Source of the DNA: Escherichia coli | GTDB taxonomy: Bacteria > Pseudomonadota > Gammaproteobacteria > Enterobacterales > Enterobacteriaceae | Length of the DNA: 64,000 nucleotides | Assembly: GCF_048403405.1 (NCBI RefSeq) | Contig: NZ_CP183129.1 | Reading direction: 5' to 3' (one strand) | Shown here: positions 1-64,000 of the stretch, one piece after another | How positions within the stretch are numbered: the stretch's first letter is position 1 | Layout of the letters: each line of letters starts with the position of its first letter | The notes under the pieces: generated by a model | What the model was told of the DNA's origin: nothing | The model's database searches: none | What the model saw: only the letters and a program-made list of their open reading frames with translations | Program-made: the position numbers and the translations under genes

Positions 1-3000
1 TTGCCCGTTCAGTGTCACCGTAATAGTGGTGCCCGCTGGCTGATTGCTGGTGCCGGAAATTTGCAGATCCGCGCCTTTTTCGGTGGCGTTAATTATGTCA
101 TCGGTAGCGATGGTGTTAATGCCAATGGTTGGCGCGGTAAGGTTAACGGTGACCGTGTGCGTTTCGCTGTCGCTATTACCTGCCGCATCGGTAACGGTCG
201 CCATCACGGTTTGCGGGCCGCTACCCAGCGCCGTGACATCCGCCGCCGGAACGCCGACGCTCCAGTTGCCGGAGGCATCCAGCGTCGTGGTGTAGGTTTT
301 ACTGTTTAGCGTGACGGTGACGACATCCCCCGCTTCTCCGCCAGTGCTGGAACCGGAAATCACCAGCGCCTGCCCGTGTTCGGCGGCGTTAATAATATCG
401 TCGCCCGCAATGGTGTTGATGGTAAGTACCGGAACGGTGAGATCCACCGCCAGATTATGCGTGGTGCTCGCCGGGTTGCCCGCTTTGTCATTGACCGTGG
501 CGGTCAGGGTGTGGCTGCCATCGGTCAATGCCTCAAGATCTGCCGCCGGAATATTAATACTCCAGCTACCGTCGGCCTGTACCGTTGCCTGATACGTCTG
601 CACGGTCGGGCTATTGAGCGTTATCGTAACAATCTGCCCTGCCTCGGCAGTGGTGCTGCCGCTCACCGTCACACCCGCATCGGCTTCGCTGGCGTTGACG
701 ATATTGTCGCTGGCAACGGTATTGATAATGATGGTCGGGGCACTGCTATCGACGCTGTAGTTATGCACCGCCGAGGCGCTATTGCCATTAATATTGCTGA
801 CGCTGGCCTGCGTGGAGGCGCTGCCATCGGTTAATAACGCTAAATCGGCAGCGGGAACGGTGGCACTCCAGCTACCATCGCTCGCCACGCTGGCAGTGTA
901 ATTTTTCCCGCCAAAGGTGACGGTGACCGTTTGCCCGGCTTCTACATTTGTGGTGGTGCCGGAAAGGGTTAAATCAGCGCCTTTTTCTGCGCCGTTAATC
1001 ACATCGTCCGTGGCGATAGTGTTGATGGTAATAGCCGCCGGAGTGAGATCCACCGTTACCGGATGCGTAATGCTTATCGGATTTCCGGCGCTACTTTCCC
1101 CGGACACGGCAATATTAATCGTCCCCGCAGGCCAGGCGCTAACCTGCGCCGCCGTGACGCCCACGCTCCAGCTACCATCGGCCTGCACCGCAGTGGTGTA
1201 TTCCACATTATTAATTGTGACGGTAAGCGGCGTGCCTTCAGCCAGCCCCGAGCTGCTGCCGCTGACCACCAGCGCCTGCCCGTGCTCGATGATATTGACC
1301 ACATCATCGCCTGCCACCGTATCGATCCGCAGACCGGGCAGATTGGCGTCGATGGTGATATCCCGCGTGCCGCTGCCGGTGTTGCCGTTTTGATTGGTGA
1401 CCGAGGCGCTCACCGTTAAATCGCCATTACCCAGCGCCTGAATATCTGCCGCCGGAACGCTCACGCTCCAGGTGAGATTGCTGCCCACCGTCGCCGTATA
1501 AGTATTACCGCCCAACGTAATAGTTACCGTGTCGCCATCTTCCGCTCCAGTAACCTGCCCGCTGATGGTTTGCGCGACGCCCGCTTCGGCGGCGTTAATA
1601 ATATCGTCGGTTGCCACCGGGTTAATGGTCACGCCGGGCAGCGCGCTGTCAACCAGCACGTTATGGCTGGCGGTGTTGCTGTTGCCGATACTGCTGGTTA
1701 CCGCCGCCGTTACCGTGTAGTTGGCCTGGCCCAGTGCGGTTACCGCCGATGCCGGAACGGTGACGCTCCAGTTGCCGGAGGCGTCGGTCGTGGTGGTGTA
1801 ATTTTGCCCGTTCAGCGTCACGGTGATGGCGGTATTAACAGGCTGATCGCTGGTGCCGGTAATCTGGACATCGGTTCCTTTTTCGCTGGCGTTAATCACA
1901 TCATCGCCCGCAATGCTGTTAATGCCGATAAGGGGCGCTGCGGTATTGACCGTGACGGTCAATGACTGGCTGCCGCTGTTTCCTGCGCGGTCGGTTACCG
2001 AGACGCTGACAGGATAACTGCCGTCCACCAGTCCGCTGACAACGGAAGCCGGAACACCCAGACTCCAGTTGCCGGAACCATCCACCACCGTGGTGTAATC
2101 GGAATTATTTAACGTAACGGTGACAATATCGCCCGCCTGCGCGCCAGTAACCGTGCCACTGATGATTTGCGCCTGGGTGTGTTCCGGCGTGTTGATGACG
2201 TTATCGGTCGCCACCGGATTAATGGTCACCACCGGAGGCGTGGCATCGACCAGCGCCACCCGTGAAACGCTGGTCGGGTTACCGGCGACATCGTTCACGC
2301 TGGCGGTGACCGTGGCGTTGCCGTCAGCCAGTGCGTCAACATTGGCGGCGGGAACGGTCACGCTCCAGGTGCCGTCGGACTGCACGATGCCCTGATAGGT
2401 TTGCCCATTCAACGTAACGGTCACCGTCTGCCCCGGCTGAGCGTCGGTGGTGCCGGTGATGGGCAAATCCTGCCCGCTTTCGGCGGCGTTAATGATGTTA
2501 TCAGCGGTCAGTGGATCGATGCTCAACGCCGGGGCCTGGCTGTCGACGGTAATGGTGCGGGAGGTGTTGCCGGTATTGCCGCTGAGATCCGTCACAGAAG
2601 CGGTAATCGCCACCGCGCCGTCAGGCAGATTTCCCATCGCGGCGGCAGGTACCGTCAGACTCCAGGAGCCATCAGCCTGCACGGTAGTGGTAAAACTCTG
2701 TCCAGCCAGGGTTACTGTGACGGTTTGTCCTGTCTCGGCCTGTTGAGTGCTACCGGTAAGGGTCAGTGGCGCACCTTTTTCTGCGCCACTGATAATGTCA
2801 TCGCCGGAGACGGTGTTAATGGTGATCAACGGAGAAACACCGACCAGCGTGATTGCTCGAGACGCCGCGCCAGTATTTCCTGCAGCATCTGTCACGGTGA
2901 CGAAAATCGTATTGGCTCCGCGATCCAGCGTGCGGGTTACCGCCGGGTCCAGCGCCACATTCCAGCTGCCATCTGCCAGCACGATGCCCGTCAGGACATG

Positions 3001-3740
3001 AGTGCCCAATTTCACCGTTACCGTATCGCCAGGAGAAGCACCGCTGACTTGTCCGGAGATGATCTGCGCGACGGCCTGCTCGGCATTATTAAGAATATCG
3101 TCGCCCGCCACGGTGTTAACGCTGACCACGGGTGCTGAGGTGTCTACCGTGAAATTCGCGCTGTGGCTGGTGGTGTTTCCTGCCCGATCGCTGACACTGG
3201 CATTGACAGCATAATTACCCTCCGCCAGTGCCTGGACTTCCGTGGCAGGCAGCGTCACTTGCCAGGTTCCGTCGCTACCGACGGTTGCTGTATGGCTTTT
3301 CCCGTTGACGGTCAGTGTTACGGTTTGCCCCGCTTCTGCATTCGACGTGCCGCTCAGTACCAGCGCGACGTTATGTTCCGCAGCACTGATGATGTTGTCC
3401 TGAGCGATGGTGTTGATGGCAAGCGTTGGCGGTTGGGTATCGACCGTTAGCAGCTGCGCGCCGGTGACCGTATTGCCTGTGGCGTCTTTCCCACTGACCA
3501 GCACCGCCTGATTCCCTTCGCCTAACGCCTGTGCATCGGCGGTCGGCACCTGCACGCTCCAGGCACCGTTAGCGCCTACGCTGGTGGTGTAGGTTTTGCC
3601 GTTTAGCGTAACGGTGAGTTCTGTTCCCTGCGCCAGATGGCTACTGGTGCCAGAAAGCGTAAACCCGGCGGCCTGTTCGCTGGCGTTAATAATGTTATCG
3701 CCTGCGGTGGTGGCAACCTGCACGCTGGCCTGACTATTGT
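1..3740 (-). repeat. Tandem array of ~300-bp coding repeats (Ig-like domains) inside the adhesin gene; repeats diverged (~40-60% aa identity by eye)
   Basis: Recurring ~100-aa motif in the hand translation; array start approximate. Confidence 0.7.
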
Positions 3741-4548
3741 CGATGGTTAACGTTATCGAACCGGCGTCAGTGATGGTACTGCCGACAATTTGCACCACTG
3801 ACCAGGTATGTTCACCTGCACTTTGCGTGGGTAACGAGACACTCCAGTGACCGTTGTTGTCTACCTGAGTACTGGCAATAGTATTGCCGTTACTGTCTTT
3901 AATCTGAATAGTCGCCCCCGCCTGCCCGCTGCCGCTAAAGGTTGGCGTGGTGTCATCGGTGATGTCATTGGTGGCGAGAATGCCGCGCTGATCGCCCTGA
4001 TTATCGGTAACTAAGAATGATGGTGTGGCGTTGCCAGGCTCAGCGGGTGGCGTAGGGTTATTAATCACTTCCGTTTTCGAGTCGCCATCACCACCGCTTG
4101 CCAGCAGTGCACCAAGCGCACCACCACCTACCGCCGCCCCCGCCAGCCAACCCCACGGGAAGGCGCTGGTCTGAGCAACGGTATCAAGAAATGGCGCAAT
4201 GCTTTCAATCGCGGTGGTCTGGGCAGTCAGTTCTACGGGGGCTAATCCACCCGCAGCAGTATCGGCAAAGGTGACGTGGGTGAGCTGTTGTCCATCGGCA
4301 AACACCAGTTCCGATTGTTCAGCGGTATTCGCCGCTTGCAGGAAATAACCGTTGCAACGGATCACCGTGCCGTCCTGCATATAGATCAGCAGGTCATTTC
4401 CTTCACGGACGTAACGCGAAACGGCAGAGGCCTGAGCATGAACCTGCACCACGGAAGGCTCATAAATAACAACCGTGACGTCGCCAGGATTAATCAGCGT
4501 TTGTTTGACGGATGTTTTACGCGAAATAACATCAATAATCAGGCTCAT
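1..4548 (-). CDS. Giant surface adhesin / type I secretion substrate, N-terminal ~1515 codons (3' end beyond window start); BapA-like N-terminal domain followed by tandem Ig-like domains
   Basis: Minus-strand frame open from ATG at 4546-4548 (AGGAAT RBS 6 nt upstream) to position 1 with no stop. Hand translation: MSLIIDVISRKTSVKQTLINPGDVTVVIYEP..., then 13 or more ~100-aa repeats (TINTIAGDDIINAAE..ISGTS..GQTVTVTLNG.TYTATV.ADGSWSV.VPAAD..AL.DG..TV.ASVTD.AGN). Plus-strand track ORFs here are antisense artefacts. Confidence 0.85.
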   Translation of the reverse strand, partial: MSLIIDVISRKTSVKQTLINPGDVTVVIYEPSVVQVHAQASAVSRYVREGNDLLIYMQDGTVIRCNGYFLQAANTAEQSELVFADGQQLTHVTFADTAAGGLAPVELTAQTTAIESIAPFLDTVAQTSAFPWGWLAGAAVGGGALGALLASGGDGDSKTEVINNPTPPAEPGNATPSFLVTDNQGDQRGILATNDITDDTTPTFSGSGQAGATIQIKDSNGNTIASTQVDNNGHWSVSLPTQSAGEHTWSVVQIVGSTITDAGSITLTIDNSQASVQVATTAGDNIINASEQAAGFTLSGTSSHLAQGTELTVTLNGKTYTTSVGANGAWSVQVPTADAQALGEGNQAVLVSGKDATGNTVTGAQLLTVDTQPPTLAINTIAQDNIISAAEHNVALVLSGTSNAEAGQTVTLTVNGKSHTATVGSDGTWQVTLPATEVQALAEGNYAVNASVSDRAGNTTSHSANFTVDTSAPVVSVNTVAGDDILNNAEQAVAQIISGQVSGASPGDTVTVKLGTHVLTGIVLADGSWNVALDPAVTRTLDRGANTIFVTVTDAAGNTGAASRAITLVGVSPLITINTVSGDDIISGAEKGAPLTLTGSTQQAETGQTVTVTLAGQSFTTTVQADGSWSLTVPAAAMGNLPDGAVAITASVTDLSGNTGNTSRTITVDSQAPALSIDPLTADNIINAAESGQDLPITGTTDAQPGQTVTVTLNGQTYQGIVQSDGTWSVTVPAANVDALADGNATVTASVNDVAGNPTSVSRVALVDATPPVVTINPVATDNVINTPEHTQAQIISGTVTGAQAGDIVTVTLNNSDYTTVVDGSGNWSLGVPASVVSGLVDGSYPVSVSVTDRAGNSGSQSLTVTVNTAAPLIGINSIAGDDVINASEKGTDVQITGTSDQPVNTAITVTLNGQNYTTTTDASGNWSVTVPASAVTALGQANYTVTAAVTSSIGNSNTASHNVLVDSALPGVTINPVATDDIINAAEAGVAQTISGQVTGAEDGDTVTITLGGNTYTATVGSNLTWSVSVPAADIQALGNGDLTVSASVTNQNGNTGSGTRDITIDANLPGLRIDTVAGDDVVNIIEHGQALVVSGSSSGLAEGTPLTVTINNVEYTTAVQADGSWSVGVTAAQVSAWPAGTINIAVSGESSAGNPISITHPVTVDLTPAAITINTIATDDVINGAEKGADLTLSGTTTNVEAGQTVTVTFGGKNYTASVASDGSWSATVPAADLALLTDGSASTQASVSNINGNSASAVHNYSVDSSAPTIIINTVASDNIVNASEADAGVTVSGSTTAEAGQIVTITLNSPTVQTYQATVQADGSWSINIPAADLEALTDGSHTLTATVNDKAGNPASTTHNLAVDLTVPVLTINTIAGDDIINAAEHGQALVISGSSTGGEAGDVVTVTLNSKTYTTTLDASGNWSVGVPAADVTALGSGPQTVMATVTDAAGNSDSETHTVTVNLTAPTIGINTIATDDIINATEKGADLQISGTSNQPAGTTITVTLNGQ

Positions 4549-4656
4549 AATGGCATTCCTGATAAATGGCGCATATCCTTAGCGAGTCCATTTATCTAAA
4601 TAAGACAAAGGTAATCACTTAACAACGAGGCATACCTGATATTAATAATGGCAGGA

Positions 4657-6012
4657 TTATTTCAAGTCGGGTAAGTCGTTGTATAAGCCCTGTTTAATTC
4701 CCGCTAATGGAATAAGGTTATTCACCGCAGCGGCATAATTTACGGCGGCGACCCAGCCATCATAATTGGCATTTATTTCAGCCGATTGCGCCTGAAAGAC
4801 ATCTTGCTCGACGGTTAATAGATCATTCAGACTGCGTTTGCCCAATTTATATTCATTTTGGTACACATCTCGCGTTTTGTGCGCACTTTCGGATTGTGCT
4901 AAACCGGCTTCTTCGCGACCCCGTGCGCCTGTCCAGTTGGCATATGCCACAGACGCTCGTTGCAGCACATCCAGTTTTGCCTGTTCGACCTGCGAGGCAG
5001 AGATTTTTTGTTGCCCTTCGGCCTGTTGCACCTGGGCAGAAACCGCGCCGCCCTGATACAGCGGCGCGTTAACGTTCAGTTGTAGCTGATCATCCCAATA
5101 CGAGCGGTCGCTGGTCTGGTAGCGCGTTTTGCCCCCCTGAATACTCAGCGTTGGCCAGTATTGCGCTTTCGTTTTTTCCACGCCGTACTGTGCTGACTGG
5201 CGTAAGTTTTCTGCCGCCAGCACCAGCGGGATGGACTGGTAATCAATATTTTTCAGCGATACCGGCTGCTCGGCTAATTCAGCAGGTGGCGCGGCTATCG
5301 CCTCCGGCTGTACGCCAGTGAGCACCGCCAGTTGCGCTTTGGCGCTTGCCATCTGCGCCTGATATTGCTCCAGCGTTGAGCGCATTCCGGCAATGCGCGT
5401 CTGGGCCTGTAATTCATCCGACGACGAGTTCAGGCCAGCGTTAGCACGCAATGCTGCCATGTTGTAGACGTTTTCCAGCGAGTGAATATTGCGTTGAGCC
5501 GCATAGCACAAAGCCTGATAACGACTGACTTCCATATAGGCAGTTGCCGTTTTCTCTGCAACATCGGTTAATGTTGCCATCAATTTAAAGCGGTAGCTGT
5601 CACGGGCGGCAGTTTGCAGTTTGATATCGTTGTTAGTTTTACCAAAGTCATACACCAGCTGTGTCAGGGTTATGCCATACGAAACGTTGTTATCAAGCCT
5701 GCCACTGGAGTCCGTTTGTCGGGACGGTCCCGCATTGCCGGTTAATCCAACGTGCGGATACCAGGCACTTTTGGCTTCATCAATTTGCGCTTCGCCAATA
5801 CCTATCTGCGCCGCCTGTTGAGTGACGTCGGGATTTCGCGCAAAGGCGCGTAATATACTTTCCTGTAAAGATAATTGGGCAACTGGCGTTACCGCTGGGG
5901 CATTCGCCCATTGTGGCAGCGGTGCAGCAATTGCAGCTTCTCCCATCACCATAAAACTTATTAAAAAAATAAACCCATTATTTTTACGGCTTTTAAACTG
6001 GAATCGCGCCAT
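4657..6012 (-). CDS. TolC-family outer-membrane efflux/secretion protein, 451 aa, with N-terminal signal peptide; likely the outer-membrane component for the adjacent adhesin
   Basis: Complete ORF; basic n-region then hydrophobic FIFLISFMVMG and AIA-A signal-peptidase-like site; TolC/OprM-like composition; 108 bp upstream of the adhesin start on the same strand. Confidence 0.75.
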   Translation of the reverse strand: MARFQFKSRKNNGFIFLISFMVMGEAAIAAPLPQWANAPAVTPVAQLSLQESILRAFARNPDVTQQAAQIGIGEAQIDEAKSAWYPHVGLTGNAGPSRQTDSSGRLDNNVSYGITLTQLVYDFGKTNNDIKLQTAARDSYRFKLMATLTDVAEKTATAYMEVSRYQALCYAAQRNIHSLENVYNMAALRANAGLNSSSDELQAQTRIAGMRSTLEQYQAQMASAKAQLAVLTGVQPEAIAAPPAELAEQPVSLKNIDYQSIPLVLAAENLRQSAQYGVEKTKAQYWPTLSIQGGKTRYQTSDRSYWDDQLQLNVNAPLYQGGAVSAQVQQAEGQQKISASQVEQAKLDVLQRASVAYANWTGARGREEAGLAQSESAHKTRDVYQNEYKLGKRSLNDLLTVEQDVFQAQSAEINANYDGWVAAVNYAAAVNNLIPLAGIKQGLYNDLPDLK

Positions 6013-6300
6013 AGATAAGTCACTTCCTTCCAGGTCATTATTTTAACTGGTTTTTATAACCAGTCTCATTTTATTAAGAAGGGTAATAACTTGTGCATCT
6101 CTTTTGTCGATCATTGATATTGGCAAAGAAATGCAGCTAAAAAGCTTATACGTTATTTATTTAGAATACACTACGACTTTTAGATTACCATCATACACAT
6201 TAAGAATAATCCACGGTAATAAGTGATTAGCATCACAGATTTATCGCGTATATATCATTTTTTTGTGACTTATTTATTAAAGGAATAAGAAAGGTAATTT

Positions 6301-6338
6301 GAATTAAAGACAAAGGCGCAGTACAGGCTGTACTGCGC
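6301..6338 (-). terminator. Intrinsic terminator downstream of ybaT
   Basis: Inverted repeat GCGCAGTACAG/CTGTACTGCGC at 6316-6338, 12 nt past the ybaT stop, followed on the minus strand by a U-rich tract. Confidence 0.6.
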
Positions 6339-6349
6339 ACAGAGAGGTG

Positions 6350-7642
6350 TTATACGGTTTTATTGCGCTTCATGACCATTGCCACAATAAGGCTGAGTAA
6401 GATTGCACCAATAATCCATATCAACGCACGGCTGCCCTGGGACCACAGGCTGTAGATAAAGCCAACGATCACCAACAACATCACCAACGTACCAACGATA
6501 AGAATCGGCAACGAGGCGTGAATATCATGACGCAGGCGGATCGCCACCACAAACACCGCCAGATAGCAGATCAAAAAGGTGGCGCTGGCAACGCTGGCGA
6601 GTGAGCCTAAATTCAGCGCCGCCGTCATCAGCATAATCAGCACCACGACAATGATGTTGCCCCAGGTACTCTGCCGCCACAGGGATTTATTCATTAGCTT
6701 CGGCAGTTCGCGTTCGCTGCCCATGTTGTCCATGATGTTAAACACGGCGAACAGGTTCGCGTTGATGGCTGAAGCCGTCGCCAGTAAAGCGCCGATGACG
6801 ACGATCACATAACCCACATGCCCGAGCAGCGGAGAAGCTGCCTGCGCTACGGCGGTATCGGCATATTTTTCTAACTCTAATGCCGATACATCGCTAAGCA
6901 AAACCAGCGCCAGCGAGATATAAAGCAACGTGGTAACGCCAATCGCCACCAGAAACGCCCGTGGCATAATGACCTGCGGATCTTTCACTTTATCCGCCGC
7001 GTTCGCCATCATGCCAAAGCCCGCATAGGCAAGGAAGGTTATCCCGATACAGGAGAAGAACGCACCGGAGCTGGGGGGCGCAGAGACGGAAATATGCGCC
7101 GGTTGCAGCGACCAGACACCTGCAATGATCAGCAATAACAGGATCATCATTTTAATGCCGACGAGGATCACTTCCAGCCGCCCTACCGCATGGTTGCTTA
7201 AGGAGTTGAAAAGCGTCATCACCGCAATGATCCCCAACGCGTAGAGCAATATAAGGTGCTCCTCCTGACTGCCTTCATGCAAAAACTGCACGGCATAAGC
7301 GCCAAAAGCACGGGCGACCATGGCGATGCTCACCGCCAGCGTCAACAGGTACAATAACGAGAGTGCCAGCGAAAAGACGCCGTTGCCTAATCCGCGACGA
7401 AAGAAGTCGATAATACCGCCATTGCTGGGATAGCTCGCCCCTAGGCGCGCATAGGCATAACCGGAAAACATCGCCACAATACCGCCAAAAGCAAAGGCGA
7501 CCCAGGTCGAGGCTTCCATTAGCAACGCAGCCTGCCCCAGCAGCGCGAAGATCCCCGCCCCCACCATTGCCCCAATACCGATGGAAACGACGTTCCATAG
7601 ACCGAGGGGTTTGTTATCGTTATTACCTTCCGTGTTCATCAT
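6350..7642 (-). CDS. ybaT: APC-family amino acid transporter YbaT (430 aa)
   Basis: Complete ORF; polytopic membrane protein sequence; 2 nt downstream of glsA. Confidence 0.9.
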   Translation of the reverse strand: MMNTEGNNDNKPLGLWNVVSIGIGAMVGAGIFALLGQAALLMEASTWVAFAFGGIVAMFSGYAYARLGASYPSNGGIIDFFRRGLGNGVFSLALSLLYLLTLAVSIAMVARAFGAYAVQFLHEGSQEEHLILLYALGIIAVMTLFNSLSNHAVGRLEVILVGIKMMILLLLIIAGVWSLQPAHISVSAPPSSGAFFSCIGITFLAYAGFGMMANAADKVKDPQVIMPRAFLVAIGVTTLLYISLALVLLSDVSALELEKYADTAVAQAASPLLGHVGYVIVVIGALLATASAINANLFAVFNIMDNMGSERELPKLMNKSLWRQSTWGNIIVVVLIMLMTAALNLGSLASVASATFLICYLAVFVVAIRLRHDIHASLPILIVGTLVMLLVIVGFIYSLWSQGSRALIWIIGAILLSLIVAMVMKRNKTV

Positions 7643-7644
7643 GA

Positions 7645-8577
7645 TCAGCCCTTAAACACGTTATAGCCGAGTTGCTTAGCGACCGATGCCACCATTTTTT
7701 GACCGCGAACACTGTTACCTTCTTCGTCCAGCGGTGGTGAGAACGCGGCAATTCCCATCACGCCAGGGACGACCGCCAGAATACCGCCACCTACACCGCT
7801 TTTGCCCGGTAAACCAACGCGATACGCCCAGTCACCGGAGCGACCATACAGCCCTTCCATCATCATTTCAGCCAGAATGTACGGCACGTTGTCGGCCTGA
7901 AGAACGCGTTTATGCGTCAGCGGATTCACACCCCCCGCCGCCAGCGTCGCGCCAAGCGTTGCCAGTTCAACAGTATTGATGAGCGTGGAGCACTGACGGG
8001 TGTACACGTCACAGGCTTCCATTGCATCACAATAGAGATATCCGGCGGAGTACAGCAGCCAGGCAATGGCCCGGTTATGGAAGTTGGTTGTTTGTTCCGA
8101 CTGGTTTACTTCGTCAGAGAGCGCTACCTGCTCACCAGCCAGTTGTTGTTGGATATGTAAAATTCGCTGCCAGCGTTGTTCGGCATTTTCAGCGTTAATC
8201 AGGCTGGTGGTGGCAATAGCGCCAGCATTTACCAGTGGCGACAGCGGTTTACCGCCATGCAACTCTAAGGCGATAACTGAGTTAAAGGGCAATCCGGTCG
8301 GGTCAGCGCCAATTTTGTCCTGTACCGCCTGCGGGCCGACATCTTCTAACGCAAGGGCTAACGTACAGACTTTCGAGATGGATTCCAGCGCAAAGCGGTA
8401 ATCACTATCACCCGCGCGATAGATGTTGCCATCGCAGGTCACAATAGCCACTGCTGCCAGTTGACCAGGTACATTCGCCAGAAAGGGAATGTAGTCGGCA
8501 TTTTGTCCGCCGTTAAGTGAGTGAAATTGGGTGTAAGCCTGATCCACTGCCTGCTGTAATTTGTTTGCATCTAACAT
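7645..8577 (-). CDS. glsA: Glutaminase 1 (310 aa)
   Basis: Complete ORF; sequence recognisable as YbaS/GlsA glutaminase; forms glsA-ybaT operon. Confidence 0.92.
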   Translation of the reverse strand: MLDANKLQQAVDQAYTQFHSLNGGQNADYIPFLANVPGQLAAVAIVTCDGNIYRAGDSDYRFALESISKVCTLALALEDVGPQAVQDKIGADPTGLPFNSVIALELHGGKPLSPLVNAGAIATTSLINAENAEQRWQRILHIQQQLAGEQVALSDEVNQSEQTTNFHNRAIAWLLYSAGYLYCDAMEACDVYTRQCSTLINTVELATLGATLAAGGVNPLTHKRVLQADNVPYILAEMMMEGLYGRSGDWAYRVGLPGKSGVGGGILAVVPGVMGIAAFSPPLDEEGNSVRGQKMVASVAKQLGYNVFKG

Positions 8578-8768
8578 CTTTTGTTAACTCCTTTTTATAG
8601 ATGCGGGAGGTAATTCCTCACCCCGGTGCCGATTTTCAGGCATCCTGATTTAACTTAGCACCCGCAACTTAACTACAGGAAAACAAAGAGATAAATGTCT
8701 AATCCTGATGCAAATCGAGCCGATTTTTTAATCTTTACGGACTTTTACCCGCCTGGTTTATTAATTTC

Positions 8769-8799
8769 TTGACCTTCCCCTTGCTGGAAGGTTTAACCT
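8769..8799 (+). promoter_or_regulatory. copA promoter with CueR (MerR-type) operator: -35 TTGACC, 19-bp spacer containing dyad CCTTCC-N7-GGAAGG
   Basis: TTGACCTTCCCCTTGCTGGAAGGTTTAACCT read directly 41-71 nt upstream of the copA ATG. Confidence 0.8.
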
Positions 8800-8839
8800 T
8801 TATCACAGCCAGTCAAAACTGTCTTAAAAGGAGTGTTTT

Positions 8840-9051
8840 ATGTCACAAACTATCGACCTGACCCTGGACGGCCTGTCCTGCGGTCACTGCGTTAAACGCG
8901 TGAAAGAAAGTCTCGAACAGCGCCCGGATGTTGAGCAGGCGGATGTGTCTGTCACTGAAGCGCACGTTACCGGGACTGCCAGTGCAGAACAGCTGATCGA
9001 AACCATCAAACAAGCGGGTTATGACGCATCTGTAAGCCACCCAAAGGCTAA
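8840..9051 (+). CDS. copA: CopA(Z) copper chaperone, 70 aa, produced by programmed -1 ribosomal frameshift within copA
   Basis: Slippery heptamer C-CCA-AAG at 9040-9046 (codons 68-69); the -1 frame reads CCC AAA GGC TAA, ending ...SHPKG. Confidence 0.75.
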
Positions 9052-11344
9052 ACCGCTGGCGGAGTCATCAATCCCGTCGGAAGCACTGACAGCGGTTTCT
9101 GAGGCGCTTCCGGCAGCGACCGCCGATGACGATGACAGCCAGCAGTTGCTGCTGAGCGGCATGAGCTGCGCCAGCTGTGTCACCCGCGTACAAAATGCGC
9201 TGCAAAGCGTACCGGGCGTCACTCAGGCACGGGTAAACCTGGCGGAGCGTACTGCGCTGGTGATGGGCAGTGCCTCCCCACAAGATTTAGTGCAGGCGGT
9301 GGAAAAAGCGGGCTACGGCGCGGAAGCGATTGAAGATGACGCTAAACGCCGCGAGCGCCAGCAAGAAACCGCCGTCGCTACGATGAAGCGCTTCCGCTGG
9401 CAGGCGATTGTCGCACTGGCGGTGGGTATCCCGGTGATGGTCTGGGGGATGATCGGCGATAACATGATGGTCACCGCCGACAACCGCAGCCTGTGGTTGG
9501 TTATCGGCCTGATAACCCTGGCGGTAATGGTTTTCGCCGGCGGGCATTTTTACCGCAGTGCATGGAAAAGCCTGCTGAACGGCGCGGCGACAATGGATAC
9601 GCTGGTGGCGCTGGGTACGGGCGTGGCGTGGCTCTATTCGATGAGCGTCAACCTGTGGCCGCAGTGGTTCCCGATGGAAGCGCGACATCTTTATTACGAA
9701 GCCAGCGCGATGATTATCGGTCTGATCAATCTCGGCCATATGCTGGAAGCGCGCGCGCGTCAGCGTTCTTCTAAGGCGCTGGAGAAATTACTCGATTTAA
9801 CCCCACCGACGGCGCGCCTGGTCACTGACGAAGGTGAAAAAAACGTGCCGCTGGCAGATGTTCAGCCAGGTATGTTACTGCGCCTGACGACCGGCGACCG
9901 TGTGCCGGTAGATGGTGAGATTACTCAAGGCGAAGCGTGGCTGGATGAAGCGATGCTGACGGGCGAACCTATCCCGCAGCAAAAAGGCGAAGGCGATAGC
10001 GTCCATGCCGGGACAGTGGTACAGGACGGCAGTGTGCTGTTTCGTGCCAGTGCGGTCGGCAGCCATACTACGCTGTCACGGATCATTCGCATGGTGCGAC
10101 AGGCCCAGAGCAGCAAGCCAGAAATCGGTCAACTGGCGGATAAAATCTCCGCCGTGTTTGTGCCGGTAGTGGTAGTCATTGCGCTGATCAGTGCGGCAAT
10201 CTGGTATTTCTTTGGTCCGGCACCGCAGATTGTCTATACCCTGGTGATTGCCACCACGGTGCTGATTATCGCCTGTCCGTGTGCGCTAGGACTGGCGACG
10301 CCGATGTCGATTATTTCGGGCGTCGGGCGGGCGGCTGAGTTTGGTGTGCTGGTGCGGGACGCCGACGCGCTGCAACGCGCCAGTACGCTCGACACCGTGG
10401 TGTTCGATAAAACCGGGACGCTGACCGAAGGGAAGCCGCAGGTTGTCGCAGTAAAAACATTTGCTGATGTTGATGAAGCGCAAGCATTGCGTCTGGCGGC
10501 GGCGCTGGAGCAAGGTTCCAGCCACCCGCTGGCACGGGCGATCCTCGATAAAGCAGGTGATATGCAGCTACCGCAGGTCAACGGTTTCCGCACATTGCGC
10601 GGGCTGGGTGTGAGCGGTGAAGCAGAAGGTCATGCGTTGTTGCTGGGTAATCAGGCGTTGTTAAATGAGCAACAGGTTGATACCAAAGCTATCGAAGCGG
10701 AGATTACTGCTCAGGCATCGCAAGGGGCAACGCCTGTGCTGCTGGCGGTTGACGGGAAAGCGGTAGCCCTGCTGGCTGTACGCGATCCGTTGCGTAGTGA
10801 TAGCGTGGCGGCGCTGCAACGCCTGCATAAAGCGGGATATCGTCTGGTGATGCTAACCGGGGATAACCCAACCACCGCCAATGCGATCGCCAAAGAAGCA
10901 GGGATTGATGAGGTGATAGCCGGGGTGCTACCGGACGGTAAAGCCGAAGCGATCAAACGTCTGCAAAGTGAAGGACGTCAGGTGGCAATGGTGGGCGACG
11001 GCATTAACGACGCGCCAGCGCTGGCTCAGGCGGATGTCGGTATTGCGATGGGTGGCGGCAGTGATGTTGCCATTGAAACCGCGGCGATTACCCTGATGCG
11101 CCATAGCCTGATGGGTGTTGCAGATGCGCTCGCGATTTCCCGCGCAACGCTGCGCAATATGAAGCAGAACCTGCTCGGCGCGTTTATCTACAACAGTATC
11201 GGTATTCCGGTCGCCGCCGGTATTTTGTGGCCGTTCACTGGAACACTGCTTAACCCGGTGGTTGCCGGAGCGGCAATGGCGCTCTCGTCGATTACCGTAG
11301 TGAGTAACGCTAACCGGTTGCTGCGGTTTAAACCGAAAGAGTGA
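8840..11344 (+). CDS. copA: Cu(I)-exporting P1B-type ATPase CopA (834 aa)
   Basis: Complete ORF; two N-terminal metal-binding motifs (GLSCGHC, GMSCASC), CPC and DKTGT motifs. Confidence 0.95.
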
Positions 11345-11435
11345 TTGGTATTTACTTAATGCGTTTGTGAGATCCAGTTCTTGTTGCGCTCCTTTTATGA
11401 GTCATGCCATATAAAGTGACTGGCGCAGGGAGCGC

Positions 11436-11467
11436 GCAGGGGGCGGCCAATCGCCGCCGCCCCCTGC
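11436..11467. repeat. Perfect 12-bp GC-rich hairpin (GCAGGGGGCGGC / GCCGCCCCCTGC, 8-nt loop) within a GC-rich non-coding segment
   Basis: Read directly; no U-tract on either side, so not a canonical terminator. Confidence 0.6.
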
Positions 11468-11772
11468 ACCCCCGGGCTCTGGCGAACAAAATCGCCGCTG
11501 CGCGGTACCCTCAGCTTATCCCTTGCGGCTACCGGGTCGGGCGCGAGGTAACATCCCTGTAAAACGCGCCCTCAGCCCACATCCATGTGGGCTGCCCCGG
11601 CCTTCAGGGAACGCCTCGGCGATTTTGACGCCACCAACACCGGTGCAGTCTTTCGTTTCAAAGCAAAAACAATTTTTCGATCATATTTAAGCTACCACTG
11701 AACAAGCCTCATAACTCCATTTGCGCCATCCCTCCCCGCGCGCTAGCATGATATTTCACAAAGGGAGGTCGT

Positions 11773-12567
11773 ATGGATCTGTTGTACCGGGTAAAAACGC
11801 TTTGGGCCGCGCTGCGCGGTAATCATTACACCTGGCCTGCTATCGATATCTCTCTTCCCGGCAATCGCCATTTTCATCTGATTGGCAGTATTCATATGGG
11901 CAGCCACGATATGGCTCCCCTGCCCACCCGTTTGCTCAAAAAGCTCAAAAACGCCGATGCGCTGATCGTCGAGGCGGATGTTTCCACCAGCGATACGCCT
12001 TTTGCTAATTTGCCTGCCTGCGAGGCGCTGGAAGAGCGCATTAGCGAGGAGCAACTCCAAAACCTGCAGCACATTAGCCAGGAGATGGGCATTTCTACCT
12101 CACTCTTTTCTACCCAACCGCTGTGGCAAATCGCGATGGTTCTTCAGGCGACGCAGGCACAAAAACTGGGGCTGCGGGCAGAATACGGTATCGATTACCA
12201 GCTATTGCAGGCGGCGAAGCAACAACATAAACCCGTGATTGAACTGGAAGGGGCTGAAAACCAGATTGCCATGTTGCTCCAGCTCCCTGACAACGGACTG
12301 GCGCTGCTGGACGATACGCTGACCCACTGGCACACCAATGCACGGTTGCTGCAACAAATGATGAGCTGGTGGCTGAATGCGCCGCCGCAAAATAATGAAA
12401 TAACGCTGCCTAATACGTTCAGTCAGTCGCTGTATGATGTGCTGATGCATCAGCGAAATCTCGCCTGGCGGGACAAATTATGCGCCATGCCGCCGGGGCG
12501 CTATGTGGTCGCAGTCGGTGCACTACACCTGTATGGAGAAGGGAATTTGCCGCAGATGTTGCGCTAA
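11773..12567 (+). CDS. ybaP: TraB-family protein YbaP (264 aa)
   Basis: Complete ORF with AGGGAGG RBS; sequence recognisable. Confidence 0.9.
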   Translation: MDLLYRVKTLWAALRGNHYTWPAIDISLPGNRHFHLIGSIHMGSHDMAPLPTRLLKKLKNADALIVEADVSTSDTPFANLPACEALEERISEEQLQNLQHISQEMGISTSLFSTQPLWQIAMVLQATQAQKLGLRAEYGIDYQLLQAAKQQHKPVIELEGAENQIAMLLQLPDNGLALLDDTLTHWHTNARLLQQMMSWWLNAPPQNNEITLPNTFSQSLYDVLMHQRNLAWRDKLCAMPPGRYVVAVGALHLYGEGNLPQMLR

Positions 12568-12649
12568 AAAAATGGCCAATATCGCTATTGGCCCGTCAAA
12601 GAGGAATTTCATATTTTTATTATTATGCCGTCACTTTAAGCGACGGTGT
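12566..12649 (-). ncRNA. chiX: ChiX (SroB/MicM) small regulatory RNA, 84 nt
   Basis: Reverse complement reads ACACCGUCGCUUAAAGUGACGGCAUAAUAAUAAAAAUAUGAAAUUCCUCUUUGACGGGCCAAUAGCGAUAUUGGCCAUUUUUUU with the CCUCUUUGACGGG seed and terminator hairpin; lies between ybaP and ybaK. Confidence 0.85.
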
Positions 12650-12769
12650 AACTCGATTGTCGCTCAATCTCACCATCCTGCCAATACTCTTAGGCAAGAT
12701 GACTCTTTTTTTGGACCGCCATCAGGCGTATGCTTGCTTCGTTTTTTTGTTTAAGGCAGGAAAATTACC

Positions 12770-13249
12770 ATGACACCCGCAGTTAAATTACTCGAAAAAA
12801 ACAAGATTTCGTTTCAAATCCATACCTACGAGCACGATCCGGCTGAAACCAATTTTGGCGATGAAGTCGTCAAAAAATTAGGTTTGAATCCGGATCAGGT
12901 CTACAAAACGCTGCTGGTCGCAGTGAACGGTGATATGAAACACCTTGCCGTGGCCGTTACGCCGGTCGCAGGTCAACTGGATCTTAAAAAAGTAGCAAAA
13001 GCGCTGGGTGCCAAGAAAGTTGAGATGGCCGATCCGATGGTTGCGCAGCGTTCGACGGGATATCTGGTTGGGGGGATTAGCCCTCTGGGGCAGAAAAAAC
13101 GTCTGCCAACGATTATCGACGCCCCCGCACAAGAATTTGCCACTATTTATGTTTCCGGTGGCAAGCGCGGACTGGATATCGAACTGACGGCAGGCGATCT
13201 GGCGAAGATCCTCGATGCCAAATTTGCTGATATCGCCCGCCGCGATTAA
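12770..13249 (+). CDS. ybaK: Cys-tRNA(Pro)/Cys-tRNA(Cys) deacylase YbaK (159 aa)
   Basis: Complete ORF; sequence recognisable. Confidence 0.92.
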
Positions 13250-13254
13250 GCATT

Positions 13255-13278
13255 GTGCCGGATGCGAACATCCGGCAC
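13255..13278. terminator. Hairpin between convergent ybaK and ushA (REP-like, bidirectional terminator)
   Basis: GTGCCGGATG-cgaa-CATCCGGCAC, with TTT on the plus side. Confidence 0.6.
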
Positions 13279-13285
13279 TTTCGGA

Positions 13286-14938
13286 TTACTGCCAGCTCAC
13301 CTCACCTTTCGGTTCATAAACACTCACATCCAGCGGCGAGCTTTTCTGGATATACGCTTTCAGCACTTCGGCATCAATAAAGCCGGTATTCACATAGCCC
13401 GGTTTGTTATCAAGGCGCGGATATCCATCACCGCCGGTGGCATTGAAGTTTAATGTCGCCATGCGGTAAGTTTTCGCCGGATCGACCGGTTCGCCGTTGA
13501 TTTTCAGGTCGTTGAGTTTGCCGTCTTTCGCCACAAAGCTAACGTTGGCAAATTGCGGGTAGGCACCTGAATCTGGCTTCATTTGTGCGACGGCGGTCAG
13601 GTAATCAATCACCTCTTTACCGGTCATGTCGGCATACACCACCACATTGCCGAATGGCTGCACTTTCAGCACGTTTTTATAGCTGATATCGCCTGCTTCG
13701 ATAGAATCACGAATTCCGCCTCCACTCATCACCGCAAAGTCAGCACCAGTGCGATCCATTTGGGCTGCCAGAATTAACCGCCCCATATTGGTCTGTACAA
13801 AACGCACTTTGTCACGATCGCCTTCCAGACGACCATTGGTTTCGCCTATTTTCACGTCCAGCTGCGCTTTGCCTTTGTTCTGGAACGGCGATAACAGCGA
13901 GATCATTTGCTGGTTTTCAGCGATTTCAGGGGTGTACAGCACGCGCTCGCTTTTCCCGTCTTCCCAGGTCACTTTCTTCTTCAGGTTCACCGGAATCAGC
14001 TGGTAGTTAACCATTTTCATTTCGCCATTACGAAACTCAAAATCAGCCCGTCCCACGTATTTGCCCCACTCATGCGCCTGCACAATCCAGATGCCGTTTT
14101 GTTGATCTGGTTTGCATGGCGTACCCGGCACGTAATCGACCTGTTTTTTGTTTTCTGCCGCCATGCAGACCGGATCTTGCGAGTGACCACCGACGATCAT
14201 CGCCAGCGATCTGGCAGGCAGCGCGCGTGCCATCTCCACATCGCCCGGTGCATTAGAGCCGTGCTCACCATTGTCGTAATGCCCCATATGGGTCGCCGCG
14301 ATAATAATGTCTGGCTTTTCTGTCTGTTGCAGCTCCTGAATCACCAGCTTCGCTTCATCGGCGGGCTTACGGAACTCAATATCGGTGAAGTTTTCTGGGT
14401 TGCCTAACTTCGCTGTGTCATCCGTCGTCAGGCCAATAACGGCAATTTTCAGATCCTGACGCTTAAACAGCGCCCATGGTTTAAACAGGCGCTCGCCGGT
14501 ACTTTTCTGGTAGATATTGGCAGAAAGTAACGGGAACTTTGCCCACTTTTCCTGCTGACGTAATACGGTGAGCGGGTTATCAAATTCATGATTACCGATT
14601 GCCATCGCATCGTAACCCACCAGATTCATGCCGCGAAAATCAGGTTCGGCATCCTGTAAGTCAGACTCGGGCACGCCAGTGTTAATGTCGCCACCGGAAA
14701 GTAGCAACACGCTACCGCCTTCAGCCGCAACCTCTTTGCGGATACCATCCACCAGCGTTTTTTGCGCCGCCAGACCATATTCGCCATATTCATTGCGCCA
14801 AAAATGCCCATGATGATCATTGGTATGCAGAACTGTAATTTTGTAGGTTTTATCCTGCTCATACGCCAGAGCAGTTTCACTCGCCAGTGTAAATGTGGTT
14901 AACAGTGCTAACGCCACGCCCCGCTGCAATAATTTCAT
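13286..14938 (-). CDS. ushA: Periplasmic 5'-nucleotidase / UDP-sugar hydrolase (550 aa)
   Basis: Complete ORF; signal peptide and metallophosphatase motifs (e.g. GNHEFD). Confidence 0.95.
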   Translation of the reverse strand: MKLLQRGVALALLTTFTLASETALAYEQDKTYKITVLHTNDHHGHFWRNEYGEYGLAAQKTLVDGIRKEVAAEGGSVLLLSGGDINTGVPESDLQDAEPDFRGMNLVGYDAMAIGNHEFDNPLTVLRQQEKWAKFPLLSANIYQKSTGERLFKPWALFKRQDLKIAVIGLTTDDTAKLGNPENFTDIEFRKPADEAKLVIQELQQTEKPDIIIAATHMGHYDNGEHGSNAPGDVEMARALPARSLAMIVGGHSQDPVCMAAENKKQVDYVPGTPCKPDQQNGIWIVQAHEWGKYVGRADFEFRNGEMKMVNYQLIPVNLKKKVTWEDGKSERVLYTPEIAENQQMISLLSPFQNKGKAQLDVKIGETNGRLEGDRDKVRFVQTNMGRLILAAQMDRTGADFAVMSGGGIRDSIEAGDISYKNVLKVQPFGNVVVYADMTGKEVIDYLTAVAQMKPDSGAYPQFANVSFVAKDGKLNDLKINGEPVDPAKTYRMATLNFNATGGDGYPRLDNKPGYVNTGFIDAEVLKAYIQKSSPLDVSVYEPKGEVSWQ

Positions 14939-15155
14939 ACTTCTCTCCCTGACCTGATTTCAACGTGTTGAAAAATAGTATGACGCGACATCATAGACAA
15001 GTCTGCGTCCGGTGAAGATAAATCTGCATCCAGATTAGAAATTCTGTATTCAGCGTTGAGACTTCCTTCAGGCGACGCATACAGGTATGTTAGTCGGGTA
15101 ATAATCACAAATAAGATCATTCTTTACATCGCAACCCTGAAAAAGTGACTTTCCT

Positions 15156-16376
15156 ATGGCAATGAGTGAACAAACCCAGCCTGTGGCGGGCGCGGCTGCG
15201 TCAACGACCAAGGCCCGAACATCGTTTGGTATTTTAGGTGCTATCAGCCTCTCACATCTGCTGAACGACATGATCCAATCGCTGATTCTGGCGATTTATC
15301 CGCTGCTTCAGTCAGAATTTTCTCTGACATTTATGCAGATTGGCATGATAACCCTCACCTTCCAGCTCGCCTCTTCGCTACTGCAACCAGTGGTCGGCTA
15401 CTGGACCGATAAATATCCGATGCCGTGGTCGTTGCCAATTGGCATGTGCTTTACCTTAAGTGGTCTGGTGCTGCTGGCGCTGGCGGGCAGTTTTGGCGCA
15501 GTTCTGCTGGCGGCGGCGCTGGTCGGTACCGGTTCATCGGTCTTTCATCCGGAATCTTCTCGCGTGGCCCGTATGGCGTCCGGCGGGCGGCATGGCCTGG
15601 CACAATCTATCTTTCAGGTCGGCGGCAACTTTGGCAGCTCCCTGGGCCCCTTGCTGGCGGCGGTGATTATCGCGCCTTATGGCAAAGGCAACGTTGCCTG
15701 GTTTGTGCTTGCGGCACTGCTGGCGATCGTGGTGCTGGCGCAAATCAGCCGCTGGTACTCGGCACAGCACCGAATGAATAAAGGAAAACCCAAAGCGACG
15801 ATTATCAATCCACTGCCGCGCAACAAAGTGGTACTGGCGGTCAGCATTCTGTTAATCCTCATTTTCTCGAAATATTTCTATATGGCGAGCATCAGCAGCT
15901 ATTACACCTTTTATCTGATGCAAAAATTCGGATTATCTATCCAGAATGCCCAGCTTCATCTGTTTGCCTTCCTGTTTGCCGTTGCGGCAGGTACGGTGAT
16001 CGGCGGGCCTGTAGGGGATAAAATTGGACGGAAATATGTGATTTGGGGCTCTATCCTCGGCGTTGCGCCGTTTACGCTGATTTTACCCTACGCCAGCCTG
16101 CACTGGACGGGGGTTTTAACGGTGATTATTGGATTTATCCTCGCTTCGGCATTCTCTGCCATTCTGGTCTACGCTCAGGAGCTACTTCCGGGACGTATCG
16201 GTATGGTTTCTGGACTCTTTTTCGGTTTTGCTTTTGGCATGGGAGGTCTGGGAGCAGCAGTTCTGGGGCTTATCGCCGATCACACCAGCATCGAGTTAGT
16301 CTATAAAATCTGTGCTTTCCTGCCACTATTGGGGATGTTGACCATATTCCTGCCTGATAACCGGCATAAAGACTGA
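15156..16376 (+). CDS. fsr: Fosmidomycin resistance MFS transporter (406 aa)
   Basis: Complete ORF; 12-TM MFS-like sequence recognisable. Confidence 0.9.
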   Translation: MAMSEQTQPVAGAAASTTKARTSFGILGAISLSHLLNDMIQSLILAIYPLLQSEFSLTFMQIGMITLTFQLASSLLQPVVGYWTDKYPMPWSLPIGMCFTLSGLVLLALAGSFGAVLLAAALVGTGSSVFHPESSRVARMASGGRHGLAQSIFQVGGNFGSSLGPLLAAVIIAPYGKGNVAWFVLAALLAIVVLAQISRWYSAQHRMNKGKPKATIINPLPRNKVVLAVSILLILIFSKYFYMASISSYYTFYLMQKFGLSIQNAQLHLFAFLFAVAAGTVIGGPVGDKIGRKYVIWGSILGVAPFTLILPYASLHWTGVLTVIIGFILASAFSAILVYAQELLPGRIGMVSGLFFGFAFGMGGLGAAVLGLIADHTSIELVYKICAFLPLLGMLTIFLPDNRHKD

Positions 16377-16383
16377 TTTCTTT

Positions 16384-16417
16384 GCAGCCAAAGGCAAACT
16401 TTGGCTGCATCGTTTTA
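16384..16417 (+). terminator. Intrinsic terminator after fsr
   Basis: GCAGCCAAAG-gcaaa-CTTTGGCTGC followed by a T-rich tract, 8 nt after the fsr stop. Confidence 0.6.
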
Positions 16418-16613
16418 CAGTCGCCATAAGCCTTTCCTCTGTTAAACCGCCTTCAGTTTTCCGATCCGTGCTTTTTTTGCAGCTAATTCCATTTTTCTGC
16501 AAAATTCAACAATTATTCATAAACATCATCAATGAAATTGTCATAAACTATTACCTGTAATTTTGGTTTTCCCGGCCAAAAATGGACAATAACCACCAGG
16601 AAAAGGAGACGGA

Positions 16614-18290
16614 ATGCATCACGCCACCCCGCTTATCACCACCATTGTTGGCGGCCTTGTGCTCGCCTTTATCCTCGGCATGCTGGCCAATAAACTACGT
16701 ATTTCTCCTCTGGTGGGATATCTGTTAGCGGGTGTGCTGGCAGGACCATTCACTCCGGGCTTTGTTGCCGATACCAAGCTTGCGCCGGAACTGGCTGAAC
16801 TGGGCGTCATTCTGTTGATGTTTGGCGTCGGTTTGCACTTTTCGCTGAAGGATTTGATGGCGGTAAAGGCCATCGCCATTCCCGGTGCGATCGCCCAGAT
16901 AGCCGTGGCGACGCTGCTGGGTATGGCGCTCTCCGCCGTGCTGGGCTGGTCGTTAATGACCGGTATCGTGTTCGGCTTATGCCTTTCCACCGCCAGTACC
17001 GTGGTGTTACTGCGCGCACTTGAAGAACGGCAATTAATAGACAGTCAGCGTGGGCAAATCGCCATCGGTTGGTTGATTGTGGAAGACCTGGTAATGGTTC
17101 TGACGCTGGTGTTGCTGCCCGCAGTGGCAGGAATGATGGAACAAGGCGATGTGGGCTTTGCCACTCTTGCTGTCGATATGGGGATCACCATCGGCAAGGT
17201 GATCGCATTTATCGCCATTATGATGCTGGTAGGTCGCCGTCTGGTGCCGTGGATTATGGCACGCAGCGCAGCAACCGGTTCCCGTGAGCTGTTTACCCTG
17301 TCGGTGCTGGCGCTGGCGTTAGGGATTGCCTTTGGTGCGGTGGAGCTGTTTGATGTCTCCTTTGCACTCGGTGCGTTCTTTGCCGGGATGGTACTGAACG
17401 AGTCTGAACTGAGTCACCGTGCCGCCCACGATACGCTGCCATTGCGCGACGCGTTTGCGGTGCTGTTTTTTGTCTCCGTCGGGATGTTGTTTGATCCGTT
17501 AATTCTGATTCAGCAACCGCTGGCAGTGCTGGCGACGCTGGCGATTATTCTGTTTGGTAAGTCGTTAGCCGCGTTTTTCCTGGTGCGACTGTTTGGTCAC
17601 TCCCAACGTACGGCATTAACTATCGCCGCCAGCCTGGCGCAAATTGGTGAGTTCGCGTTTATCCTGGCGGGACTGGGCATGGCGCTGGATCTGTTGCCGC
17701 AAGCCGGGCAGAACCTGGTACTGGCAGGGGCGATTTTGTCGATTATGCTCAACCCGGTCCTGTTTGCGCTGCTGGAGAAATATCTGGCGAAGACCGAAAC
17801 GCTGGAAGAGCAGACGCTGGAAGAGGCTATCGAAGAAGAGAAGCAGATCCCAGTGGATATTTGCAACCATGCGCTACTGGTAGGTTACGGTCGTGTAGGC
17901 AGCCTGCTGGGGGAGAAATTGCTCGCCTCTGATATTCCTTTAGTGGTGATTGAGACGTCACGAACCCGTGTTGATGAACTGCGAGAGCGCGGGGTCCGCG
18001 CAGTATTGGGCAATGCGGCGAACGAAGAAATTATGCAACTGGCGCATCTGGAATGTGCTAAATGGCTGATCCTGACGATTCCCAACGGTTATGAAGCGGG
18101 CGAGATTGTGGCATCTGCCCGCGCGAAAAATCCGGATATTGAGATTATTGCCCGCGCCCATTATGACGATGAAGTGGCGTATATCACCGAACGTGGGGCA
18201 AATCAGGTAGTGATGGGTGAGCGTGAAATTGCTCGTACTATGCTGGAACTGCTAGAAACGCCACCGGCGGGTGAGGTGGTGACGGGGTAA
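16614..18290 (+). CDS. ybaL: CPA2-family cation:proton antiporter YbaL (558 aa)
   Basis: Complete ORF; membrane domain plus C-terminal Rossmann/TrkA-like domain. Confidence 0.9.
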   Translation: MHHATPLITTIVGGLVLAFILGMLANKLRISPLVGYLLAGVLAGPFTPGFVADTKLAPELAELGVILLMFGVGLHFSLKDLMAVKAIAIPGAIAQIAVATLLGMALSAVLGWSLMTGIVFGLCLSTASTVVLLRALEERQLIDSQRGQIAIGWLIVEDLVMVLTLVLLPAVAGMMEQGDVGFATLAVDMGITIGKVIAFIAIMMLVGRRLVPWIMARSAATGSRELFTLSVLALALGIAFGAVELFDVSFALGAFFAGMVLNESELSHRAAHDTLPLRDAFAVLFFVSVGMLFDPLILIQQPLAVLATLAIILFGKSLAAFFLVRLFGHSQRTALTIAASLAQIGEFAFILAGLGMALDLLPQAGQNLVLAGAILSIMLNPVLFALLEKYLAKTETLEEQTLEEAIEEEKQIPVDICNHALLVGYGRVGSLLGEKLLASDIPLVVIETSRTRVDELRERGVRAVLGNAANEEIMQLAHLECAKWLILTIPNGYEAGEIVASARAKNPDIEIIARAHYDDEVAYITERGANQVVMGEREIARTMLELLETPPAGEVVTG

Positions 18291-18324
18291 ACGGTGGTTG
18301 CCGGATGTAAAATATGAAAAATAT

Positions 18325-18408
18325 GTAGGCATGATAAGACGCGCCAGCGTCGCATCAGGCATCGAGAGCCAAATGCCAGATGCGGCGTGAACGCCTTATC
18401 TGGCCTAC
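18325..18408. repeat. Two REP units in opposite orientation (BIME) between ybaL and gsk
   Basis: GTAGGCATGATAAGACGCGCCAGCGTCGCATCAGGC and GCCAGATGCGGCGTGAACGCCTTATCTGGCCTAC match the enterobacterial REP pattern. Confidence 0.8.
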
Positions 18409-18422
18409 GAACCGACGATAAC

Positions 18423-19727
18423 TTAACGATCCCAGTAAGACTCTTCCAGGCTGTCTTCACGCTCCGGTAAGCCGCGCGTTAAACGAGGTGAATGCTGGTT
18501 CAGTACCTGATAGCTCACACGGTTAGCATATTTACACACCTGCGCTAACGATGAATAAGTTAACCAGGTGAATTTATGTTTGCTGGAGTTTGGTACGTTG
18601 CTACGGTGATAGCTGTTGGCGGTAATGTCATGCAGCAACGCTGCCAGTGCGCCATCCCCCGCTCCGTTGGTGTTCATGATTTTTTCCGGCCCGCCCATAT
18701 ACGGCGCAATGTGCGAATAGACACGCAGCGGATTCTGGCAATCCTTGTGGCGCATGGCACGGCTAAACTCATACTGGTTAAATTCCGCTATAGCGCCCGG
18801 CAGCAGCGGATGCTGGGTTTTACGTTTCGCTTCGTCTTCGGTAAAGCCCGCCATATACAAGCCGATTGGCCCTGCGGTGCACAGCACCAGATCAACCCAG
18901 TCCAGCGCCTTGTCAGATGCCAACAACGGATCGCTTTCTCCGGTCAACGCTTCGGCCTCATCTTCGTTCATCGCAAGGATAGAAACGTGATCTTTGAGGA
19001 ATTGCTGCCACCACTGCGGGTTCTCGGCAATGACAAACTTGGTGCCCAGCGTCAGCACCACCGGTACGTTATATTTTTTCGCGTACTCAATGGCTTTCAT
19101 GGTTGCTTCCGGCATGGGTTCACCCGGCTTGCAACGCACCAGATAAGAGGTGAGAACCAGTGCCGAGGCTCCGGCAATCACATCTTCCGGAATACTTTCA
19201 GCCCGCAGCTGGTTCATGTGGCCAGGGCTGATAGCAAAGGTACGTTCCCCGGACTCGCCAATCAGCGTAAAGCAACGACCAATCGGGCCATCCACGCCTT
19301 GTAGATAGTTAAGATCGGTACGGCTGGAGGTATTACACAGGTAACGATAGGCATAGCTGCCAATTTCAATATTGCTGCACATGACGCCCAGCAGCACCGA
19401 ACGGTCGTCCGCGAGCACCGAGTAGTTGTGCATGGTGTTACCAATAGTGCCACCCGCAAATTGATGGGTAATCAGATTTTTCTGTTTTAGTTCCTGATAA
19501 AGCGCTTCGGCTACGTCATCCTCAATCACCAGTGAATGCCCGGCGCTTAATCCATAACGCTCAATGAATTCATCATCCACTTTCGCTTCAATATCGACCA
19601 GCGTTTGATCGATACCCACTACCCAGGCGGCGCTGGTTTCGTTTTCTGGCTGGAATTGCTGAAGCAGCGGATCGCGTGCGTTTACGGGGAAGTAATGTTT
19701 GGATTTACGTTTACCGGGAAATTTCAT
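18423..19727 (-). CDS. gsk: Inosine-guanosine kinase (434 aa)
   Basis: Complete ORF; sequence recognisable. Confidence 0.93.
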   Translation of the reverse strand: MKFPGKRKSKHYFPVNARDPLLQQFQPENETSAAWVVGIDQTLVDIEAKVDDEFIERYGLSAGHSLVIEDDVAEALYQELKQKNLITHQFAGGTIGNTMHNYSVLADDRSVLLGVMCSNIEIGSYAYRYLCNTSSRTDLNYLQGVDGPIGRCFTLIGESGERTFAISPGHMNQLRAESIPEDVIAGASALVLTSYLVRCKPGEPMPEATMKAIEYAKKYNVPVVLTLGTKFVIAENPQWWQQFLKDHVSILAMNEDEAEALTGESDPLLASDKALDWVDLVLCTAGPIGLYMAGFTEDEAKRKTQHPLLPGAIAEFNQYEFSRAMRHKDCQNPLRVYSHIAPYMGGPEKIMNTNGAGDGALAALLHDITANSYHRSNVPNSSKHKFTWLTYSSLAQVCKYANRVSYQVLNQHSPRLTRGLPEREDSLEESYWDR

Positions 19728-19878
19728 GGTTGTTTTTACGGGTGGTTAACTGAGCGGCGAATGTTAACACAATCTGACGGGAGCGCGCGAGACGCAGCCA
19801 GTTTCAATATCAGCAGGCGGGATCGCATTTTCATGGCAGTGGTTCCTTACAATGACGTAATTTGAAAGGAGTTTTTGC

Positions 19879-20838
19879 ATGAAGCCGGAAAACAAATTAC
19901 CCGTTCTGGACCTTATTTCTGCTGAAATGAAGACCGTTGTGAATACTCTTCAGCCGGATTTACCGCCCTGGCCCGCAACGGGAACGATTGCTGAGCAACG
20001 ACAGTATTACACGCTTGAGCGCCGATTCTGGAATGCGGGCGCTCCAGAAATGGCAACCAGAGCTTACATGGTTCCAACAAAATATGGGCAGGTGGAAACA
20101 CGTCTCTTTTGTCCGCAGCCAGATAGCCCGGCGACGCTATTTTATTTGCATGGCGGCGGTTTTATTCTCGGCAATCTTGATACCCACGATCGCATCATGC
20201 GCCTGCTGGCAAGCTACAGCCAATGTACGGTGATTGGTATTGATTACACCCTTTCACCTGAAGCGCGTTTTCCGCAAGCGATAGAGGAAATTGTGGCTGC
20301 CTGTTGTTATTTCCACCAGCAGGCGGAAGATTATCAAATCAATATGTCCCGCATTGGCTTTGCCGGTGATTCCGCAGGTGCCATGTTGGCGCTCGCCAGT
20401 GCGTTGTGGTTGCGTGATAAACAGATCGATTGCGGTAAAGTTGCGGGCGTTTTGCTGTGGTATGGGCTTTACGGATTACGGGATTCCGTGACTCGTCGTC
20501 TGTTGGGCGGTGTCTGGGATGGCTTAACGCAACAGGATTTACAGATGTATGAAGAGGCGTATTTAAGCAACGACGCGGACCGCGAGTCGCCGTATTACTG
20601 CCTGTTTAATAATGATCTCACTCGCGAAGTTCCGCCCTGTTTTATTGCCGGGGCGGAGTTCGATCCGCTGCTGGATGACAGCCGTCTGCTTTACCAGACG
20701 TTAGCGGCGCATCAGCAGCCCTGTGAGTTCAAACTCTACCCAGGCACGCTGCACGCCTTTTTGCATTATTCACGGATGATGAAAACCGCCGACGAGGCTC
20801 TTCGCGACGGCGCTCAATTCTTTACCGCTCAGCTTTAG
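19879..20838 (+). CDS. aes: Acetyl esterase (319 aa)
   Basis: Complete ORF; alpha/beta hydrolase with HGGGF and GDSAG motifs. Confidence 0.93.
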
Positions 20839-21797
20839 CGATACGCGGCAACAAGATTAGCCATCATTTCAATATGTTCCGGCGTGGCATTAAGCGCCGG
20901 AATATATTCGTATTTTTTCCCGCCCGCACCGAGGAAGACCTCACGGTTTTGCTCGGCAATCTCTTCCAGCGTCTCCAGACAATCCGCAGCAAAGCCCGGG
21001 CACATCACCTGAATATGACCTACGCCTTTTTCTCCGAGCATTTTCAGCGTTTCGTCGGTATAAGGCATCAGCCAGGGTTCCCGCCCAAAGCGCGACTGAA
21101 AGGTCATCATCACTTTTTCCGGTGCCATCCCCAGTGCGGAAGCCAGTTCGCGAGTCGTTGTGCGGCAACGTTGCGGATAATCATCGCCTTCATCTGCATA
21201 ACGCTGGGGAATGCCATGATAAGAGAGCAGCAGCAGATCCGGTTCGCCATGTTTAGCGAAAGAAGCACGTACGCTGTTCGCCAGTGCATTAATGTAATCG
21301 TGGTTATCGGCGTAATCACGAATAAACGATATCCCCGGAATGCTACGTTTGCGCGCCAGAATGCGTGCCAGTTCATCCCATACCGCACCGACCGTTGAAC
21401 AGGAGTATTGCGGATAAAGCGGCAGTACCACAATATGATCTACATGCTCTGCCAGGAGTTCATCTACGGCGCTTTCCAGTGATGGCGAGCCGTAGCTCAT
21501 TCCCAGCGCTACGGGCGTCTCCGGTAAACGTTGTGCCAGCGCCTGCTGTTGCTGGCGGCTGTAAACCATCAGCGGCGAGCCACCTTCCATCCAGACAGAG
21601 GCATACAGCTTCGCCACACGCGGCGAGCGCAGCGGCAAAATCACGCCGCGCAGCAACGGCCACCATAACAACCGTGAGGTATCAACCACGCGTCTGTCGC
21701 TTAAAAATTGTTTCAGATAGCGTTTTACCGCTTCAGGTGTGGGGGCATCGGGCGTACCCAGGTTTGCCAGCAGGATACCGGTTTTAGTCTGACGCAT
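20835..21797 (-). CDS. hemH: Ferrochelatase (320 aa)
   Basis: Complete ORF; 4-nt convergent overlap with aes. Confidence 0.93.
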
Positions 21798-21928
21798 TAC
21801 CGCCTCTTATCGATTCAACTTGTTGATAATTGTAGCGGAAAAGTGAAGAAGAAGAACTAATTGCTGTGAGAGGTATTGCCTGAGGAGGATGAGCAGACCT
21901 GCCCGAAAGCAGATCTGCTGCGGCTTGA

Positions 21929-22645
<717 letters not shown>

Positions 22646-22710
22646 TCAAGAAAGGCACCTGGGGCTGAAACGGTTAATGGCGAGATAATTTGCGGAAAGT
22701 ACAGATGATG

Positions 22711-22749
22711 AAAAGAAAAATGCCGGATGACACGAAGGTCATCCGGCAT
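22711..22749 (-). terminator. Intrinsic terminator of htpG
   Basis: 12-bp stem ATGCCGGATGAC/GTCATCCGGCAT immediately after the htpG stop, followed on the minus strand by a U-rich tract. Confidence 0.7.
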
Positions 22750-22753
22750 GACA

Positions 22754-24628
22754 TCAGGAAACCAGCAGCTGGTTCATACGACGAATAAACAGGTTCGGAT
22801 CTTCCAGCGTGCCGCGTTCTGCCAGCAGCGCCTGATCCAGCAGCAGTTCTACCCACTCGCTGAACTTCGCTTCATCTTCAGTATCTGCCGCACGTTTCAC
22901 CAGTACGTGATCCGGGTTCAGTTCGAAGATGTATTTCACTTCTGGCACTTTCTGGCCCGCCGCAGCGAACAGTTTCGCCATCTGAGTGCTCATTTCGTCC
23001 GCGTCGGTCGAAACGATCGCTGGCGTATCGGTCAGACGGTGAGTCAGACGGACATCTTTCACGCGCTCGCCGAGCAGGGCTTTCACACGGTCGATGAACG
23101 GAGTCAGTGCTTTCTCCGCTTCTTTCGCGCTCTCATCAACTTCGTCAGCCAGTTTTTCCAGCGACTCGTCAACTTTAGACACCGACTGGAACGGTTTACC
23201 GTCGAACTCAGTCAGATAGTTCATCATCCACTCATCGATGCGGTCGGAAAGCAGCAGAACTTCGATGCCTTTCTTACGCAGCAGTTCCAGGTGCGGGCTG
23301 CTCTTCGCTGCCGCATAGCTGTCTGCGGTGATGTAGTAAATTTTCTCCTGCCCTTCTTTCATGCGGGAAACGTAGTCTTCCAGAGACACGGTCTGCGCAG
23401 AAGAATCGGTATGGGTAGAAGCAAAACGCAGCAGTTTGGCGATCGCTTCCTGGTTAGCGAAATCTTCCGCCGGACCTTCTTTCAGTACCAGGCCAAACTG
23501 TTGCCAGAAGGTCTGGTATTTTTCCGCATCGTCTTTCGCCAGTTTTTCCAGCATTTGCAGCACACGCTTGGTCAGCGCATTGCGCAGGTTACGCGTTACC
23601 GTGCTGTCCTGGAGGATTTCACGGGAAACGTTCAGCGGCAGATCGCTGGAGTCAATCAGACCACGCACGAAGCGCAGATAGTTCGGCATGAACTGTTCTG
23701 CGTCGTCCATGATGAACACACGCTGAACATACAGTTTCAGACCGTGTTTATGATCGCGGTTCCACATATCCCACGGTGCCTGAGACGGAATGTACAGCAG
23801 GCTGGTGTACTCCTGCTTACCTTCAACACGGTTGTGGCTCCAGGTCAGCGGATCGTTAAAGTCGTGGGCGATGTGTTTGTAGAACTCTTTGTACTCTTCA
23901 TCGGTGATTTCCGACTTGTTACGAGTCCACAGCGCCTGCGCTTTGTTGATTTTTTCCCAGGAGATAACGGTTTCGCCGTCTTTCTCTTCGCGTTTTTCGA
24001 TCTCTACCGGCAGCGCGATATGGTCGGAGTATTTGCTGATGATGGAACGCACGCGCCAGTCATCGAGGAACTCGTCTTCGCCTTCACGCAGATGCAGGGT
24101 GATTTCAGTACCACGATCTTCTTTGGTGATATCGGCAACGGTGTATTCACCTTCGCCAGCCGATTCCCAGAAGACGCCATTTTCTGGTTTTTCGCCTGCC
24201 GCGCGAGTACGCACGGTCACTTTGTCGGCCACGATAAACGCAGAGTAGAAACCAACACCAAACTGACCGATCAGCTGGCTGTCTTTCGCCTGGTCAGAAC
24301 CCAGGGATTCGAGGAATGATTTGGTGCCGGATTTAGCGATAGTCCCCAGATGGTCAATCACTTCGTCGCGGGTCATCCCCACGCCGTTATCGGAGATGGT
24401 CAGCGTGCGCTTGTCTTTATCGAAAGAGACACGAACGCGCAGTTCGCCATCACCTTCGTACAGGTCCGGGTTAGAGAGCGCGCGGAAACGCAGCTTGTCC
24501 GCCGCATCGGAGGCGTTAGAGATAAGCTCACGCAGGAAGATTTCTTTATTGGAATAGAGAGAATGGATCATCAGGTGCAGAAGCTGCTTCACTTCTGACT
24601 GAAAACCACGAGTTTCTTGTCCTTTCAT
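22754..24628 (-). CDS. htpG: Hsp90-family chaperone HtpG (624 aa)
   Basis: Complete ORF; sequence recognisable. Confidence 0.96.
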
Positions 24629-24679
24629 GTAGGTCTACCTCAATAATGCCATTTTAAGGTTAAAAACAGGATGAGGGAG

Positions 24680-24708
24680 AGATGGGGACAAGGGGGAATA
24701 ATTTCAAG
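24680..24708 (-). promoter_or_regulatory. sigma32 heat-shock promoter of htpG
   Basis: Minus strand reads CTTGAAA-N14-CCCCATCT, about 50 nt upstream of the htpG ATG. Confidence 0.75.
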
Positions 24709-24737
24709 CGAGAGCAGGTGATCCTGCTCTCGTTTGC

Positions 24738-25342
24738 TTAAAAACGAATCTTATGACGCCCGGCAAGGGAGTGTGACAGCGTGGTGCCATCGACCATTTC
24801 CAGTTCGCCGCCAACCGGTACGCCATGAGCGATTCGGCTGGCTTCCACGTCATATTGCGCGCAAAGCTCGGCAATGTAGTTAGCGGTAGCTTCACCTTCA
24901 ACCGTGGGGTTGGTGGCGAGGATCACTTCAGTGATTTTTTCCTCTGCCAGACGCTGTTCCAGACGATCAAGCCCGATATCATCCGGACCGATGCCGTCCA
25001 GCGGTGACAGGTGCCCCATCAACACAAAATAACGGCCTGAAAACTGCCCCGTCTGCTCAATGGCGTAGATGTCCGCCGGACTCTCCACCACGCAGATTTG
25101 ACCGTTTTCCTGACGACGCGGATTCGAACAGATGTTACAGACTTCCTGTTCGGTGAAGGTGCGGCAATCGGCGCAGTGGCCGATTTCCGACATCGCCCGG
25201 GTGAGCGCCTGCGCCAGACGCATCCCGCCGCTACGATCGCGCTGAAGTAGCGTGAACGCCATACGCTGCGCCGACTTCGGGCCAACGCCCGGCAGACAGC
25301 GCAGTGCTTCCATAAGCTGTGTTAACAGCGGGCTGGTTTGCA

Positions 25343-25343
<1 letters not shown>
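24738..25343 (-). CDS. recR: Recombination protein RecR (201 aa)
   Basis: Complete ORF; C4 zinc finger and Toprim region recognisable. Confidence 0.95.
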
Positions 25344-25687
<344 letters not shown>

Positions 25688-25724
25688 TCACGTTAAGGAT
25701 GACGAACGTAAGCTGTGCTTACGA

Positions 25725-27656
25725 TCAAATGGGGCGGATACTTTCTTCATCCAGCTCCGCATCGAAGAATCGACGCAGGGTCTGAATATTATTATCCGCA
25801 ATAATGGACTCGCGCGCCTGCGCAAGTTTTTCTTCGTATATCGCCTGACGCCATTCCAGCGGCGTACGCACCGCGGGATTATCATCTTCAACGATAGTCA
25901 GTTCAACCGTTGAACCTTTTAACGTGCTCAACGCTTCAGCCAGTTTTTGCTGTGCGCCGCGGTTGTTCAAATGCCGCTGAGAGGAGCGCAAATGCAGACA
26001 TACTGCGTTGTCGCTCTCCTCTTTCCAGGCATTTAACGCCACCTGTTCGACCAGTTTTGGTAGCGAAAGTTGACTCACCTGTGCCGCCCACGGGTCGCGC
26101 TCAATGGCTTCTGCTGCCAGCTTCGCCGCCAGTTCCGGCGTTTTTTCATGTTCCAGCGCTTTTTTCAGCGCCTTCGGCGTGGCGACCACTTCTTTTTGCT
26201 GCATCACTGGAGTGGTCGCCTTCCAGCGATACGCTTCTTTTTTGGCTGGCGCTTTTTCCAGCGCCGATGGCACCGGACGCGCCTGAACGCGATCGGTGAC
26301 CGAAGCCAGTCTTTCCAGCGCAGCGTTATTCACCGGCCGCGCGCGGGTAGCGGCTGCCGGTTCACTCTTTTTTGCTTTGGTTGCTCCCTGCACGCGCTGC
26401 AACTGCTGGCGCGCCGCCAGCACCTGGCTGGTGGTTTCCGGGAGCGGTACAGTCGGTGCCTGCTGCGGCGCTGATTGCGGTTGCGGCGGCACCTGGGTTG
26501 GCGTCATTACTGCCGTTGGCGCGACGGGCGCAAAGGACTGGCGTGGCACTTCTGGCTCAGGTAGCGGCATACGCGGATGGAACGCCAGAGCGCGAAGCAG
26601 CGTCATCTCAACGCCCATACGGCGGTCTGGCGCATACGGTAATTCTTTGCGACCAATCAACAGCGTCTGATAGTAAAGCTGAATATCCGTCGGCGGTATG
26701 GTGCGCGCCAGTTCACGCATCCGCAGCTCGATAGCGGCCATGTCGTTGCCAAGTGCAGCAGGCGAAAGTTGTACCATCGCAATACGATGCAACAGGCCGA
26801 GCATTTCCACCAGCAACGCTTCCCACTCGATACCACGGGCAGCGGCTTCATTAATCAGCGCCATTACGCGCTCGCCGTTGGCCTCGACCATCGCTTCAAC
26901 CAGCGACAGCGCCTGATCGTCGTCAAGCGTACCCAGCATCGCACTGACCGCCTGAGTTGAAACCTGGCCGTCACCGCTGGCAATCGCCTGGTCGGTCAGA
27001 CTTAAGGCATCTCGCAGGCTGCCTTCAGCGGCGCGCGCCAGTAATTGCAACGCCCGCGGCTCGTGAGCGATATGTTCTTCGTTGAGGATGTGCTCAAGCT
27101 GATGGCGAATTTGCTCGACATCCAGCGCCTTGAGATGGAATTGCAGACAGCGCGACAAAATCGTCACCGGCAATTTCTGCGGATCGGTCGTCGCCAGCAG
27201 AAACTTAACGTGCTCCGGCGGCTCTTCAAGGGTTTTTAACAGTGCGTTAAAGCTGTGGCGCGACAGCATATGCACTTCGTCGATCAGATAAACTTTGAAA
27301 CGACCACGCGCCGGAGCGTACTGGACGTTATCCAGCAGGTCGCGAGTGTCTTCAACTTTAGTGCGCGAGGCGGCGTCGATTTCAATCAGATCGACAAAGC
27401 GCCCCTGCTCGATTTCACGACAGTTATCGCACACGCCGCACGGCGTCGCGGTAATGCCGGTTTCGCAGTTTAGCCCCTTCGCCAGCAGTCGGGCGATAGA
27501 GGTTTTTCCGACGCCACGGGTGCCGGAAAAAAGATAAGCATGATGAATACGCCCTAACGACAAGCCGTTCGCCAGTGCGGTCAGCACATGTTCCTGGCCG
27601 ACGACGTCAGCAAAGGTTTGTGGGCGCCATTTTCGGGCTAAGACCTGATAACTCAT
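25725..27656 (-). CDS. dnaX: DNA polymerase III tau subunit (643 aa, full-length product)
   Basis: Complete ORF; AAA+ clamp-loader motifs. Confidence 0.96.
   Translation of the reverse strand: MSYQVLARKWRPQTFADVVGQEHVLTALANGLSLGRIHHAYLFSGTRGVGKTSIARLLAKGLNCETGITATPCGVCDNCREIEQGRFVDLIEIDAASRTKVEDTRDLLDNVQYAPARGRFKVYLIDEVHMLSRHSFNALLKTLEEPPEHVKFLLATTDPQKLPVTILSRCLQFHLKALDVEQIRHQLEHILNEEHIAHEPRALQLLARAAEGSLRDALSLTDQAIASGDGQVSTQAVSAMLGTLDDDQALSLVEAMVEANGERVMALINEAAARGIEWEALLVEMLGLLHRIAMVQLSPAALGNDMAAIELRMRELARTIPPTDIQLYYQTLLIGRKELPYAPDRRMGVEMTLLRALAFHPRMPLPEPEVPRQSFAPVAPTAVMTPTQVPPQPQSAPQQAPTVPLPETTSQVLAARQQLQRVQGATKAKKSEPAAATRARPVNNAALERLASVTDRVQARPVPSALEKAPAKKEAYRWKATTPVMQQKEVVATPKALKKALEHEKTPELAAKLAAEAIERDPWAAQVSQLSLPKLVEQVALNAWKEESDNAVCLHLRSSQRHLNNRGAQQKLAEALSTLKGSTVELTIVEDDNPAVRTPLEWRQAIYEEKLAQARESIIADNNIQTLRRFFDAELDEESIRPI
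26362..27656 (-). CDS. dnaX: DNA polymerase III gamma subunit (431 aa) made by programmed -1 frameshift in dnaX
   Basis: Slippery A-AAA-AAG at codons 428-430 (plus 26367-26373); the -1 frame reads AAA AAA GAG UGA, adding one Glu then a stop at 26362-26364. Confidence 0.85.
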
Positions 27657-27784
27657 TGGCAGGCTCTGAAACGCTGGAAGGTGGATTCACGAAGGGGTAA
27701 TGCTAACACAGCCCCGTCAGAACGGCGAGGCTGAATGCATATCTTGTGCTGTCCGTAGCGTGGGCAGCACAAGACTGGCGATGA

Positions 27785-28336
27785 TTAATGGCCCGGGAAC
27801 GGAACAAGGCTGTAGCTGGTAATGCCCTGTTTTTCGAGACGCTGTTCGCCGCCGAGATCGAACAGATTGATAATGAACGCAGCGTCAGCCACTTCACCAC
27901 CCAGACGACGGATCAGTTTAACGGTCGCTTCGATAGTGCCGCCGGTTGCCAGCAGATCGTCCACCACCAGAACTTTGTCGCCCGGTTTGATGGCATCAAC
28001 GTGGATTTCCAGCTGATCGGTGCCGTATTCCAGATCGTAAGTTTCACTGATGGTCTCACGCGGCAGTTTGCCCGGTTTACGGACCGGTACAAAGCCAACG
28101 CCCAGACCCAGAGCTACCGGAGCGCCAAACAAGAAGCCACGCGCTTCGGTGCCGACAACTTTGGTAATGCCCGCATTTTTGTAACGCTCAACCAGCAAGT
28201 CGATGCTGAGAGCGTAAGCTTTCGGGTCTTCCAGTAAGCTGGTGACATCACGGAAAAGAATGCCGGGTTTTGGGTAGTCCTGAATGCTTTTGATGCTATT
28301 TTTGAGATACTCAAGCTGCTGTGCAGTCGCGGTCAT
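27785..28336 (-). CDS. apt: Adenine phosphoribosyltransferase (183 aa)
   Basis: Track ORF trimmed to the ATG giving [16 protein letters not shown]. Confidence 0.93.
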
Positions 28337-28488
28337 AAGTGTATGCCTGCTTGTTACGGTGGTACTCACGGCGCGTTTTAAACGTATCAAAAGTAACAGT
28401 TGTTTAACCTTTGACCGCCTGCGCCTGTGCTCGAAAACGCCAGAATGTACTGGCTGTACGCAATAATTGCAACTGCGATTGTTGTGCT

Positions 28489-28866
28489 TCAGTGCTTTTC
28501 TTGCTTTTCATCAATCACCGGAATTCGCCACATATAAAAAAGCAAACAGGCGAGAATTACCAGCAACATGATGCGCACCCATGGCATCTGGACGAACCAC
28601 AGAGAAAGTGCAAACGTGAGCAAAATAAGCAAAATCGCCCGCGGTTTGACGCCGCGCGGCATCGCATGATGTTTCTGCCAGAAACGTAGATAGCTGCCAA
28701 ACCATGAGCGGTACAGCAACCAGGCGTGAAAGCGCGGGGAAGAACGGGCAAAGCACCAGGCCGCCAGCAGGATAAACGGCGTCGTCGGTAATACCGGTAA
28801 TACCACGCCCAGCGTACCCAGCACTACCGCCAGCCAGCCAATGATGATTAAAATGATTCGTTGCAT
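28489..28866 (-). CDS. ybaN: Inner-membrane protein YbaN (DUF454, 125 aa)
   Basis: Complete ORF; hydrophobic small membrane protein. Confidence 0.85.
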
Positions 28867-28935
28867 ATTGAGTGTTGTCAGCTTACAGAGTTGCTACTTT
28901 AGCATAACAATTATCATTTTCATTGAGGTCTTATC

Positions 28936-29463
28936 GTGAAAACCGCCCTGCTGCTGGAAAAACTGGAAGGACAGCTCGCCACGCTGCGTCAGCGTTGTGC
29001 CCCGGTAGCGCAATTTGCCACGCTAAGTGCCCGTTTTGACAGGCACCTTTTTCAGACCCGTGCGACAACACTGCAGGCTTGTCTCGATGAGGCGGGCGAT
29101 AATCTGGCTGCGCTTCGTCATGCGGTTGAGCTGCAACAGCTGCCGCAAGTGGCCTGGCTGGCAGAACATCTGGCGGCGCAACTGGAGGCTATAGCGCGTG
29201 AAGCCACAGCCTGGTCGCTACGCGAGTGGGATAGCGCGCCACCGAAAATTGCCCGCTGGCAGCGTAAACGTATTCAGCATCAGGATTTTGAGCGGCGGCT
29301 AAGTGAGATGGTTGCTGAACGTCGAGCCCGCCTGGCGCGGGTGACCGATCTCGTGGAACAGCAAACGCTGCATCGTGAAGTGGAAGCCTATGAAGCGCGC
29401 CTGGCACGCTGCCGCCATGCGCTGGAAAAAATCGAAAACAGGCTAGCGCGCTTAACCCGCTAG
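28936..29463 (+). CDS. priC: Primosomal replication protein N'' (175 aa)
   Basis: Complete ORF; sequence recognisable. Confidence 0.9.
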
Positions 29464-29476
29464 CAATGGAGAGAGT

Positions 29477-29641
29477 ATGTCACTGGAAAATGCCCCTGAC
29501 GATGTCAAACTGGCTGTCGATTTGATTGTGCTGCTGGAAGAAAATCAGATCCCAGCCCGCACCGTGCTGCGCGCGCTGGATATTGTGAAGCGTGATTATG
29601 AAAAGAAGTTACAGAGCGATGAGGCTTCGCAAAGCGAGTAA
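29477..29641 (+). CDS. ybaM: Small protein YbaM (54 codons)
   Basis: ATG 13 nt after the priC stop; translates [54 protein letters not shown]; below the ORF-track length cutoff. Confidence 0.7.
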
Positions 29642-29646
29642 AAAAT

Positions 29647-29672
29647 AAAGGGCGGCATCACTGTCGCCCTTT
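29647..29672. terminator. Bidirectional terminator hairpin between ybaM and mscK
   Basis: AAAGGGCG-N10-CGCCCTTT flanked by A-rich and T-rich tracts. Confidence 0.65.
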
Positions 29673-29679
29673 ATTGTCC

Positions 29680-32600
29680 TTACCCTACCGCTGGTGTCGG
29701 ATCGTCGCCTTTGTAGTCGCGTTTTACTTCCGTCACCTCATCGCCCTTCTCGTTGTGCAGATGCACTTCAAGCTGGTTAAAGGCAATATTGATGTCATTT
29801 TCACGGCACAGCTGATCGATAGTACGGTTCAGCTCATCGACAGTACGGCTACGGTCACGCAGTTCACGCACATACAGACGCAGCTCATGATCCAACGTGC
29901 TGGCACCAAACGCCGTAAAGAAGACTTCCGGCATTGGTTCGTGCATCACCCTTGGGTGCTCAGTCGCCGCCTTCAGTAACACTTTACGCACTTTTTCCAG
30001 ATCGGAGCCATAGGCCACGCCGAGACGGATCACCAGACGCGTAGTAGTGTCAGTCAACGACCAGTTGATCAGACGCTCGGTAACAAACGCTTTGTTCGGG
30101 ATGATCACTTCTTTGCGATCGAAATCGGTAATCGTTGTCGCACGAATACGGATCTTACTTACCGTCCCCGAGAAGCTACCAATGGTTACCGTATCGCCAA
30201 TGCGCACCGGACGTTCGAACAGAATGATCAAACCGGAGACGAAGTTACCGAAAATTTCTTGTAAACCAAAACCAAGACCTACGGATAATGCTGCTGCCAG
30301 CCACTGGAGTTTATCCCAAGAGACGCCCAGCGACCCGAACACCGTCATCGCACCAACGGCAATAATGATGTAGTTAAGGATGGTAGTAATGGCATACGAC
30401 GCGCCCTGGCGCATATTCAGTCGCGAGAGCACCAGCACTTCCAGCAAACCAGGCAGGTTGCGAATCAACGCCCAGGCCACCATTGAGGCGATAATCGCAA
30501 ACAACAGACTGCCCATGGTGACGTTTTTCACCACCGCAGCACCAGCTTCAGTACCGTTGTAATGCCAGAGCGTAATGCTGTCCAGATAGCTGAACACGGT
30601 GATCAAATCGGACCAAATTGCCCAGAACATGACACCAAACAGCGCAAACATCAGCAACATGGTAATACGCAGCGTCTGCTGGTTAACCTGCTCCAGTGCA
30701 ATGGTGGGTTCTTCCGGCGGTTCAGCACCTTCTGCGCCCTCTTTCACCAGATTCTGCCGACGCGCCAGCGCACGACGCCAGGCGATACGCCGCGCCGCCA
30801 CGCTTAAGCCACGCAGTACTGTCTGGTACAGCAGGTTCCAGATGATCACCAAATAAACGGTTTCAATCCAACGCCCGGAGAGGCGCAGCGTGGTGTAGAA
30901 ATAACCCGTGGCGGTCAGCACCATCAACGCAATCGGGATAATCGACAGTACGGTAATGGTGACCAGTCGCATGGTGTGCGACTCTTTATCACGCCAGCTT
31001 TCGCGGCACATCGGCCATACCAGGAAGGCAATCAGCAGCAGGTTGAAGAAAATCATAGCCTGCCCCAGCACATCATCCATCAGATGCAGCGGGGAAAGTT
31101 CTGCCACCACAGACCAGAAATGGATAGGCAGCAATGCGAGACTGATGCGGACAATTTGCCGACGCCAGTGGCTGGTCTGCTGTTCCGGCATACCAAAGTG
31201 ACGCACGGCAACGCCGTTTTTCTCCAGTACCTTCCAGCACAGGCCAAACACCAGCCAGAAAATCGCCAGTTTTTTACTGAACGACCATAGCAGTTCGCTG
31301 ATGTTGAGCTGCATGGTCAACAGAATCAGGCCAACCGCGAGAATAATCAGGCACACCGGCAGCGCACGGATCAGGTCGATAAGGATCGCTTTTGGTGTGT
31401 TGAGCTGGCTGTCGTTACGCAGGGAACCCACAGCGGAAGCCAGTTTTTGTTGATACGCTTTCAGCCAGCCCAGACGCCAGTGGATCAGCCCGGCAATCAA
31501 CAGCAGCGGCAAACCGGCGAGGAAAGCGATAAAAACGGCAGGCCAGGCTTTTTCCCAGTTCACCGTGATTTTCATCGACTTAAATTCATCTTTCAGGCTT
31601 TGCGGGAACGCTTTGATCCAGTCCCAGTCCATTGGACGGTTACTGTTCACCCAAAAGATTTGCTGAGTCAGGATGGATTTCAGGTTTTTCGACACACTCA
31701 TTAACTGCTGCTGGTTGATTTGCAGGTTAATGGCCATCATCAGCTGGTTACCCAACTGTTTGTTAAGCTGATCCAGCAATTCGCGACGCATATCAACTAC
31801 TTGCAATAACGCATCGTGAACTTCGCTGTTGACTTCGTTGGTGTGACCTTCTTCCAGTTTGTTGACGAACGCATCGCTCTGGAAGAGTGCATCACGCTGC
31901 TGGTTAACTTCAAACTGTTCGAGACGCAAATCCGCGATGCGGTTGGTCATGTTTTCCAGTTCATCCGCCGAGGGCAGCGTTTGTTGTTGCTGGTAAAGGA
32001 TACGAGACAACAGCAGGCTGCCCTTCAGGACGGCAATCTGCTCTTTAATATTGCGTTCCGATTGAAGCGCCCGCTCCAGCCAGTTTTTGACTTTAATGTT
32101 TTGCTGCATCAACTGATTACCGTTTTCAGTCGCTGTAATCAGACGCTGACTTAACTGCTGGTTAATTTCCAGTTCCTGCTTCACCAGCGGATTAGCCTGA
32201 ATACGCGCGGCTTCATCCGGGGAGACGGCTTCCTGCGCCGTTTTTTCGGTTAAAGTCAGGCGCTTGCTGTTTACTGCTTCTTGCAACAGCTGCAACTGGT
32301 GCTCCAGACGGGCGCTGTTCGCCGTCACGTAATCCCGTTGCTTTTGCAAGGTATCCTGTAAGACTGTGTTCCCTTCCAGGCTTTTACGCTGCTGGTCAAT
32401 CTCGGCATTCAGCAAAGCCTGCTGAGCCTGCATTAACACTTTCTGGCTGGGACGTAAGGCAGTCTCGCCGACATCAGTCCCATCCAGACGACTGCGAATT
32501 TGTTGCAGCTGCTGCGAAGCGTTATACATCGCATTTTGCACGCGTTCGGGCTGCGTCTGTAACGAAACCAACTGGCTGTTATAAGACGCCAGATCGTTTT

Positions 32601-33042
32601 GTGCGTTTTGCAAATCGTCCAGCGCCTGGGCAACGCGAGTTTCCAGCTGGCGCAACGAAAGCGTACTCAGAATTTTGCGCGTTTCTTCGTCGTTATCGAC
32701 ATCGCTAAGTGCTGTTAACGCCGCGGTCGCCTGGCGCATTTTTTCCGGCGCTTCAGCGACTTTTTGCCGTAGCTGAACTGTCTCTTCTTTTACGCGATCG
32801 ATTTTATCGAGGGTGGCTAATGTATCTGTCAGATCCTGCTGCACCAGTTTGTCCTGAGCAGAAAGATCTTTTTGTTTATTTAGTGAGTCAAGTTGTGCCT
32901 GCAGGTCCGCTTTTGTCGGCAGATCACCATTCGATGACGCCCGCGCAAACGCCGTGTTCTGGCATAACAAGACAAAAACAAAAGCAATAAATGCTGAAAA
33001 AACAAAATGCCGTGATCGTTTGTAATACTGGAACATAGTCAT
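29680..33042 (-). CDS. mscK: Potassium-dependent mechanosensitive channel MscK (1120 aa)
   Basis: Complete ORF; long coiled-coil periplasmic domain plus MscS-like C-terminal channel domain. Confidence 0.95.
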   Translation of the reverse strand: MTMFQYYKRSRHFVFSAFIAFVFVLLCQNTAFARASSNGDLPTKADLQAQLDSLNKQKDLSAQDKLVQQDLTDTLATLDKIDRVKEETVQLRQKVAEAPEKMRQATAALTALSDVDNDEETRKILSTLSLRQLETRVAQALDDLQNAQNDLASYNSQLVSLQTQPERVQNAMYNASQQLQQIRSRLDGTDVGETALRPSQKVLMQAQQALLNAEIDQQRKSLEGNTVLQDTLQKQRDYVTANSARLEHQLQLLQEAVNSKRLTLTEKTAQEAVSPDEAARIQANPLVKQELEINQQLSQRLITATENGNQLMQQNIKVKNWLERALQSERNIKEQIAVLKGSLLLSRILYQQQQTLPSADELENMTNRIADLRLEQFEVNQQRDALFQSDAFVNKLEEGHTNEVNSEVHDALLQVVDMRRELLDQLNKQLGNQLMMAINLQINQQQLMSVSKNLKSILTQQIFWVNSNRPMDWDWIKAFPQSLKDEFKSMKITVNWEKAWPAVFIAFLAGLPLLLIAGLIHWRLGWLKAYQQKLASAVGSLRNDSQLNTPKAILIDLIRALPVCLIILAVGLILLTMQLNISELLWSFSKKLAIFWLVFGLCWKVLEKNGVAVRHFGMPEQQTSHWRRQIVRISLALLPIHFWSVVAELSPLHLMDDVLGQAMIFFNLLLIAFLVWPMCRESWRDKESHTMRLVTITVLSIIPIALMVLTATGYFYTTLRLSGRWIETVYLVIIWNLLYQTVLRGLSVAARRIAWRRALARRQNLVKEGAEGAEPPEEPTIALEQVNQQTLRITMLLMFALFGVMFWAIWSDLITVFSYLDSITLWHYNGTEAGAAVVKNVTMGSLLFAIIASMVAWALIRNLPGLLEVLVLSRLNMRQGASYAITTILNYIIIAVGAMTVFGSLGVSWDKLQWLAAALSVGLGFGLQEIFGNFVSGLIILFERPVRIGDTVTIGSFSGTVSKIRIRATTITDFDRKEVIIPNKAFVTERLINWSLTDTTTRLVIRLGVAYGSDLEKVRKVLLKAATEHPRVMHEPMPEVFFTAFGASTLDHELRLYVRELRDRSRTVDELNRTIDQLCRENDINIAFNQLEVHLHNEKGDEVTEVKRDYKGDDPTPAVG

Positions 33043-33169
33043 GATGAATGAAGGTTTCTGAACCTGAAGAACGACCTGAAAAAGTCAAACCGCAAGAATA
33101 TCACGACGCAGTGAACCAGAATAGCAACGACGAAAATGTCCAGGAAAAATCCTGGAGTCAGATTCAGGG

Positions 33170-33817
33170 TTATTCGGTAATGGCAGGGTTACGAAGCGTG
33201 GGACACAGGAGATACATCTCCAGTAAGATGGCGACGTAATCGCGGGCTTCTTTTTTAAGATCAAAAGATTGCGGGGCAAAGAGCCAGTTTTCCATCAGGC
33301 CGGAAATATAGCCGCGCATAATAATTGCTGCCCGACGCGTCATTAAATCCGCAGGCAACATTTTCGCTTCAATACAATGTTTTAACGTTTGTTCTATACG
33401 GTCATAACTTTCCAGACAGAGATTACGTTGTGCCTGTTGCACAACAGCCATTTCTCCGACAAATTCGCATTTGTGGAATATAATCTCCATCAATAATCGA
33501 CGCCGTTCTTCTGTCACCGTGGATTCAAGAACATGAATTAATATCTCTCTTAATACTGAGAGTGGATCGCCAGGGAATTTTGCCTGATACTCAAGCTCTA
33601 GTTCACCAATATTGGATTCTGACAGTTCCCAGATCTCACTGAACAAATCCGACTTGTCTTTAAAATGCCAGTAGATTGCACCGCGCGTAACGCCAGCTGC
33701 TTTTGCAATCTCGCCCAGCGAGGTGGATGATACCCCCTGCTGTGAGAAAAGACGTAGAGCCACATCGAGGATGTGTTGGCGCATTTCTTGCGCTTCTTGT
33801 TTGGTTTTTCGTGCCAT
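33170..33817 (-). CDS. acrR: TetR-family repressor AcrR (215 aa)
   Basis: Complete ORF; divergent from acrAB. Confidence 0.95.
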
Positions 33818-33845
33818 ATGTTCGTGAATTTACAGGCGTTAGATT

Positions 33846-33869
33846 TACATACATTTGTGAATGTATGTA
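33846..33869. promoter_or_regulatory. AcrR operator: 24-bp palindrome TACATACATTTGTGAATGTATGTA in the acrR-acrA intergenic region
   Basis: Palindrome read directly, 29 nt from the acrR start and 90 nt from the acrA start. Confidence 0.85.
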
Positions 33870-33958
33870 CCATAGCACGACGATAATATAAACGCAGCAA
33901 TGGGTTTATTAACTTTTGACCATTGACCAATTTGAAATCGGACACTCGAGGTTTACAT

Positions 33959-35152
33959 ATGAACAAAAACAGAGGGTTTACGCCTCTGGCGGTCGTTCTG
34001 ATGCTCTCAGGCAGCTTAGCCCTAACAGGATGTGACGACAAACAGGCCCAACAAGGTGGCCAGCAGATGCCCGCCGTTGGCGTAGTAACAGTCAAAACTG
34101 AACCTCTGCAGATCACAACCGAGCTTCCGGGTCGCACCAGTGCCTACCGGATCGCAGAAGTTCGTCCTCAAGTTAGCGGGATTATCCTGAAGCGTAATTT
34201 CAAAGAAGGTAGCGACATCGAAGCAGGTGTCTCTCTCTATCAGATTGATCCTGCGACCTATCAGGCGGCATACGACAGCGCGAAAGGCGATCTGGCGAAA
34301 GCCCAGGCTGCAGCCAATATCGCGCAATTGACGGTGAATCGTTATCAGAAATTGCTCGGTACTCAGTACATCAGTAAGCAAGAGTACGATCAGGCTCTGG
34401 CTGATGCGCAACAGGCGAATGCTGCGGTCACTGCGGCGAAAGCTGCCGTTGAAACTGCGCGGATCAATCTGGCTTACACCAAAGTCACCTCTCCGATTAG
34501 CGGTCGCATTGGTAAGTCGAACGTGACAGAAGGCGCATTGGTACAGAACGGTCAGGCGACTGCGCTGGCAACCGTGCAGCAACTTGATCCGATCTACGTT
34601 GATGTGACCCAGTCCAGCAACGACTTCCTGCGCCTGAAACAGGAACTGGCAAATGGCACGCTGAAACAAGAGAACGGCAAAGCCAAAGTGTCGCTGATCA
34701 CCAGTGACGGCATTAAGTTCCCGCAGGACGGTACGCTGGAATTCTCTGACGTTACCGTTGATCAGACCACCGGGTCTATCACCCTACGCGCTATCTTCCC
34801 GAACCCGGATCACACTCTGCTGCCGGGTATGTTCGTACGTGCACGTCTGGAAGAAGGGCTTAATCCAAACGCTATTTTAGTCCCGCAACAGGGCGTAACC
34901 CGTACGCCGCGTGGCGATGCCACCGTACTGGTGGTTGGCGCGGATGACAAAGTGGAAACCCGTCCGATCGTTGCAAGCCAGGCTATCGGCGATAAGTGGC
35001 TGGTGACAGAAGGTCTGAAAGCAGGCGATCGCGTAGTAATAAGTGGGCTGCAGAAAGTGCGTCCTGGTGTCCAGGTAAAAGCACAAGAAGTTACCGCTGA
35101 TAATAACCAGCAAGCCGCAAGCGGTGCTCAGCCTGAACAGTCCAAGTCTTAA
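33959..35152 (+). CDS. acrA: RND efflux periplasmic adaptor AcrA (397 aa)
   Basis: Track ORF trimmed to MNKNRGFTPLAVVLMLSGSLALTGC (lipoprotein signal peptide). Confidence 0.95.
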   Translation: MNKNRGFTPLAVVLMLSGSLALTGCDDKQAQQGGQQMPAVGVVTVKTEPLQITTELPGRTSAYRIAEVRPQVSGIILKRNFKEGSDIEAGVSLYQIDPATYQAAYDSAKGDLAKAQAAANIAQLTVNRYQKLLGTQYISKQEYDQALADAQQANAAVTAAKAAVETARINLAYTKVTSPISGRIGKSNVTEGALVQNGQATALATVQQLDPIYVDVTQSSNDFLRLKQELANGTLKQENGKAKVSLITSDGIKFPQDGTLEFSDVTVDQTTGSITLRAIFPNPDHTLLPGMFVRARLEEGLNPNAILVPQQGVTRTPRGDATVLVVGADDKVETRPIVASQAIGDKWLVTEGLKAGDRVVISGLQKVRPGVQVKAQEVTADNNQQAASGAQPEQSKS

Positions 35153-35171
35153 CTTAAACAGGAGCCGTTAA

Positions 35172-38324
<3,153 letters not shown>

Positions 38325-38341
38325 TACAACGTGTAATCACT

Positions 38342-38365
38342 AAGGCCGCGCAAGCGGCCTTTTTT
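38342..38365 (+). terminator. Intrinsic terminator of acrAB
   Basis: AAGGCCGC-gcaa-GCGGCCTT followed by TTTTTT, 18 nt after the acrB stop. Confidence 0.8.
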
Positions 38366-38869
38366 ATGCATAACCTACGAACATTAAGGAGTCATTGAAC
38401 CACCAACTCAGGATCTCATACGAAAACCAGTATTAAACACGTATAAAATTCATAAAAAATACTGATTGTTAGTTAATTTATATTAAGTAGCGCTAATAGA
38501 TTTAATAATCCATAATCATTTAGAGGCTATTCTTAATTATTTGCGGTAATTCTTTATTCATTCCTCGGTTATTACGTCATATTCAGAGCAATCCTGGTAT
38601 TAGTGTTACCAATTTCATCTGGCGATAATCCTGAAATGTTATGAACAGTTCGAGCAAACTGCTTTTACCTGCTGCGGGTTAGTGCTAGTATGAAAAAGTA
38701 AGTCCTGTCCCGCTTCCTTCCTAATTGTAATTTTTCGTAATAATGCGATGAAAACCTGCAAAGAGTGGCTTATAGTTAAGCTAACAAACGAGAGGGCAAG
38801 TCCAGGTCAGTAAGTTTTTTCCATCCCGAAAGGTGTCCGTTAGTTCAACCACTAAGAAGGGGACGCGTT

Positions 38870-39244
38870 ATGGATGAATACTCACCCAAAAGACATGATA
38901 TCGCACAGCTTAAGTTTCTCTGTGAAACCCTGTATCATGACTGTCTTGCAAACCTTGAAGAAAGCAATCATGGCTGGGTTAACGACCCAACCTCGGCGAT
39001 CAACCTCCAGTTGAATGAACTGATTGAGCATATTGCGACCTTCGCACTTAATTACAAAATTAAGTATAATGAAGACAATAAGCTCATTGAGCAGATCGAC
39101 GAATATCTGGATGACACCTTTATGTTGTTCAGCAGTTATGGTATTAATATGCAGGATCTTCAGAAATGGCGGAAGTCAGGTAATCGACTATTCCGTTGTT
39201 TTGTCAATGCGACGAAAGAGAATCCTGCGAGTTTATCTTGTTAG
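38870..39244 (+). CDS. tomB: Hha toxicity modulator TomB (YbaJ, 124 aa)
   Basis: Complete ORF; immediately upstream of hha. Confidence 0.9.
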
Positions 39245-39269
39245 AATTATTACAACCATGGGTAGAAGT

Positions 39270-39488
39270 ATGTCCGAAAAACCTTTAACAAAAACCGATT
39301 ATTTAATGCGTTTACGTCGTTGCCAGACAATTGACACGCTGGAGCGTGTTATCGAGAAAAATAAATACGAATTATCAGATAATGAACTGGCGGTATTTTA
39401 CTCAGCCGCAGATCACCGCCTCGCCGAATTGACCATGAATAAACTGTACGACAAGATCCCTTCCTCAGTATGGAAATTTATTCGCTAA
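39270..39488 (+). CDS. hha: Haemolysin expression modulator Hha (72 aa)
   Basis: Track ORF 39024..39488 trimmed to the ATG giving [27 protein letters not shown]. Confidence 0.93.
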
Positions 39489-39659
39489 TAAATAATTCGC
39501 TTTCGGAGCTATAACCAGCTGTTTATTAAGAATTTTATACTTTTTCGCCATGAAGACGTACCCTATGTGATCTTTATCACACAGATGTAATGGGAACGTT
39601 CTCTTCACTGACTTTTCATCTTACTGTGTTGCCGCATTTTCAGCAACCGGAGGTCAGTA

Positions 39660-40211
39660 ATGAGCACAGAAAAAGAAAAGATGATTGCTGGTGAGTTGTA
39701 TCGCTCGGCAGATGAGACGTTATCTCGCGATCGCCTGCGCGCTCGTCAGCTTATTCACCGATACAATCATTCCCTGGCGGAAGAGCACACATTACGCCAG
39801 CAAATTCTCGCTGATGTATTCGGTCAGGTGACAGAGGCTTATATTGAGCCAACGTTTCGCTGTGATTATGGCTATAACATTTTTCTCGGCAATAATTTTT
39901 TCGCCAACTTCGATTGCGTGATGCTTGATGTCTGCCCTATTCGCATCGGTGATAACTGTATGTTGGCACCAGGCGTTCATATCTACACGGCAACACATCC
40001 CATCGACCCTGTAGCACGTAATAGCGGTGCTGAACTGGGGAAACCCGTCACCATCGGTAATAACGTCTGGATTGGCGGACGCGCGGTCATTAACCCTGGT
40101 GTGACCATTGGTGATAACGTCGTGGTAGCCTCAGGTGCAGTTGTCACAAAAGATGTCCCGGACAACGTTGTCGTGGGCGGTAATCCAGCCAGAATCATTA
40201 AAAAATTGTAA
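39660..40211 (+). CDS. maa: Maltose O-acetyltransferase (183 aa)
   Basis: Complete ORF; hexapeptide-repeat acyltransferase. Confidence 0.93.
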
Positions 40212-40326
40212 CCAGTTTTTCGCAACTGTTATGCAAAATCGTGGCAAATCTGTTACTTTCCCTCTACTATTCCCACGTTAAAATAGGGTGTTCCCTGGAA
40301 AGTTGCAGATACCACGAAGGCAAACG

Positions 40327-40797
40327 ATGACCGAAATACAACGCCTGCTGACCGAAACAATTGAGTCTCTAAATACCCGCGAAAAACGCGACAACAAACC
40401 CCGCTTTAGTATCAGTTTTATCCGTAAACATCCGGGGCTGTTTATCGGTATGTATGTTGCTTTTTTTGCCACCCTGGCGGTGATGTTGCAGTCCAAAACG
40501 CTTTCAGGCTCTGTCTGGCTACTGGTTGTATTATTTATCCTGCTTAATGGTTTCTTCTTTTTCGATGTCTACCCACGCTACCGCTATGAAGATATCGACG
40601 TGCTGGATTTCCGCGTTTGCTATAACGGCGAATGGTACAACACGCGCTTTGTACCTGCCGCGCTGGTTGAAGCCATCTTGAACTCTCCGCGTGTCGCGGA
40701 TGTTCAAAAAGAACAACTGCAAAAAATGATCGTCCGTAAAGGTGAATTGTCTTTTTACGATATTTTTACCCTTGCTCGCGCCGAATCAACATCTTAA
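40327..40797 (+). CDS. ylaC: Inner-membrane protein YlaC (156 aa)
   Basis: Track ORF trimmed to [16 protein letters not shown]; two TM segments. Confidence 0.85.
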
Positions 40798-40954
40798 GTT
40801 AGAGTTACATACCAGGCGTAAAGCTCTGCGCCTGGTCAAATGACAACGTTCGTTTCCACCCATCACTTGATGAAATACCGGCTCTACCTCCTTATCTCCT
40901 GCCAGCCTTTTTCCACAATCGGATATACTTTCTCTACACTGTGTTAATAAGGAT

Positions 40955-42511
40955 ATGCTGGTGAGAACACGACATCTGGTCGGCCTTATTTCGGGAGTAC
41001 TGATTCTTTCAGTATTGCTGCCTGTCGGCTTAAGCATCTGGCTGGCCCATCAGCAGGTAGAAACATCATTTATTGAAGAGCTGAATACCTATTCCTCCCG
41101 CGTCGCTATTCGGGCCAATAAGGTGGCGATACAAGGGAAAGATGCACTGCAAGAGCTGGAAAGATGGCAAGGCGCTGCCTGTAGCGAAGCCCATCTCATG
41201 GAAATGCGTCGGATATCTTACAGTTATCGCTATATTCAGGAAGTGGTTTATATCGATAACAACGTTCCCCAGTGTTCGTCTCTGGAGCATGAAAGCCCGC
41301 CCGATACCTTCCCCGAGCCAGGTAAAATTTCGAAAGATGGTTATCGTGTCTGGTTAACATCGCATAACGATTTAGGCATTATCCGTTACATGGTTGCCAT
41401 GGGAACGGCACATTATGTCGTCATGATCGACCCCGCTTCCTTTATTGATGTCATTCCCTATAGCTCATGGCAAATTGATGCCGCCATTATTGGCAATGCC
41501 CATAACGTTGTGATAACCAGCAGCGATGAAATTGCTCAGGGAATTATTACCAGACTACAAAAAACACCCGGTGAGCATATCGAAAATAATGGAATCATTT
41601 ACGATATCCTGCCCTTCCCGGAAATGAATATTTCGATCATCACCTGGGCTTCAACGAAAATGTTGCAGAAAGGCTGGCATCGGCAAGTCTTTATTTGGTT
41701 ACCGCTCGGGTTGGTGATTGGCCTGCTGGCAGCGATGTTTGTGCTGCGTATTTTGCGCCGTATCCAGTCACCGCATCATCGGCTGCAGGATGCTATCGAA
41801 AATCGTGATATTTGCGTGCACTATCAGCCGATTGTCTCCTTAGCCAATGGCAAAATTGTCGGTGCTGAGGCACTGTCGCGCTGGCCGCAGACAGACGGTA
41901 GTTGGTTGTCACCAGATAGTTTTATTCCGCTGGCACAGCAAACGGGCCTTTCTGAGCCATTGACGCTACTGATTATAAGAAGCGTCTTTGAAGATATGGG
42001 CGACTGGCTGCGTCAGCATCCGCAGCAGCATATTTCGATCAATCTTGAATCCACCGTGCTCACCTCGGAAAAAATCCCGCAATTGCTGCGTGAAATGATC
42101 AATCACTATCAGGTTAATCCCAGACAGATCGCGCTTGAACTCACTGAACGCGAGTTTGCTGATCCGAAAACCAGCGCCCCGATAATTTCTCGCTACCGGG
42201 AGGCGGGCCATGAAATTTATCTTGATGATTTTGGTACGGGGTATTCAAGTTTAAGTTATTTACAGGATCTGGATGTCGACATTCTGAAGATAGATAAATC
42301 TTTCGTTGATGCGCTGGAATATAAAAATGTCACGCCGCATATCATCGAAATGGCAAAAACACTGAAACTGAAAATGGTAGCGGAGGGAATCGAAACCAGT
42401 AAACAAGAAGAGTGGTTACGCCAGCATGGCGTGCACTACGGTCAGGGCTGGCTCTACAGCAAGGCATTACCGAAAGAAGATTTCTTACGCTGGGCCGAGC
42501 AACATTTGTGA
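40955..42511 (+). CDS. pdeB: c-di-GMP phosphodiesterase PdeB (YlaB), CSS sensor plus EAL domain
   Basis: Complete ORF; EAL-domain motifs in the C-terminal half; start uncertain by 2 codons (ATG 40955 versus GTG 40961). Confidence 0.88.
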   Translation: MLVRTRHLVGLISGVLILSVLLPVGLSIWLAHQQVETSFIEELNTYSSRVAIRANKVAIQGKDALQELERWQGAACSEAHLMEMRRISYSYRYIQEVVYIDNNVPQCSSLEHESPPDTFPEPGKISKDGYRVWLTSHNDLGIIRYMVAMGTAHYVVMIDPASFIDVIPYSSWQIDAAIIGNAHNVVITSSDEIAQGIITRLQKTPGEHIENNGIIYDILPFPEMNISIITWASTKMLQKGWHRQVFIWLPLGLVIGLLAAMFVLRILRRIQSPHHRLQDAIENRDICVHYQPIVSLANGKIVGAEALSRWPQTDGSWLSPDSFIPLAQQTGLSEPLTLLIIRSVFEDMGDWLRQHPQQHISINLESTVLTSEKIPQLLREMINHYQVNPRQIALELTEREFADPKTSAPIISRYREAGHEIYLDDFGTGYSSLSYLQDLDVDILKIDKSFVDALEYKNVTPHIIEMAKTLKLKMVAEGIETSKQEEWLRQHGVHYGQGWLYSKALPKEDFLRWAEQHL

Positions 42512-42552
42512 ATTGTAGGGCTGACGGCACGCCGCACAGCCCGTCACGCTAC

Positions 42553-42906
42553 CTATTCGTCGATGATTGACTCGAATCCGCCATAAATCATTCGCTTACC
42601 ATCAAACGGCATGGACTCGCCGAACTCTTTCATCCGTGGGTCCGACATCATCTTTTGATTAGCAGCGTCGCGGACCTCTTTTGAGGGGTATTCAATCCAG
42701 CTAAAGACAACCTCTTCATTCTCTTCAGCTTTTACCGCCATACGAAAATCGGTCACTTTGCCATCCGGTACATCGCTGGCCCAGCATTCGACAATACGAA
42801 GCGCGCCAAACTCTTTAAACAATGGCGCAGCCTTAGCAGCCATTTCCCGATAGGCATCCTTTTTATCGGCAGGAACGGCAACCACAAAACCATCAACATA
42901 CTTCAT
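42553..42906 (-). CDS. ybaA: DUF1428 protein YbaA (117 aa)
   Basis: Complete ORF; sequence recognisable. Confidence 0.88.
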   Translation of the reverse strand: MKYVDGFVVAVPADKKDAYREMAAKAAPLFKEFGALRIVECWASDVPDGKVTDFRMAVKAEENEEVVFSWIEYPSKEVRDAANQKMMSDPRMKEFGESMPFDGKRMIYGGFESIIDE

Positions 42907-43016
42907 CAGACATACCTCCGAAGCGTACTGCGCAGCCAGACAATTCTTGCGACGTCAGTTGTGGTTAAAGTTTAGCCATGTTGGGATTTTTTGACGAAAC
43001 GGGGGGAGGCAGAAAT

Positions 43017-43130
43017 GGGTGGGGGCCCTGCCAGCTACATCCCGGCACACGCGTCATCTGCCTTGGCTGCTTCCTTCCGGACCTGACCTGGTAAACAGAG
43101 TAGCGTTGCGGGAGAACCAACAGAGCCCCC
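43017..43130 (-). ncRNA. ffs: 4.5S RNA (signal recognition particle RNA), 114 nt
   Basis: Reverse complement reads GGGGGCUCUGUUGGUUCUCCCGCAACGCUACUCUGUUUACCAGGUCAGGUCCGGAAGGAAGCAGCCAAGGCAGAUGACGCGUGUGCCGGGAUGUAGCUGGCAGGGCCCCCACCC. Confidence 0.95.
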
Positions 43131-43206
43131 ATTGAGAGCGTTGAGAACCAACGCGCAGGCGCATTATCACTGCTGCCCCGGCTAATTGCAACCCATTGCG
43201 TGCCGG

Positions 43207-43596
43207 ATGCTGGTTTCTTGCGCAATGCGGCTTCACTCGGGCGTTTTTCCAGATTATGCTGAAAAATTACCTCAGGAAGAAAAGATGGAAAAAGAAGATT
43301 CATTTCCCCAACGCGTCTGGCAAATCGTCGCCGCTATTCCCGAAGGCTATGTCACCACTTACGGTGATGTGGCGAAACTGGCAGGATCGCCCCGCGCCGC
43401 GCGCCAGGTGGGCGGTGTGTTAAAGCGTCTCCCCGAAGACAGCACCTTACCCTGGCACCGGGTGGTTAATCGCCACGGCACAATTTCGCTAACCGGACCG
43501 GATTTACAGCGTCAACGACAGGCATTACTGGCAGAAGGTGTGATGGTATCGGGAAGCGGGCAAATCGACTTGCAGCGTTATCGCTGGAACTACTAA
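43207..43596 (+). CDS. atl: Alkyltransferase-like DNA base-flipping protein Atl (YbaZ, 129 aa)
   Basis: Track ORF trimmed to the ATG giving MLVSCAMRLHSGVFPDYAEKL. Confidence 0.88.
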   Translation: MLVSCAMRLHSGVFPDYAEKLPQEEKMEKEDSFPQRVWQIVAAIPEGYVTTYGDVAKLAGSPRAARQVGGVLKRLPEDSTLPWHRVVNRHGTISLTGPDLQRQRQALLAEGVMVSGSGQIDLQRYRWNY

Positions 43597-43626
43597 CCCT
43601 CTCCGGGCGGAGAGGGTTAACTGCGC

Positions 43627-44199
43627 TTAATATTGCGTAGGAGCTGGAACTGCCGAAGACGGATTCACCTGAGTTGGTGAAGTCGAAGGTACGGTAGTCG
43701 TTGCGCCACCGCTGGCCTGAACCGGCACGGCGGTTTGCTGCACCGGCACCAATGTCAGGTCGGCTTTAGTTCCGCCCTGGTTGATCACCGGCTGAACGGT
43801 ATCGGTAATAAATACCAGTTTGTCATTCACGGTAATCGCCGCACTCAACAGAATACGCGCATTCGGCTGAACATCTGCCGGGTTAAATGGCAGAACAAAG
43901 CTGAATGGTGACTGTTTGCCTTCGGTACGCACCGCTTTCTGCGCCAGTACTTTTGACGGTGCATCGGCTAACGACGCGTCAGAAAGTGTCACGGTCAGCA
44001 CAGCATCAGGCGGCAGTGCGACTTTCTGACGGATCCAGACGGTACCGGAGACATTCGGTTGCTGGATAGCAGGTTGTTGTGTTGCTGAAATAGACGTATT
44101 TGCAGCCGGTGCTGGCGTCTGAATATCCGCGCTTTTATCTGCGCAAGCCGCCAACGCAATCGCAACCGCTAAACCACTGGCCATGTGCACGAGTTTCAT
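43627..44199 (-). CDS. ybaY: Lipoprotein YbaY (190 aa)
   Basis: Complete ORF; lipobox LAACA with Cys. Confidence 0.88.
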   Translation of the reverse strand: MKLVHMASGLAVAIALAACADKSADIQTPAPAANTSISATQQPAIQQPNVSGTVWIRQKVALPPDAVLTVTLSDASLADAPSKVLAQKAVRTEGKQSPFSFVLPFNPADVQPNARILLSAAITVNDKLVFITDTVQPVINQGGTKADLTLVPVQQTAVPVQASGGATTTVPSTSPTQVNPSSAVPAPTQY

Positions 44200-44415
44200 T
44201 CACTTCTCCTTATTATCAATGCACCAGCGGGCTAACTTTCCTCGCCGGAGAGTGGTTAACAAAATAGTAACGTCAACAAGTGTGGCACACATCACGCATT
44301 TCTGCCTGTAATTAGCCCGTAATTCAGACCATTGCACCCATCGGACCAGTGGCAAATTTGCGTTATACTCAACTCACTTTGGCTTGCTGCGGCAGCTTTG
44401 TTACTGGAGAGTTAT

Positions 44416-45276
44416 ATGAGTCAGGCGCTAAAAAATTTACTGACATTGTTAAATCTGGAAAAAATTGAGGAAGGACTCTTTCGCGGCCAGAGTGAAGATT
44501 TAGGTTTACGCCAGGTGTTTGGCGGCCAGGTCGTGGGTCAGGCCTTGTATGCTGCAAAAGAGACCGTCCCTGAAGAGCGGCTGGTACATTCGTTTCATAG
44601 CTACTTTCTTCGCCCTGGCGATAGTAAGAAGCCGATTATTTATGATGTCGAAACGCTGCGTGACGGTAACAGCTTCAGCGCCCGCCGGGTTGCTGCTATT
44701 CAAAACGGCAAACCGATTTTTTATATGACTGCCTCTTTCCAGGCACCAGAAGCGGGTTTCGAACATCAAAAAACGATGCCGTCCGCGCCAGCGCCTGATG
44801 GCCTGCCTTCGGAAACGCAAATCGCCCAATCGCTGGCGCACCTGCTGCCGCCAGTGCTGAAAGATAAATTCATCTGCGATCGTCCGCTTGAAGTCCGTCC
44901 GGTGGAGTTTCATAACCCACTGAAAGGGCACGTCGCAGAACCGCATCGTCAGGTGTGGATCCGCGCAAATGGTAGCGTGCCGGATGATCTGCGCGTTCAT
45001 CAGTATCTGCTCGGTTACGCTTCTGATCTTAACTTCCTGCCGGTAGCTCTACAGCCGCACGGCATCGGTTTTCTCGAACCAGGAATTCAGATAGCGACCA
45101 TCGACCATTCCATGTGGTTCCATCGCCCGTTTAATTTGAATGAATGGCTGCTGTATAGCGTGGAGAGCACCTCGGCGTCCAGCGCTCGCGGCTTTGTGCG
45201 CGGTGAGTTTTATACCCAGAATGGCGTGCTGGTTGCCTCGACCGTTCAGGAAGGGGTAATGCGTAATCATAATTAA
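44416..45276 (+). CDS. tesB: Acyl-CoA thioesterase II (286 aa)
   Basis: Track ORF trimmed to [24 protein letters not shown]. Confidence 0.93.
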
Positions 45277-45314
45277 AAAAATAGCCGGAGGTGAAAACCG
45301 TCCGGCTGTTTTTT
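45275..45314. terminator. Bidirectional intrinsic terminator between convergent tesB and amtB
   Basis: AGCCGGA-N11-TCCGGCT flanked by AAAAAAA upstream and TTTTTT downstream. Confidence 0.8.
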
Positions 45315-45324
45315 GCAGTGCTTG

Positions 45325-46611
45325 TTACGCGTTATAGGCATTCTCGCCGTGGCTGTTGACGTCCAGCCCTTCTCGCTCCTGTTCTTCAGGCACACGCAGA
45401 CCAACCGTCAGATCCGCCAGTTTGTAGCCAATAAACGCCACCACACCGGACCAGACAATCGTAATGGCAATGCTTTCCAGCTGTACCAGCAACTGATGGC
45501 CCATCGTCACACCTTCAGCGAAGCCCACGCCGCCCAGCGAGCTGGCGGCAAAAATCCCGGTCATGATACAGCCGACAATGCCACAAACGCCGTGCACACC
45601 AAAGACATCGCAGGGATCATCCACCCGCAGCAAGCGTTTGAGCATGGTAACGCCCCACAAGCCCGCTAGACCCGCTACCACGCCGATAATCAACGCGCCG
45701 CCAACACCAATGTAGCCACAGGCTGGCGTCACGCCGACCAGACCGGCAATCGCGCCAGAACACGCTCCCAGCAGTGAAGGCTTTCCGCGCAGCGCCCATT
45801 CACCGAAGATCCAGCCAAGAATTGCTGCCGCCGTTGCGACCACAGTATTCACAAATGCCAGTGCCGCGATTTCATTCGCCGTGCCCGCTGACCCGGCGTT
45901 AAAGCCAAACCAACCGATATAGAGAATGGCAGTCCCGGTGAAGACCATCGGCAGGTTGTGCGGTTTAAACGCCTCTTTACCGAAGCCCACGCGTTTGCCT
46001 ATCAGATATGCGCCCACCAGACCGGCGATTGCGGCGTTAATGTGCACCACCGTGCCACCCGCGAAATCCAGCGCACCGTGAGAAGCCAGCAAACCACCGC
46101 CCCACACCATATGCGCAATCGGAATGTAGGAGAGCGTCAGCCATACCACCACGAAAATCAACACAGCTGAGAAGCGGATTCGTTCCGCCAGCGCCCCAAC
46201 TATCAAGCCTACGGTAATGCAGGCAAACGATCCCTGAAACGCTACGTGGATATACTGATAAATGCTGCCCATCACCGCCGTCAGTTCGATGTTTTTCAGC
46301 ATCAGCCAGTTAATGTTGCCGAAGAAGTTGTTGCCCTCACCAAACGCCAGCGAGTAACCGTAAACCACCCAGAGAATACAGACCAGTGCAAACGTCACCG
46401 TCACCTGCGTCAGCATCGACAGCACGTTTTTGCCGCGAATCAACCCACCGTAAAACAGGGCAATCCCCGGAATAGTCATAAACAGCACCAGCGCAGTACA
46501 GATCATCATAAACGCATTGTCGGCTTTATCGGCCACCGCAGGTGCAGCCATTACCAGTCCCGGCAGCATCGCCAGTGAAGCAAGCCCAGTTTTTATCGTC
46601 GCTATCTTCAT
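45325..46611 (-). CDS. amtB: Ammonium transporter AmtB (428 aa)
   Basis: Complete ORF; signal peptide plus 11-TM Amt fold sequence. Confidence 0.96.
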   Translation of the reverse strand: MKIATIKTGLASLAMLPGLVMAAPAVADKADNAFMMICTALVLFMTIPGIALFYGGLIRGKNVLSMLTQVTVTFALVCILWVVYGYSLAFGEGNNFFGNINWLMLKNIELTAVMGSIYQYIHVAFQGSFACITVGLIVGALAERIRFSAVLIFVVVWLTLSYIPIAHMVWGGGLLASHGALDFAGGTVVHINAAIAGLVGAYLIGKRVGFGKEAFKPHNLPMVFTGTAILYIGWFGFNAGSAGTANEIAALAFVNTVVATAAAILGWIFGEWALRGKPSLLGACSGAIAGLVGVTPACGYIGVGGALIIGVVAGLAGLWGVTMLKRLLRVDDPCDVFGVHGVCGIVGCIMTGIFAASSLGGVGFAEGVTMGHQLLVQLESIAITIVWSGVVAFIGYKLADLTVGLRVPEEQEREGLDVNSHGENAYNA

Positions 46612-46640
46612 TTTTCGTTCCTGTTGCTGTGTGCCAGAGA

Positions 46641-46979
46641 TTACAGCGCCGCTTCGTCGGCTTCGCCGGTACGAATACGAATGACGCGTTGCAATTCAGC
46701 GACGAAGATTTTGCCGTCGCCAATTTTTCCGGTGTAAGCCGCCTTACTGACGATATCGATCACTTCATCGAGTTGGTCATCAGCAATCGCCACATCAATT
46801 TTTACTTTTGGCAGGAAGTTGACGCTGTATTCCGCTCCCCGGTACAGCTCGGCATGCCCTTTCTGACGCCCGAAACCTTTCACTTCGGTGACGGTCAGGC
46901 CCTGAATACCAATGGAAGATAACGCTTCACGAACGTCTTCCAGCTTGAATGGTTTGATTATCACGGTCACCAGCTTCAT
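46641..46979 (-). CDS. glnK: Nitrogen regulatory protein PII-2 GlnK (112 aa)
   Basis: Track ORF trimmed to MKLVTVIIKPFKLEDVREAL; uridylylation-loop Tyr51 context (RGAEY) present. Confidence 0.95.
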   Translation of the reverse strand: MKLVTVIIKPFKLEDVREALSSIGIQGLTVTEVKGFGRQKGHAELYRGAEYSVNFLPKVKIDVAIADDQLDEVIDIVSKAAYTGKIGDGKIFVAELQRVIRIRTGEADEAAL

Positions 46980-47031
46980 AGATCCCCTCCGGTCAGAATT
47001 CGGTAATGGTTCTGCTACACGAAGAAGGTAT

Positions 47032-47047
47032 TGCAAGCGGTGTGCCA
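47032..47047 (-). promoter_or_regulatory. sigma54 (-24/-12) promoter of glnK-amtB
   Basis: Minus strand reads TGGCAC-ACCGC-TTGCA about 50 nt upstream of the glnK ATG; TGCAC-containing repeats (likely NtrC sites) at ~47100-47140. Confidence 0.8.
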
Positions 47048-47159
47048 GAAATGAAAAACGAGAAAGAGAGCAGGAAGTTAAGAAGATTGAAAATGAAAAC
47101 GCACTATGACAGTGCACAGTGCGTTACATTTTTGCACCAACGATGAAATATTGCGCTAT

Positions 47160-50706
<3,547 letters not shown>

Positions 50707-50735
50707 GCGTTGTGTCCTGACCTGATTCTGGATAT

Positions 50736-51194
50736 TTATTCGATGGGTAAAGAAGTGGTGTATTTAATCTGTTCCATCGCGAAGCTGGAAGTGACGTCCG
50801 ACAGCCCCGGCACGCTGTTTACCAGACGCTTATAAAACTCGTCGTAGCGTTTCATGTCGGCAACCTGGACGCGCATCAGATAATCGTATTCACCGGCCAT
50901 GCGCCAGAACCCCAGCACTTCTGGCATTTCGGTAACCACCGTGACAAAGCGGCAATACCATTCGCTGCTGTGATGTTGCGTTTTTATCAGCACAAAGGCG
51001 GTCAGGCCGAGGCCTATTTTTTCCGGATCCAGCAGGGCGACTTTGCCGATAAGGATACCGTCGTCCTCCAGCCGTTTCAGACGCTTCCAGCACGGGGTGG
51101 TTGTCAGATTAACGGCTTCAGCCAGTGCCTGCAAAGAGAGGGTGCAATCCTGCTGTAGTAAGGCCAGCAGCTTACGGTCAATTTTATCTAACAT
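50736..51194 (-). CDS. decR: Lrp/AsnC-family regulator DecR (YbaO, 152 aa)
   Basis: Track ORF trimmed to [28 protein letters not shown] (HTH). Confidence 0.88.
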
Positions 51195-51346
51195 AGCCCT
51201 TCCACGGAGAATTTTTTTCTCTTTTAATTCTATTTTAAAGGTGAAATCGCGACAATTTATTCTGTGCGGTTTAAACACCACGGCACAAAATGACAAATTC
51301 AACGCAAAAAAAACCGGGCAATTGCCCGGTGCTGGAAGGGATCTCG

Positions 51347-52165
51347 TTATTCGGGGGAATAAGGTAGATGTGGATAGTCCAGCCAGTGCGTCAAATAGTG
51401 AGAGACAGCCTGATTTCGGCAATGTCCAATCACCGGTAAATGCGGGAGCTCCGCGCGCAATTGCGGCATCGCATTGCCCATAATAAATCCGCTACCGACG
51501 CTGCCTAACATTTCGCGATCGTTCATCGCATCACCAAAGGCCATGCAATCGCGCAACGATAAACCTAAATGTTGGGTCAGCACCGTCAATGCAGCGCCTT
51601 TATTGCAGCCCACCGGCAGCACTTCGAGGCAATCCGTGGCGGAAAAACACAAATGTGCACGCTCGCCTAATGCTTCGTATAGCTGGATCTGCAAGTGTGT
51701 AAGATCGTCGTGATCGCCACAGAAGCAGATCTTGGTGACGCTGCCGAGTGGCATTTTTTTGACATCGATTATCTGATAACGAAAACCGCTATAGACAAAT
51801 GCCTGCAACAACGCAGGGATCTCTTTCCCGGTAAACCAACCATCGTCATTGAAGATATGCATGCTGGCTCGGGTATCCCATTGCTGATACAGCACCAGCT
51901 CCGCGACATCCGCAGGTAAATCATCACGATGTAAAAGTTCACCTTCCAGAGAATGTACGCGCGTTCCGTTGCCAGTAATCAAATATGCATCCAGCGATAG
52001 CGCCCCGAGAATATGCTGCATCTCCAGCGCATGACGCCCCGTGGCAAAAGTGAGGGTAATGTCGCGTTCACGCAGCCGCGCCAAAGTAGAGAGGGTTTTC
52101 TCACCTAAATGATGGTCAGGCATCAATAAAGTGCCATCCATATCAAATGCTGCCAGACGAGCCAT
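51347..52165 (-). CDS. cof: HAD-family phosphatase Cof (272 aa)
   Basis: Track ORF trimmed to [14 protein letters not shown] (DxDGT motif). Confidence 0.9.
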
Positions 52166-52264
52166 TTCTTTCTCCACTCTGTGACACGGTTAATGGTGAT
52201 TGAGTATCACCTGATATATACGGAAGTAATAGTGAATAGTTAAATAATATTGTTCCGGGTTTAT

Positions 52265-53965
52265 ATGCGACTGCTCAACCGTCTTAACCAGTATCAACGT
52301 CTGTGGCAACCTTCCGCCGGAAAGCCGCAAACCGTCACCGTCAGCGAACTGGCCGAACGCTGTTTTTGCAGCGAACGCCATGTTCGTACGCTGTTGCGTC
52401 AGGCACAGGAGGCGGGATGGCTGGAGTGGCAGGCGCAGTCAGGACGCGGAAAGCGCGGACAATTACGCTTTCTGGTCACGCCAGAATCGCTACGCAATGC
52501 GATGATGGAAAAGGCACTGGAAACCGGAAAGCAGCAAGATGTGCTGGAGCTGGCGCAACTGGCCCCAGGTGAGCTGCGCACTCTGTTACAGCCGTTTATG
52601 GGTGGACAATGGCAAAACGATACACCCACGTTGCGTATTCCCTACTATCGCCCGCTCGAACCGCTACAACCGGGCTTTTTGCCCGGCCGTGCCGAGCAGC
52701 ATCTCGCCGGGCAGATATTTTCCGGCCTGACCCGCTTCGATAATAATACCCAGCGCCCGATTGGCGATTTAGCGCATCACTGGGAAACCTCTACTGAGGG
52801 GTTACGCTGGGACTTTTATCTTCGTTCAACCCTACACTGGCATAACGGCGATGCAGTAAAAGCCTCCCACTTACACCAGCGATTATTGATGCTGTTACAA
52901 CTGCCAGCACTGGATCAATTATTTATTAGCGTGAAGCGTATTGAAGTCACCCATCCGCAGTGTCTGACCTTCTTTTTACATCGCCCTGATTACTGGCTTG
53001 CGCACCGGCTGGCGAGCTATTGCAGCCATCTGGCGCATCCGCAATTCCCACTGATCGGCACGGGTCCTTTTCGCTTAACACAATTCACAGCGGAGCTGGT
53101 GCGCCTGGAAAGCCATGATTATTACCATTTACGTCATCCGCTGCTTAAAGCGGTTGAGTACTGGATAACTCCGCCGCTTTTCGAAAAAGATTTGGGAACC
53201 AGTTGTCGGCATCCCGTGCAAATCACCATCGGCAAACCGGAGGAGCTGCAACGGGTCAGCCAGGTCAGTAGTGGCATCAGTTTAGGTTTTTGCTATTTAA
53301 CGTTGCGCAAAAGTCCCCGACTGTCCCTCTGGCAGGCGCGAAAAGTGATCTCCATTATTCATCAATCCGGTTTATTACAAACGTTAGAAGTTGGAGAAAA
53401 CCTGATCACCGCCAGTCATGCATTACTGCCAGGCTGGACTATTCCGCAATGGCAAGTACCGGATGAGGTCAAACTACCGAAAACCTTGACACTGGTTTAT
53501 CACCTACCGATAGAACTTCATACCATGGCAGAACGTCTACAGGCGACACTGGCAGCGGAAGGCTGTGAACTCACAATTATTTTTCATAACGCAAAAAACT
53601 GGGACGACACGACCCTACTGGCACACGCAGACCTCATGATGGGCGACAGATTAATTGGCGAAGCACCGGAATATACCCTGGAGCAATGGCTGCGTTGCGA
53701 TCCACTATGGCCACATGTTTTCGACGCTCCAGCATATGCACATTTGCAATCGACACTGGACGCGGTGCAAGTAATGCCTGATGAGGAAAACCGATTTAAT
53801 GCCCTAAAAGCGGTTTTTAGCCAGTTAATGGCAGACGCGACGCTGACGCCGCTATTCAACTATCACTATCGCATTAGTGCCCCTCCCGGCGTGAACGGTG
53901 TGCGACTGACACCGCGCGGCTGGTTTGAATTTACCGAAGCCTGGCTTCCCGCGCCGTCGCAATGA
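52265..53965 (+). CDS. ybaE: Solute-binding-protein-like YbaE (566 aa)
   Basis: Track ORF 52250..53965 trimmed to MRLLNRLNQYQRLW; the start is uncertain by 5 codons. Confidence 0.85.
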   Translation: MRLLNRLNQYQRLWQPSAGKPQTVTVSELAERCFCSERHVRTLLRQAQEAGWLEWQAQSGRGKRGQLRFLVTPESLRNAMMEKALETGKQQDVLELAQLAPGELRTLLQPFMGGQWQNDTPTLRIPYYRPLEPLQPGFLPGRAEQHLAGQIFSGLTRFDNNTQRPIGDLAHHWETSTEGLRWDFYLRSTLHWHNGDAVKASHLHQRLLMLLQLPALDQLFISVKRIEVTHPQCLTFFLHRPDYWLAHRLASYCSHLAHPQFPLIGTGPFRLTQFTAELVRLESHDYYHLRHPLLKAVEYWITPPLFEKDLGTSCRHPVQITIGKPEELQRVSQVSSGISLGFCYLTLRKSPRLSLWQARKVISIIHQSGLLQTLEVGENLITASHALLPGWTIPQWQVPDEVKLPKTLTLVYHLPIELHTMAERLQATLAAEGCELTIIFHNAKNWDDTTLLAHADLMMGDRLIGEAPEYTLEQWLRCDPLWPHVFDAPAYAHLQSTLDAVQVMPDEENRFNALKAVFSQLMADATLTPLFNYHYRISAPPGVNGVRLTPRGWFEFTEAWLPAPSQ

Positions 53966-54029
53966 ATAGCTGGTCCGGGTTAATCGCAGGCGTTACCATA
54001 ACGTTTTTATTGTTCAAGCAGGATTATCT

Positions 54030-54725
54030 ATGAAACGTGCTGTCGTTGTGTTCAGTGGAGGCCAGGATTCCACCACCTGTCTGGTGCAGGCATTACAACA
54101 ATATGATGAAGTCCATTGCGTGACGTTCGATTACGGTCAGCGGCATCGCGCAGAAATCGACGTGGCACGCGAACTGGCGCTGAAACTGGGGGCACGCGCG
54201 CATAAGGTGCTGGATGTCACCCTGCTCAACGAGCTGGCGGTCAGTAGCCTGACGCGTGACAGCATTCCGGTGCCTGATTATGAACCTGAAGCCGATGGTA
54301 TCCCGAATACGTTTGTCCCAGGGCGTAATATTTTGTTCCTGACGCTGGCGGCAATATATGCGTATCAGGTAAAAGCAGAAGCCGTAATTACCGGCGTCTG
54401 TGAAACGGATTTCTCCGGCTACCCGGATTGCCGCGATGAGTTTGTGAAAGCACTAAACCATGCCGTCAGTTTGGGCATGGCGAAAGATATTCGTTTTGAA
54501 ACGCCGCTGATGTGGATTGATAAAGCGGAAACCTGGGCGCTGGCAGATTATTACGGCAAACTGGATTTAGTCCGTAACGAAACGTTGACCTGCTATAACG
54601 GCATTAAAGGCGACGGTTGCGGTCATTGTGCGGCATGTAATTTACGCGCCAACGGTTTGCATCATTATCTGGCCGATAAACCGACGGTGATGGCAGCGAT
54701 GAAGCAGAAAACCGGGTTGAAGTAA
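54030..54725 (+). CDS. queC: 7-cyano-7-deazaguanine synthase QueC (231 aa)
   Basis: Complete ORF; SGGxDS PP-loop and C-terminal Cys zinc cluster. Confidence 0.95.
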
Positions 54726-54776
54726 TTATTCCGGGTGTCGCCGGATGCGGCTTGAGCATCCGGCACCACAAAACGT

Positions 54777-55175
54777 TTACTTAACCATCTGCTCCAGCTT
54801 TTCGCGCAATTCCCCTTCCAGAGCTAACGCTTTCTGCGTTTTAAGATCAATACAAACAAACGTAATAAGCGCATCCGCTACCACCTGCCCTTCCGGCTCC
54901 AGTGTAATGACCTGGCTTAAGATGCCGCTTTTACCGTTTAATTGCTGCAACTGACTGGTAATGGTTAACAGGTCGCTTAATACCGCCGGGCGACGATAGT
55001 TAATATTGATATTGACCACGACGAAGGCGATGTTATGGGCCGTCATCCACTGAAAACTGTCGCTATTTTCCAACCCATCCCAGCGGGCTTCTTCGAGAAA
55101 CTCCAGATAGCGGGCGTTATTAACGTGCTGGTAAACATCGAGATGATATCCACGAACTTTGATTTGTGTTTGCAT
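54777..55175 (-). CDS. fadM: Long-chain acyl-CoA thioesterase FadM (YbaW, 132 aa)
   Basis: Complete ORF; hotdog-fold sequence recognisable. Confidence 0.9.
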   Translation of the reverse strand: MQTQIKVRGYHLDVYQHVNNARYLEFLEEARWDGLENSDSFQWMTAHNIAFVVVNININYRRPAVLSDLLTITSQLQQLNGKSGILSQVITLEPEGQVVADALITFVCIDLKTQKALALEGELREKLEQMVK

Positions 55176-55216
55176 AGCGCGAGAACCTTACGTTGTTGTT
55201 ATAAGTACAGAGGTCA

Positions 55217-55676
<460 letters not shown>

Positions 55677-55696
55677 TTAACGGCAGTGAAAACAGG

Positions 55697-57662
<1,966 letters not shown>

Positions 57663-57853
57663 GGTGTAACAACACTCCGCTGTAGATGACTGTGTACCTC
57701 ACGCAACGTATCGATGCGCGCAAAGGCCTATTGTGACAAGAAACGGGGGCAATTGTCAGCCCACAAGACGCAGAAAGTCACCGAATACAAATAAAAAAGG
57801 CACATCAGTAGATGCGCCCTTGAACTTCGTCACATCCCCACTGGGGACAACGC

Positions 57854-58126
57854 TTAGTTTACCGCGTCTTTCAGTGCTTTACCTGCACGGAAGCTCGGTA
57901 CTTTAGCGGCAGCGATGGTGATCTCTTTACCGGTCTGCGGGTTGCGGCCAGTACGGGCAGCACGCTCTTTAACGGCAAAAGTACCAAAACCTACCAGTGC
58001 TACATCATCCCCTTCTTTCAGAGATTCAGTTACGGAAGCAATAATAGCATCTAACGCACGGCCAGCCGCAGCTTTAGAGATATCAGCCCCTGCAGCAATC
58101 TTGTCGATCAATTGAGATTTATTCAC
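57854..58126 (-). CDS. hupB: DNA-binding protein HU-beta (90 aa)
   Basis: Complete ORF; [29 protein letters not shown]. Confidence 0.97.
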
Positions 58127-58265
58127 TCTTCTCTTCCTCTTTATAATTTATATCGCACTTGAATCCTTCAAGGTACGAACGCGCAGCAGTTATATCAGGC
58201 CAGCCATCCCCTTACAACACCCCTTAATAAGGGCAAGCCCGATCCGCCATCTAACTTAGCGAGAC

Positions 58266-58302
58266 AAAAAAAGGCTGGCAAGCCCGAATTAGCCTGCCAG
58301 CC
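58266..58302 (-). terminator. Intrinsic terminator of lon
   Basis: GGCTGGCA...TGCCAGCC stem followed on the minus strand by UUUUUUU, 33 nt after the lon stop. Confidence 0.8.
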
Positions 58303-58334
58303 CTGTTTTTATTAGTGCATTTTGCGCGAGGTCA

Positions 58335-60689
58335 CTATTTTGCAGTCACAACCTGCATGCCAGACGGTTCATTTTGCAGCGCCAGAGTCAGAACTTCCTC
58401 AATGCGCTTCACAGGATGAATGTCCAGATCGGCAATTACGTTGTCAGGAATCTCTTCCAGATCGCGTTTATTTTCGAACGGAATTAGCACTGTTTTAATC
58501 CCGCCCCGATGCGCTGCCAGTAGTTTTTCTTTCAAACCACCGATCGGCAGTACCTGACCACGCAGAGTGATCTCACCGGTCATTGCCACATCGGCACGAA
58601 CCGGGTTACCGGTCAGGCAAGAAACCAGCGCGGTGCACATAGCAATACCGGCACTCGGACCATCTTTCGGCGTCGCACCTTCCGGTACGTGGACGTGGAT
58701 GTCGCGTTTTTCGTAAAAATCAGGGTTGATCCCCAGTTTTTCCGCACGCGCACGAACCACCGTTAACGCTGCCTGAATGGACTCCTGCATCACTTCGCCA
58801 AGCGATCCGGTATAGGTCAGTTTGCCTTTACCCGGAACGCACGCGGTTTCAATGGTCAGCAAGTCACCGCCCACTTCCGTCCACGCCAGACCAGTTACCT
58901 GACCGACACGGTTTTCGTTATCAGCGCGTCCATAGTCGAAACGCTGAACACCGAGGTAGTCATGCAGGTTATCACCGTTAATTTCGATATGTTTTAATGA
59001 CTTATCGAGCAGTAACTGCTTAACCGCTTTGCGACACAGTTTGGAGATTTCACGCTCCAGACCACGCACGCCCGCCTCACGGGTGTAATAACGAATAATG
59101 CCGATAATGGCGCTATCGTCGACGGTCAGCTCACCTTTTTTCAGTGCATTACGTTCAATCTGCTTCGGCAACAGGTGACGTTTGGCGATGTTCAGTTTTT
59201 CATCTTCGGTATAACCGGAGAGGCGAATCACTTCCATACGATCCAGCAGCGGTGCCGGAATGTTCATGGAGTTCGACGTCGCGACAAACATCACGTCGCT
59301 GAGATCGTAATCCACTTCCAGGTAGTGGTCGCTGAACGCTACGTTCTGCTCTGGATCCAGCACTTCAAGCAGTGCGGAGGCCGGATCGCCACGCATGTCA
59401 GAAGACATTTTGTCGATCTCATCGAGCAGGAACAGCGGGTTTTTCACGCCCACTTTCGCCATTTTCTGGATCAGTTTACCCGGCATAGAACCGATGTAAG
59501 TACGGCGGTGACCACGGATTTCCGCTTCATCACGCACGCCGCCCAGCGCCATACGGACATATTTACGCCCGGTGGCTTTGGCAATGGACTGACCAAGAGA
59601 GGTTTTACCTACCCCTGGCGGCCCTACCAGGCAGAGGATCGGTCCCTTGATTTTGTTGACACGGCTTTGAACCGCAAGATACTCAAGGATGCGATCTTTC
59701 ACGCGCTCCAGACCATAATGGTCGGTATCAAGGATTTCCTGCGCCTGACGCAGGTCTTTTTTGACCTTGCTGCGCGCATTCCACGGCACCTGTACCATCC
59801 AGTCGATATAACCACGCACTACGGTCGCTTCTGCCGACATCGGAGACATCATTTTCAGCTTCTGCAACTCTGCTTCCGCTTTCTCTTTTGCCTCTTTCGG
59901 CATTTTCGCCGCGTCAATTTTGCGCTTCAGGGCTTCGTTTTCGTCCGGCGCGTCGTCCATTTCACCGAGTTCTTTCTGAATAGCTTTCATTTGCTCGTTC
60001 AGATAGTACTCACGCTGGGATTTCTCCATCTGCTTTTTAACGCGGTTGCGAATGCGTTTCTCAACCTGCAGCAGATCGATTTCCGATTCCATCATTGCCA
60101 TCAGATATTCCAGACGTTCGTTAACGTCGGACATCTCCAGAACGGACTGTTTGTCAGCCAGTTTCAGCGGCATATGTGCAGCAATGGTATCCGCCAGACG
60201 CGCCGGGTCGTCGATGCTATTCAGCGACGTCAGCACTTCTGGTGGGATTTTTTTGTTCAGCTTGATGTAGCCTTCGAACTGGCTGATTGCAGTACGCACC
60301 AGCACTTCCTGTTCCCGCTCATCAATGGTCGGCGACTCCAGATACTCCGCCTTCGCAGAAAAGTGTTCGCCATTGTCAGAGAGCGCAGAAATACGCGCGC
60401 GCTGTAACCCCTCGACCAGCACTTTGACGGTGCCGTCTGGCAGTTTCAGCATCTGCAATATAGAGGCCACGGTCCCGACGGTGAAAAGATCGTTTACACC
60501 CGGCTCATCCGTTGAAGCTTCTTTCTGCGCGACCAGCATAATTTTTTTATCATGGTCCATCGCCGCTTCCAGACAACGGATAGATTTTTCCCGCCCGACA
60601 AATAAGGGGATGACCATGTGCGGATAAACCACCACATCGCGCAGCGGCAATACGGGGATTTCAATGCGTTCAGAACGCTCAGGATTCAT
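58335..60689 (-). CDS. lon: ATP-dependent protease Lon (784 aa)
   Basis: Track ORF 58335..60734 trimmed to [25 protein letters not shown]. Confidence 0.96.
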
Positions 60690-60772
60690 AGAGCTCTCTC
60701 TTAGTTTAATTTCCGCCAGGTAATCAGATGACACGACTGTGCTTCACGCCATCTATTAACATGTACGTCAGT

Positions 60773-60799
60773 ATATGGGGATGTTTCCCCCACATTCAA
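60773..60799 (-). promoter_or_regulatory. sigma32 heat-shock promoter of lon
   Basis: Minus strand reads TTGAAT-N13-CCCCATAT, about 85 nt upstream of the lon ATG. Confidence 0.75.
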
Positions 60800-60876
60800 C
60801 GCCGAGAATAGAGGAAAAATTAAAGGGGAGATAAAATCCCCCCTTTTTGGTTAACTAATTGTATGGGAATGGTTAA

Positions 60877-62151
60877 TTATTCACCAGATGCCTGTTGCGC
60901 TTCCGGCTTGCCATAAATCAGCAACGGCTTGCTTTGACCATCAATTACCGATTCGTCGATAACCACTTTTTCGACGTCTTCCATGGACGGCAGATCGTAC
61001 ATGGTATCGAGCAGTGCGGCTTCTACGATGGAACGCAGGCCACGGGCACCGGTTTTACGCGCCATCGCTTTCTTAGCGATAGCATCCAGCGCCTCGTCAC
61101 GGAATTCCAGATCCACGCCTTCCAAATTAAACAGCGCCTGATACTGCTTGGTCAGGGCGTTTTTCGGCTCTTTGAGGATCTGAATCAGAGCTTCTTCGCT
61201 CAGTTCATTCAACGTTGCGACAACCGGCAGACGACCAATGAACTCAGGGATCAGACCAAACTTGATCAGATCTTCCGGTTCAACCTGCGCCAGCAGCTCG
61301 CCTTCGCTTGCTTTGTCGGACTTCGCTTTTACCGTCGCGCCAAAACCAATGCCGGAGCCGGTTTCTACACGATGGGAAATGACTTTATCCAGACCAGCGA
61401 ACGCACCACCACAAATAAACAGGATCTTAGAGGTATCTACCTGCAAGAACTCTTGCTGCGGGTGTTTACGCCCGCCCTGCGGTGGAACGGCGGCAACCGT
61501 ACCTTCAATCAGTTTCAACAGTGCCTGCTGTACGCCTTCACCGGAAACGTCTCGGGTAATGGACGGGTTGTCTGACTTACGAGAAATCTTGTCGATTTCA
61601 TCGATGTAGACAATCCCGCGCTGCGCTTTCTGTACGTCGTAATCGCACTTTTGCAACAGCTTCTGAATGATGTTTTCAACGTCTTCGCCCACATAACCGG
61701 CTTCGGTCAGCGTGGTTGCGTCGGCCATGGTGAACGGGACGTCCAGCAGGCGCGCCAGCGTTTCGGCCAGCAGCGTTTTACCGGAACCGGTCGGACCGAT
61801 CAGCAGAATGTTACTTTTGCCCAACTCGACACCATTGCTGGTATCGCCGTTGCGCAGACGTTTGTAGTGGTTGTATACCGCGACCGCCAGCACTTTTTTC
61901 GCCTGTTCCTGGCCGATAACGTAATCGTCCAGGTGGTTACGAATTTCATGCGGCGTCGGTAGCGCACTGCGTTCACGATGCGGTGCAACTTCTTTAATCT
62001 CTTCGCGAATGATGTCGTTACATAAATCAACACATTCGTCGCAGATATACACGGATGGACCGGCAATCAGCTTGCGCACTTCATGCTGGCTTTTGCCGCA
62101 AAAAGAGCAATACAGCAATTTGCCTGAGCCATCTTTGCGTTTATCTGTCAT
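60877..62151 (-). CDS. clpX: ATP-dependent Clp protease ATPase subunit ClpX (424 aa)
   Basis: Complete ORF; N-terminal C4 zinc finger, Walker A GPTGSGKT. Confidence 0.97.
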
Positions 62152-62276
62152 GGGTCAAAACCTCTTCTTTGTTCTTTGTGCCGCACACGACGACGCAAAT
62201 GCCATTCTCAGGCGCAAGCCGCTTACAGCGTTGTGCCGCCCTGGATAAGTATAGCGGCACAGTTGCGCCTCTGGCA

Positions 62277-62900
62277 TCAATTACGATGGGTCAGAATCGA
62301 ATCGACCAGACCGTATTCCACCGCTTCAGGGGCGGAAAGGAAGCGATCGCGCTCGGTATCACGTTCAATCTGTTCTAATGATTGACCCGTATGAAGCGCC
62401 ATAAGTTCATTCATGCGCCCTTTAACTTTCAGAATTTCACGGGCATGAATTTCGATATCGGTCGCCTGGCCCTGGTAGCCGCCCAACGGCTGGTGAATCA
62501 TCACGCGCGAATTCGGCAGGCAGAAACGTTTACCTTTTGCCCCTGCAGTCAGCAAGAAAGCGCCCATCGAAGCCGCCTGGCCCATACAGATGGTGCTGAC
62601 ATCAGGCTTGATAAACTGCATGGTGTCATAGATAGACATCCCGGCAGTGATCACCCCGCCTGGGGAGTTAATGTACAGATAGATATCTTTTTCTGGGTTT
62701 TCTGCTTCCAGGAACAGCATCTGCGCCACAATCAGGTTAGCCATATGGTCTTCAACCTGGCCAGTCAGAAAAATGACGCGTTCCTTAAGTAGACGAGAAT
62801 AGATATCAAAAGAGCGCTCACCACGTGAGGTCTGTTCAATGACCATCGGCACCAGCGCCATATGGGGTGCAAAGTTATCTCGTTCGCCGCTGTATGACAT
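62277..62900 (-). CDS. clpP: ATP-dependent Clp protease proteolytic subunit ClpP (207 aa)
   Basis: Complete ORF; catalytic Ser context GQAASMGA. Confidence 0.97.
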
Positions 62901-62978
62901 TTCCGTCTCCTGGATAAAATTGAAAAAACCTGCTGTACCGATTGTAACCTTATGGACGGATTATCAGCTAGTCCCTGT

Positions 62979-63008
62979 GTTATGGGTACGGCATCACCAT
63001 ATTTCAAG
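62979..63008 (-). promoter_or_regulatory. Probable sigma32 promoter of clpP-clpX
   Basis: Minus strand reads CTTGAAA-N15-CCCATAAC, about 80 nt upstream of the clpP ATG; the -10 is an imperfect match. Confidence 0.55.
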
Positions 63009-63145
63009 CATAACAATCTTTTGTTGTTACGCTAACACCGAAAGAGGCTTTTCGCACGGTTCCATGCAAAATTCATGACAAAAAAAAGCCCACCACCTGG
63101 CGGTGACGGGCCTTTGTGCGAATTTAGCGCGTTATGCTGCGTAAA

Positions 63146-64000
<855 letters not shown>

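Follow-up and report, generated by a model that had tools for sequence, protein, structure and literature searches.

The window, a stretch of 64,000 nucleotides of an Escherichia coli chromosome, carries the genes ybaL and gsk in convergent orientation, separated by a gap of 132 nt (18291-18422) in which lie two palindromes of the REP family (Table 1). The gene names follow the annotation of the homologous stretches in E. coli K-12 MG1655 and in strain TUM14771. The palindrome next to ybaL is of the z2 type and the one next to gsk of the y type; they face each other across a short linker, with the GTAG foot of the z2 REP (18325-18328, plus strand) and the CTAC foot of the y REP (18405-18408) at the outer ends. 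The 3' UTR of ybaL enters the REP element, and that of gsk opens with the y REP in its GTAG-first reading. The original prediction had placed the pair at 18325-18408, and these coordinates are exact, running from the first G of the GTAG foot to the last C of the CTAC foot. It had also described the REPs as filling the gap; they do lie within it, but they occupy only 84 of its 132 bases, with 34 nt left over next to ybaL and 14 nt next to gsk. An 85-aa ORF that crosses the element on the minus strand (18203-18460) was treated as an artefact of reading through the palindromes antisense to ybaL.

Table 1. Features of the ybaL-gsk gap and of the genes that flank it (positions in the window).
Feature	Positions	Strand	Length	Remarks
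ybaL coding sequence	16614-18290	+	558 aa	TAA stop at 18288-18290; from the ORF list
ybaL-side spacer	18291-18324		34 nt	Read from the sequence
z2-type REP	18325-18360	-	36 nt	Minus-strand reading GCCTGATGCGACGCTGGCGCGTCTTATCATGCCTAC; consensus and blastn-short match
Head-to-head linker	18361-18374		14 nt	ATCGAGAGCCAAAT; short, in the position of an S-type linker
y-type REP	18375-18408	+	34 nt	GCCAGATGCGGCGTGAACGCCTTATCTGGCCTAC; consensus and blastn-short match
gsk-side spacer	18409-18422		14 nt	From the y REP foot to the gsk stop
gsk coding sequence	18423-19727	-	434 aa	Stop codon at 18423-18425 (plus-strand positions); from the ORF list
Rfam RF02564 (naRNA4) match	18328-18405	- (gsk-sense)		Full model; 74.3 bits against a gathering score of 59.5

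Both palindromes can be recognized as REPs by comparison with published sequences, namely the 36-nt y consensus GCCGGATGCGGCGTGAACGCCTTATCCGGCCTACGA quoted in PMC12306157 and the three REP queries given in the Methods of PMC11208160. The z2 consensus agreed with the minus strand at 35 of 36 positions and the y consensus with the plus strand at 32 of 34, and neither found a match in 100 dinucleotide-preserving shuffles of the window. With the PMC11208160 queries, blastn-short gave E = 1e-13 for the z2 REP and E = 2e-8 for the y REP, while the z1 query produced partial matches only. These three queries gave no further significant REP match in the 64 kb, nor was any other REP foot found there; the element is a single unit. 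That two REP palindromes of opposite orientation lie between the convergent genes had been predicted, with alignment to the REP consensus named as the check, and the alignments bear this out for both halves, at one mismatch for z2 (minus strand) and two for y (plus strand).

Of the departures from consensus, the one in the z2 REP, at 18331, breaks a single pair near the stem foot and was flagged by cmscan as well; the two in the y REP (G to A at 18378 and C to T at 18401) pair with each other as A-T and are thus compensating, the stem being kept. Both stems retain the G.T plus C/T mismatch and both REPs retain the GTAG tetranucleotide, and both of these features are reported to be needed if TnpAREP, the REP-associated tyrosine transposase thought to spread and reshape the REP family, is to bind and cleave (PMC3333891). 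REPs are defined as imperfect palindromes of 30-40 nt with a GTAG/CTAC foot and a two-base stem mismatch (PMC3333891), and both palindromes of this locus show the consensus, the foot, the stem mismatch, an extragenic position and many copies per genome, a 321-nt query hitting a median of 10 places per genome in megablast searches. Against this background it is next to impossible that the element is no REP pair but a palindrome arisen by chance or a simple intrinsic terminator: beyond the mere presence of a hairpin nothing speaks for it, the consensus matches are absent from the shuffles, copies are dispersed in every genome, and a search of 18000-18800 for a G+C-rich hairpin followed by a T run found no intrinsic terminator on either strand.

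The two REPs are arranged as in BIME-2, the class made up of a z2 and a y REP with a short linker (REP classes summarized from Gilson/Bachellier in PMC3333891): one z2 and one y REP are inverted head-to-head across a short linker, in an extragenic position at the 3' ends of genes. BIME-2 elements are, however, described as tandem arrays (PMC3333891), whereas the ybaL-gsk element is a single unit, and its class assignment rests on REP composition, orientation and linker. It resembles BIME-1 (z1 plus y, with a long L linker and an IHF site) in being an inverted REP pair, but the partner of y at this locus is z2 rather than z1, and its 14-nt linker is too short for the L motif. We conclude that 18325-18408 is almost certainly one ordinary BIME, composed of an inverted, head-to-head z2 and y REP in the manner of a BIME-2 unit and identical in sequence to that of K-12. 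The ybaL-gsk REP pair is already known, and REP or BIME elements where convergent genes end belong to the textbook features of E. coli.

Comparison with K-12, which had been proposed as a check on copy number and orientation, leaves nothing to reconcile. The gap is identical to that of K-12 MG1655 (NC_000913.3, 501,430-501,561) at 132 of 132 bases, with the same genes in the same orientation and no difference in REP copy number; the flanking coding sequence differs by 2-4%. Over 800 nt on either side the divergence is 4.25% towards ybaL and 2.25% towards gsk, nearly all of it at third codon positions. The original prediction had called the element ordinary for E. coli and rated it of low interest, an assessment that suits both its membership in the REP family and the identity of the gap with that of K-12. 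As a separate observation, the divergence from K-12 in the 3' half of ybaL (17491-18290, 4.25%) is high for a comparison between E. coli strains, while the same segment is 100% identical in TUM14771, which suggests a recombination patch or a distant phylogroup.

Among 5,426 complete E. coli genomes, the two-REP allele is by far the most common (about 4,658 genomes), and the locus is uninterrupted in 5,254 of the 5,426 as judged with a 932-nt query spanning it. A one-REP allele is carried by 591 of the genomes; its gap measures 82-83 nt and holds a different, y-like REP in unchanged orientation. The two-REP allele of phylogroup B2-type strains, Nissle among them, is a variant in which the z2 foot is canonical and 4 of 84 positions differ from the window. 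Strain STEC316, considered as a third allele, proved to carry the ordinary two-REP allele. The ybaL-side spacer of the window offers a possible trace of allele replacement: the 10-mer TTGCCGGATG at 18298-18307, followed directly by an A+T-rich stretch (18308-18324), is the head of a y-type REP and also heads the REP of the one-REP allele. From this comparison of alleles the fragment may plausibly derive from an ancestral single REP like that of the other alleles, although within the window it amounts to a 9-nt match without significance (E = 4.8).

In 13 of the 5,426 genomes the gap contains small hypothetical genes, either one or two, that run in the direction of gsk. Such gap genes were seen in Escherichia sp. 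E1V33, of a cryptic lineage (locus L043, 10471-11461), and in E. coli strains 2017-02-2CC (L063, 1177-2146) and A30 (L064, 1125-1797). One such gene, of about 150 aa, gave a sub-threshold Pfam match to DUF7336, and another, of about 94-111 aa, gave no Pfam match. The insert of E1V33 is bordered by a z2 REP on one side and by the REP of the one-REP allele on the other, the y REP being cut after ATGC. In 2017-02-2CC, a second, diverged copy of the 3' end of ybaL lies in the flank towards gsk.

In natural strains the element also serves as a landing site for two REP-specific insertion sequences, IS621 and IS1397, which directly bears out the suggestion that it might be a site of IS insertion. Queries for the insertion junctions placed IS621 at the CT core of the z2 CTAC foot of this same locus in 34 of the 5,426 genomes and IS1397 in the z2 loop in 99; these are counts of genomes rather than of independent events, and each insertion may represent one or a few clones. 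Two interrupted genomes were examined in detail. In strain MEW, IS621 lies at the z2 foot with the minus-strand junctions CTTATCAGGC-CT-[IS]-CT-AC, and in strain E09, IS1397 lies in the z2 loop. Insertion into REP loops is a known habit of IS1397 (PMC1525189). IS621, a bridge-RNA recombinase element, naturally targets an 11-mer, ATCAGGCCTAC, whose core is CT (Durrant et al., 2024; PMC11208160). In the other strains it sits at ATCAGGC-CT-AC of the ybaL-gsk z2 REP. The window itself contains no insertion sequence. Its REP feet read ATCATGCCTAC (z2) and ATCTGGCCTAC (y), each one mismatch away from the canonical 11-mer with the CT core intact, and the exact 11-mer occurs at neither foot. Position 4 of the target is reported to be tolerant (PMC11208160), and both ATCATGCCTAC and ATCTGGCCTAC are among the natural targets in the supplement of that study.

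Outside E. coli proper the gap holds a changing cast of repeats. A degenerate pattern for the gsk 3' end retrieved 53 loci, in 48 of which gsk and ybaL are convergent; in these 48 enterobacterial species the gap ranges from 36 to 1,239 nt, with a median of 87 nt. It contains one REP in E. albertii, two and four REPs in the divergent genomes labelled E. coli E69 and SCPM-O-B-8794, respectively, six REPs as three tandem pairs in E. whittamii, z1/y arrays in Citrobacter, and arrays of CCCTCTCCC...GGGAGAGGG palindromes in Lelliottia, Huaxiibacter and Buttiauxella. Despite their unrelated sequences, 38 of the 48 gaps are strongly folded on both strands (z < -2), which argues that what is conserved is the presence of a strong palindrome in the gap and not its sequence. 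Across public genomes the ybaL-gsk gap passes from a single REP to a pair, gains tandem units in sister species, takes up small genes and is hit repeatedly by the two REP-specific insertion sequences; it makes a worked example of the life of such repeats. The CCCTCTCCC...GGGAGAGGG palindromes, which we take to be boxC-like, belong to a different repeat family in the same gap niche; in a Lelliottia sp. (L047), a Huaxiibacter (L054) and Buttiauxella izardii (L059) they form tandem arrays of up to 789 nt with GGGTGAGGG flanks.

One comparison stands apart from this turnover. In Escherichia sp. MOD1-EC7003 (L055) the BIME shows 0 differences in 84 positions and the gap 3 in 132, although the flanking genes differ by 6.2% overall and by 16% at third codon positions. 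The tract without any difference extends over 151 nt (18317-18467) and takes in the BIME, the gsk-side spacer and the last 15 codons of gsk. Had the 84 nt diverged as fast as third codon positions, some 14 differences would be expected, and the probability of finding none is about 1e-6. Read from the alignment, this identity would mean either that the locus-specific sequence is constrained or that lineages have exchanged a short tract. The B2 allele, being more divergent, speaks on the same kind of comparison for mosaic inheritance over uniform constraint, and we think it distinctly improbable that the exact BIME sequence of this locus is under selection rather than shared through a short recombination tract. 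Were it selected, the reason could be a dedicated two-way insulator or 3'-end element serving both gsk and ybaL or, alternatively, an HU-binding RNA of the naRNA4 kind released from the gsk 3' UTR.

Predicted folding of the gap is strong in both RNA and DNA. As RNA, the entire gap reaches -50.9 kcal/mol on one strand and -50.5 kcal/mol on the other (z = -4.3 and -4.4, respectively), and none of 200 shuffles folded as well; as DNA, it gives z = -4.7. The z2 hairpin alone is worth -15 kcal/mol and the y hairpin alone about -19.6 kcal/mol. A state with two separate hairpins is predicted at about -35 kcal/mol and a single long hairpin formed between the two REPs at about -45 kcal/mol, the latter being the minimum-energy state. 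A promoter scan returned one weak promoter-like site, located inside ybaL, no more than were found in shuffles.

A single Rfam family, RF02564 (naRNA4), is passed at the ybaL-gsk gap; its plus-strand score of 51.6 bits falls below threshold. Both hairpins match the model, and the linker is aligned but not conserved. A snoU13 match was discarded as due to chance (E = 1.9). The REP325 array consists of six units, and naRNA4 corresponds to one of them, 77 nt long, in which Y and Z2 hairpins are joined by a linker (PMC4550694). The ybaL-gsk element resembles it in being a 77-78-nt unit made of a y-complement hairpin, a linker and a z2 hairpin (Qian et al., 2015; PMC4550694), but REP325 has six units, between yjdM and yjdN, and the ybaL-gsk element has one, with an unrelated linker. 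The model is in effect that of a generic BIME-2 unit. With both hairpins matched, the hit confirms the BIME-2-unit architecture but is no evidence for the HU-binding nucleoid function demonstrated for REP325, and in annotation a 'naRNA4' match at ybaL-gsk is to be read as a BIME-2 unit and not as a gene for a nucleoid RNA.

What the element does locally can be approached from its folding and position. Since the gap lacks an intrinsic terminator, transcripts of both genes would run into the element, whose RNA would fold either as two hairpins or as the one long inter-REP hairpin. The folded RNA could then block 3'-to-5' exonucleases, the classical role of REPs as exonuclease barriers (PMC12306157), and fix stable 3' ends for both mRNAs; it could also limit read-through into the opposing gene, with the mRNAs ending in or just past the hairpins. 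The suggested stabilization of mRNA 3' ends is in this sense consistent with the strong folds predicted on both strands and with the lack of an intrinsic terminator. For this element, a role as a 3'-end hairpin for both mRNAs, blocking exonucleases and limiting read-through, is the likeliest of the local roles, yet in our judgement evenly balanced between being right and wrong; the wider account, an ordinary BIME with a 3'-end hairpin role that also serves as a landing site for insertion sequences, is probably the best explanation overall. Neither gsk nor ybaL is mentioned in the supplements of PMC3333891, PMC4550694 or PMC12306157. The element is in itself of little importance, REPs and BIMEs at convergent gene ends being commonplace in E. 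coli.

Several observations speak against a fixed role and bear on the other readings of the locus. The content of the gap turns over within E. coli (591 single-REP genomes, 13 with extra genes, 133 with an insertion sequence in the z2 REP and, in B2 strains, changes at 4 of 84 positions), and a reporter has been inserted in this gap, at K-12 position 500,700, as a neutral site (PMC4390576). The turnover of alleles, tolerance of insertions, B2 variation and use as a neutral site together imply that the specific sequence is dispensable. On another reading the BIME would be a neutral passenger, either selfish or a relic, that is tolerated between the convergent genes and serves no selected function at this locus: one-REP, two-REP, IS-inserted and extra-gene alleles coexist in E. 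coli, the gaps of related species contain unrelated repeats and span 36-1,239 nt, and reporter cassettes have been placed there. Yet nearly every species retains a strong palindrome, as seen in 38 of the 48 gaps, and the A-T pair of the y stem, the change at the z2 foot and the linker are identical across lineages whose flanks have diverged by 6%, against the expectation of some 14 differences at third-position rates; a short recombination tract could mimic such conservation. On balance we regard neutrality as a serious reading, but one that is somewhat less probable than not. A third possibility, by analogy with other loci, is that DNA gyrase binds and cleaves the y REP and helps to relieve the positive supercoiling that accumulates where transcription units converge. 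BIME-2 elements are enriched in gyrase cleavage sites, mainly in their y REPs, and blocking transcription does not abolish these sites (PMC6379681); the ybaL-gsk element has the BIME-2 composition and is flanked by convergent genes. Cleavage sites occur in only some BIME-2 elements, however, and the strong named ones are multi-unit arrays (PMC6379681), whereas this locus has a single unit; gyrase cleavage at its y REP is plausible by that analogy, and gyrase action as the explanation of the element is rather unlikely.

The distance between the element and the gsk stop codon raises the further prospect that the REP dampens gsk through translation, by stalling the terminating ribosome and lowering the output of Gsk. 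Under the Liang-Rudd-Deutscher rule, in the form in which it is quoted in PMC12306157, a REP less than 16 nt from a stop codon leads to translation-coupled down-regulation. The y REP comes, with its GTAG foot, to within 14 nt of the gsk UAA, and this foot is paired in the minimum-energy fold; but when the y REP is folded alone its first paired base lies 18 nt from the stop, outside the rule. By these predicted structures gsk would be a borderline case, and damping of gsk is in our view unlikely. ybaL, at 34 nt from the nearer REP, is excluded from the rule. Least probable among the functional readings, and very doubtful here, is that the gsk-strand transcript acts as a nucleoid RNA that would bind HU and bridge cruciform DNA as reported for REP325. 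The match to RF02564 well above its gathering score, with both hairpins aligned, is what one would expect of such an RNA, for which two hairpins such as Z2 and Y are the stated requirement (Qian et al.; PMC4550694). A pass with what is in effect a generic BIME-2 model says little about function, however; moreover, the linker differs, the locus has one unit rather than the six of REP325, and the predicted thermodynamics favour one long hairpin over two (-45 against -35 kcal/mol).

Some further palindromes and structured RNAs were noted elsewhere in the window. Three short hairpins of the form TGCCGGATG...CATCCGGCA, at 13256-13277, 22721-22748 and 54741-54765, have the head of a REP but no CTTATC..GGCCTAC tail; such minimal REP-like palindromes escape a search with the strict consensus. 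Rfam thresholds were also passed by the sroB sRNA (12566-12649, minus strand), the dnaX frameshift element (26328-26392, minus strand), the 4.5S (SRP) RNA (43026-43122, minus strand) and the sraA sRNA (60761-60856, plus strand), each of them expected in this part of the E. coli chromosome.

Follow-up and report, generated by a model that had tools for sequence, protein, structure and literature searches.

The dnaX gene examined here lies within a stretch of 64,000 nt of Escherichia coli DNA (the window), and it raises a simple question. Does this locus encode one product or two? The sequence-only reading that preceded this analysis had answered two, on the basis of a slippery sequence that would redirect translation to the 431 aa gamma subunit. 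Our analysis leads us to the same answer. The locus is almost certainly the E. coli dnaX programmed −1 ribosomal frameshift cassette. What had been noticed there is right and belongs to established knowledge, and no new biology is added by it.

The importance of the element is that one gene gives rise to two clamp-loader subunits through it. Tau serves as the tether for the polymerase cores and for the DnaB helicase, and gamma is without both of the binding domains. The element is one of the founding examples of a cellular gene that uses programmed −1 ribosomal frameshifting, and the cassette is a standard model in single-molecule translocation studies. The frameshift was reportedly first described in 1990, by Tsuchihashi & Kornberg, by Flower & McHenry and by Blinkowa & Walker, and the stimulators are said to have been defined by Larsen et al. 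in 1994 and 1997.

The dnaX gene and its slippery heptamer

The features of the locus are collected in Table 1. The product of the zero-frame ORF matches the NCBIfam equivalog PRK07994 with 982.5 bits, compared with a cutoff of 613.

Table 1. Features of the dnaX locus, in window positions or DnaX residues.
Feature	Position	Strand	Details
dnaX zero-frame ORF, tau subunit of DNA polymerase III	27656..25725	−	643 codons/aa; ORF list
Gamma coding region	27656..26367 in frame 0, then 26367..26362 after −1 slip	−	431 aa, 1295 nt
Slippery heptamer A AAA AAG	26373..26367	−	last base of codon 428 plus codons 429 and 430
−1 frame codons GAG UGA	GAG 26367-26365, UGA 26364-26362	−	predicted Glu431, the single gamma-specific residue, then the gamma stop
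SD-like stimulator AGGGAG	26389..26384	−	10 nt spacer to heptamer; inside Rfam match
3′ stimulatory hairpin	26361..26332	−	11 bp, two bulges; folding and Rfam consensus
Full DnaX ribosomal frameshifting element, RF00382	26392..26328	−	65 nt; cmscan
Pfam clamp-loader ATPase	DnaX residues 20-178
Pfam lid	DnaX residues 182-230
Pfam domain III	DnaX residues 232-358
Pfam domain IV, DnaB-binding	DnaX residues 417-498
Pfam domain V, alpha-binding	DnaX residues 500-640

Positions 26375..26362 of the minus strand were read directly from the window as GCAAAAAAGAGTGA. Codon 428 is GCA (26375-26373), and it is followed by AAA as codon 429 and AAG as codon 430 (26369-26367). The heptamer occupies nt 1284-1290 of dnaX in phase 2, which is the X XXY YYZ phase relative to the zero frame. 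It is the sole in-phase X XXY YYZ site across the whole of dnaX. The sequence-only reading had staked its claim on an A-AAA-AAG being there in the true sequence at codons 428-430, and on re-reading the window the heptamer is present and exact to the base. GAG UGA follows the −1 slip as had been claimed. When the slip was modelled by translation we obtained a product of 431 aa with the C-terminus ...ATKAKKE, which bears out the predicted length of gamma and has the same extent as the gamma CDS of K-12.

The gene has 643 codons, and the shift at codon 430 comes after roughly two-thirds of its length, at a point 14 residues into domain IV and ahead of domain V. Given the layout of the Pfam domains, a protein that ends at residue 431 would therefore keep the clamp-loader core, with almost none of domain IV and no domain V. 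Several structures in the PDB correspond to the DnaX product. A structure of full-length tau is available, and the 431-residue chain 8giy_B matches DnaX residues 1-430. Entry 1jr3 has gamma 1-373 within the clamp-loader complex, and 5fku_E and 2aya are of tau domain V. The consequence for annotation is that the locus should carry two CDSs, one for tau and one for gamma, the latter as a join of the two segments in Table 1.

AAAAAAG occurs 20 times in the window compared with an expectation of 13.5 ± 3.7, and a count of 20 is reached in 6 of 100 shuffles. This is not significant alone, and the frequency of the heptamer was dropped as evidence. Two further copies are found in the tau-specific part of dnaX, on the minus strand at 26243..26237 and 26165..26159. 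Both have the phase AAA AAA G and are not canonical tandem-slippage sites. A slip at either position would touch only ribosomes already committed to tau.

Elements flanking the heptamer

The next feature is the sequence upstream of the heptamer, where the earlier reading had suggested looking for a Shine-Dalgarno (SD)-like element. AGGGAG was found there, 10 nt on the 5′ side. From the literature (PMC5009743, PMC5389563) we infer that AGGGAG would pair with the 3′ end of 16S rRNA.

The same reading had proposed a stem-loop downstream, to be sought by folding about 26300-26400. Folding of these 101 nt gave a minimum free energy (MFE) structure in which the hairpin is present. The shorter segment 26366..26330 is also predicted to form the hairpin, with an MFE of −19.1 kcal/mol and an ensemble frequency of 0.91. 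Above a lower stem of 6 bp come a bulged A, 2 bp, a bulged C in the 3′ arm, 3 bp and a 5 nt loop, together with a bulged G in the 3′ arm. The hairpin starts 5 nt past the heptamer; leaving out the closing A-U pair makes this 6 nt. The fold is identical to the consensus structure that Rfam gives for RF00382.

The folding energy itself is unremarkable, with z-scores of −0.64 for the 101 nt and −1.81 for the 37 nt hairpin segment. These modest values arise because the region is G+C-rich coding sequence, the shuffles of which fold well too. As structural evidence the z-scores are weak, and we set them aside. The structural case is therefore built upon the covariance-model match and the covariation between species.

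The cmscan match to RF00382 has a score of 96.8 bits (E = 5.8e-20), compared with a gathering threshold of 35 bits, and covers model positions 1-65 of 65. The earlier reading had located the signal at 26362-26375. These coordinates are exact, but the 14 nt hold only the core, and the full element extends over 26328..26392. Judged on the sequence, all the features of RF00382 that can be examined there are present: the score, the dnaX context, the phase of the heptamer, the −1 stop, the SD-like element and the hairpin.

A hairpin in a transcript might also be a transcription terminator or attenuator, or the site might belong to an antisense gene, with the frameshift-like features incidental. Three plus-strand ORFs of 120-134 aa do span the site, but they have no Pfam match at E ≤ 0.01 and are absent from the RefSeq annotation of both E. 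coli TUM14771 and K-12; a scan of the minus strand for terminators gave no match at 26332-26361, where the hairpin is followed by GUGAAUAACG instead of a U run, and we consider this explanation extremely improbable. The terminator or attenuator was rejected for want of a U tract and a scan match, and the antisense ORFs for want of a Pfam match.

Conservation of the cassette

The RNA predicted to act as a frameshift element can be compared with related sequences at increasing distance. The chromosome of E. coli TUM14771 (NZ_CP128875.1) matches the entire 64,000 nt window in a single alignment, with 99.984% identity. The dnaX gene of TUM14771 is identical to that of the window, and in RefSeq the identical 65 nt carry the sequence_feature 'DnaX frameshifting element' within dnaX. 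Among the matches listed, the window dnaX is 100% identical to the annotated dnaX of six E. coli genomes. In the annotation of TUM14771 and K-12 the neighbors of dnaX are apt upstream, and ybaB, recR and htpG downstream.

The annotation of K-12 MG1655 has a tau CDS together with a two-piece gamma CDS (YP_009518751.1) of 1295 nt, the extent of which is that of gamma in the window. The dnaX genes of the window and K-12 are 98.55% identical. There are 28 nt differences, 26 of them at third codon positions, and a single amino acid change, M578T, in tau domain V. Within the 65 nt element there are 0 nucleotide differences, the nearest being at gene nt 1128 and 1449. At a divergence of 1.45% the probability of this is about 0.39, and it was rejected as a signal of conservation. 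Because the element has no differences from that of K-12, nothing novel is left in the window element itself.

The alignment with TUM14771 also identifies other parts of the window by collinearity. On the minus strand, approximately 1-4550 is the 5′ part of siiEA, a giant (~20 kb) gene for a BapA-related adhesin, which the annotation of TUM14771 gives as a frameshifted pseudogene. Before it comes a gene for a TolC-family outer-membrane protein at approximately 4650-6010, also on the minus strand. This secretion/adhesin island is presumably not at this position in K-12. Rfam matches at gathering level were found for four small RNAs: sraA at 60761-60856 on the plus strand, and sroB at 12566-12649, naRNA4 (a REP-derived nucleoid-associated RNA) at 18328-18405 and ffs (4.5S SRP RNA) at 43026-43122 on the minus strand. 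All four are expected for this region of E. coli.

Within the species dnaX is present in 5424 of 5426 complete genomes, and in 5200 of the 5424 it is 95-99% identical to the allele of the window. The 65 nt element is ≥99% identical in 5372 of 5423 complete genomes. One mismatch in 65 nt corresponds to 98.5% identity and falls below this class. The element may thus be conserved above the level of dnaX as a whole, although the genomes are related, so that this population-level figure is suggestive and not a formal test. In this collection 2 of the 5426 complete genomes gave no dnaX match and three gave no match to the 65 nt element, and 2 of the 5424 dnaX matches sit on records labelled as plasmids. 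Since dnaX is essential, these cases probably reflect problems of replicon labelling or assembly.

We then turn to other species. One genome per species was scanned with the pattern AGGGAG-N10-AAAAAAGAGTGA, leaving the hairpin unconstrained. At least 120 loci were found, of which at least 77 lie in dnaX homologues, in Enterobacterales. Among the matches listed the genera with the dnaX cassette are Citrobacter, Enterobacter, Escherichia, Kluyvera, Kosakonia, Pluralibacter, Buttiauxella, Pantoea, Erwinia, Mixta and Serratia. The SD-like element, the heptamer and GAGTGA are fixed by the search pattern, and the sample is therefore uninformative on the conservation of those three. The unbiased part of the sample is the test of the hairpin.

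The 77 dnaX loci among the matches listed contributed 63 distinct sequences to the covariation set. For these 63 sequences the Rfam hairpin is paired in 87.4% of cells. When the 3′ partners were slid by 1-3 columns only 29-53% were paired, about 30% at 1-2 columns. At the closing pair A32-U61, 42 sequences have A-U and 19 have G-C, and the pair is broken in the other 2. Changes on both sides are found at 5 pairs of the hairpin, and the covariation score was reached by 0 of 500 shuffles of the set. Among the matches listed G36-C57 becomes A-U in Mixta, and RNAalifold on the cross-species alignment recovered no more than the lower stem and one upper pair. Only about half of the sequences listed have the three apex pairs of E. 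coli (columns 41-43 with 49-51), because the register of the apex differs between clades. When six divergent genus-level variants were folded clade by clade each formed a hairpin, with −19 to −24 kcal/mol, at 4-6 nt after the heptamer.

One of the dnaX loci departs from this. In Candidatus Pantoea persica (L052:2968-3036, minus strand) AGGGAG, the 10 nt spacer, A AAA AAG and GAG TGA are all kept. What is missing is the 3′ arm of the canonical hairpin, and the best local fold has another shape with an unremarkable z-score of −0.78. This may be a symbiont lineage in which the stimulator is weakened and gamma makes up a smaller fraction. A broader proposal is that the apex is evolutionarily tunable across Enterobacterales, with at least three architectures upon an invariant 6 bp base and the hairpin lost in Ca. 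Pantoea persica, and that the tau:gamma ratio is tunable in consequence. We regard this as very doubtful. If true, the loss of the hairpin predicts a lower gamma fraction in Ca. Pantoea persica.

The 43 pattern matches outside dnaX among those listed were examined and judged to be unrelated. More than 30 Collinsella genomes (L002, L003, L012, L013 and about 30 others) share a near-identical match, exemplified by L003:2457-2484 on the plus strand, GAAGGGAGAATCT GTG CCA AAA AAG AGT GAG AGC... This block was rejected as a dnaX frameshift, as it reads as a ribosome-binding site and then a GTG start codon. A conserved gene seems to begin there, and it is not obviously a frameshift site. Two assemblies seem to have labels at odds with their content. 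That labelled Chryseobacterium sp. 18061 (L065) has an enterobacterial dnaX with 85.7% protein identity to E. coli, and its element differs at 2 of 69 aligned positions from that of Citrobacter sp. 18056 (L062). The other, labelled Enterobacter ludwigii EnVs2 (L081), has a Pantoea-type hairpin. In both cases the assembly seems to be mislabelled or contaminated.

The comparison between species also bears on the possibility that the heptamer results from chance coding of Lys-Lys, with no recoding and a locus that makes only tau. This might seem reasonable given that AAAAAAG is not over-represented in the window and that dnaX contains two other copies. Yet only the copy at codons 428-430 is in the slippery phase, with both stimulators at canonical spacing. 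The strength of the RF00382 match, the covarying hairpin and the absence of differences from the experimentally characterised K-12 cassette all stand against chance coding, which is hardly credible. What is far beyond chance is the combination of the sole in-phase heptamer, a −1 stop one codon on, AGGGAG, the hairpin and a full-length RF00382 match.

Origin of gamma and comparison with known systems

Published experiments describe the behavior of this cassette directly, and it is reviewed in PMC5009743. A_AAA_AAG is the natural shift site of dnaX, where 50% of ribosomes shift and terminate one codon later, and shifting is raised by the 5′ Shine-Dalgarno stimulator and the 11 bp 3′ stem-loop (PMC5009743). 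E. coli has a single tRNA-Lys that pairs more strongly with AAA than with AAG; reading of both codons by a single tRNA-Lys (mnm5s2U34), making A AAA AAG especially shift-prone, is what is expected for E. coli (PMC5009743). In in-vitro translation experiments, shifting was reduced to 2% when the heptamer was changed to G AAG AAG, to 20% on deletion of the hairpin, and to 50% when AGGGAG was replaced by AUAUCA (PMC5389563). Since the sequence in the window is the same as that used in the published experiments, we infer that the mechanism applies here and that tau and gamma would be made in a ratio of ~1:1 by ribosomal frameshifting in this organism.

The proposed course of events would be as follows. 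On arrival at A AAA AAG, the ribosome would have one of the two Lys codons in the P site and the other in the A site. AGGGAG, 10 nt upstream, would pair with the 3′ end of the 16S rRNA while the hairpin would be positioned at the mRNA entrance channel, and jointly these would impede translocation. tRNA-Lys could then re-pair one base back on AAA AAA. Roughly half of the ribosomes would enter the −1 frame, in which GAG is read before termination at UGA, giving gamma. At 431 aa, this would comprise domains I-III of the clamp-loader ATPase and the first few residues of domain IV. The unshifted ribosomes would continue to make tau, with 643 aa, adding the DnaB-binding domain IV and domain V that binds the alpha subunit of pol III.

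Gamma could in principle arise earlier, by slippage of RNA polymerase on the A run during transcription. A homopolymeric A run is present at the site, and Thermus thermophilus makes its gamma in this manner (PMC5009743). However, the run contains only six A, whereas efficient bacterial slippage occurs at runs of 9 A or T (PMC5009743). Slippage of the polymerase would leave unexplained the SD-like element at a fixed 10 nt spacing and the covarying hairpin 5 nt downstream. Moreover, shifting was lost on mutation of the stimulators in in-vitro translation of a defined mRNA (PMC5389563). An origin of gamma in transcription is therefore exceedingly unlikely, and ribosomal frameshifting, which none of the observations contradicts, remains our preferred explanation.

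The ribosomal cassette of the window is most directly compared with that of K-12. The two are alike in codons 428-430, the 431 aa gamma, AGGGAG at −10, the 11 bp hairpin with two bulges and the neighboring genes. There are no differences within the element, and those that exist are elsewhere in dnaX (the 28 nt and M578T).

The dnaX genes of T. thermophilus and Caulobacter crescentus likewise provide two clamp-loader subunits from one gene, in each case at roughly 1:1 (PMC5009743). The routes are different, gamma being generated by transcriptional slippage in T. thermophilus and by proteolysis of tau in C. crescentus (PMC5009743). Where Thermus has a run of ≥9 A, the window has a six-A heptamer in slippery phase, with stimulators that would pair with rRNA and form a hairpin. 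In comparison with Caulobacter, the window has a slippery heptamer with its stimulators and not a protease site.

A likeness outside dnaX is seen in insertion sequence (IS) elements, such as IS911 of the IS3 family. These likewise have an A AAA AAG-type heptamer, often with an SD-like stimulator upstream and a structure downstream, and it is estimated that 56% of IS elements use an SD stimulator (PMC5009743). The outcome of the shift is different. In IS elements it fuses two ORFs to give a longer transposase, whereas in dnaX it truncates the product one codon later. Moreover, the IS element is mobile, while dnaX is a core gene of replication.

Follow-up and report, generated by a model that had tools for sequence, protein, structure and literature searches.

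The 54-codon reading frame at positions 29477..29641 (+) of the window, the 64,000-nt stretch of Escherichia coli contig NZ_CP183129.1 analysed here, is almost certainly rsmS (formerly ybaM), and we favor, at a probability of about 0.85, the overall explanation that it is the second gene of a priC-rsmS operon and acts in the Csr/Rsm network. Neither the gene nor its annotation in public genomes is new, and the window adds nothing to what is known of rsmS. An initial annotation of this DNA had proposed a 54-codon frame 13 nt after priC that was absent from the open reading frame (ORF) track; when the ORFs of the window are listed down to 20 aa, this frame is present, running from ATG to TAA and encoding 54 aa, and the priC stop ends at 29463, leaving a gap of exactly 13 nt (29464-29476). 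The frame had been missed because its 54 codons fall short of the 60-aa default cutoff of the ORF lister, as the annotation had supposed; the cutoff hid a real, annotated gene, and the small-gene blind spots of the track are real. RsmS would also be an understudied input to a global regulator, CsrA, that bears on virulence, biofilm and CRISPR-Cas expression.

The identity of the frame is carried by profile matches, annotation and orthology. Two family profiles recognize the predicted protein above their cutoffs: Pfam DUF2496 (PF10689) scores 84.7 bits (cutoff 25; E 3.7e-24) over all 43 profile positions, and the NCBIfam RsmS equivalog NF008266 scores 94 bits (cutoff 76) over all 46. In the 100%-identical genome of E. 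coli 118UI, RefSeq labels the same 165 nt as "rsmS: pleiotropic regulatory protein RsmS" (WP_000051143.1), and of 5426 complete E. coli genomes searched with megablast, 5424 have the region, with the annotated order priC, rsmS, mscK. Every sequence-level defining feature of the RsmS/YbaM family that we tested was found in the frame, including a length of ~50-65 aa, a conserved core (residues 2-44, corresponding to DUF2496) containing the pattern A-L-x-I-V-x-x-D, and a variable, acidic/polar tail. The proposed match to the small conserved gene ybaM is borne out by K-12 MG1655, in which b0466 (ybaM) likewise lies between priC and mscK and is identical at 45 of 52 residues. The identification needs updating in its details: the gene is now named rsmS, and in K-12 it encodes 53 aa with a different set of last ~9 residues.

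On this comparative evidence, rsmS is a conserved gene that codes for protein and evolves under purifying selection. For codons 1-45, with orthologues fetched together with their context from Klebsiella, Citrobacter, Salmonella and Trabulsiella, dN/dS is 0.057-0.145 against these genera and BL21; dS against the four genera is ~0.8-1.0, and third codon positions take 17-22 of the 24-31 substitutions. Among 12 enterobacterial RsmS sequences, 26 core positions are invariant, while among 90 diverse sequences A13, A33 and D40 are invariant and L12, V14, D15, L16, I17, L20, E21 and L34 are ≥90% conserved. A 54-codon ORF is statistically ordinary, and many overlapping ORFs of comparable length occur around it, as would be expected if this were a chance, untranslated reading frame in the 3' untranslated region of priC; length alone is not beyond chance, and rsmS is accepted as a gene because it is conserved. 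The strong purifying selection, the HMM matches above curated Pfam and NCBIfam cutoffs, the breadth of the family (179 representative homologues at 50% identity, with relatives in at least 588 species genomes), the conserved Shine-Dalgarno sequence and the confident fold predicted for the protein effectively exclude that alternative. Expression is implied by the cited phenotypes of E. coli K-12 mutants (see below). A scan of positions 28900-29700 against Rfam gave no overlap with an RNA family, and there is therefore no evidence for a known small RNA or riboswitch in place of the coding sequence. Elsewhere in the window, five Rfam matches reach the gathering score, all of them expected for this region of E. 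coli: sroB (12566-12649, -), naRNA4 (18328-18405, -), which is a REP-derived nucleoid-associated RNA, the dnaX frameshifting element (26328-26392, -), 4.5S SRP RNA (43026-43122, -) and sraA (60761-60856, +).

The gene upstream, at 28936..29463 (+), encodes the 175-aa primosomal replication protein N'' PriC from a GTG start, as assigned from its ORF, its Pfam match (PriC, E 2.4e-51), an NCBIfam equivalog score of 331.7 bits against a cutoff of 249 and the RefSeq annotation of the identical genome. Within the 13-nt gap we read directly a Shine-Dalgarno sequence, GGAGAG (29468..29473, +), whose GGAG core (29468-29471) lies 5 nt before the rsmS ATG, and a GGAG/AGGAG-type motif is found at the same place 5' of rsmS in nearly all of ~90 orthologous loci. 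Upstream genes were compared in the best 80 of at least 588 genomes with an rsmS relative, these 80 being nearly all from Enterobacterales; every Enterobacterales locus among them has priC 5' of rsmS in the same orientation, and more than 50 enterobacterial loci have a gap of 11-19 nt. No sigma-70-like promoter turned up inside priC in a consensus scan of the + strand, which is consistent with expression of rsmS from the operon but does not prove it. Published genetics point the same way: in Pectobacterium, insertions in priC have polar effects on rsmS, and supplying rsmS, but not priC, complements them (Monson 2019, PMC6418279), E. coli ybaM complementation required the priC promoter (PMC6418279), and a review of replication restart also gives priC-ybaM as an operon. 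Read together with this literature, rsmS would be transcribed from the priC promoter.

The mscK gene, which encodes a mechanosensitive channel of 1120 aa, is convergent with rsmS (29680..33042, -; stop codon 29680-29682; ORF and RefSeq annotation), and the 38-nt spacer between its stop codon and that of rsmS (29641) is filled by a 14-bp hairpin at 29644..29675, with stem arms at 29644-29657 and 29662-29675 and a 4-nt loop at 29658-29661. The initial annotation had the ORF ending in a terminator hairpin shared with mscK; the hairpin is there, but the frame stops 2 nt before it rather than inside it, and the hairpin in turn ends 4 nt before the mscK stop. Its stem has a GC-rich core, GGGCGGC/GUCGCCC, extended by A/U pairs, and is bordered by an A-run and, at the opposite side, a T-run. 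The computed folding energies are -22.2 kcal/mol for the + strand (z -5.8) and -22.5 kcal/mol for the - strand (z -6.2), values reached by 0 of 200 shuffled sequences. The U-tract that follows the GC core is TTTATTTTTT on the - strand, which is good, and TTTATTGTCCTT on the + strand, which is weaker and interrupted; a consensus terminator scan reported a site on the + strand only, with a 5-pair stem at 29651-29665. Based on these features, we read the hairpin as a putative bidirectional intrinsic terminator for priC-rsmS (+) and mscK (-), at which the priC-rsmS transcript would end.

Comparison with K-12 showed that the single shared hairpin is real in the window but does not describe K-12. 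The two strains share the priC-ybaM pair convergent with mscK, the 13-nt gap and the Shine-Dalgarno sequence, and residues 1-45 of YbaM (b0466) and the window protein are identical except for R28S (87% identity overall, 45/52). The K-12 protein of 53 aa, however, has the tail TRDDEAEK, whereas the window protein of 54 aa has the tail QSDEASQSE. In K-12 and BL21, the end ...LTRDDEAEK is followed by a 211-bp spacer in which two REP-type palindromes lie between two separate, similar small hairpins; in the window, a single 32-nt hairpin in the 38-nt spacer takes the place of this REP-bearing arrangement. Because the K-12/BL21 spacer is 211 bp long with separate hairpins, the single shared hairpin is a feature of a compact haplotype and not of K-12. 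The regions compared (window 29610-29679; the K-12 locus L094, 1390-1660, -; and L002, 1810-2047) place the haplotype breakpoint inside the last ~9 rsmS codons, and the whole spacer also differs. In E. albertii and some E. coli, RsmS ends ...LTRDDEAQSEK and has 55 aa; relative to these alleles, K-12 rsmS carries an additional G, by which the reading frame runs into a TGA sooner, and its tail resembles a +1-nt frameshifted form of DDEAQSEK. The window tail resembles those of Citrobacter and Salmonella (...ASQTD and ...DSQTE). With a 111-nt probe across the tail and hairpin and at least 80% of the probe covered, the compact haplotype (54 aa, 38-nt spacer, one hairpin) was found in ~1345 of 5426 complete E. 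coli genomes (~25%), including O157:H7 and O25:H4.

Across 56 loci the rsmS-mscK spacer ranges from -13 to 1171 nt and is ≤82 nt in 31 of them, and the 38-nt spacer of the window is typical of the compact arrangement found in many genera. In Morganella (L030, L041, L063 and L084), the rsmS and mscK frames run into each other by 13 nt at their 3' ends, which leaves no room for a terminator hairpin between them. The interval is also a variable spot in Enterobacteriaceae. An intact YhgA/Rpn-like gene (Transposase_31 plus HTH_Rpn_C) lies between rsmS and mscK in Citrobacter (L005, 3238-4161); the Salmonella copy (L006, 3238-4160) is broken by an in-frame TAG, its first 247 aa still matching Pfam with E 7e-88; and Klebsiella (L004, 3547-3732) has a 61-aa YhgA/Rpn-like remnant. 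K-12-type E. coli have REP elements in the interval, and in the window the interval holds no such insertion.

The structure of RsmS was modelled with AlphaFold2 from a 90-sequence alignment, which predicts with high confidence (mean pLDDT 91.9) two helices (H8-22 and H27-53) arranged as an antiparallel hairpin; the acidic tail is variable, and model confidence falls in the last residues. A sequence search found no solved structure related to the single RsmS sequence, and the only match of the 90-sequence profile, JIP3, was rejected as a structural relative because its E value of 0.24 is at chance level. Fold comparison of the model likewise gave no informative relative among solved structures.

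Contrary to a published statement, rsmS does not always follow priC immediately outside Enterobacteriaceae, as seen in Pantoea, Erwinia and Thalassotalea loci. Pantoea/Erwinia-type (Erwiniaceae) genomes have a priC-rsmS gap of ~300 nt (about 290-340 nt), which in Pantoea agglomerans (L065, 2747-2992) holds an 81-aa, very hydrophobic ORF; a YeaQ/GlsB-type label for this ORF was dropped, since it had no Pfam match at E ≤ 0.001. The gene order in Thalassotalea is PPK2-rsmS-SLT, and on a contig whose RsmS clusters at 90% identity with that of Shewanella gelidii, rsmS is followed by a gene for a Card1-type nuclease. A 1134-aa Chryseobacterium "sugar-binding protein" (P0263) falls in the 90%-identity cluster of a 57-aa Pseudoalteromonas RsmS (P0152), almost certainly as a database clustering artefact.

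Three of eight non-enteric contexts, in independent loci of Alteromonadales-type gammaproteobacteria, have rsmS directly 3' of comFB, abutting or overlapping it: L013 (2232-2674) in Pseudoalteromonas aurantia, and L008 (1827-2292) and L009 (1562-2048) on metagenomic contigs. The comFB assignments rest on Pfam E values of 5e-15 to 1e-18; the gene order in P. aurantia is priC-comFB-rsmS, and priC lies upstream in two of the three loci. According to PMC12448109, ComFB proteins are receptors for c-di-NMP (c-di-GMP/c-di-AMP); its section on genomic neighbourhoods does not mention rsmS as a comFB neighbour, and we did not find the adjacency in the searchable ComFB or RsmS literature. The arrangement suggests an ancestral priC-comFB-rsmS operon, with a possible cyclic-dinucleotide input to RsmS. 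That RsmS is an output module coupling cyclic-dinucleotide sensing to CsrA, with the sensor lost in Enterobacteriaceae, is an improbable extension of this idea, and we regard the adjacency as a lead and not as a finding.

The functional assignment draws on genetics from other enterobacteria. In two Pectobacterium species, an rsmS mutation bypasses the loss of rsmB and raises RsmA-repressed outputs (PMC6418279). In Serratia, an rsmS mutant shows increased expression of the RsmA-repressed cas genes of three CRISPR-Cas systems, and the effect is additive with that of pigX (csrD); the rsmA phenotype is unaltered when combined with any other pathway mutation, and rsmS is epistatically below rsmA (PMC8450108). 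For E. coli itself, PMC6418279 quotes an unvalidated yeast two-hybrid contact between YbaM and CsrA, a reduced ybaM mRNA half-life in csrA51, a halving of priC-ybaM mRNA in a csrD mutant and, second-hand, a competitive defect under envelope stress. A ybaM deletion also appears in the gene table of a Congo-red curli screen of the Keio collection (PMC5745457). By analogy with the Pectobacterium and Serratia genetics, RsmS is probably involved in the Csr/Rsm pathway of E. coli.

How RsmS would act in this pathway is a matter of more tentative choice. The proposed mechanism, to which we give slightly less than even odds, is that RsmS binds the RNA-binding regulator CsrA (RsmA) directly and enhances its action: bound RsmS would make CsrA act more efficiently on its target mRNAs, and this effect would be independent of the CsrB/RsmB decoy RNA. 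PMC8450108 describes a direct interaction as "shown in Pectobacterium," but the paper that it cites, PMC6418279, proposes it only as a tentative model, and we found no biochemical test of RsmS-CsrA binding in the literature. RsmS could instead act indirectly, through the stability of CsrA protein or mRNA or through another partner, and not by enhancing RNA binding by CsrA; we consider this somewhat unlikely, as the Serratia epistasis has rsmS acting upstream of rsmA and independently of both rsmB and pigX (PMC8450108), and a two-hybrid contact with CsrA is reported among the results quoted in PMC6418279. A still different possibility is that RsmS is tied to PriC and replication restart and that the regulatory phenotypes are secondary. 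The linkage of priC and rsmS, which is very tight and conserved throughout Enterobacterales, speaks for such a tie, as does the fact that priC is still near rsmS in Pseudoalteromonas and at locus L008. We nevertheless judge it very improbable: the Pectobacterium priC insertion is complemented by rsmS and not by priC (PMC6418279), the synthetic lethality of E. coli priC303 with dnaA-ts is complemented by priC alone in published genetics, and rsmS occurs without priC outside Enterobacterales, as in the Thalassotalea locus. A role for RsmS in the Csr/Rsm network, encoded as the second gene of the priC operon, is the explanation that we favor.

The closest characterized system is RsmS of Pectobacterium atrosepticum (ECA1172), the founding functionally characterised member of the family (Monson et al. 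2019). It shares with the window protein a pfam10689 domain over residues 2-44 and a position downstream of priC in one operon, although the intergenic gap is 37 bp in P. atrosepticum compared with 13 nt in the window. Its mutant phenotypes, which concern plant cell-wall enzymes, OHHL and carbapenem, are without a direct E. coli counterpart, and the function would carry over to E. coli by extrapolation. FliW of Bacillus and CesT of enteropathogenic E. coli (EPEC) are small proteins whose effect on a CsrA-family regulator comes from protein-protein contact and not from a decoy RNA; both are CsrA antagonists, and their folds are unrelated to that of RsmS. The likeness to RsmS lies in the proposed protein contact with CsrA, with the difference that RsmS, a 54-aa predicted helical hairpin, is proposed to assist the regulator.

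Follow-up and report, generated by a model that had tools for sequence, protein, structure and literature searches.

A conserved AT-rich spacer between acrB and tomB-hha in Escherichia coli as a probable transcription-control region

The tomB-hha operon of E. coli is preceded by an unusually long non-coding stretch, and the question raised by this locus is whether that stretch is a transcribed leader, the seat of an unrecognised gene or a regulatory region. In the 64,000-nt stretch of E. coli DNA analysed here (hereafter the window), acrB (35175-38324, plus strand, 1049 aa) is followed by tomB (38870-39244, plus strand, 124 aa; Pfam YbaJ, E = 1e-65) and, 25 bp further, by hha (39270-39488, plus strand, 72 aa; Pfam HHA, E = 8e-40), with maa, then ylaC and pdeB downstream. 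The acrB-tomB gap (38325-38869) measures 545 bp, both here and in K-12, and is the largest inter-feature gap of the RefSeq annotation over 50 kb around the locus, the next one being of ca. 245 bp. Its G+C content is 37.4% and falls to 29.5% at 38400-38599, vs. 52-56% for acrB. The first-pass annotation had described an intact Hha/TomB pair behind a 545-bp AT-rich leader, with room for complex regulation or an unannotated small RNA. The long AT-rich gap is real and so is the integrity of the pair, a YbaJ-family and an HHA-family gene lying side by side with tomB first and both encoding proteins 100% identical to those of K-12.

The spacer of the window is 100% identical to that of strain ST2747 and differs from that of K-12 MG1655 (480,709-481,253; K-12 coordinate = 519578 minus window coordinate) by eight SNPs and no indel. 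No annotated feature is present in the spacer of either K-12 or ST2747. A search for a repeat or mobile-element origin of the spacer returned short chance repeats only, and its copy number has a median of one per E. coli genome. In the ST2747 RefSeq annotation, ushA and the BapA-related adhesin gene siiEA are frameshifted pseudogenes (window ca. 1-4550 and ca. 13290-14940). Concerning the pair itself, database proteins of ca. 185-205 aa (P0005, P0008, P0010, P0026 and others) carry both YbaJ and HHA domains in a TomB-Hha fusion-like arrangement; most of them stem from assemblies of raw reads, and a frameshift or an assembly error may have produced them. The control of this operon matters for biofilm formation, persistence and virulence regulation: Hha acts with H-NS in the silencing of virulence genes and of genes acquired horizontally, and its effect is countered by TomB. 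As set out below, the region 38325-38869, with good probability, serves to control the transcription of tomB-hha and is not a transcribed leader.

A TomB-based scan of species-representative genomes provided 80 Enterobacteriaceae loci, in which the tomB-hha pair is syntenic. In 76 of these, acrB lies directly upstream of tomB, and the spacer ranges from 435 to 559 bp with a G+C content of 35-40%; spacer length and AT-richness are conserved across the family. All conservation counts given here refer to 77 aligned spacers, i.e. those of 76 species and that of the window. Within this alignment, conservation takes the form of short islands between variable stretches, and such islands with variable spacing would be typical of protein-binding sites. 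From acrB towards tomB, the first one is the intrinsic terminator of acrB (38342-38367, plus strand), found by a terminator scan, in which a G+C-rich stem of 8 bp with a 4-nt loop precedes a T-run; both stem and T-run are kept in 77/77 spacers. It is followed by an Escherichia-specific segment of ca. 73 bp (38366-38438, plus strand), with a conservation of ca. 0-10% over the 77 spacers, to which every non-Escherichia genus of the alignment opposes gaps. Then comes a distal conserved AT-rich block (38440-38520, plus strand), which holds CTTATTG at ca. 38462-38468 and a -10-like hexamer at 38504-38509 that reads AATAAT in E. coli and TATAAT or TATAGT elsewhere. A short TAAC-N4-ATGAA block (38632-38646) forms a further island, and a fairly conserved stretch runs from the hexamers of the proximal promoter, described below, up to the Shine-Dalgarno sequence. 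The unconserved parts are 38366-38438 and 38600-38720.

Two departures from this general arrangement were observed. In Erwinia amylovora (1004-1357 of locus L085) and in a Pantoea strain (995-1348 of locus L086), acrB is replaced upstream of tomB by a conserved gene of 117 aa, whose two copies share 49% identity and match neither a Pfam nor an NCBIfam family. As for Mangrovibacter (655-1500 of locus L088), its acrB-tomB spacer reaches 846 bp.

A sigma-70 promoter was identified by the promoter scan at 38748-38776 (plus strand), with a -35 hexamer ATGAAA at 38748, a 17-bp spacer and a -10 hexamer TATAGT at 38771, i.e. nine of the 12 consensus positions. A PWM scan found it kept in 74 of the 77 sequences. 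From the position of the -10 hexamer, the E. coli start is predicted near 38783, giving a leader of ca. 87 nt. This proximal promoter agrees with published SELEX, GFP-fusion and Yersinia start-site data: identical hexamers were reported for the tomB/acrB spacer by SELEX with the RpoD holoenzyme, and the -198 to -1 fragment of K-12, whose first position is window 38672, drives GFP expression that rises in an hha mutant and is repressed by Hha overproduction. In S. Typhimurium, of three promoters predicted over the last kilobase before tomB, only the most proximal one is active. The description of the whole gap as a 545-bp leader is therefore not supported, since the conserved promoter leaves a 5' UTR of ca. 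87 nt and places the other ca. 450 bp upstream of the promoter. In the predicted 5' UTR (38783-38869, plus strand), CCATCCC (38821-38827) is complementary to the Shine-Dalgarno sequence AAGGGGA (38857-38863). RNAalifold retains the UCCC:GGGG pairing in 17/17 sequences, without compensatory changes (-5.7 kcal/mol), and the single-sequence fold of the 5' UTR is no stabler than those of shuffled sequences (z = 0.48).

Since the -198 to -1 fragment suffices for both promoter activity and Hha repression, one could suppose that only the proximal ca. 150 bp matter and that the rest of the spacer is tolerated AT-rich padding or what is left of a former gene. The large unconserved parts, 38366-38438 and 38600-38720, would fit this supposition, as would the real 117-aa gene occupying this place in Erwinia and Pantoea. 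It is nevertheless an unlikely account of the spacer: across 76 species its length varies only from 435 to 559 bp, conserved islands are found 280-430 bp upstream of tomB, and a tblastn search of the Enterobacteriaceae spacers gave no trace of the 117-aa gene, so that the idea of a decayed copy of that gene was dropped.

Immediately upstream of the promoter lies an invariant 22-nt block, AATTGTAATTTTTCGTAATAAT (38722-38743, plus strand), which contains a CpxR-type tandem repeat, GTAAT-N5-GTAAT, at 38727-38741. Compared with the CpxR consensus used here (tandem GTAAA-N5-GTAAA, or TTTAC-N4-8-TTTAC), GTAAT-TTTTC-GTAAT matches at eight of ten positions, and its centre is located ca. 49 bp before the predicted start. 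The 17-nt core of the block is exact in 67/77 sequences, the other ten differing at one or two positions, and a CpxR-like block is also present in Erwinia and Pantoea, despite their different upstream gene. Matches with up to two mismatches are common by chance (62 in 64 kb vs. 44 expected, at two mismatches); the motif score alone is thus not significant, and the assignment of the site rests on conservation and on the literature. Concerning the latter, tomB and hha are listed as CpxR targets in RegulonDB, tomB belongs to the CpxR iModulon, and tomB is absent from the direct targets in the CpxR ChIP data of one study. At the Yersinia ymoBA locus, CpxR~P binds (EMSA) the equivalent site, 56 bp upstream of TSS2, a distance equal to that which separates the E. 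coli box from the start predicted here.

Three further observations were made on CpxR-type sequences. The stop codon of the 117-aa gene of Erwinia amylovora and Pantoea overlaps the CpxR-like block. Mangrovibacter has no good copy of this otherwise near-invariant block, its best match having five mismatches. Outside the spacer, a perfect CpxR consensus, GTAAAAGTCCGTAAA, is located at 8734-8748 (minus strand) of the window, in the divergent glsA-copA intergenic region; copA is a known copper- and Cpx-responsive gene, and this site is probably already known.

Further upstream, an RcsAB-box-like palindrome is strongly conserved in most genera, eroded in Escherichia and, apparently, unreported. 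At the orthologous position, TAAGAATATTCCTA or close variants, with zero to two mismatches, occur in 52/77 sequences, and the half-sites of the palindrome follow YARGAAT. TAAGAATATTCCTA is the RcsAB-box consensus and appears verbatim in two Rcs papers; its best matches at flhDC, rcsA, wza and rprA agree with the published RcsAB/RcsB boxes. In K-12, the flhDC match is a two-mismatch site at +5 to +18. The E. coli copy at tomB, TCAGAGCAATCCTG (38583-38596), has five mismatches to TAAGAATATTCCTA and keeps five of the six core positions of the 14-bp TaAGaatatTCctA, no better than what chance produces at other places of the spacer. No link between RcsB and tomB, ybaJ, hha or ymoB was found in the searchable papers, and no mention of the distal islands, i.e. 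the RcsAB-like palindrome and the TATAAT-like block, was found in the searchable literature. Window 38522-38560 holds additional ATTCTTA-type half-sites, at a distance of 25-60 bp from the palindrome on its upstream side; many genera show them as a conserved GGTAWAATTCTTAATT motif that may be another RcsB-like box.

Adjoining the palindrome in E. coli is a PdhR-box-like sequence, TATTAGTGTTACCAATT (38598-38614), with two mismatches to AATTGGTnnnACCAATT. It is the sole PdhR-box match with at most two mismatches in the 64-kb window, although one of its mismatches falls inside the GGT core of the published description of the box, and it is poorly conserved outside Escherichia. PdhR has been reported as a direct regulator of tomB-hha. 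A different, weaker PdhR box named in a published gSELEX table was also considered and set aside, since its sequence sits in acrB, at 37854-37870, and not at the position given in the table.

As for H-NS and Hha, the tomB/acrB spacer was flagged as H-NS-bound in SELEX (in vitro) and Hha binds its own promoter in vivo. The AT-richness expected of a region under H-NS/Hha control is present relative to the surroundings (37% G+C with a minimum of 29.5%, vs. 52-56% in acrB). The complex regulation for which the first-pass annotation had seen room is thus borne out by a conserved CpxR-like site, by PdhR-like and RcsAB-like sites and by the published H-NS binding and Hha repression; the small RNA proposed along with it, discussed below, is not.

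Other promoter-like sites exist in the spacer. One of them (38664-38691, plus strand, TTTACC-16-TAGTAT), a candidate secondary site with a predicted start near 38698, passes the PWM threshold and is weakly conserved. In Yersinia, a second, more distal start (TSS1) lies 188 nt before ymoB, and the position of the 38664-38691 site resembles it; the tomB leader may sometimes, starting from this site, be of ca. 172 nt. The other plus-strand candidate is the distal hexamer at 38504-38509. If tomB-hha were also, or mainly, transcribed from a promoter with this hexamer as its -10 element, the operon would have a 5' UTR of ca. 350 nt that could carry regulatory RNA elements. The TATAAT-like hexamer is indeed promoter-like on the plus strand in 56 of the 77 sequences, and a Rho-termination (bicyclomycin-sensitive) region was reported at K-12 481133 on the minus strand, i.e. 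window position 38445, which implies that some transcription crosses the spacer. E. coli is not among these 56 sequences, however: its AATAAT has no usable -35 and remains below threshold. Moreover, p622, the middle one of the three Salmonella candidate promoters, gave no GFP; its probable counterpart, to judge from positions in a related Salmonella locus, is the distal TATAAT-like block.

The RNA-level evidence also speaks against such a long leader. Consensus folding of the distal region 38434-38622 yielded no supported structure, at 0 kcal/mol for one strand and -1.3 kcal/mol for the other, and a 417-nt stretch folds no better than its shuffles (z = -0.12). As a whole, what was found is a proximal promoter with consensus folds of 0 to -5.7 kcal/mol and z values close to zero, which is not the picture of a long leader or a riboswitch. 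Published Term-seq data place no 3' end inside the spacer on either strand, and conservation lies in short, variably spaced islands of the kind seen at protein-binding sites. A long leader is therefore improbable. A conditional distal promoter near 38509, silenced for instance by H-NS under laboratory conditions, can be put forward as a candidate reading of the hexamer. The first-pass annotation had held that a single proximal start with no conserved blocks in the leader would count against its proposal. The promoter is proximal, which goes against a long leader, but the absence of conserved blocks does not hold, as blocks exist further upstream.

The Term-seq entries for this locus consist of the bicyclomycin-sensitive region and of 3' ends that fall within tomB and at the beginning of hha. 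The 3' end at K-12 480636 (window 38942) is located 72 nt into the tomB ORF and follows a predicted long hairpin (ca. 38891-38942) without a U-tract; pausing, processing or a Rho-related event may account for it.

An independent gene for a small RNA or a small protein would find enough space in the spacer, where short ORFs and a further promoter-like arrangement are present. The latter (TTCATC-17-TACAAT, 38724-38752, minus strand, -10 at 38724-38729) is promoter-like in 63/77 sequences; it lies across the CpxR block and the tomB -35, and the coincidence with these two elements would explain its conservation. From its sequence, it may be either a divergent promoter or a by-product of the CpxR box. 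An Rfam scan of the spacer at a permissive threshold gave nothing above threshold, and the sub-threshold matches to isrD, isrK and Trp leader were discarded, as they reflect the acrB terminator hairpin only. Neither a terminator other than that of acrB nor a conserved structured transcript accompanying a promoter of its own was found in the spacer.

Three ORFs were considered and rejected as conserved small genes. The 10-codon ORF (38366-38398, plus strand, ATG CAT AAC ... TGA) comes directly after the acrB terminator, has no Shine-Dalgarno sequence and falls in the 73-bp segment confined to Escherichia; a 21-aa ORF at 38748 begins on the -35 hexamer; and the peptides that begin with the ATG at 38641, in the ATGAA block, are unrelated from one genus to another. 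Given that no Rfam family reached the threshold, that folding gave no conserved structure for the two strands, and that neither a terminator beyond that of acrB nor, on either strand, a Term-seq 3' end was seen in the spacer, the suggestion of an unannotated small RNA is not upheld, and a separate small RNA or small protein gene is very improbable.

The transcription-control reading can be put together as follows. Transcription of acrB would stop at the intrinsic terminator (38342-38367), and the proximal sigma-70 promoter would transcribe tomB-hha from near 38783, with a leader of ca. 87 nt. Under envelope stress, this promoter would be activated through the CpxR box centred ca. 49 bp upstream of the start. 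H-NS would bind the AT-rich upstream DNA and the AT-rich genes and, together with Hha, exert negative autoregulation, while PdhR and, in most other genera, probably RcsB or RcsAB would bind further upstream and modulate the silencing. The exact start site in E. coli, the action of the distal sites and the binding of RcsB are the parts of this mechanism that we infer.

Most of this regulation is already known: the proximal promoter and the control of tomB-hha by CpxR, PdhR and H-NS/Hha autoregulation are documented. What is added is comparative, namely that the long AT-rich spacer is a family feature, along with an apparently unreported RcsAB-like operator, which is a modest lead. On the strength of the motifs and their distribution, we tentatively suggest a broader scenario, which is possible but rather doubtful as a whole. 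Most Enterobacteriaceae would possess a conserved RcsAB/RcsB operator ca. 165-180 bp upstream of the CpxR box; its decay in Escherichia, with a PdhR box adjoining, would reflect a lineage-specific rewiring of Hha/TomB control; and the distal TATAAT element, or a divergent promoter over the CpxR box, might fire once H-NS silencing is lifted. If this were true, the Rcs and Cpx envelope-stress pathways would converge on the operon of the H-NS co-repressor Hha.

Among known systems, the closest is the published tomB-hha promoter of E. coli, Salmonella and Yersinia (ybaJ-hha, ymoBA): the locus is the same, as are the SELEX hexamers and the Hha-repressed fragment, and beyond the SNPs that separate the spacer from that of K-12 nothing substantive differs. 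Compared with the RcsAB operators of flhDC, rcsA and wza, the tomB palindrome of most genera matches as well as, or better than, the E. coli flhDC, rcsA and wza sites, whereas the E. coli tomB palindrome, a putative site, is eroded and lies ca. 195 bp upstream of the predicted start. With H-NS/Hha-silenced regions such as those of rcsA and csgD, the spacer shares an extended AT-rich upstream tract, H-NS binding (as reported), a weak -35 and several transcription factor sites spread over hundreds of bp. Unlike these regions, the tomB-hha operon encodes the H-NS co-repressor itself, which makes of it an autoregulatory loop.

Follow-up and report, generated by a model that had tools for sequence, protein, structure and literature searches.

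The sigma54/NtrC promoter of the Escherichia coli glnK-amtB operon and a possible mdlB terminator overlapping its enhancer

The glnK-amtB locus and its sigma54 core promoter

The window, i.e., the whole 64,000-nucleotide (64-kb) stretch of DNA that was analysed, is part of an E. coli chromosome and carries the genes in the order mdlA-mdlB-glnK-amtB, all on the minus strand. The mdlB stop codon occupies positions 47162..47160 and the A of the glnK ATG is at 46979. The spacer between these genes holds the elements described here; this region was located between mdlB and glnK in 5423 of 5426 complete E. coli genomes, and mdlB lay upstream of glnK in the same direction in all the Enterobacterales genomes checked (14/14). 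An earlier note, made from the sequence alone, had advised a comparison with the K-12 glnK promoter. The mdlB-glnK spacer was found to be equal to that of strain W3110 at every base except one, a T/A difference at window position 47086, which is situated in the enhancer-promoter linker and outside every motif. Hence, the element is the same as K-12 glnKp, with an identical 17-mer core and the same mdlB>glnK>amtB<tesB context, and differs from it by nothing functional. The K-12 promoter was reportedly studied by van Heeswijk et al. in 1996 and by Atkinson et al. in 2002, the latter being said to be the primary paper on the glnK enhancer and on glnK promoter activation. The genes and the elements next to the transcription start are as follows.

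46641..46979, minus strand: glnK coding sequence, 112 aa, PII-family protein (ORF list and RefSeq annotation of matching K-12 DNA)
46611..45325, minus strand: amtB, downstream of glnK
46983..46990, minus strand: glnK Shine-Dalgarno sequence GGAGGGGA, read from the sequence
47019..47023, minus strand: predicted transcription start, +1 near 47021, placed from the -12 GC and the -24/-12 geometry
47032..47048, minus strand: sigma54 core promoter glnKp, CTGGCACACCGCTTGCA, with GG 47046/47045 at -25/-24 and GC 47034/47033 at -13/-12
47048..47059, minus strand: T-rich block GTTTTTCATTTC, abutting the -24 element on its upstream side

The earlier note had called a near-consensus TGGCAC-N5-TTGCA element about 50 nt upstream of glnK. 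This element is present at 47047..47032 on the minus strand, and the distance from its last base (47032) to the A of the ATG was measured at 53 nt. It is the sole exact match on both strands of the window, for an expectation of 0.05 from dinucleotide shuffles (a match occurred in 5 of 100 shuffles), and the looser pattern TGGYAY-N5-YTGCW likewise gave one match only, at glnKp. The GG at -24 and the GC at -12 thus stand at the fixed spacing of sigma54 promoters, upstream of a gene with the same orientation. The looser pattern was found about 59-104 nt before the ATG in 56 distinct Enterobacterales regions, for which the pattern itself was the selection filter, and was also seen at some more distant gammaproteobacterial loci. 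Published experiments bear on the same element: CTGGCACACCGCTTGCA was reported at glnK by sigma54 ChIP-seq as motif OS03 with a "distance 42" (Bonocora 2015, PMC4591121), gSELEX yielded an RpoN-holoenzyme peak together with an NtrC peak in the mdlB>glnK spacer and the same 17-mer motif (Shimada 2021, PMC8743547), and glnK expression fell 18.8-fold upon rpoN deletion in a study that tabulated exactly this promoter (Zhao 2010, PMC2831329).

The predicted 5' UTR is about 42 nt long, in agreement with the "distance 42" quoted above (Bonocora 2015, PMC4591121), and a conserved cGTgt occupies the predicted start position in an alignment of 52 sequences. Downstream, the Shine-Dalgarno sequence is kept as GGAGGGGATCTATG across Enterobacteriaceae. 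Upstream, the T-rich block has a conserved consensus, tTTTTcATTTC (52 distinct sequences), while the remainder of the linker is not conserved. A promoter scan of 46500..47500 returned no sigma70-like promoter, so that glnK shows no sign of a tandem sigma70 promoter like glnAp1, and an Rfam search of 46900..47300 with E <= 10 gave no match.

NtrC enhancer sites and their apparent helical phasing

The bare dyad consensus TGCAC-N7-GTGCA, with at most one mismatch, was found 3 times in the window for 3.7 expected, i.e., at chance level, and a weight matrix was therefore used instead. This matrix was obtained by de novo expectation-maximization (EM) on 12 other NtrC ChIP-bound spacers, glnK being excluded, and converged on TGCACCATAATGGTGCA. 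An 18-nt pattern, TGCAC-N7-GGTGCA, was dropped as it returned only noise (200 matches for 225 expected). The sites retained upstream of glnKp are listed below.

47100..47116, minus strand: NtrC site B (strong), TGCACTGTCATAGTGCG, centre 47108, about -87
47120..47136, minus strand: NtrC site A (weak partner), TGCAAAAATGTAACGCA, centre 47128, about -107, 20 bp from site B
47133..47139, minus strand: perfect NtrC right half-site TGGTGCA, core of TTTTGCACCAACG, overlapping the left end of site A
47152..47168, minus strand: candidate distal NtrC site D', AGCGCCTGAATAGCGCA, centre 47160, about -139, overlapping the mdlB stop codon

The earlier note had proposed two NtrC enhancer motifs 60-100 nt further upstream and had suggested a matrix match as a check. 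Their distance was close to this estimate, 53-95 nt upstream of the -24 element. No strand had been stated, and both strings had been quoted as plus-strand text although the minus strand carries the genes as well as the promoter. The first string, GCACTATGACAGTGCACAGTGC (plus 47101..47122), includes the dyad TGCACTGTCATAGTGCG (minus 47116..47100) and is thus the strong site B. With 18.16 bits on the independent matrix, site B ranked first of 63,984 positions, the runner-up reaching 11.2 bits and about 0.07 such matches being expected per 64 kb. By this matrix it is a 17-bp dyad of the TGCACCA-N3-TGGTGCA kind, and its score falls inside the range of the primary NtrC sites at 10 of the 12 training promoters (15.3-20.7 bits). 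The claim held only in part for the second string, TTTTGCACCAACG (plus 47130..47142), which reads CGTTGGTGCAAAA on the minus strand and consists of a half-site and a weak site, not a full strong site. The TGG of its TGGTGCA is at least 90% conserved (alignment A2); taken as a full 17-mer (47149..47133) it scored -2.8 bits in E. coli, and 3.8-8.4 bits in some genera. Site A reached 2.18 bits (rank 213, top 0.3%) and is the sole positive-scoring position besides site B between the glnK ATG and about 47148. The A and B sites, taken as a pair at 20 bp, form the top-scoring pair in the window (about 0.03 expected). This offset places two sites on the same helical face, site A being weak and its binding by NtrC predicted.

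A third candidate site, D', lies just outside the region that had been described earlier; it scored 8.1 bits (rank 16 in the window). At exactly 62 bp upstream of site B, most other genera have a site that scores higher (7-14.6 bits).

The nitrogen-limitation control called from the sequence is borne out by published work. NtrC ChIP-seq gave a 39.7-fold peak at glnK-amtB, and glnK mRNA was not readily detected after glnG deletion (Brown 2014, PMC4066584). The ChIP bin 471741-471821 corresponds to window positions 47060..46980, over the core promoter and the leader; it lies 40-100 bp downstream of the proposed sites, which is within ChIP resolution and does not pinpoint them. The supplement of the gSELEX study gave no usable NtrC site list for glnK (Shimada 2021, PMC8743547). 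Besides, an exclusive dependence of the glnK promoter on NtrC phosphorylation, with a specific activity 400-fold higher under starvation, has been published.

Given that the simple dyad consensus occurs at chance level, the motifs could be taken for chance matches. Alternatively, they could form an enhancer for another activator, several sigma54 activators besides NtrC being present in E. coli. Such a reading is extremely improbable in view of the first rank of site B with a 7-bit margin, the uniqueness of the promoter match in the window, the conservation across genera, the NtrC ChIP-seq and gSELEX peaks and the loss of glnK mRNA in the glnG deletion. The matrix result, combined with the dependence on glnG and rpoN reported in the literature, in effect refutes it. 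The combination that the earlier note had set as its own refutation, no matrix match upstream and indifference to rpoN, is thus the opposite of what was found. The region is almost certainly glnKp, the minus-strand promoter of the glnK-amtB operon in E. coli, which depends on sigma54 and is activated by NtrC. This promoter is already known to the textbooks as a sigma54/NtrC promoter, and ChIP, SELEX and mutant data on it have been published; the statement made from the sequence adds nothing new, and its value is the confirmation of a correct call made without tools.

Then, the spacing of these elements was compared across genera. The comparison set comprised 56 distinct upstream regions, kept only if TGGYAY-N5-YTGCW was present, from Escherichia, Citrobacter, Enterobacter-like taxa, Klebsiella sp., Yersinia, Photorhabdus, Rahnella and Acerihabitans. 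Among metagenome pattern matches, 48 of 120 stretches (about 40%) were glnK loci, and chance 17-mer matches were removed by translation. In the 56 Enterobacterales regions, the half-sites of site B are conserved and its centre is variable, with scores of 13.8-19.7 bits over the 41 distinct regions scored. Site A occurs at the fixed 20-bp offset in nearly all regions, reaching 3.9-11.7 bits in Yersinia, Rahnella and Acerihabitans, and is absent at this offset in Photorhabdus and in L014. The distance from site B to the promoter falls into six classes (69, 78.5, 90, 100.5, 112.5 and 123), a ladder whose best period is 10.75-11 bp (about 10.8; R = 0.954, p about 0.002). In E. coli, the centres at about -87, -107 and -139 are at looping distance and in helical phase upstream of the sigma54 promoter. 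Enhancer and promoter thus appear to be kept in helical phase, and the 10.8-bp ladder may show, in natural variation, the helical-phase rule that short NtrC loops obey. As such, it offers comparative support for a face-of-the-helix constraint that has so far been known mainly from engineered constructs.

This arrangement resembles that of glnAp2, in which a sigma54 core is likewise preceded by NtrC dyads on the same helical face and activated by looping; the strong glnAp2 sites have been published at -108 and -140, for centres at about -87, -107 and -139 at glnK. However, the two glnAp2 sites, 32 bp from each other, are both near-consensus (19.8 and 19.3 bits), whereas glnK has one strong site (18.2 bits) with weak partners of 2.2 and 8.1 bits. 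This weaker set fits published statements that more NtrC~P is required at glnK and nac than at glnA. Moreover, "governor" sites and an overlap with a sigma70 promoter, glnAp1, are features of glnAp2 and not of glnK. The nac, astC, rutA, ddpX, gltI and patA promoters share with glnK the combination of one strong NtrC dyad and, 20-22 bp from it, a weak one. In a non-systematic reading of the matrix sites, those of these six promoters differ from glnK site B in that they are not followed by a T-run and do not lie tens of nt past a co-directional gene.

A possible mdlB terminator built on the strong NtrC site

The T-run and the neighbouring gene end draw attention to what the enhancer DNA would encode in RNA transcribed from mdlB.

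47089..47125, minus strand: terminator-like element, hairpin AACGCACUGUG-CACUGU-CAUAGUGCGUU (47125..47098) followed by UUUUCAUUUUC

This element is made of the 3' end of site A, a 3-nt gap and site B. It was flagged by a terminator scan 35 nt past the mdlB stop codon, and it consists of a stem-loop and an immediate U-rich tract downstream of a co-directional gene. Like intrinsic terminators, it has a stem-loop directly followed by a U-run just past a stop codon on the same strand, as well as an A-run on the 5' side. However, its stem is only moderately stable and GC-poor, its U-run is interrupted (UUUUCAUUUUC) and its stem is also a transcription-factor binding site. The palindrome in the TGCAC-repeat region probably serves as an mdlB transcription terminator as well. 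Stated in full, as a Rho-independent terminator of mdlAB acting at the RNA level and compatible with the enhancer role, we consider this proposal as evenly balanced. The hairpin (47125..47098) and the U-run (47099..47089) would then halt polymerases that come from mdlB some 70 nt short of glnKp.

The predicted fold is in line with this proposal: the hairpin has 11 pairs and a minimum free energy of -14.9 kcal/mol, the 81-nt fold beats its shuffles (z = -2.76), and the element belongs to those matching a stricter hairpin-plus-TTTT pattern. On the other side, this strict pattern gave 45 matches in the window for 18 in simulated sequence, i.e., about 40% false positives, the permissive terminator scan stayed at shuffle level (2 found for 0.9 +/- 1.0), and the stem is AT/GU-rich compared with textbook terminators. 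None of the 3'-end and terminator survey supplements that were searched mentions mdlB.

Conservation provides further arguments. The four T's right after site B are invariant in all 29 aligned rows of Enterobacteriaceae type (29/29), the linker beyond them being unalignable, and the T-run is present in 40 of 47 distinct segments. The NtrC sites at glnA, nac and other promoters are without such a T-run, which is hence not required for NtrC binding. Besides, 92.8% of the hairpin pairs are kept, compared with 24-66% when the hairpin is slid, and the 3-nt A-B gap, which lies outside both NtrC 17-mers, co-varies with position 12 of site B (C-G in 24 cases, U-A in 4). This is, however, the only compensatory pair and probably reflects a single evolutionary event. 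In addition, RNAalifold favours two short hairpins at the positions of the DNA dyads, so that covariation cannot tell RNA structure from protein-binding symmetry. Part of the conservation of site A (AACGCA) could be due to its pairing as the left hairpin arm instead of NtrC contact. Finally, Yersinia, Photorhabdus, Rahnella and Acerihabitans retain the NtrC site and have no T-run, which speaks against a terminator; a substitute mdlB terminator was looked for in the genera without a T-run and none was found.

The T-run and the pyrimidine-rich linker could instead be features of the DNA itself, namely a bend, a flexible segment or a protein-binding tract aiding the NtrC-sigma54 loop. The loop spans only 69-124 bp and its observed lengths are spaced about 10.8 bp apart, so that its geometry matters; Yersinia has an A-run (CAAAAA) at the position of the T-run, an equivalent A-tract in duplex DNA, and a second conserved T-rich block abuts the -24 element. 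Yet the position of the T-run beside site B is fixed whatever the loop length, from 69 to 123 bp, no A/T tract occurs there in Photorhabdus, Rahnella, Acerihabitans and L120, and the linker has no convincing match, judged by eye only, to the IHF consensus (WATCAANNNNTTR). This explanation also leaves the covariation between the gap and site B unexplained, and we regard it as unlikely.

Returning to the terminator, the Enterobacteriaceae stretch of about 37 bp at 47125..47089 may be read twice, as a high-affinity NtrC enhancer in DNA and as an mdlAB terminator in RNA; we give this stronger proposal slightly less than an even chance. The two functions would then have co-evolved, as hinted at by the co-variation of the A-B gap with site-B position 12 and by the fact that, in Escherichia and Citrobacter, site B has drifted from the NtrC consensus. 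If the proposal is true, a single compact sequence would be selected jointly at the DNA and the RNA level, and this would help to explain both the departure of E. coli site B from the NtrC consensus and the fact that glnK is tightly off in nitrogen excess. NtrC bound at the terminator might also act as a roadblock.

Proposed activation of glnK and its insulation from mdlAB

The activation steps proposed for glnKp are those established for the sigma54/NtrC promoter class. The sigma54-RNA polymerase would form a closed complex on CTGGCACACCGCTTGCA (47048..47032), which would be unable to open the DNA unaided. Under nitrogen limitation, NtrC~P would bind the upstream enhancer, composed of the strong dyad at about -87 (47116..47100) and its weak partner 20 bp upstream at about -107 (47136..47120), with a possible distal site at about -139 (47168..47152). 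The NtrC oligomer would reach the polymerase by looping out the pyrimidine-rich linker of about 70 bp, and its ATP hydrolysis would drive promoter opening. Transcription would start near 47021, yielding an mRNA with a 42-nt leader and an exposed ribosome-binding site, GGAGGGGA. Besides, glnK would be insulated from the upstream mdlAB operon in two ways. In mdlB read-through RNA, the NtrC dyad and its flanks would form a hairpin with a U-run, likely an intrinsic terminator, and the CT-rich segment just upstream of +1 would mask the ribosome-binding site, a mechanism that has been published. If the terminator is real, this strictly nitrogen-controlled operon would thus have a two-layer insulation.

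47020..47028, minus strand: pyrimidine-rich anti-Shine-Dalgarno segment CCTTCTTC(G), between the -12 element and +1, transcribed only by read-through

The "insulator" described at glnKp is CT-rich, 7 nt long and centred at -4 (Levy et al. 2017, bioRxiv 10.1101/086108). The segment described here resembles it in that the CT-rich stretch between -12 and +1 pairs with the ribosome-binding site only in read-through RNA, but the published work relied on reporter constructs with a synthetic ribosome-binding site, whereas the native glnK leader was used here in silico. In this native E. coli context, the mean probability that the Shine-Dalgarno sequence is unpaired was 0.45 in RNA starting at +1 and 0.13 in RNA coming from upstream. 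The native E. coli arrangement gave 0.03, versus 0.26 for its own shuffles; E. coli glnKp thus behaves in silico as an anti-Shine-Dalgarno insulator.

The same calculation over 53 orthologous loci gave 0.248 for native, 0.233 for shuffled and 0.481 for flipped segments in silico. Across these loci, the effect is explained by the pyrimidine-rich composition of the segment. Conservation of the arrangement itself across genera was considered and rejected, shuffled segments sequestering the Shine-Dalgarno sequence equally well on average. Escherichia is the only genus in which the arrangement is clearly better than its own shuffles.

The glnK-amtB promoter and its NtrC sites

The window is chromosomal DNA of E. 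coli, in which the genes around the promoter are arranged as follows.

50706..48934, minus strand: mdlA
47162..47160, minus strand: stop codon of mdlB
46979..46641, minus strand: glnK
46611..45325, minus strand: amtB
plus strand, convergent with amtB: tesB

An earlier note had placed a sigma54 promoter about 50 nt before glnK, with upstream TGCAC repeats as NtrC enhancer sites. Indeed, TGGCAC-ACCGC-TTGCA at 47047..47032 (minus strand) is the sole exact match to TGGCAC-N5-TTGCA on both strands of the 64 kb (0.05 expected), and the final base of its -12 element stands 53 nt before the glnK ATG. The motif centre of CTGGCACACCGCTTGCA, given for glnK by sigma54 ChIP-seq, coincides exactly with this position (PMC4591121). 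Deletion of rpoN lowers glnK expression 18.8-fold, the promoter being tabulated at -68..-51 (PMC2831329), and genomic SELEX places peaks of both RpoN-holoenzyme and NtrC within the mdlB>glnK spacer (PMC8743547).

The simple NtrC dyad consensus occurs in the window at chance level (3 found versus 3.7 expected), and a stronger test was therefore needed for the repeats. A matrix was learned by palindromic EM, with no consensus supplied, from 12 MG1655 Ntr-regulated spacers (gltI, glnH, rutA, ddpX, astC, nac, hisJ, argT, patA, yhdW, glnA, and yeaG; glnK excluded) drawn from the NtrC ChIP-seq peaks listed by Brown et al. (2014). Many different seeds led to TGCACCATAATGGTGCA, the canonical NtrC box. 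The first proposed motif, GCACTATGACAGTGCACAGTGC, includes the dyad TGCACTGTCATAGTGCG (47116..47100, minus strand; site B), which ranks first of 63,984 window positions under this glnK-independent matrix, with 18.16 bits (second best 11.2; about 0.07 expected per 64 kb), a score comparable to those of the primary sites at 10 of the 12 training promoters (15.3-20.7 bits). The second motif, TTTTGCACCAACG, which reads CGTTGGTGCAAAA on the coding strand, stood only in part: it contains the perfect NtrC half-site TGGTGCA together with the beginning of TGCAAAAATGTAACGCA (47136..47120, minus strand; site A), a weak 17-mer scoring 2.18 bits (rank 213). From the glnK ATG to about 47148, no other position besides site B scores positively, and sites A and B form the window's best pair at 20-bp spacing (about 0.03 expected). 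Just beyond the region first proposed, a third NtrC-like candidate, AGCGCCTGAATAGCGCA (47168..47152, minus strand; 8.1 bits, rank 16), lies across the mdlB stop codon. Relative to the predicted +1, the centres fall at about -87 (site B), about -107 (site A), and -139 (third candidate). GCACTGT stands twice in tandem (GCACTGTGCACTGT; 47109..47122, minus strand), so that two pentamers resembling the left half-site lie 7 bp apart; of these, only the second matches the right half GTGCG in register.

In published NtrC ChIP-seq, the glnK-amtB peak reaches 39.7-fold, and deleting glnG leaves glnK mRNA hard to detect (PMC4066584). The promoter is used as a reporter purely of NtrC~P (phosphorylated NtrC) activity, rising about 400-fold under starvation (PMC3870243). 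The published ChIP-seq bin (471741-471821) corresponds to window 47060..46980, which places it over the core promoter and leader, displaced 40-100 bp downstream from the predicted NtrC sites; this offset is within ChIP resolution and may reflect that resolution or cross-linking through a loop, and the bin falls short of site-level proof. With the matrix match, the ChIP-seq and SELEX peaks and the effects of both deletions, neither lack of an NtrC match nor independence from rpoN was found. The sigma54/NtrC promoter of glnK is thus correctly identified and already known; the only parts for which we found no description are a dual enhancer/terminator reading and a spacing ladder, both of which we infer.

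By the mechanism established for this promoter class, sigma54 holoenzyme waits on 47048..47032 as a closed complex. When nitrogen is limiting, NtrC~P occupies the strong site, its weak partner and possibly the site at -139, oligomerises, loops out the short phased linker and opens the promoter; in the glnK-amtB mRNA then made from about 47021, the predicted start, the ribosome-binding site is accessible. The enhancer has one near-consensus site whereas glnAp2 has two (19.8 and 19.3 bits), which fits the published view that glnK fires only after NtrC~P accumulation (PMC3870243). Besides, the three glnK centres echo the glnAp2 sites at -108 and -140, and the pairing of one strong and one weak site 20-22 bp apart recurs at astC, nac, rutA, ddpX, gltI, and patA.

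Enhancer spacing across genera

Related loci were collected by scanning a genome collection with GlnK and metagenomes with a DNA pattern derived from the beginning of glnK, both filtered by translation, which gave 56 distinct upstream regions. Regions lacking the -24/-12 element were dropped, so that its presence throughout this set is by construction. The upstream co-directional gene was mdlB in 14/14 Enterobacterales genomes checked. Site B keeps its half-sites around a variable centre (13.8-19.7 bits; 41 distinct regions scored), and a second site lies exactly 20 bp upstream of it in nearly all regions, Photorhabdus and one further locus (L014) being without. In most genera, a third site (7-14.6 bits) precedes site B by exactly 62 bp and is stronger than its E. 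coli counterpart, for which the distance is 52 bp.

Between site B and the -24 element, six classes of distance occur: 69, 78.5, 90, 100.5, 112.5, and 123 bp (loci L003-L019 and L083-L201). The best period is 10.75-11 bp (about 10.8; resultant length R = 0.954), with p about 0.002 versus six random distances, a period scan of 10-11.5 bp being allowed for. Short NtrC loops depend on the face of the helix, and the ladder agrees with this dependence: insertions and deletions in the linker may be tolerated only as whole helical turns. Because the classes number six and the loci share ancestry, the statistic is suggestive and not strong. Within the linker, a T-rich block directly 5' of the -24 element (47048..47059, minus strand; consensus tTTTTcATTTC) is kept across 52 distinct sequences, while other linker parts are not; GTTTTCATTTTC, at 47100..47089 after site B, nearly repeats it.

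A terminator-like hairpin overlapping the enhancer

A terminator scan marks 47125..47098 (minus strand), followed by TTCATTTTCA. In RNA reading through from mdlB, AACGCACUGUG-CACUGU-CAUAGUGCGUU is predicted to form an 11-bp hairpin of -14.9 kcal/mol with UUUUCAUUUUC directly 3', and the fold of the 81-nt region is more stable than its shuffles (z = -2.76). This hairpin differs from the bare NtrC dyad, as its 5' arm runs from the end of site A across the 3-nt gap into site B, of which it takes in the first two bases. A T-run (at least 6 T in 8) comes right after site B in every Enterobacteriaceae-type sequence (40/47 distinct segments, all 29 aligned rows); its first four T's are invariant, and the linker past it cannot be aligned. 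Yersinia, Photorhabdus, Rahnella, Acerihabitans, and one metagenomic lineage have the NtrC site without the T-run, and no substitute terminator was seen in the genera lacking it. Pair counting gave 92.8% paired cells versus 24-66% in slid controls, with one compensatory pair, in which gap position 2 and site-B position 12 are C-G in 24 sequences and U-A in 4. RNAalifold favours two short hairpins coincident with the DNA dyads; hence, covariation is unable to separate RNA structure from protein-binding symmetry. A stricter hairpin-plus-TTTT criterion gave 45 window hits versus about 18 simulated, i.e., about 40% false positives, and no mention of mdlB was found in the published terminator or 3'-end datasets that were searched. 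We give about an even chance to 47089..47125 (minus strand) being an intrinsic terminator of mdlAB that shares sequence with the glnK enhancer. Such a role would be additional to that of NtrC and would not replace it.

Leader insulation and the surrounding locus

Levy et al. described CT-rich anti-Shine-Dalgarno segments in glnKp, the key one centred at -4, which silence the downstream gene only upon read-through transcription of the promoter (bioRxiv 10.1101/086108). The corresponding features are:

47020..47028, minus strand: anti-Shine-Dalgarno segment
46983..46990, minus strand: glnK Shine-Dalgarno

In silico, GGAGGGGA in the native leader has a mean unpaired probability of 0.45 in RNA starting at 47021 versus about 0.13 in RNAs from upstream, where pairing with CCUUCUUC (47028..47021) sequesters it; predicted folding thus reproduces the published insulator in its native glnK context. 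Over 53 orthologous loci, the accessibility of the ribosome-binding site falls from 0.48 to 0.25. The effect is equal with a shuffled promoter segment (0.23) and lost with a flipped one (0.48; Wilcoxon p = 6.5e-9), so that the conserved trait is the richness of the sense strand in pyrimidines (66%). A conserved anti-Shine-Dalgarno arrangement across genera was rejected, since shuffling the segments left the ribosome-binding site masked as well as in the native order; the arrangement is clearly better than its own shuffles in Escherichia only (0.03 versus 0.26).

A 361-nt query across the mdlB-glnK spacer was matched in 5423/5426 complete E. coli genomes, flanked by mdlB and glnK every time. 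Comparison with K-12, advised earlier, revealed a single base different from W3110 (T/A at window 47086), outside all motifs discussed. E. coli strain 7/2 (NZ_CP023820.1, 2141..2601) has lost mdlA and most of mdlB through a deletion, the final 117 nt of mdlB being joined to an SgrR-family regulator pseudogene; its glnK enhancer and promoter show 100% identity to the window. What resembles a bidirectional terminator, shared by the convergent genes amtB and tesB, lies between them at about 45270..45320; it is a strong hairpin (-19.7 and -15.5 kcal/mol on the two strands) that has T-runs on either strand. Five Rfam matches at the gathering threshold are as expected for this region of the E. coli chromosome:

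60761-60856, plus strand: sraA
26328-26392, minus strand: DnaX frameshift element
12566-12649, minus strand: sroB
18328-18405, minus strand: naRNA4
43026-43122, minus strand: SRP RNA

Follow-up and report, generated by a model that had tools for sequence, protein, structure and literature searches.

Sigma-32 promoter elements upstream of htpG, lon and clpP in a 64-kb stretch of an Escherichia coli chromosome

Sigma-32 (RpoH) directs RNA polymerase to heat-shock genes through a short bipartite promoter, and elements of this kind stand upstream of three chaperone and protease genes, htpG, lon and clpP, in the stretch of Escherichia coli DNA considered here. The question raised by this locus is whether the three elements are genuine promoters or chance occurrences of a degenerate pattern, and, at lon, whether the conservation of the same bases has another cause. 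Judged from sequence, the elements are very probably classical RpoH promoters that drive htpG, clpP-clpX and lon. Sigma-32 promoters of htpG, lon and clpP are already known and long established; their primary mapping is reportedly due to Cowing (1985), Chin (1988), Maurizi (1990) and Nonaka (2006). The discovery value is accordingly little, as both the promoters and their regulon are textbook material and were to be expected in this genome, and their practical use is that of a positive control (i.e., bipartite sigma-32 promoters recognized by eye to within 1-2 bases).

Layout of the window and position of the promoters

The window, as the whole 64-kb stretch is called here, is a piece of the E. 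coli chromosome that runs from the siiEA island to tig. Its orientation is reversed with respect to the K-12 map, and it corresponds to the K-12 455-497 kb region, inverted. The strain is not K-12; its clpP-lon region is 100% identical to those of strains TUM14771, GN02461, 4621, and MS 69-1, and the gene order from recR-htpG through tig-clpP-clpX-lon-hupB-ppiD is common to K-12 and the window. The gene layout given below was obtained by overlaying the RefSeq annotation of the near-identical strain 4621 on the window, together with the list of open reading frames (ORFs).

1-4547: siiEA, then copA, ushA, gsk, and adk
22754-24628, minus strand: htpG coding sequence (ORF list and RefSeq annotation of the near-identical strain)
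58335-60689, minus strand: lon coding sequence (ORF list and RefSeq annotation)
60877-62151, minus strand: clpX coding sequence (ORF list and RefSeq annotation)
62277-62900, minus strand: clpP coding sequence (ORF list and RefSeq annotation)
63146 onward: tig

Between htpG and lon, the order is recR, ybaB, dnaX; acrRAB, ffs, ppiD, hupB. All heat-shock genes of the window are on the minus strand, and the rpoH gene lies outside the window. Several other features are found along the same stretch. Positions 1-6012 form an accessory island, absent from K-12 at the same position, that adjoins ybaT-glsA-copA and carries the 3' part of the giant BapA-related adhesin gene siiEA (over 20 kb long in strain 4621) and a gene for a TolC-family outer-membrane protein. 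Minus-strand Rfam matches include the sroB sRNA (12566-12649), naRNA4, a REP-derived nucleoid-associated RNA (18328-18405), the dnaX frameshift element (26328-26392), and the 4.5S SRP RNA encoded by ffs (43026-43122).

The three promoter elements are composed as follows.

24709-24680, minus strand: predicted sigma-32 promoter of htpG, GCTTGAA-attattcccccttgt-CCCCATCT, N15 spacer; -35 box GCTTGAA at 24709-24703, -10 box CCCCATCT at 24687-24680
60801-60773, minus strand: predicted sigma-32 promoter of lon, CGTTGAA-tgtgggggaaacat-CCCCATAT, N14 spacer; -35 box CGTTGAA(T) at 60801-60794, -10 box CCCCATAT at 60780-60773
63009-62980, minus strand: predicted sigma-32 promoter of clpP (clpPX operon), GCTTGAA-atatggtgatgccgt-ACCCATAA, N15 spacer; -35 box GCTTGAA at 63009-63003, -10 box ACCCATAA at 62987-62980

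A preliminary description of this DNA had reported motifs upstream of all three genes without naming a strand. All three are present, on the minus strand, and the coordinates it gave are right to 1-2 bases. The general form that it proposed, CTTGAA(A/T) followed by CCCCAT, holds for htpG but departs from the sequence at two points, namely the -35 of lon, which is GTTGAAT, and the -10 of clpP, which is ACCCAT. When compared with the -35 consensus (C)TTGAA(A), agreement is found in GCTTGAAA at htpG, CGTTGAAT at lon, and GCTTGAAA at clpP. The -10 consensus CCCCATnT is matched by CCCCATCT, CCCCATAT, and ACCCATAA, the clpP box having one mismatch that also occurs in ibpA and htpX, two of the ten promoters used for training the matrix described below. 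The distance from TTGAA to the -10 block is 14-15 nt, within the 13-15 nt spacing and like that of nine of the ten training promoters.

Each of the three sites lies in the intergenic gap directly upstream of its own gene, is co-oriented with that gene, and is at promoter distance from it (52 nt from the end of the -10 to the start codon for htpG, 84 nt for lon, and 80 nt for clpP). Start sites were placed by analogy with the numbering of dnaKp1 (PMC10216364). On this analogy transcription of htpG would begin near A24672, with a 5' UTR of about 44 nt, that of lon near 60765-60768 (5' UTR about 75 nt), and that of clpP near A62972 (5' UTR about 72 nt).

Hairpins are found upstream of all three promoters.

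24702-24743, minus strand: hairpin at the 3' end of recR, after the recR stop codon and with no T-run; the outer stem includes bases of the htpG -35
60822-60846, minus strand: intrinsic terminator of clpX (hairpin and T-run), readable as a terminator in either direction; the lon -35 follows 20 nt downstream
63084-63115, minus strand: intrinsic terminator of tig, upstream of the clpP promoter; a 14-pair stem followed by T8

Because each promoter stands just downstream of a hairpin that ends the preceding co-oriented gene, each would open a separate heat-inducible unit. The stem of the clpX terminator shows compensatory changes in four of five predicted pairs (55 species). The recR-distal hairpin is very stable (-22.6 kcal/mol, z-score -7.1, with none of 200 shuffles equally stable) and was not called by the terminator scan; it may attenuate or stabilize read-through recR transcripts.

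Matrix scores, chance expectation, and conservation

A loose search pattern, TTGAA-N14-17-CCCAT, has exactly three matches in the 64 kb, and these are the htpG, lon, and clpP sites, where 0.65 would be expected. Three matches were also reached by 5 of 100 shuffled windows, and the case that the loose pattern makes by itself for three promoters is only suggestive. A weight matrix was drawn, not from the window, but from the 300 nt upstream of dnaK, groS, clpB, grpE, ibpA, hslV, htpX, rlmE, yrfG, and prlC of strain MG1655, a training set of ten promoters that are all outside the window. The matrix was built by a two-block Gibbs sampler with random starts and without a seed consensus. Its best solution, which was found repeatedly, is nCTTGAA-N12-15-CCCCATnT and agrees with the published sigma-32 consensus (PMC10216364; PMC3168786).

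The preliminary description had proposed a scan of this kind as a check, with scores below threshold counting against the sites; such scores were not seen. Over both strands (about 128,000 positions), htpG ranks first with 22.9 bits, lon second with 21.4 bits, and clpP third with 19.6 bits, whereas the next-best match in the window reaches 17.1 bits and the 99.99th percentile of all its positions lies at 12.5 bits. Leave-one-out scores of the ten training promoters range from 11.6 to 22.4 bits (median 19.2). When the window was simulated 300 times with a first-order Markov model, the expected number of matches of at least 19.5 bits per 64 kb was 0.067 and the best simulated score averaged 17.2 bits; the Poisson probability of at least three matches at or above 19.5 bits is about 5e-5. 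In the recR-htpG gap, no site other than the htpG promoter reaches 12 bits. This single strong match agrees with ChIP-exo data, in which one predominant RpoH site is found at htpG (PMC9104697).

The fourth-ranked site of the scan (25755-25727, minus strand, GCTGGAT-N14-CCCCATTT, 17.1 bits) is not claimed as a promoter: its -35 is poor (TGGAT), and its score is within chance expectation, as 0.71 matches of at least 17 bits are expected per window. It lies at the 3' end of dnaX, directly upstream of ybaB-recR. Upstream of ppiD, which we take to be a heat-shock gene regulated by sigma-32 and Cpx, no canonical sigma-32 site is present in the region 57663-57853 (minus strand), where the best matrix score is 6.4 bits. 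The closest look-alike before this gene, TCTTGTG-N13-CCCCGTTT at 57768-57741, scores 4.4 bits.

Within the species, the promoters are nearly uniform. A 2.9-kb piece around the lon and clpP sites matches 5424 of 5426 complete E. coli genomes and is 100% identical in several chromosomes, and the 121-nt stretches around each promoter are likewise found in 5424/5426 E. coli genomes. The clpP stretch is at least 99% identical in all 5424 matching genomes. Relative to K-12 MG1655, the clpX-lon and tig-clpP intergenic regions are base-for-base identical, and the recR-htpG region differs by two SNPs, neither of them in a recognition box. One of these, at 24695, is a T-to-C change in the htpG spacer; the other, at 24674, is an A-to-T change about 2 nt before the inferred start. 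A literature search with the exact spacer strings returned nothing relevant.

For the comparison across species, the lon footprint was anchored on the conserved first lon codons rather than on the promoter. One genome per Enterobacterales species was taken, giving 120 loci that include Yersinia, Serratia, Pantoea, Erwinia, Dickeya, Photorhabdus, Xenorhabdus, Providencia, Edwardsiella, Hafnia, and Klebsiella; the count is based on the 118 loci with sufficient upstream DNA. TTGAAT-N13-CCCCATAT is present in 118/118 species, with 55 distinct spacers, and control stretches of equal length within lon reach at most 11.5 bits. The apparent lack of the promoter in Enterobacter sp. R1(2018) (locus L048) was ruled out, since the promoter is found at -301 from the ATG. 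In that locus, an insertion of about 190 nt in the lon 5' leader displaces the conserved promoter (558-858). Upstream of clpP, a site of at least 17 bits occurs in 57 of 73 Enterobacterales species (same loci), and GCTTGAA is nearly invariant. For htpG, anchoring of the same kind on metagenomic contigs shows a site of at least 17 bits at a similar distance in 113 of 118 loci, which together hold 78 distinct promoters. In the -10, CCCC never varies at lon and does so only rarely at htpG. Boxes and spacing are under purifying selection at lon, clpP, and htpG, all with variable spacers, and conserved boxes held at a fixed spacing around a drifting spacer are the signature of a sigma-factor site.

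Overlapping features of the lon promoter

At lon, the bases of the promoter are shared with an insertion-sequence target, a candidate sigma-70 hexamer, and, on the other strand, an annotated RNA family.

60778-60790: IS186 hot spot in the spacer and -10 of the lon promoter, GGGGAAACATCCC, uninterrupted in the window
60770-60775, minus strand: sigma-70-like -10, TATACT, which overlaps the sigma-32 -10 of lon at its 3' end; 18 nt separate it from the common TTGAAT
60761-60856, plus strand: Rfam match to sraA (RF02029), running antisense across the lon promoter and the terminator of clpX; 106.7 bits (gathering score 56)

The IS186 target rule is reportedly G>=4-N3-6-C>=4 (SaiSree, 2001), and GGGGGAAACATCCCC at 60791-60777 has this form, with a G-run, a short spacer, and a C-run. 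In BL21(DE3) (locus L135, 3386-4922), an IS4-like element of the IS421 family (IS186) separates clpX from lon. The 13 bp of GGGGAAACATCCC are duplicated at its two ends, so that TTGAAT is on one side and CCCCATAT is 1.3 kb away on the other. The lon copy of plasmid pEcFELIX533.1 (locus L133) has the same IS186 junction as BL21(DE3). Among the 5424 matching E. coli genomes, the 121-nt lon promoter stretch is contiguous in 5369, and about 55 are without a contiguous copy. Recurrent IS186 insertion at this single site has been described as a source of lon promoter mutations, and the lack of Lon in E. coli B is attributed to it (PMC3045373).

The hexamer TATACT forms, with the TTGAAT of the sigma-32 promoter, a TTGAAT-18-TATACT arrangement with 9 of 12 matches to the sigma-70 consensus, a chance-level count in the scanned region (2 found, 2.5 expected). 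None of the 55 distinct cross-species lon sequences departs from TATA(C/T/G)T, and in other sigma-32 promoters the bases that follow CCCCAT differ. A dual sigma-32/sigma-70 promoter with a composite -10 is a reasonable reading of the lon sequence, in which the same TTGAAT may serve the sigma-70-type TATACT and provide basal lon expression.

The sraA match is a member of its family by covariance-model score, being above the Rfam gathering threshold; no sraA annotation was found in the RefSeq records examined. SraA appears in a published listing of E. coli/Salmonella sRNAs, with its place between clpX and lon (PMC3384567), and 12 of 17 diverse Enterobacterales loci have a family match at the corresponding position. 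When 55 sequences are aligned, nothing is invariant except two blocks, which read as the antisense of the promoter boxes TTGAAT and CCCCATATAnT; the stretch between them varies. From these 55 sequences RNAalifold retains the terminator stem and no other. Within the 5' hairpin of sraA, no pair is changed on both sides and the covariation score equals that of all 500 shuffles, so that compensatory support for the sraA structure was not found. On the plus strand at 60700-60760, nothing convincing as a sigma-70 promoter for sraA was seen by eye and none was returned by the consensus scan.

Three other explanations of the elements can be set against the promoter reading. That a short, degenerate bipartite pattern has simply matched three times by chance, without promoter function, would fit the three loose-pattern matches reached by some shuffled windows, and it would also fit the genome-wide ChIP-exo result, in which 1036 motif instances were counted and RpoH was present on only 52 (PMC9104697), so that most instances are unbound and the motif by itself is weak evidence of sigma-32 binding. 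Yet the full matrix expects only 0.067 matches at the score of the weakest site, all three sites lie between genes, in the orientation of a chaperone or protease gene and at promoter distance from it, and from genus to genus the spacers change but the boxes do not; chance is scarcely credible. Little more credit, and still extremely little, is due to the idea that the sites act mainly as ordinary sigma-70 promoters whose resemblance to sigma-32 sites is incidental. The 9/12 match at lon and the conservation of TATAnT in all species examined are in its favor, as is the abundance of Lon without heat shock and the lack of a rise with extra sigma-32 (PMC4554461). The consensus scan found no sigma-70-type site at the htpG or clpP elements, however, and the CCCC of the -10, which has no sigma-70 role, is nonetheless fixed at lon and almost fixed at htpG; htpG, moreover, is strongly induced by sigma-32 (bioRxiv 10.1101/177030).

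The remaining explanation concerns lon only and attributes the conservation at 60773-60799 to the plus-strand sRNA gene sraA rather than to the lon promoter. The strong RF02029 match, its recurrence at the same place in 12 of the 17 other genera, and the published listing of SraA between clpX and lon speak for it. The invariant columns, however, are exactly the antisense of TTGAAT and CCCCATATAnT around a varying stretch, RNAalifold finds no conserved hairpin there, and only the terminator stem, which also serves clpX, covaries. This explanation is very unlikely, if slightly less so than the two above; the two readings are also compatible, as an antisense transcript can coexist with a promoter. 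Since the invariant blocks are the promoter boxes and the 5' hairpin is without compensatory change, conservation at the lon coordinates is best explained by the promoter.

A further proposal, held tentatively and with the balance tipped slightly against it, is that the cross-genus conservation of sraA merely mirrors the lon boxes and the clpX terminator on the opposite strand and does not come from selection on an RNA, and, relatedly, that the invariant CCCCATATAnT is read by both sigma factors across the Enterobacterales. If sraA conservation is such a mirror image, phenotypes of sraA disruption (e.g., in Salmonella Tn-seq) would really be lon-promoter effects. The lon promoter, the IS186 hot spot, and sraA share 30-100 bases, and for mutation, insertion, or sRNA phenotypes mapped there lon expression should be suspected first.

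Mechanism and relation to known sigma-32 promoters

In the sigma-32 open complex, CTTGAA at -35 to -30 is read by region 4, and CCCCAT at -15 to -10 by regions 2 and 3 (PMC10216364). As is well established, RNA polymerase carrying sigma-32 recognizes the (C)TTGAA of the -35 through region 4 and the CCCCATnT of the -10 through regions 2 and 3, with the boxes 13-15 nt apart, and transcription begins some 10 nt beyond the T of CCCCAT. Titration of DnaK/J and FtsH by unfolded proteins, together with opening of the rpoH mRNA thermosensor, raises sigma-32 and, with it, transcription of these units; each promoter would be a separate heat-inducible entry point. The htpG, clpP, and lon genes of the strain studied here are accordingly predicted to be heat inducible. 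The preliminary description had called the three sites consistent with an intact heat-shock regulon, which stands in the weak sense that three of the roughly 50-70 RpoH control regions are in place; anything more exceeds a window without rpoH.

The consensus has been published as CTTGAAA-13/15-CCCCAT, and in Shewanella, too, htpG, lon, and clpP are predicted sigma-32 targets (PMC3168786); htpG ranks among the most strongly sigma-32-induced transcripts (bioRxiv 10.1101/177030). In one study, the level of Lon protein was not changed upward by rpoH overexpression (PMC4554461), which suggests that induction from the lon promoter may be modest or buffered.

Compared with known systems, the sites of the window are conventional. 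The K-12 RpoH promoters of htpG, lon, and clpP-clpX are the closest relatives, and for htpG the boxes and spacing are the same in the window. With dnaKp1, groSp, grpEp, clpBp, and ibpAp, the window sites have in common the two boxes and the 14-15 nt gap, and the scores are similar (18.9-22.4 bits in leave-one-out for these five promoters; 19.6-22.9 bits for the window sites). In contrast to canonical sigma-32 promoters, lon has G for C before TTGAA and clpP has A for the first C of CCCCAT; lon also has an extra overlapping TATAnT hexamer that is absent from the others. The sraA sRNA (SraA/psrA3/t15) coincides in position with the lon promoter and the terminator of clpX, but on the other strand and as a transcript rather than a promoter. 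Lastly, the plon::IS186 alleles of E. coli B and BL21 have the same 27-nt promoter, which in the window is without the insertion.
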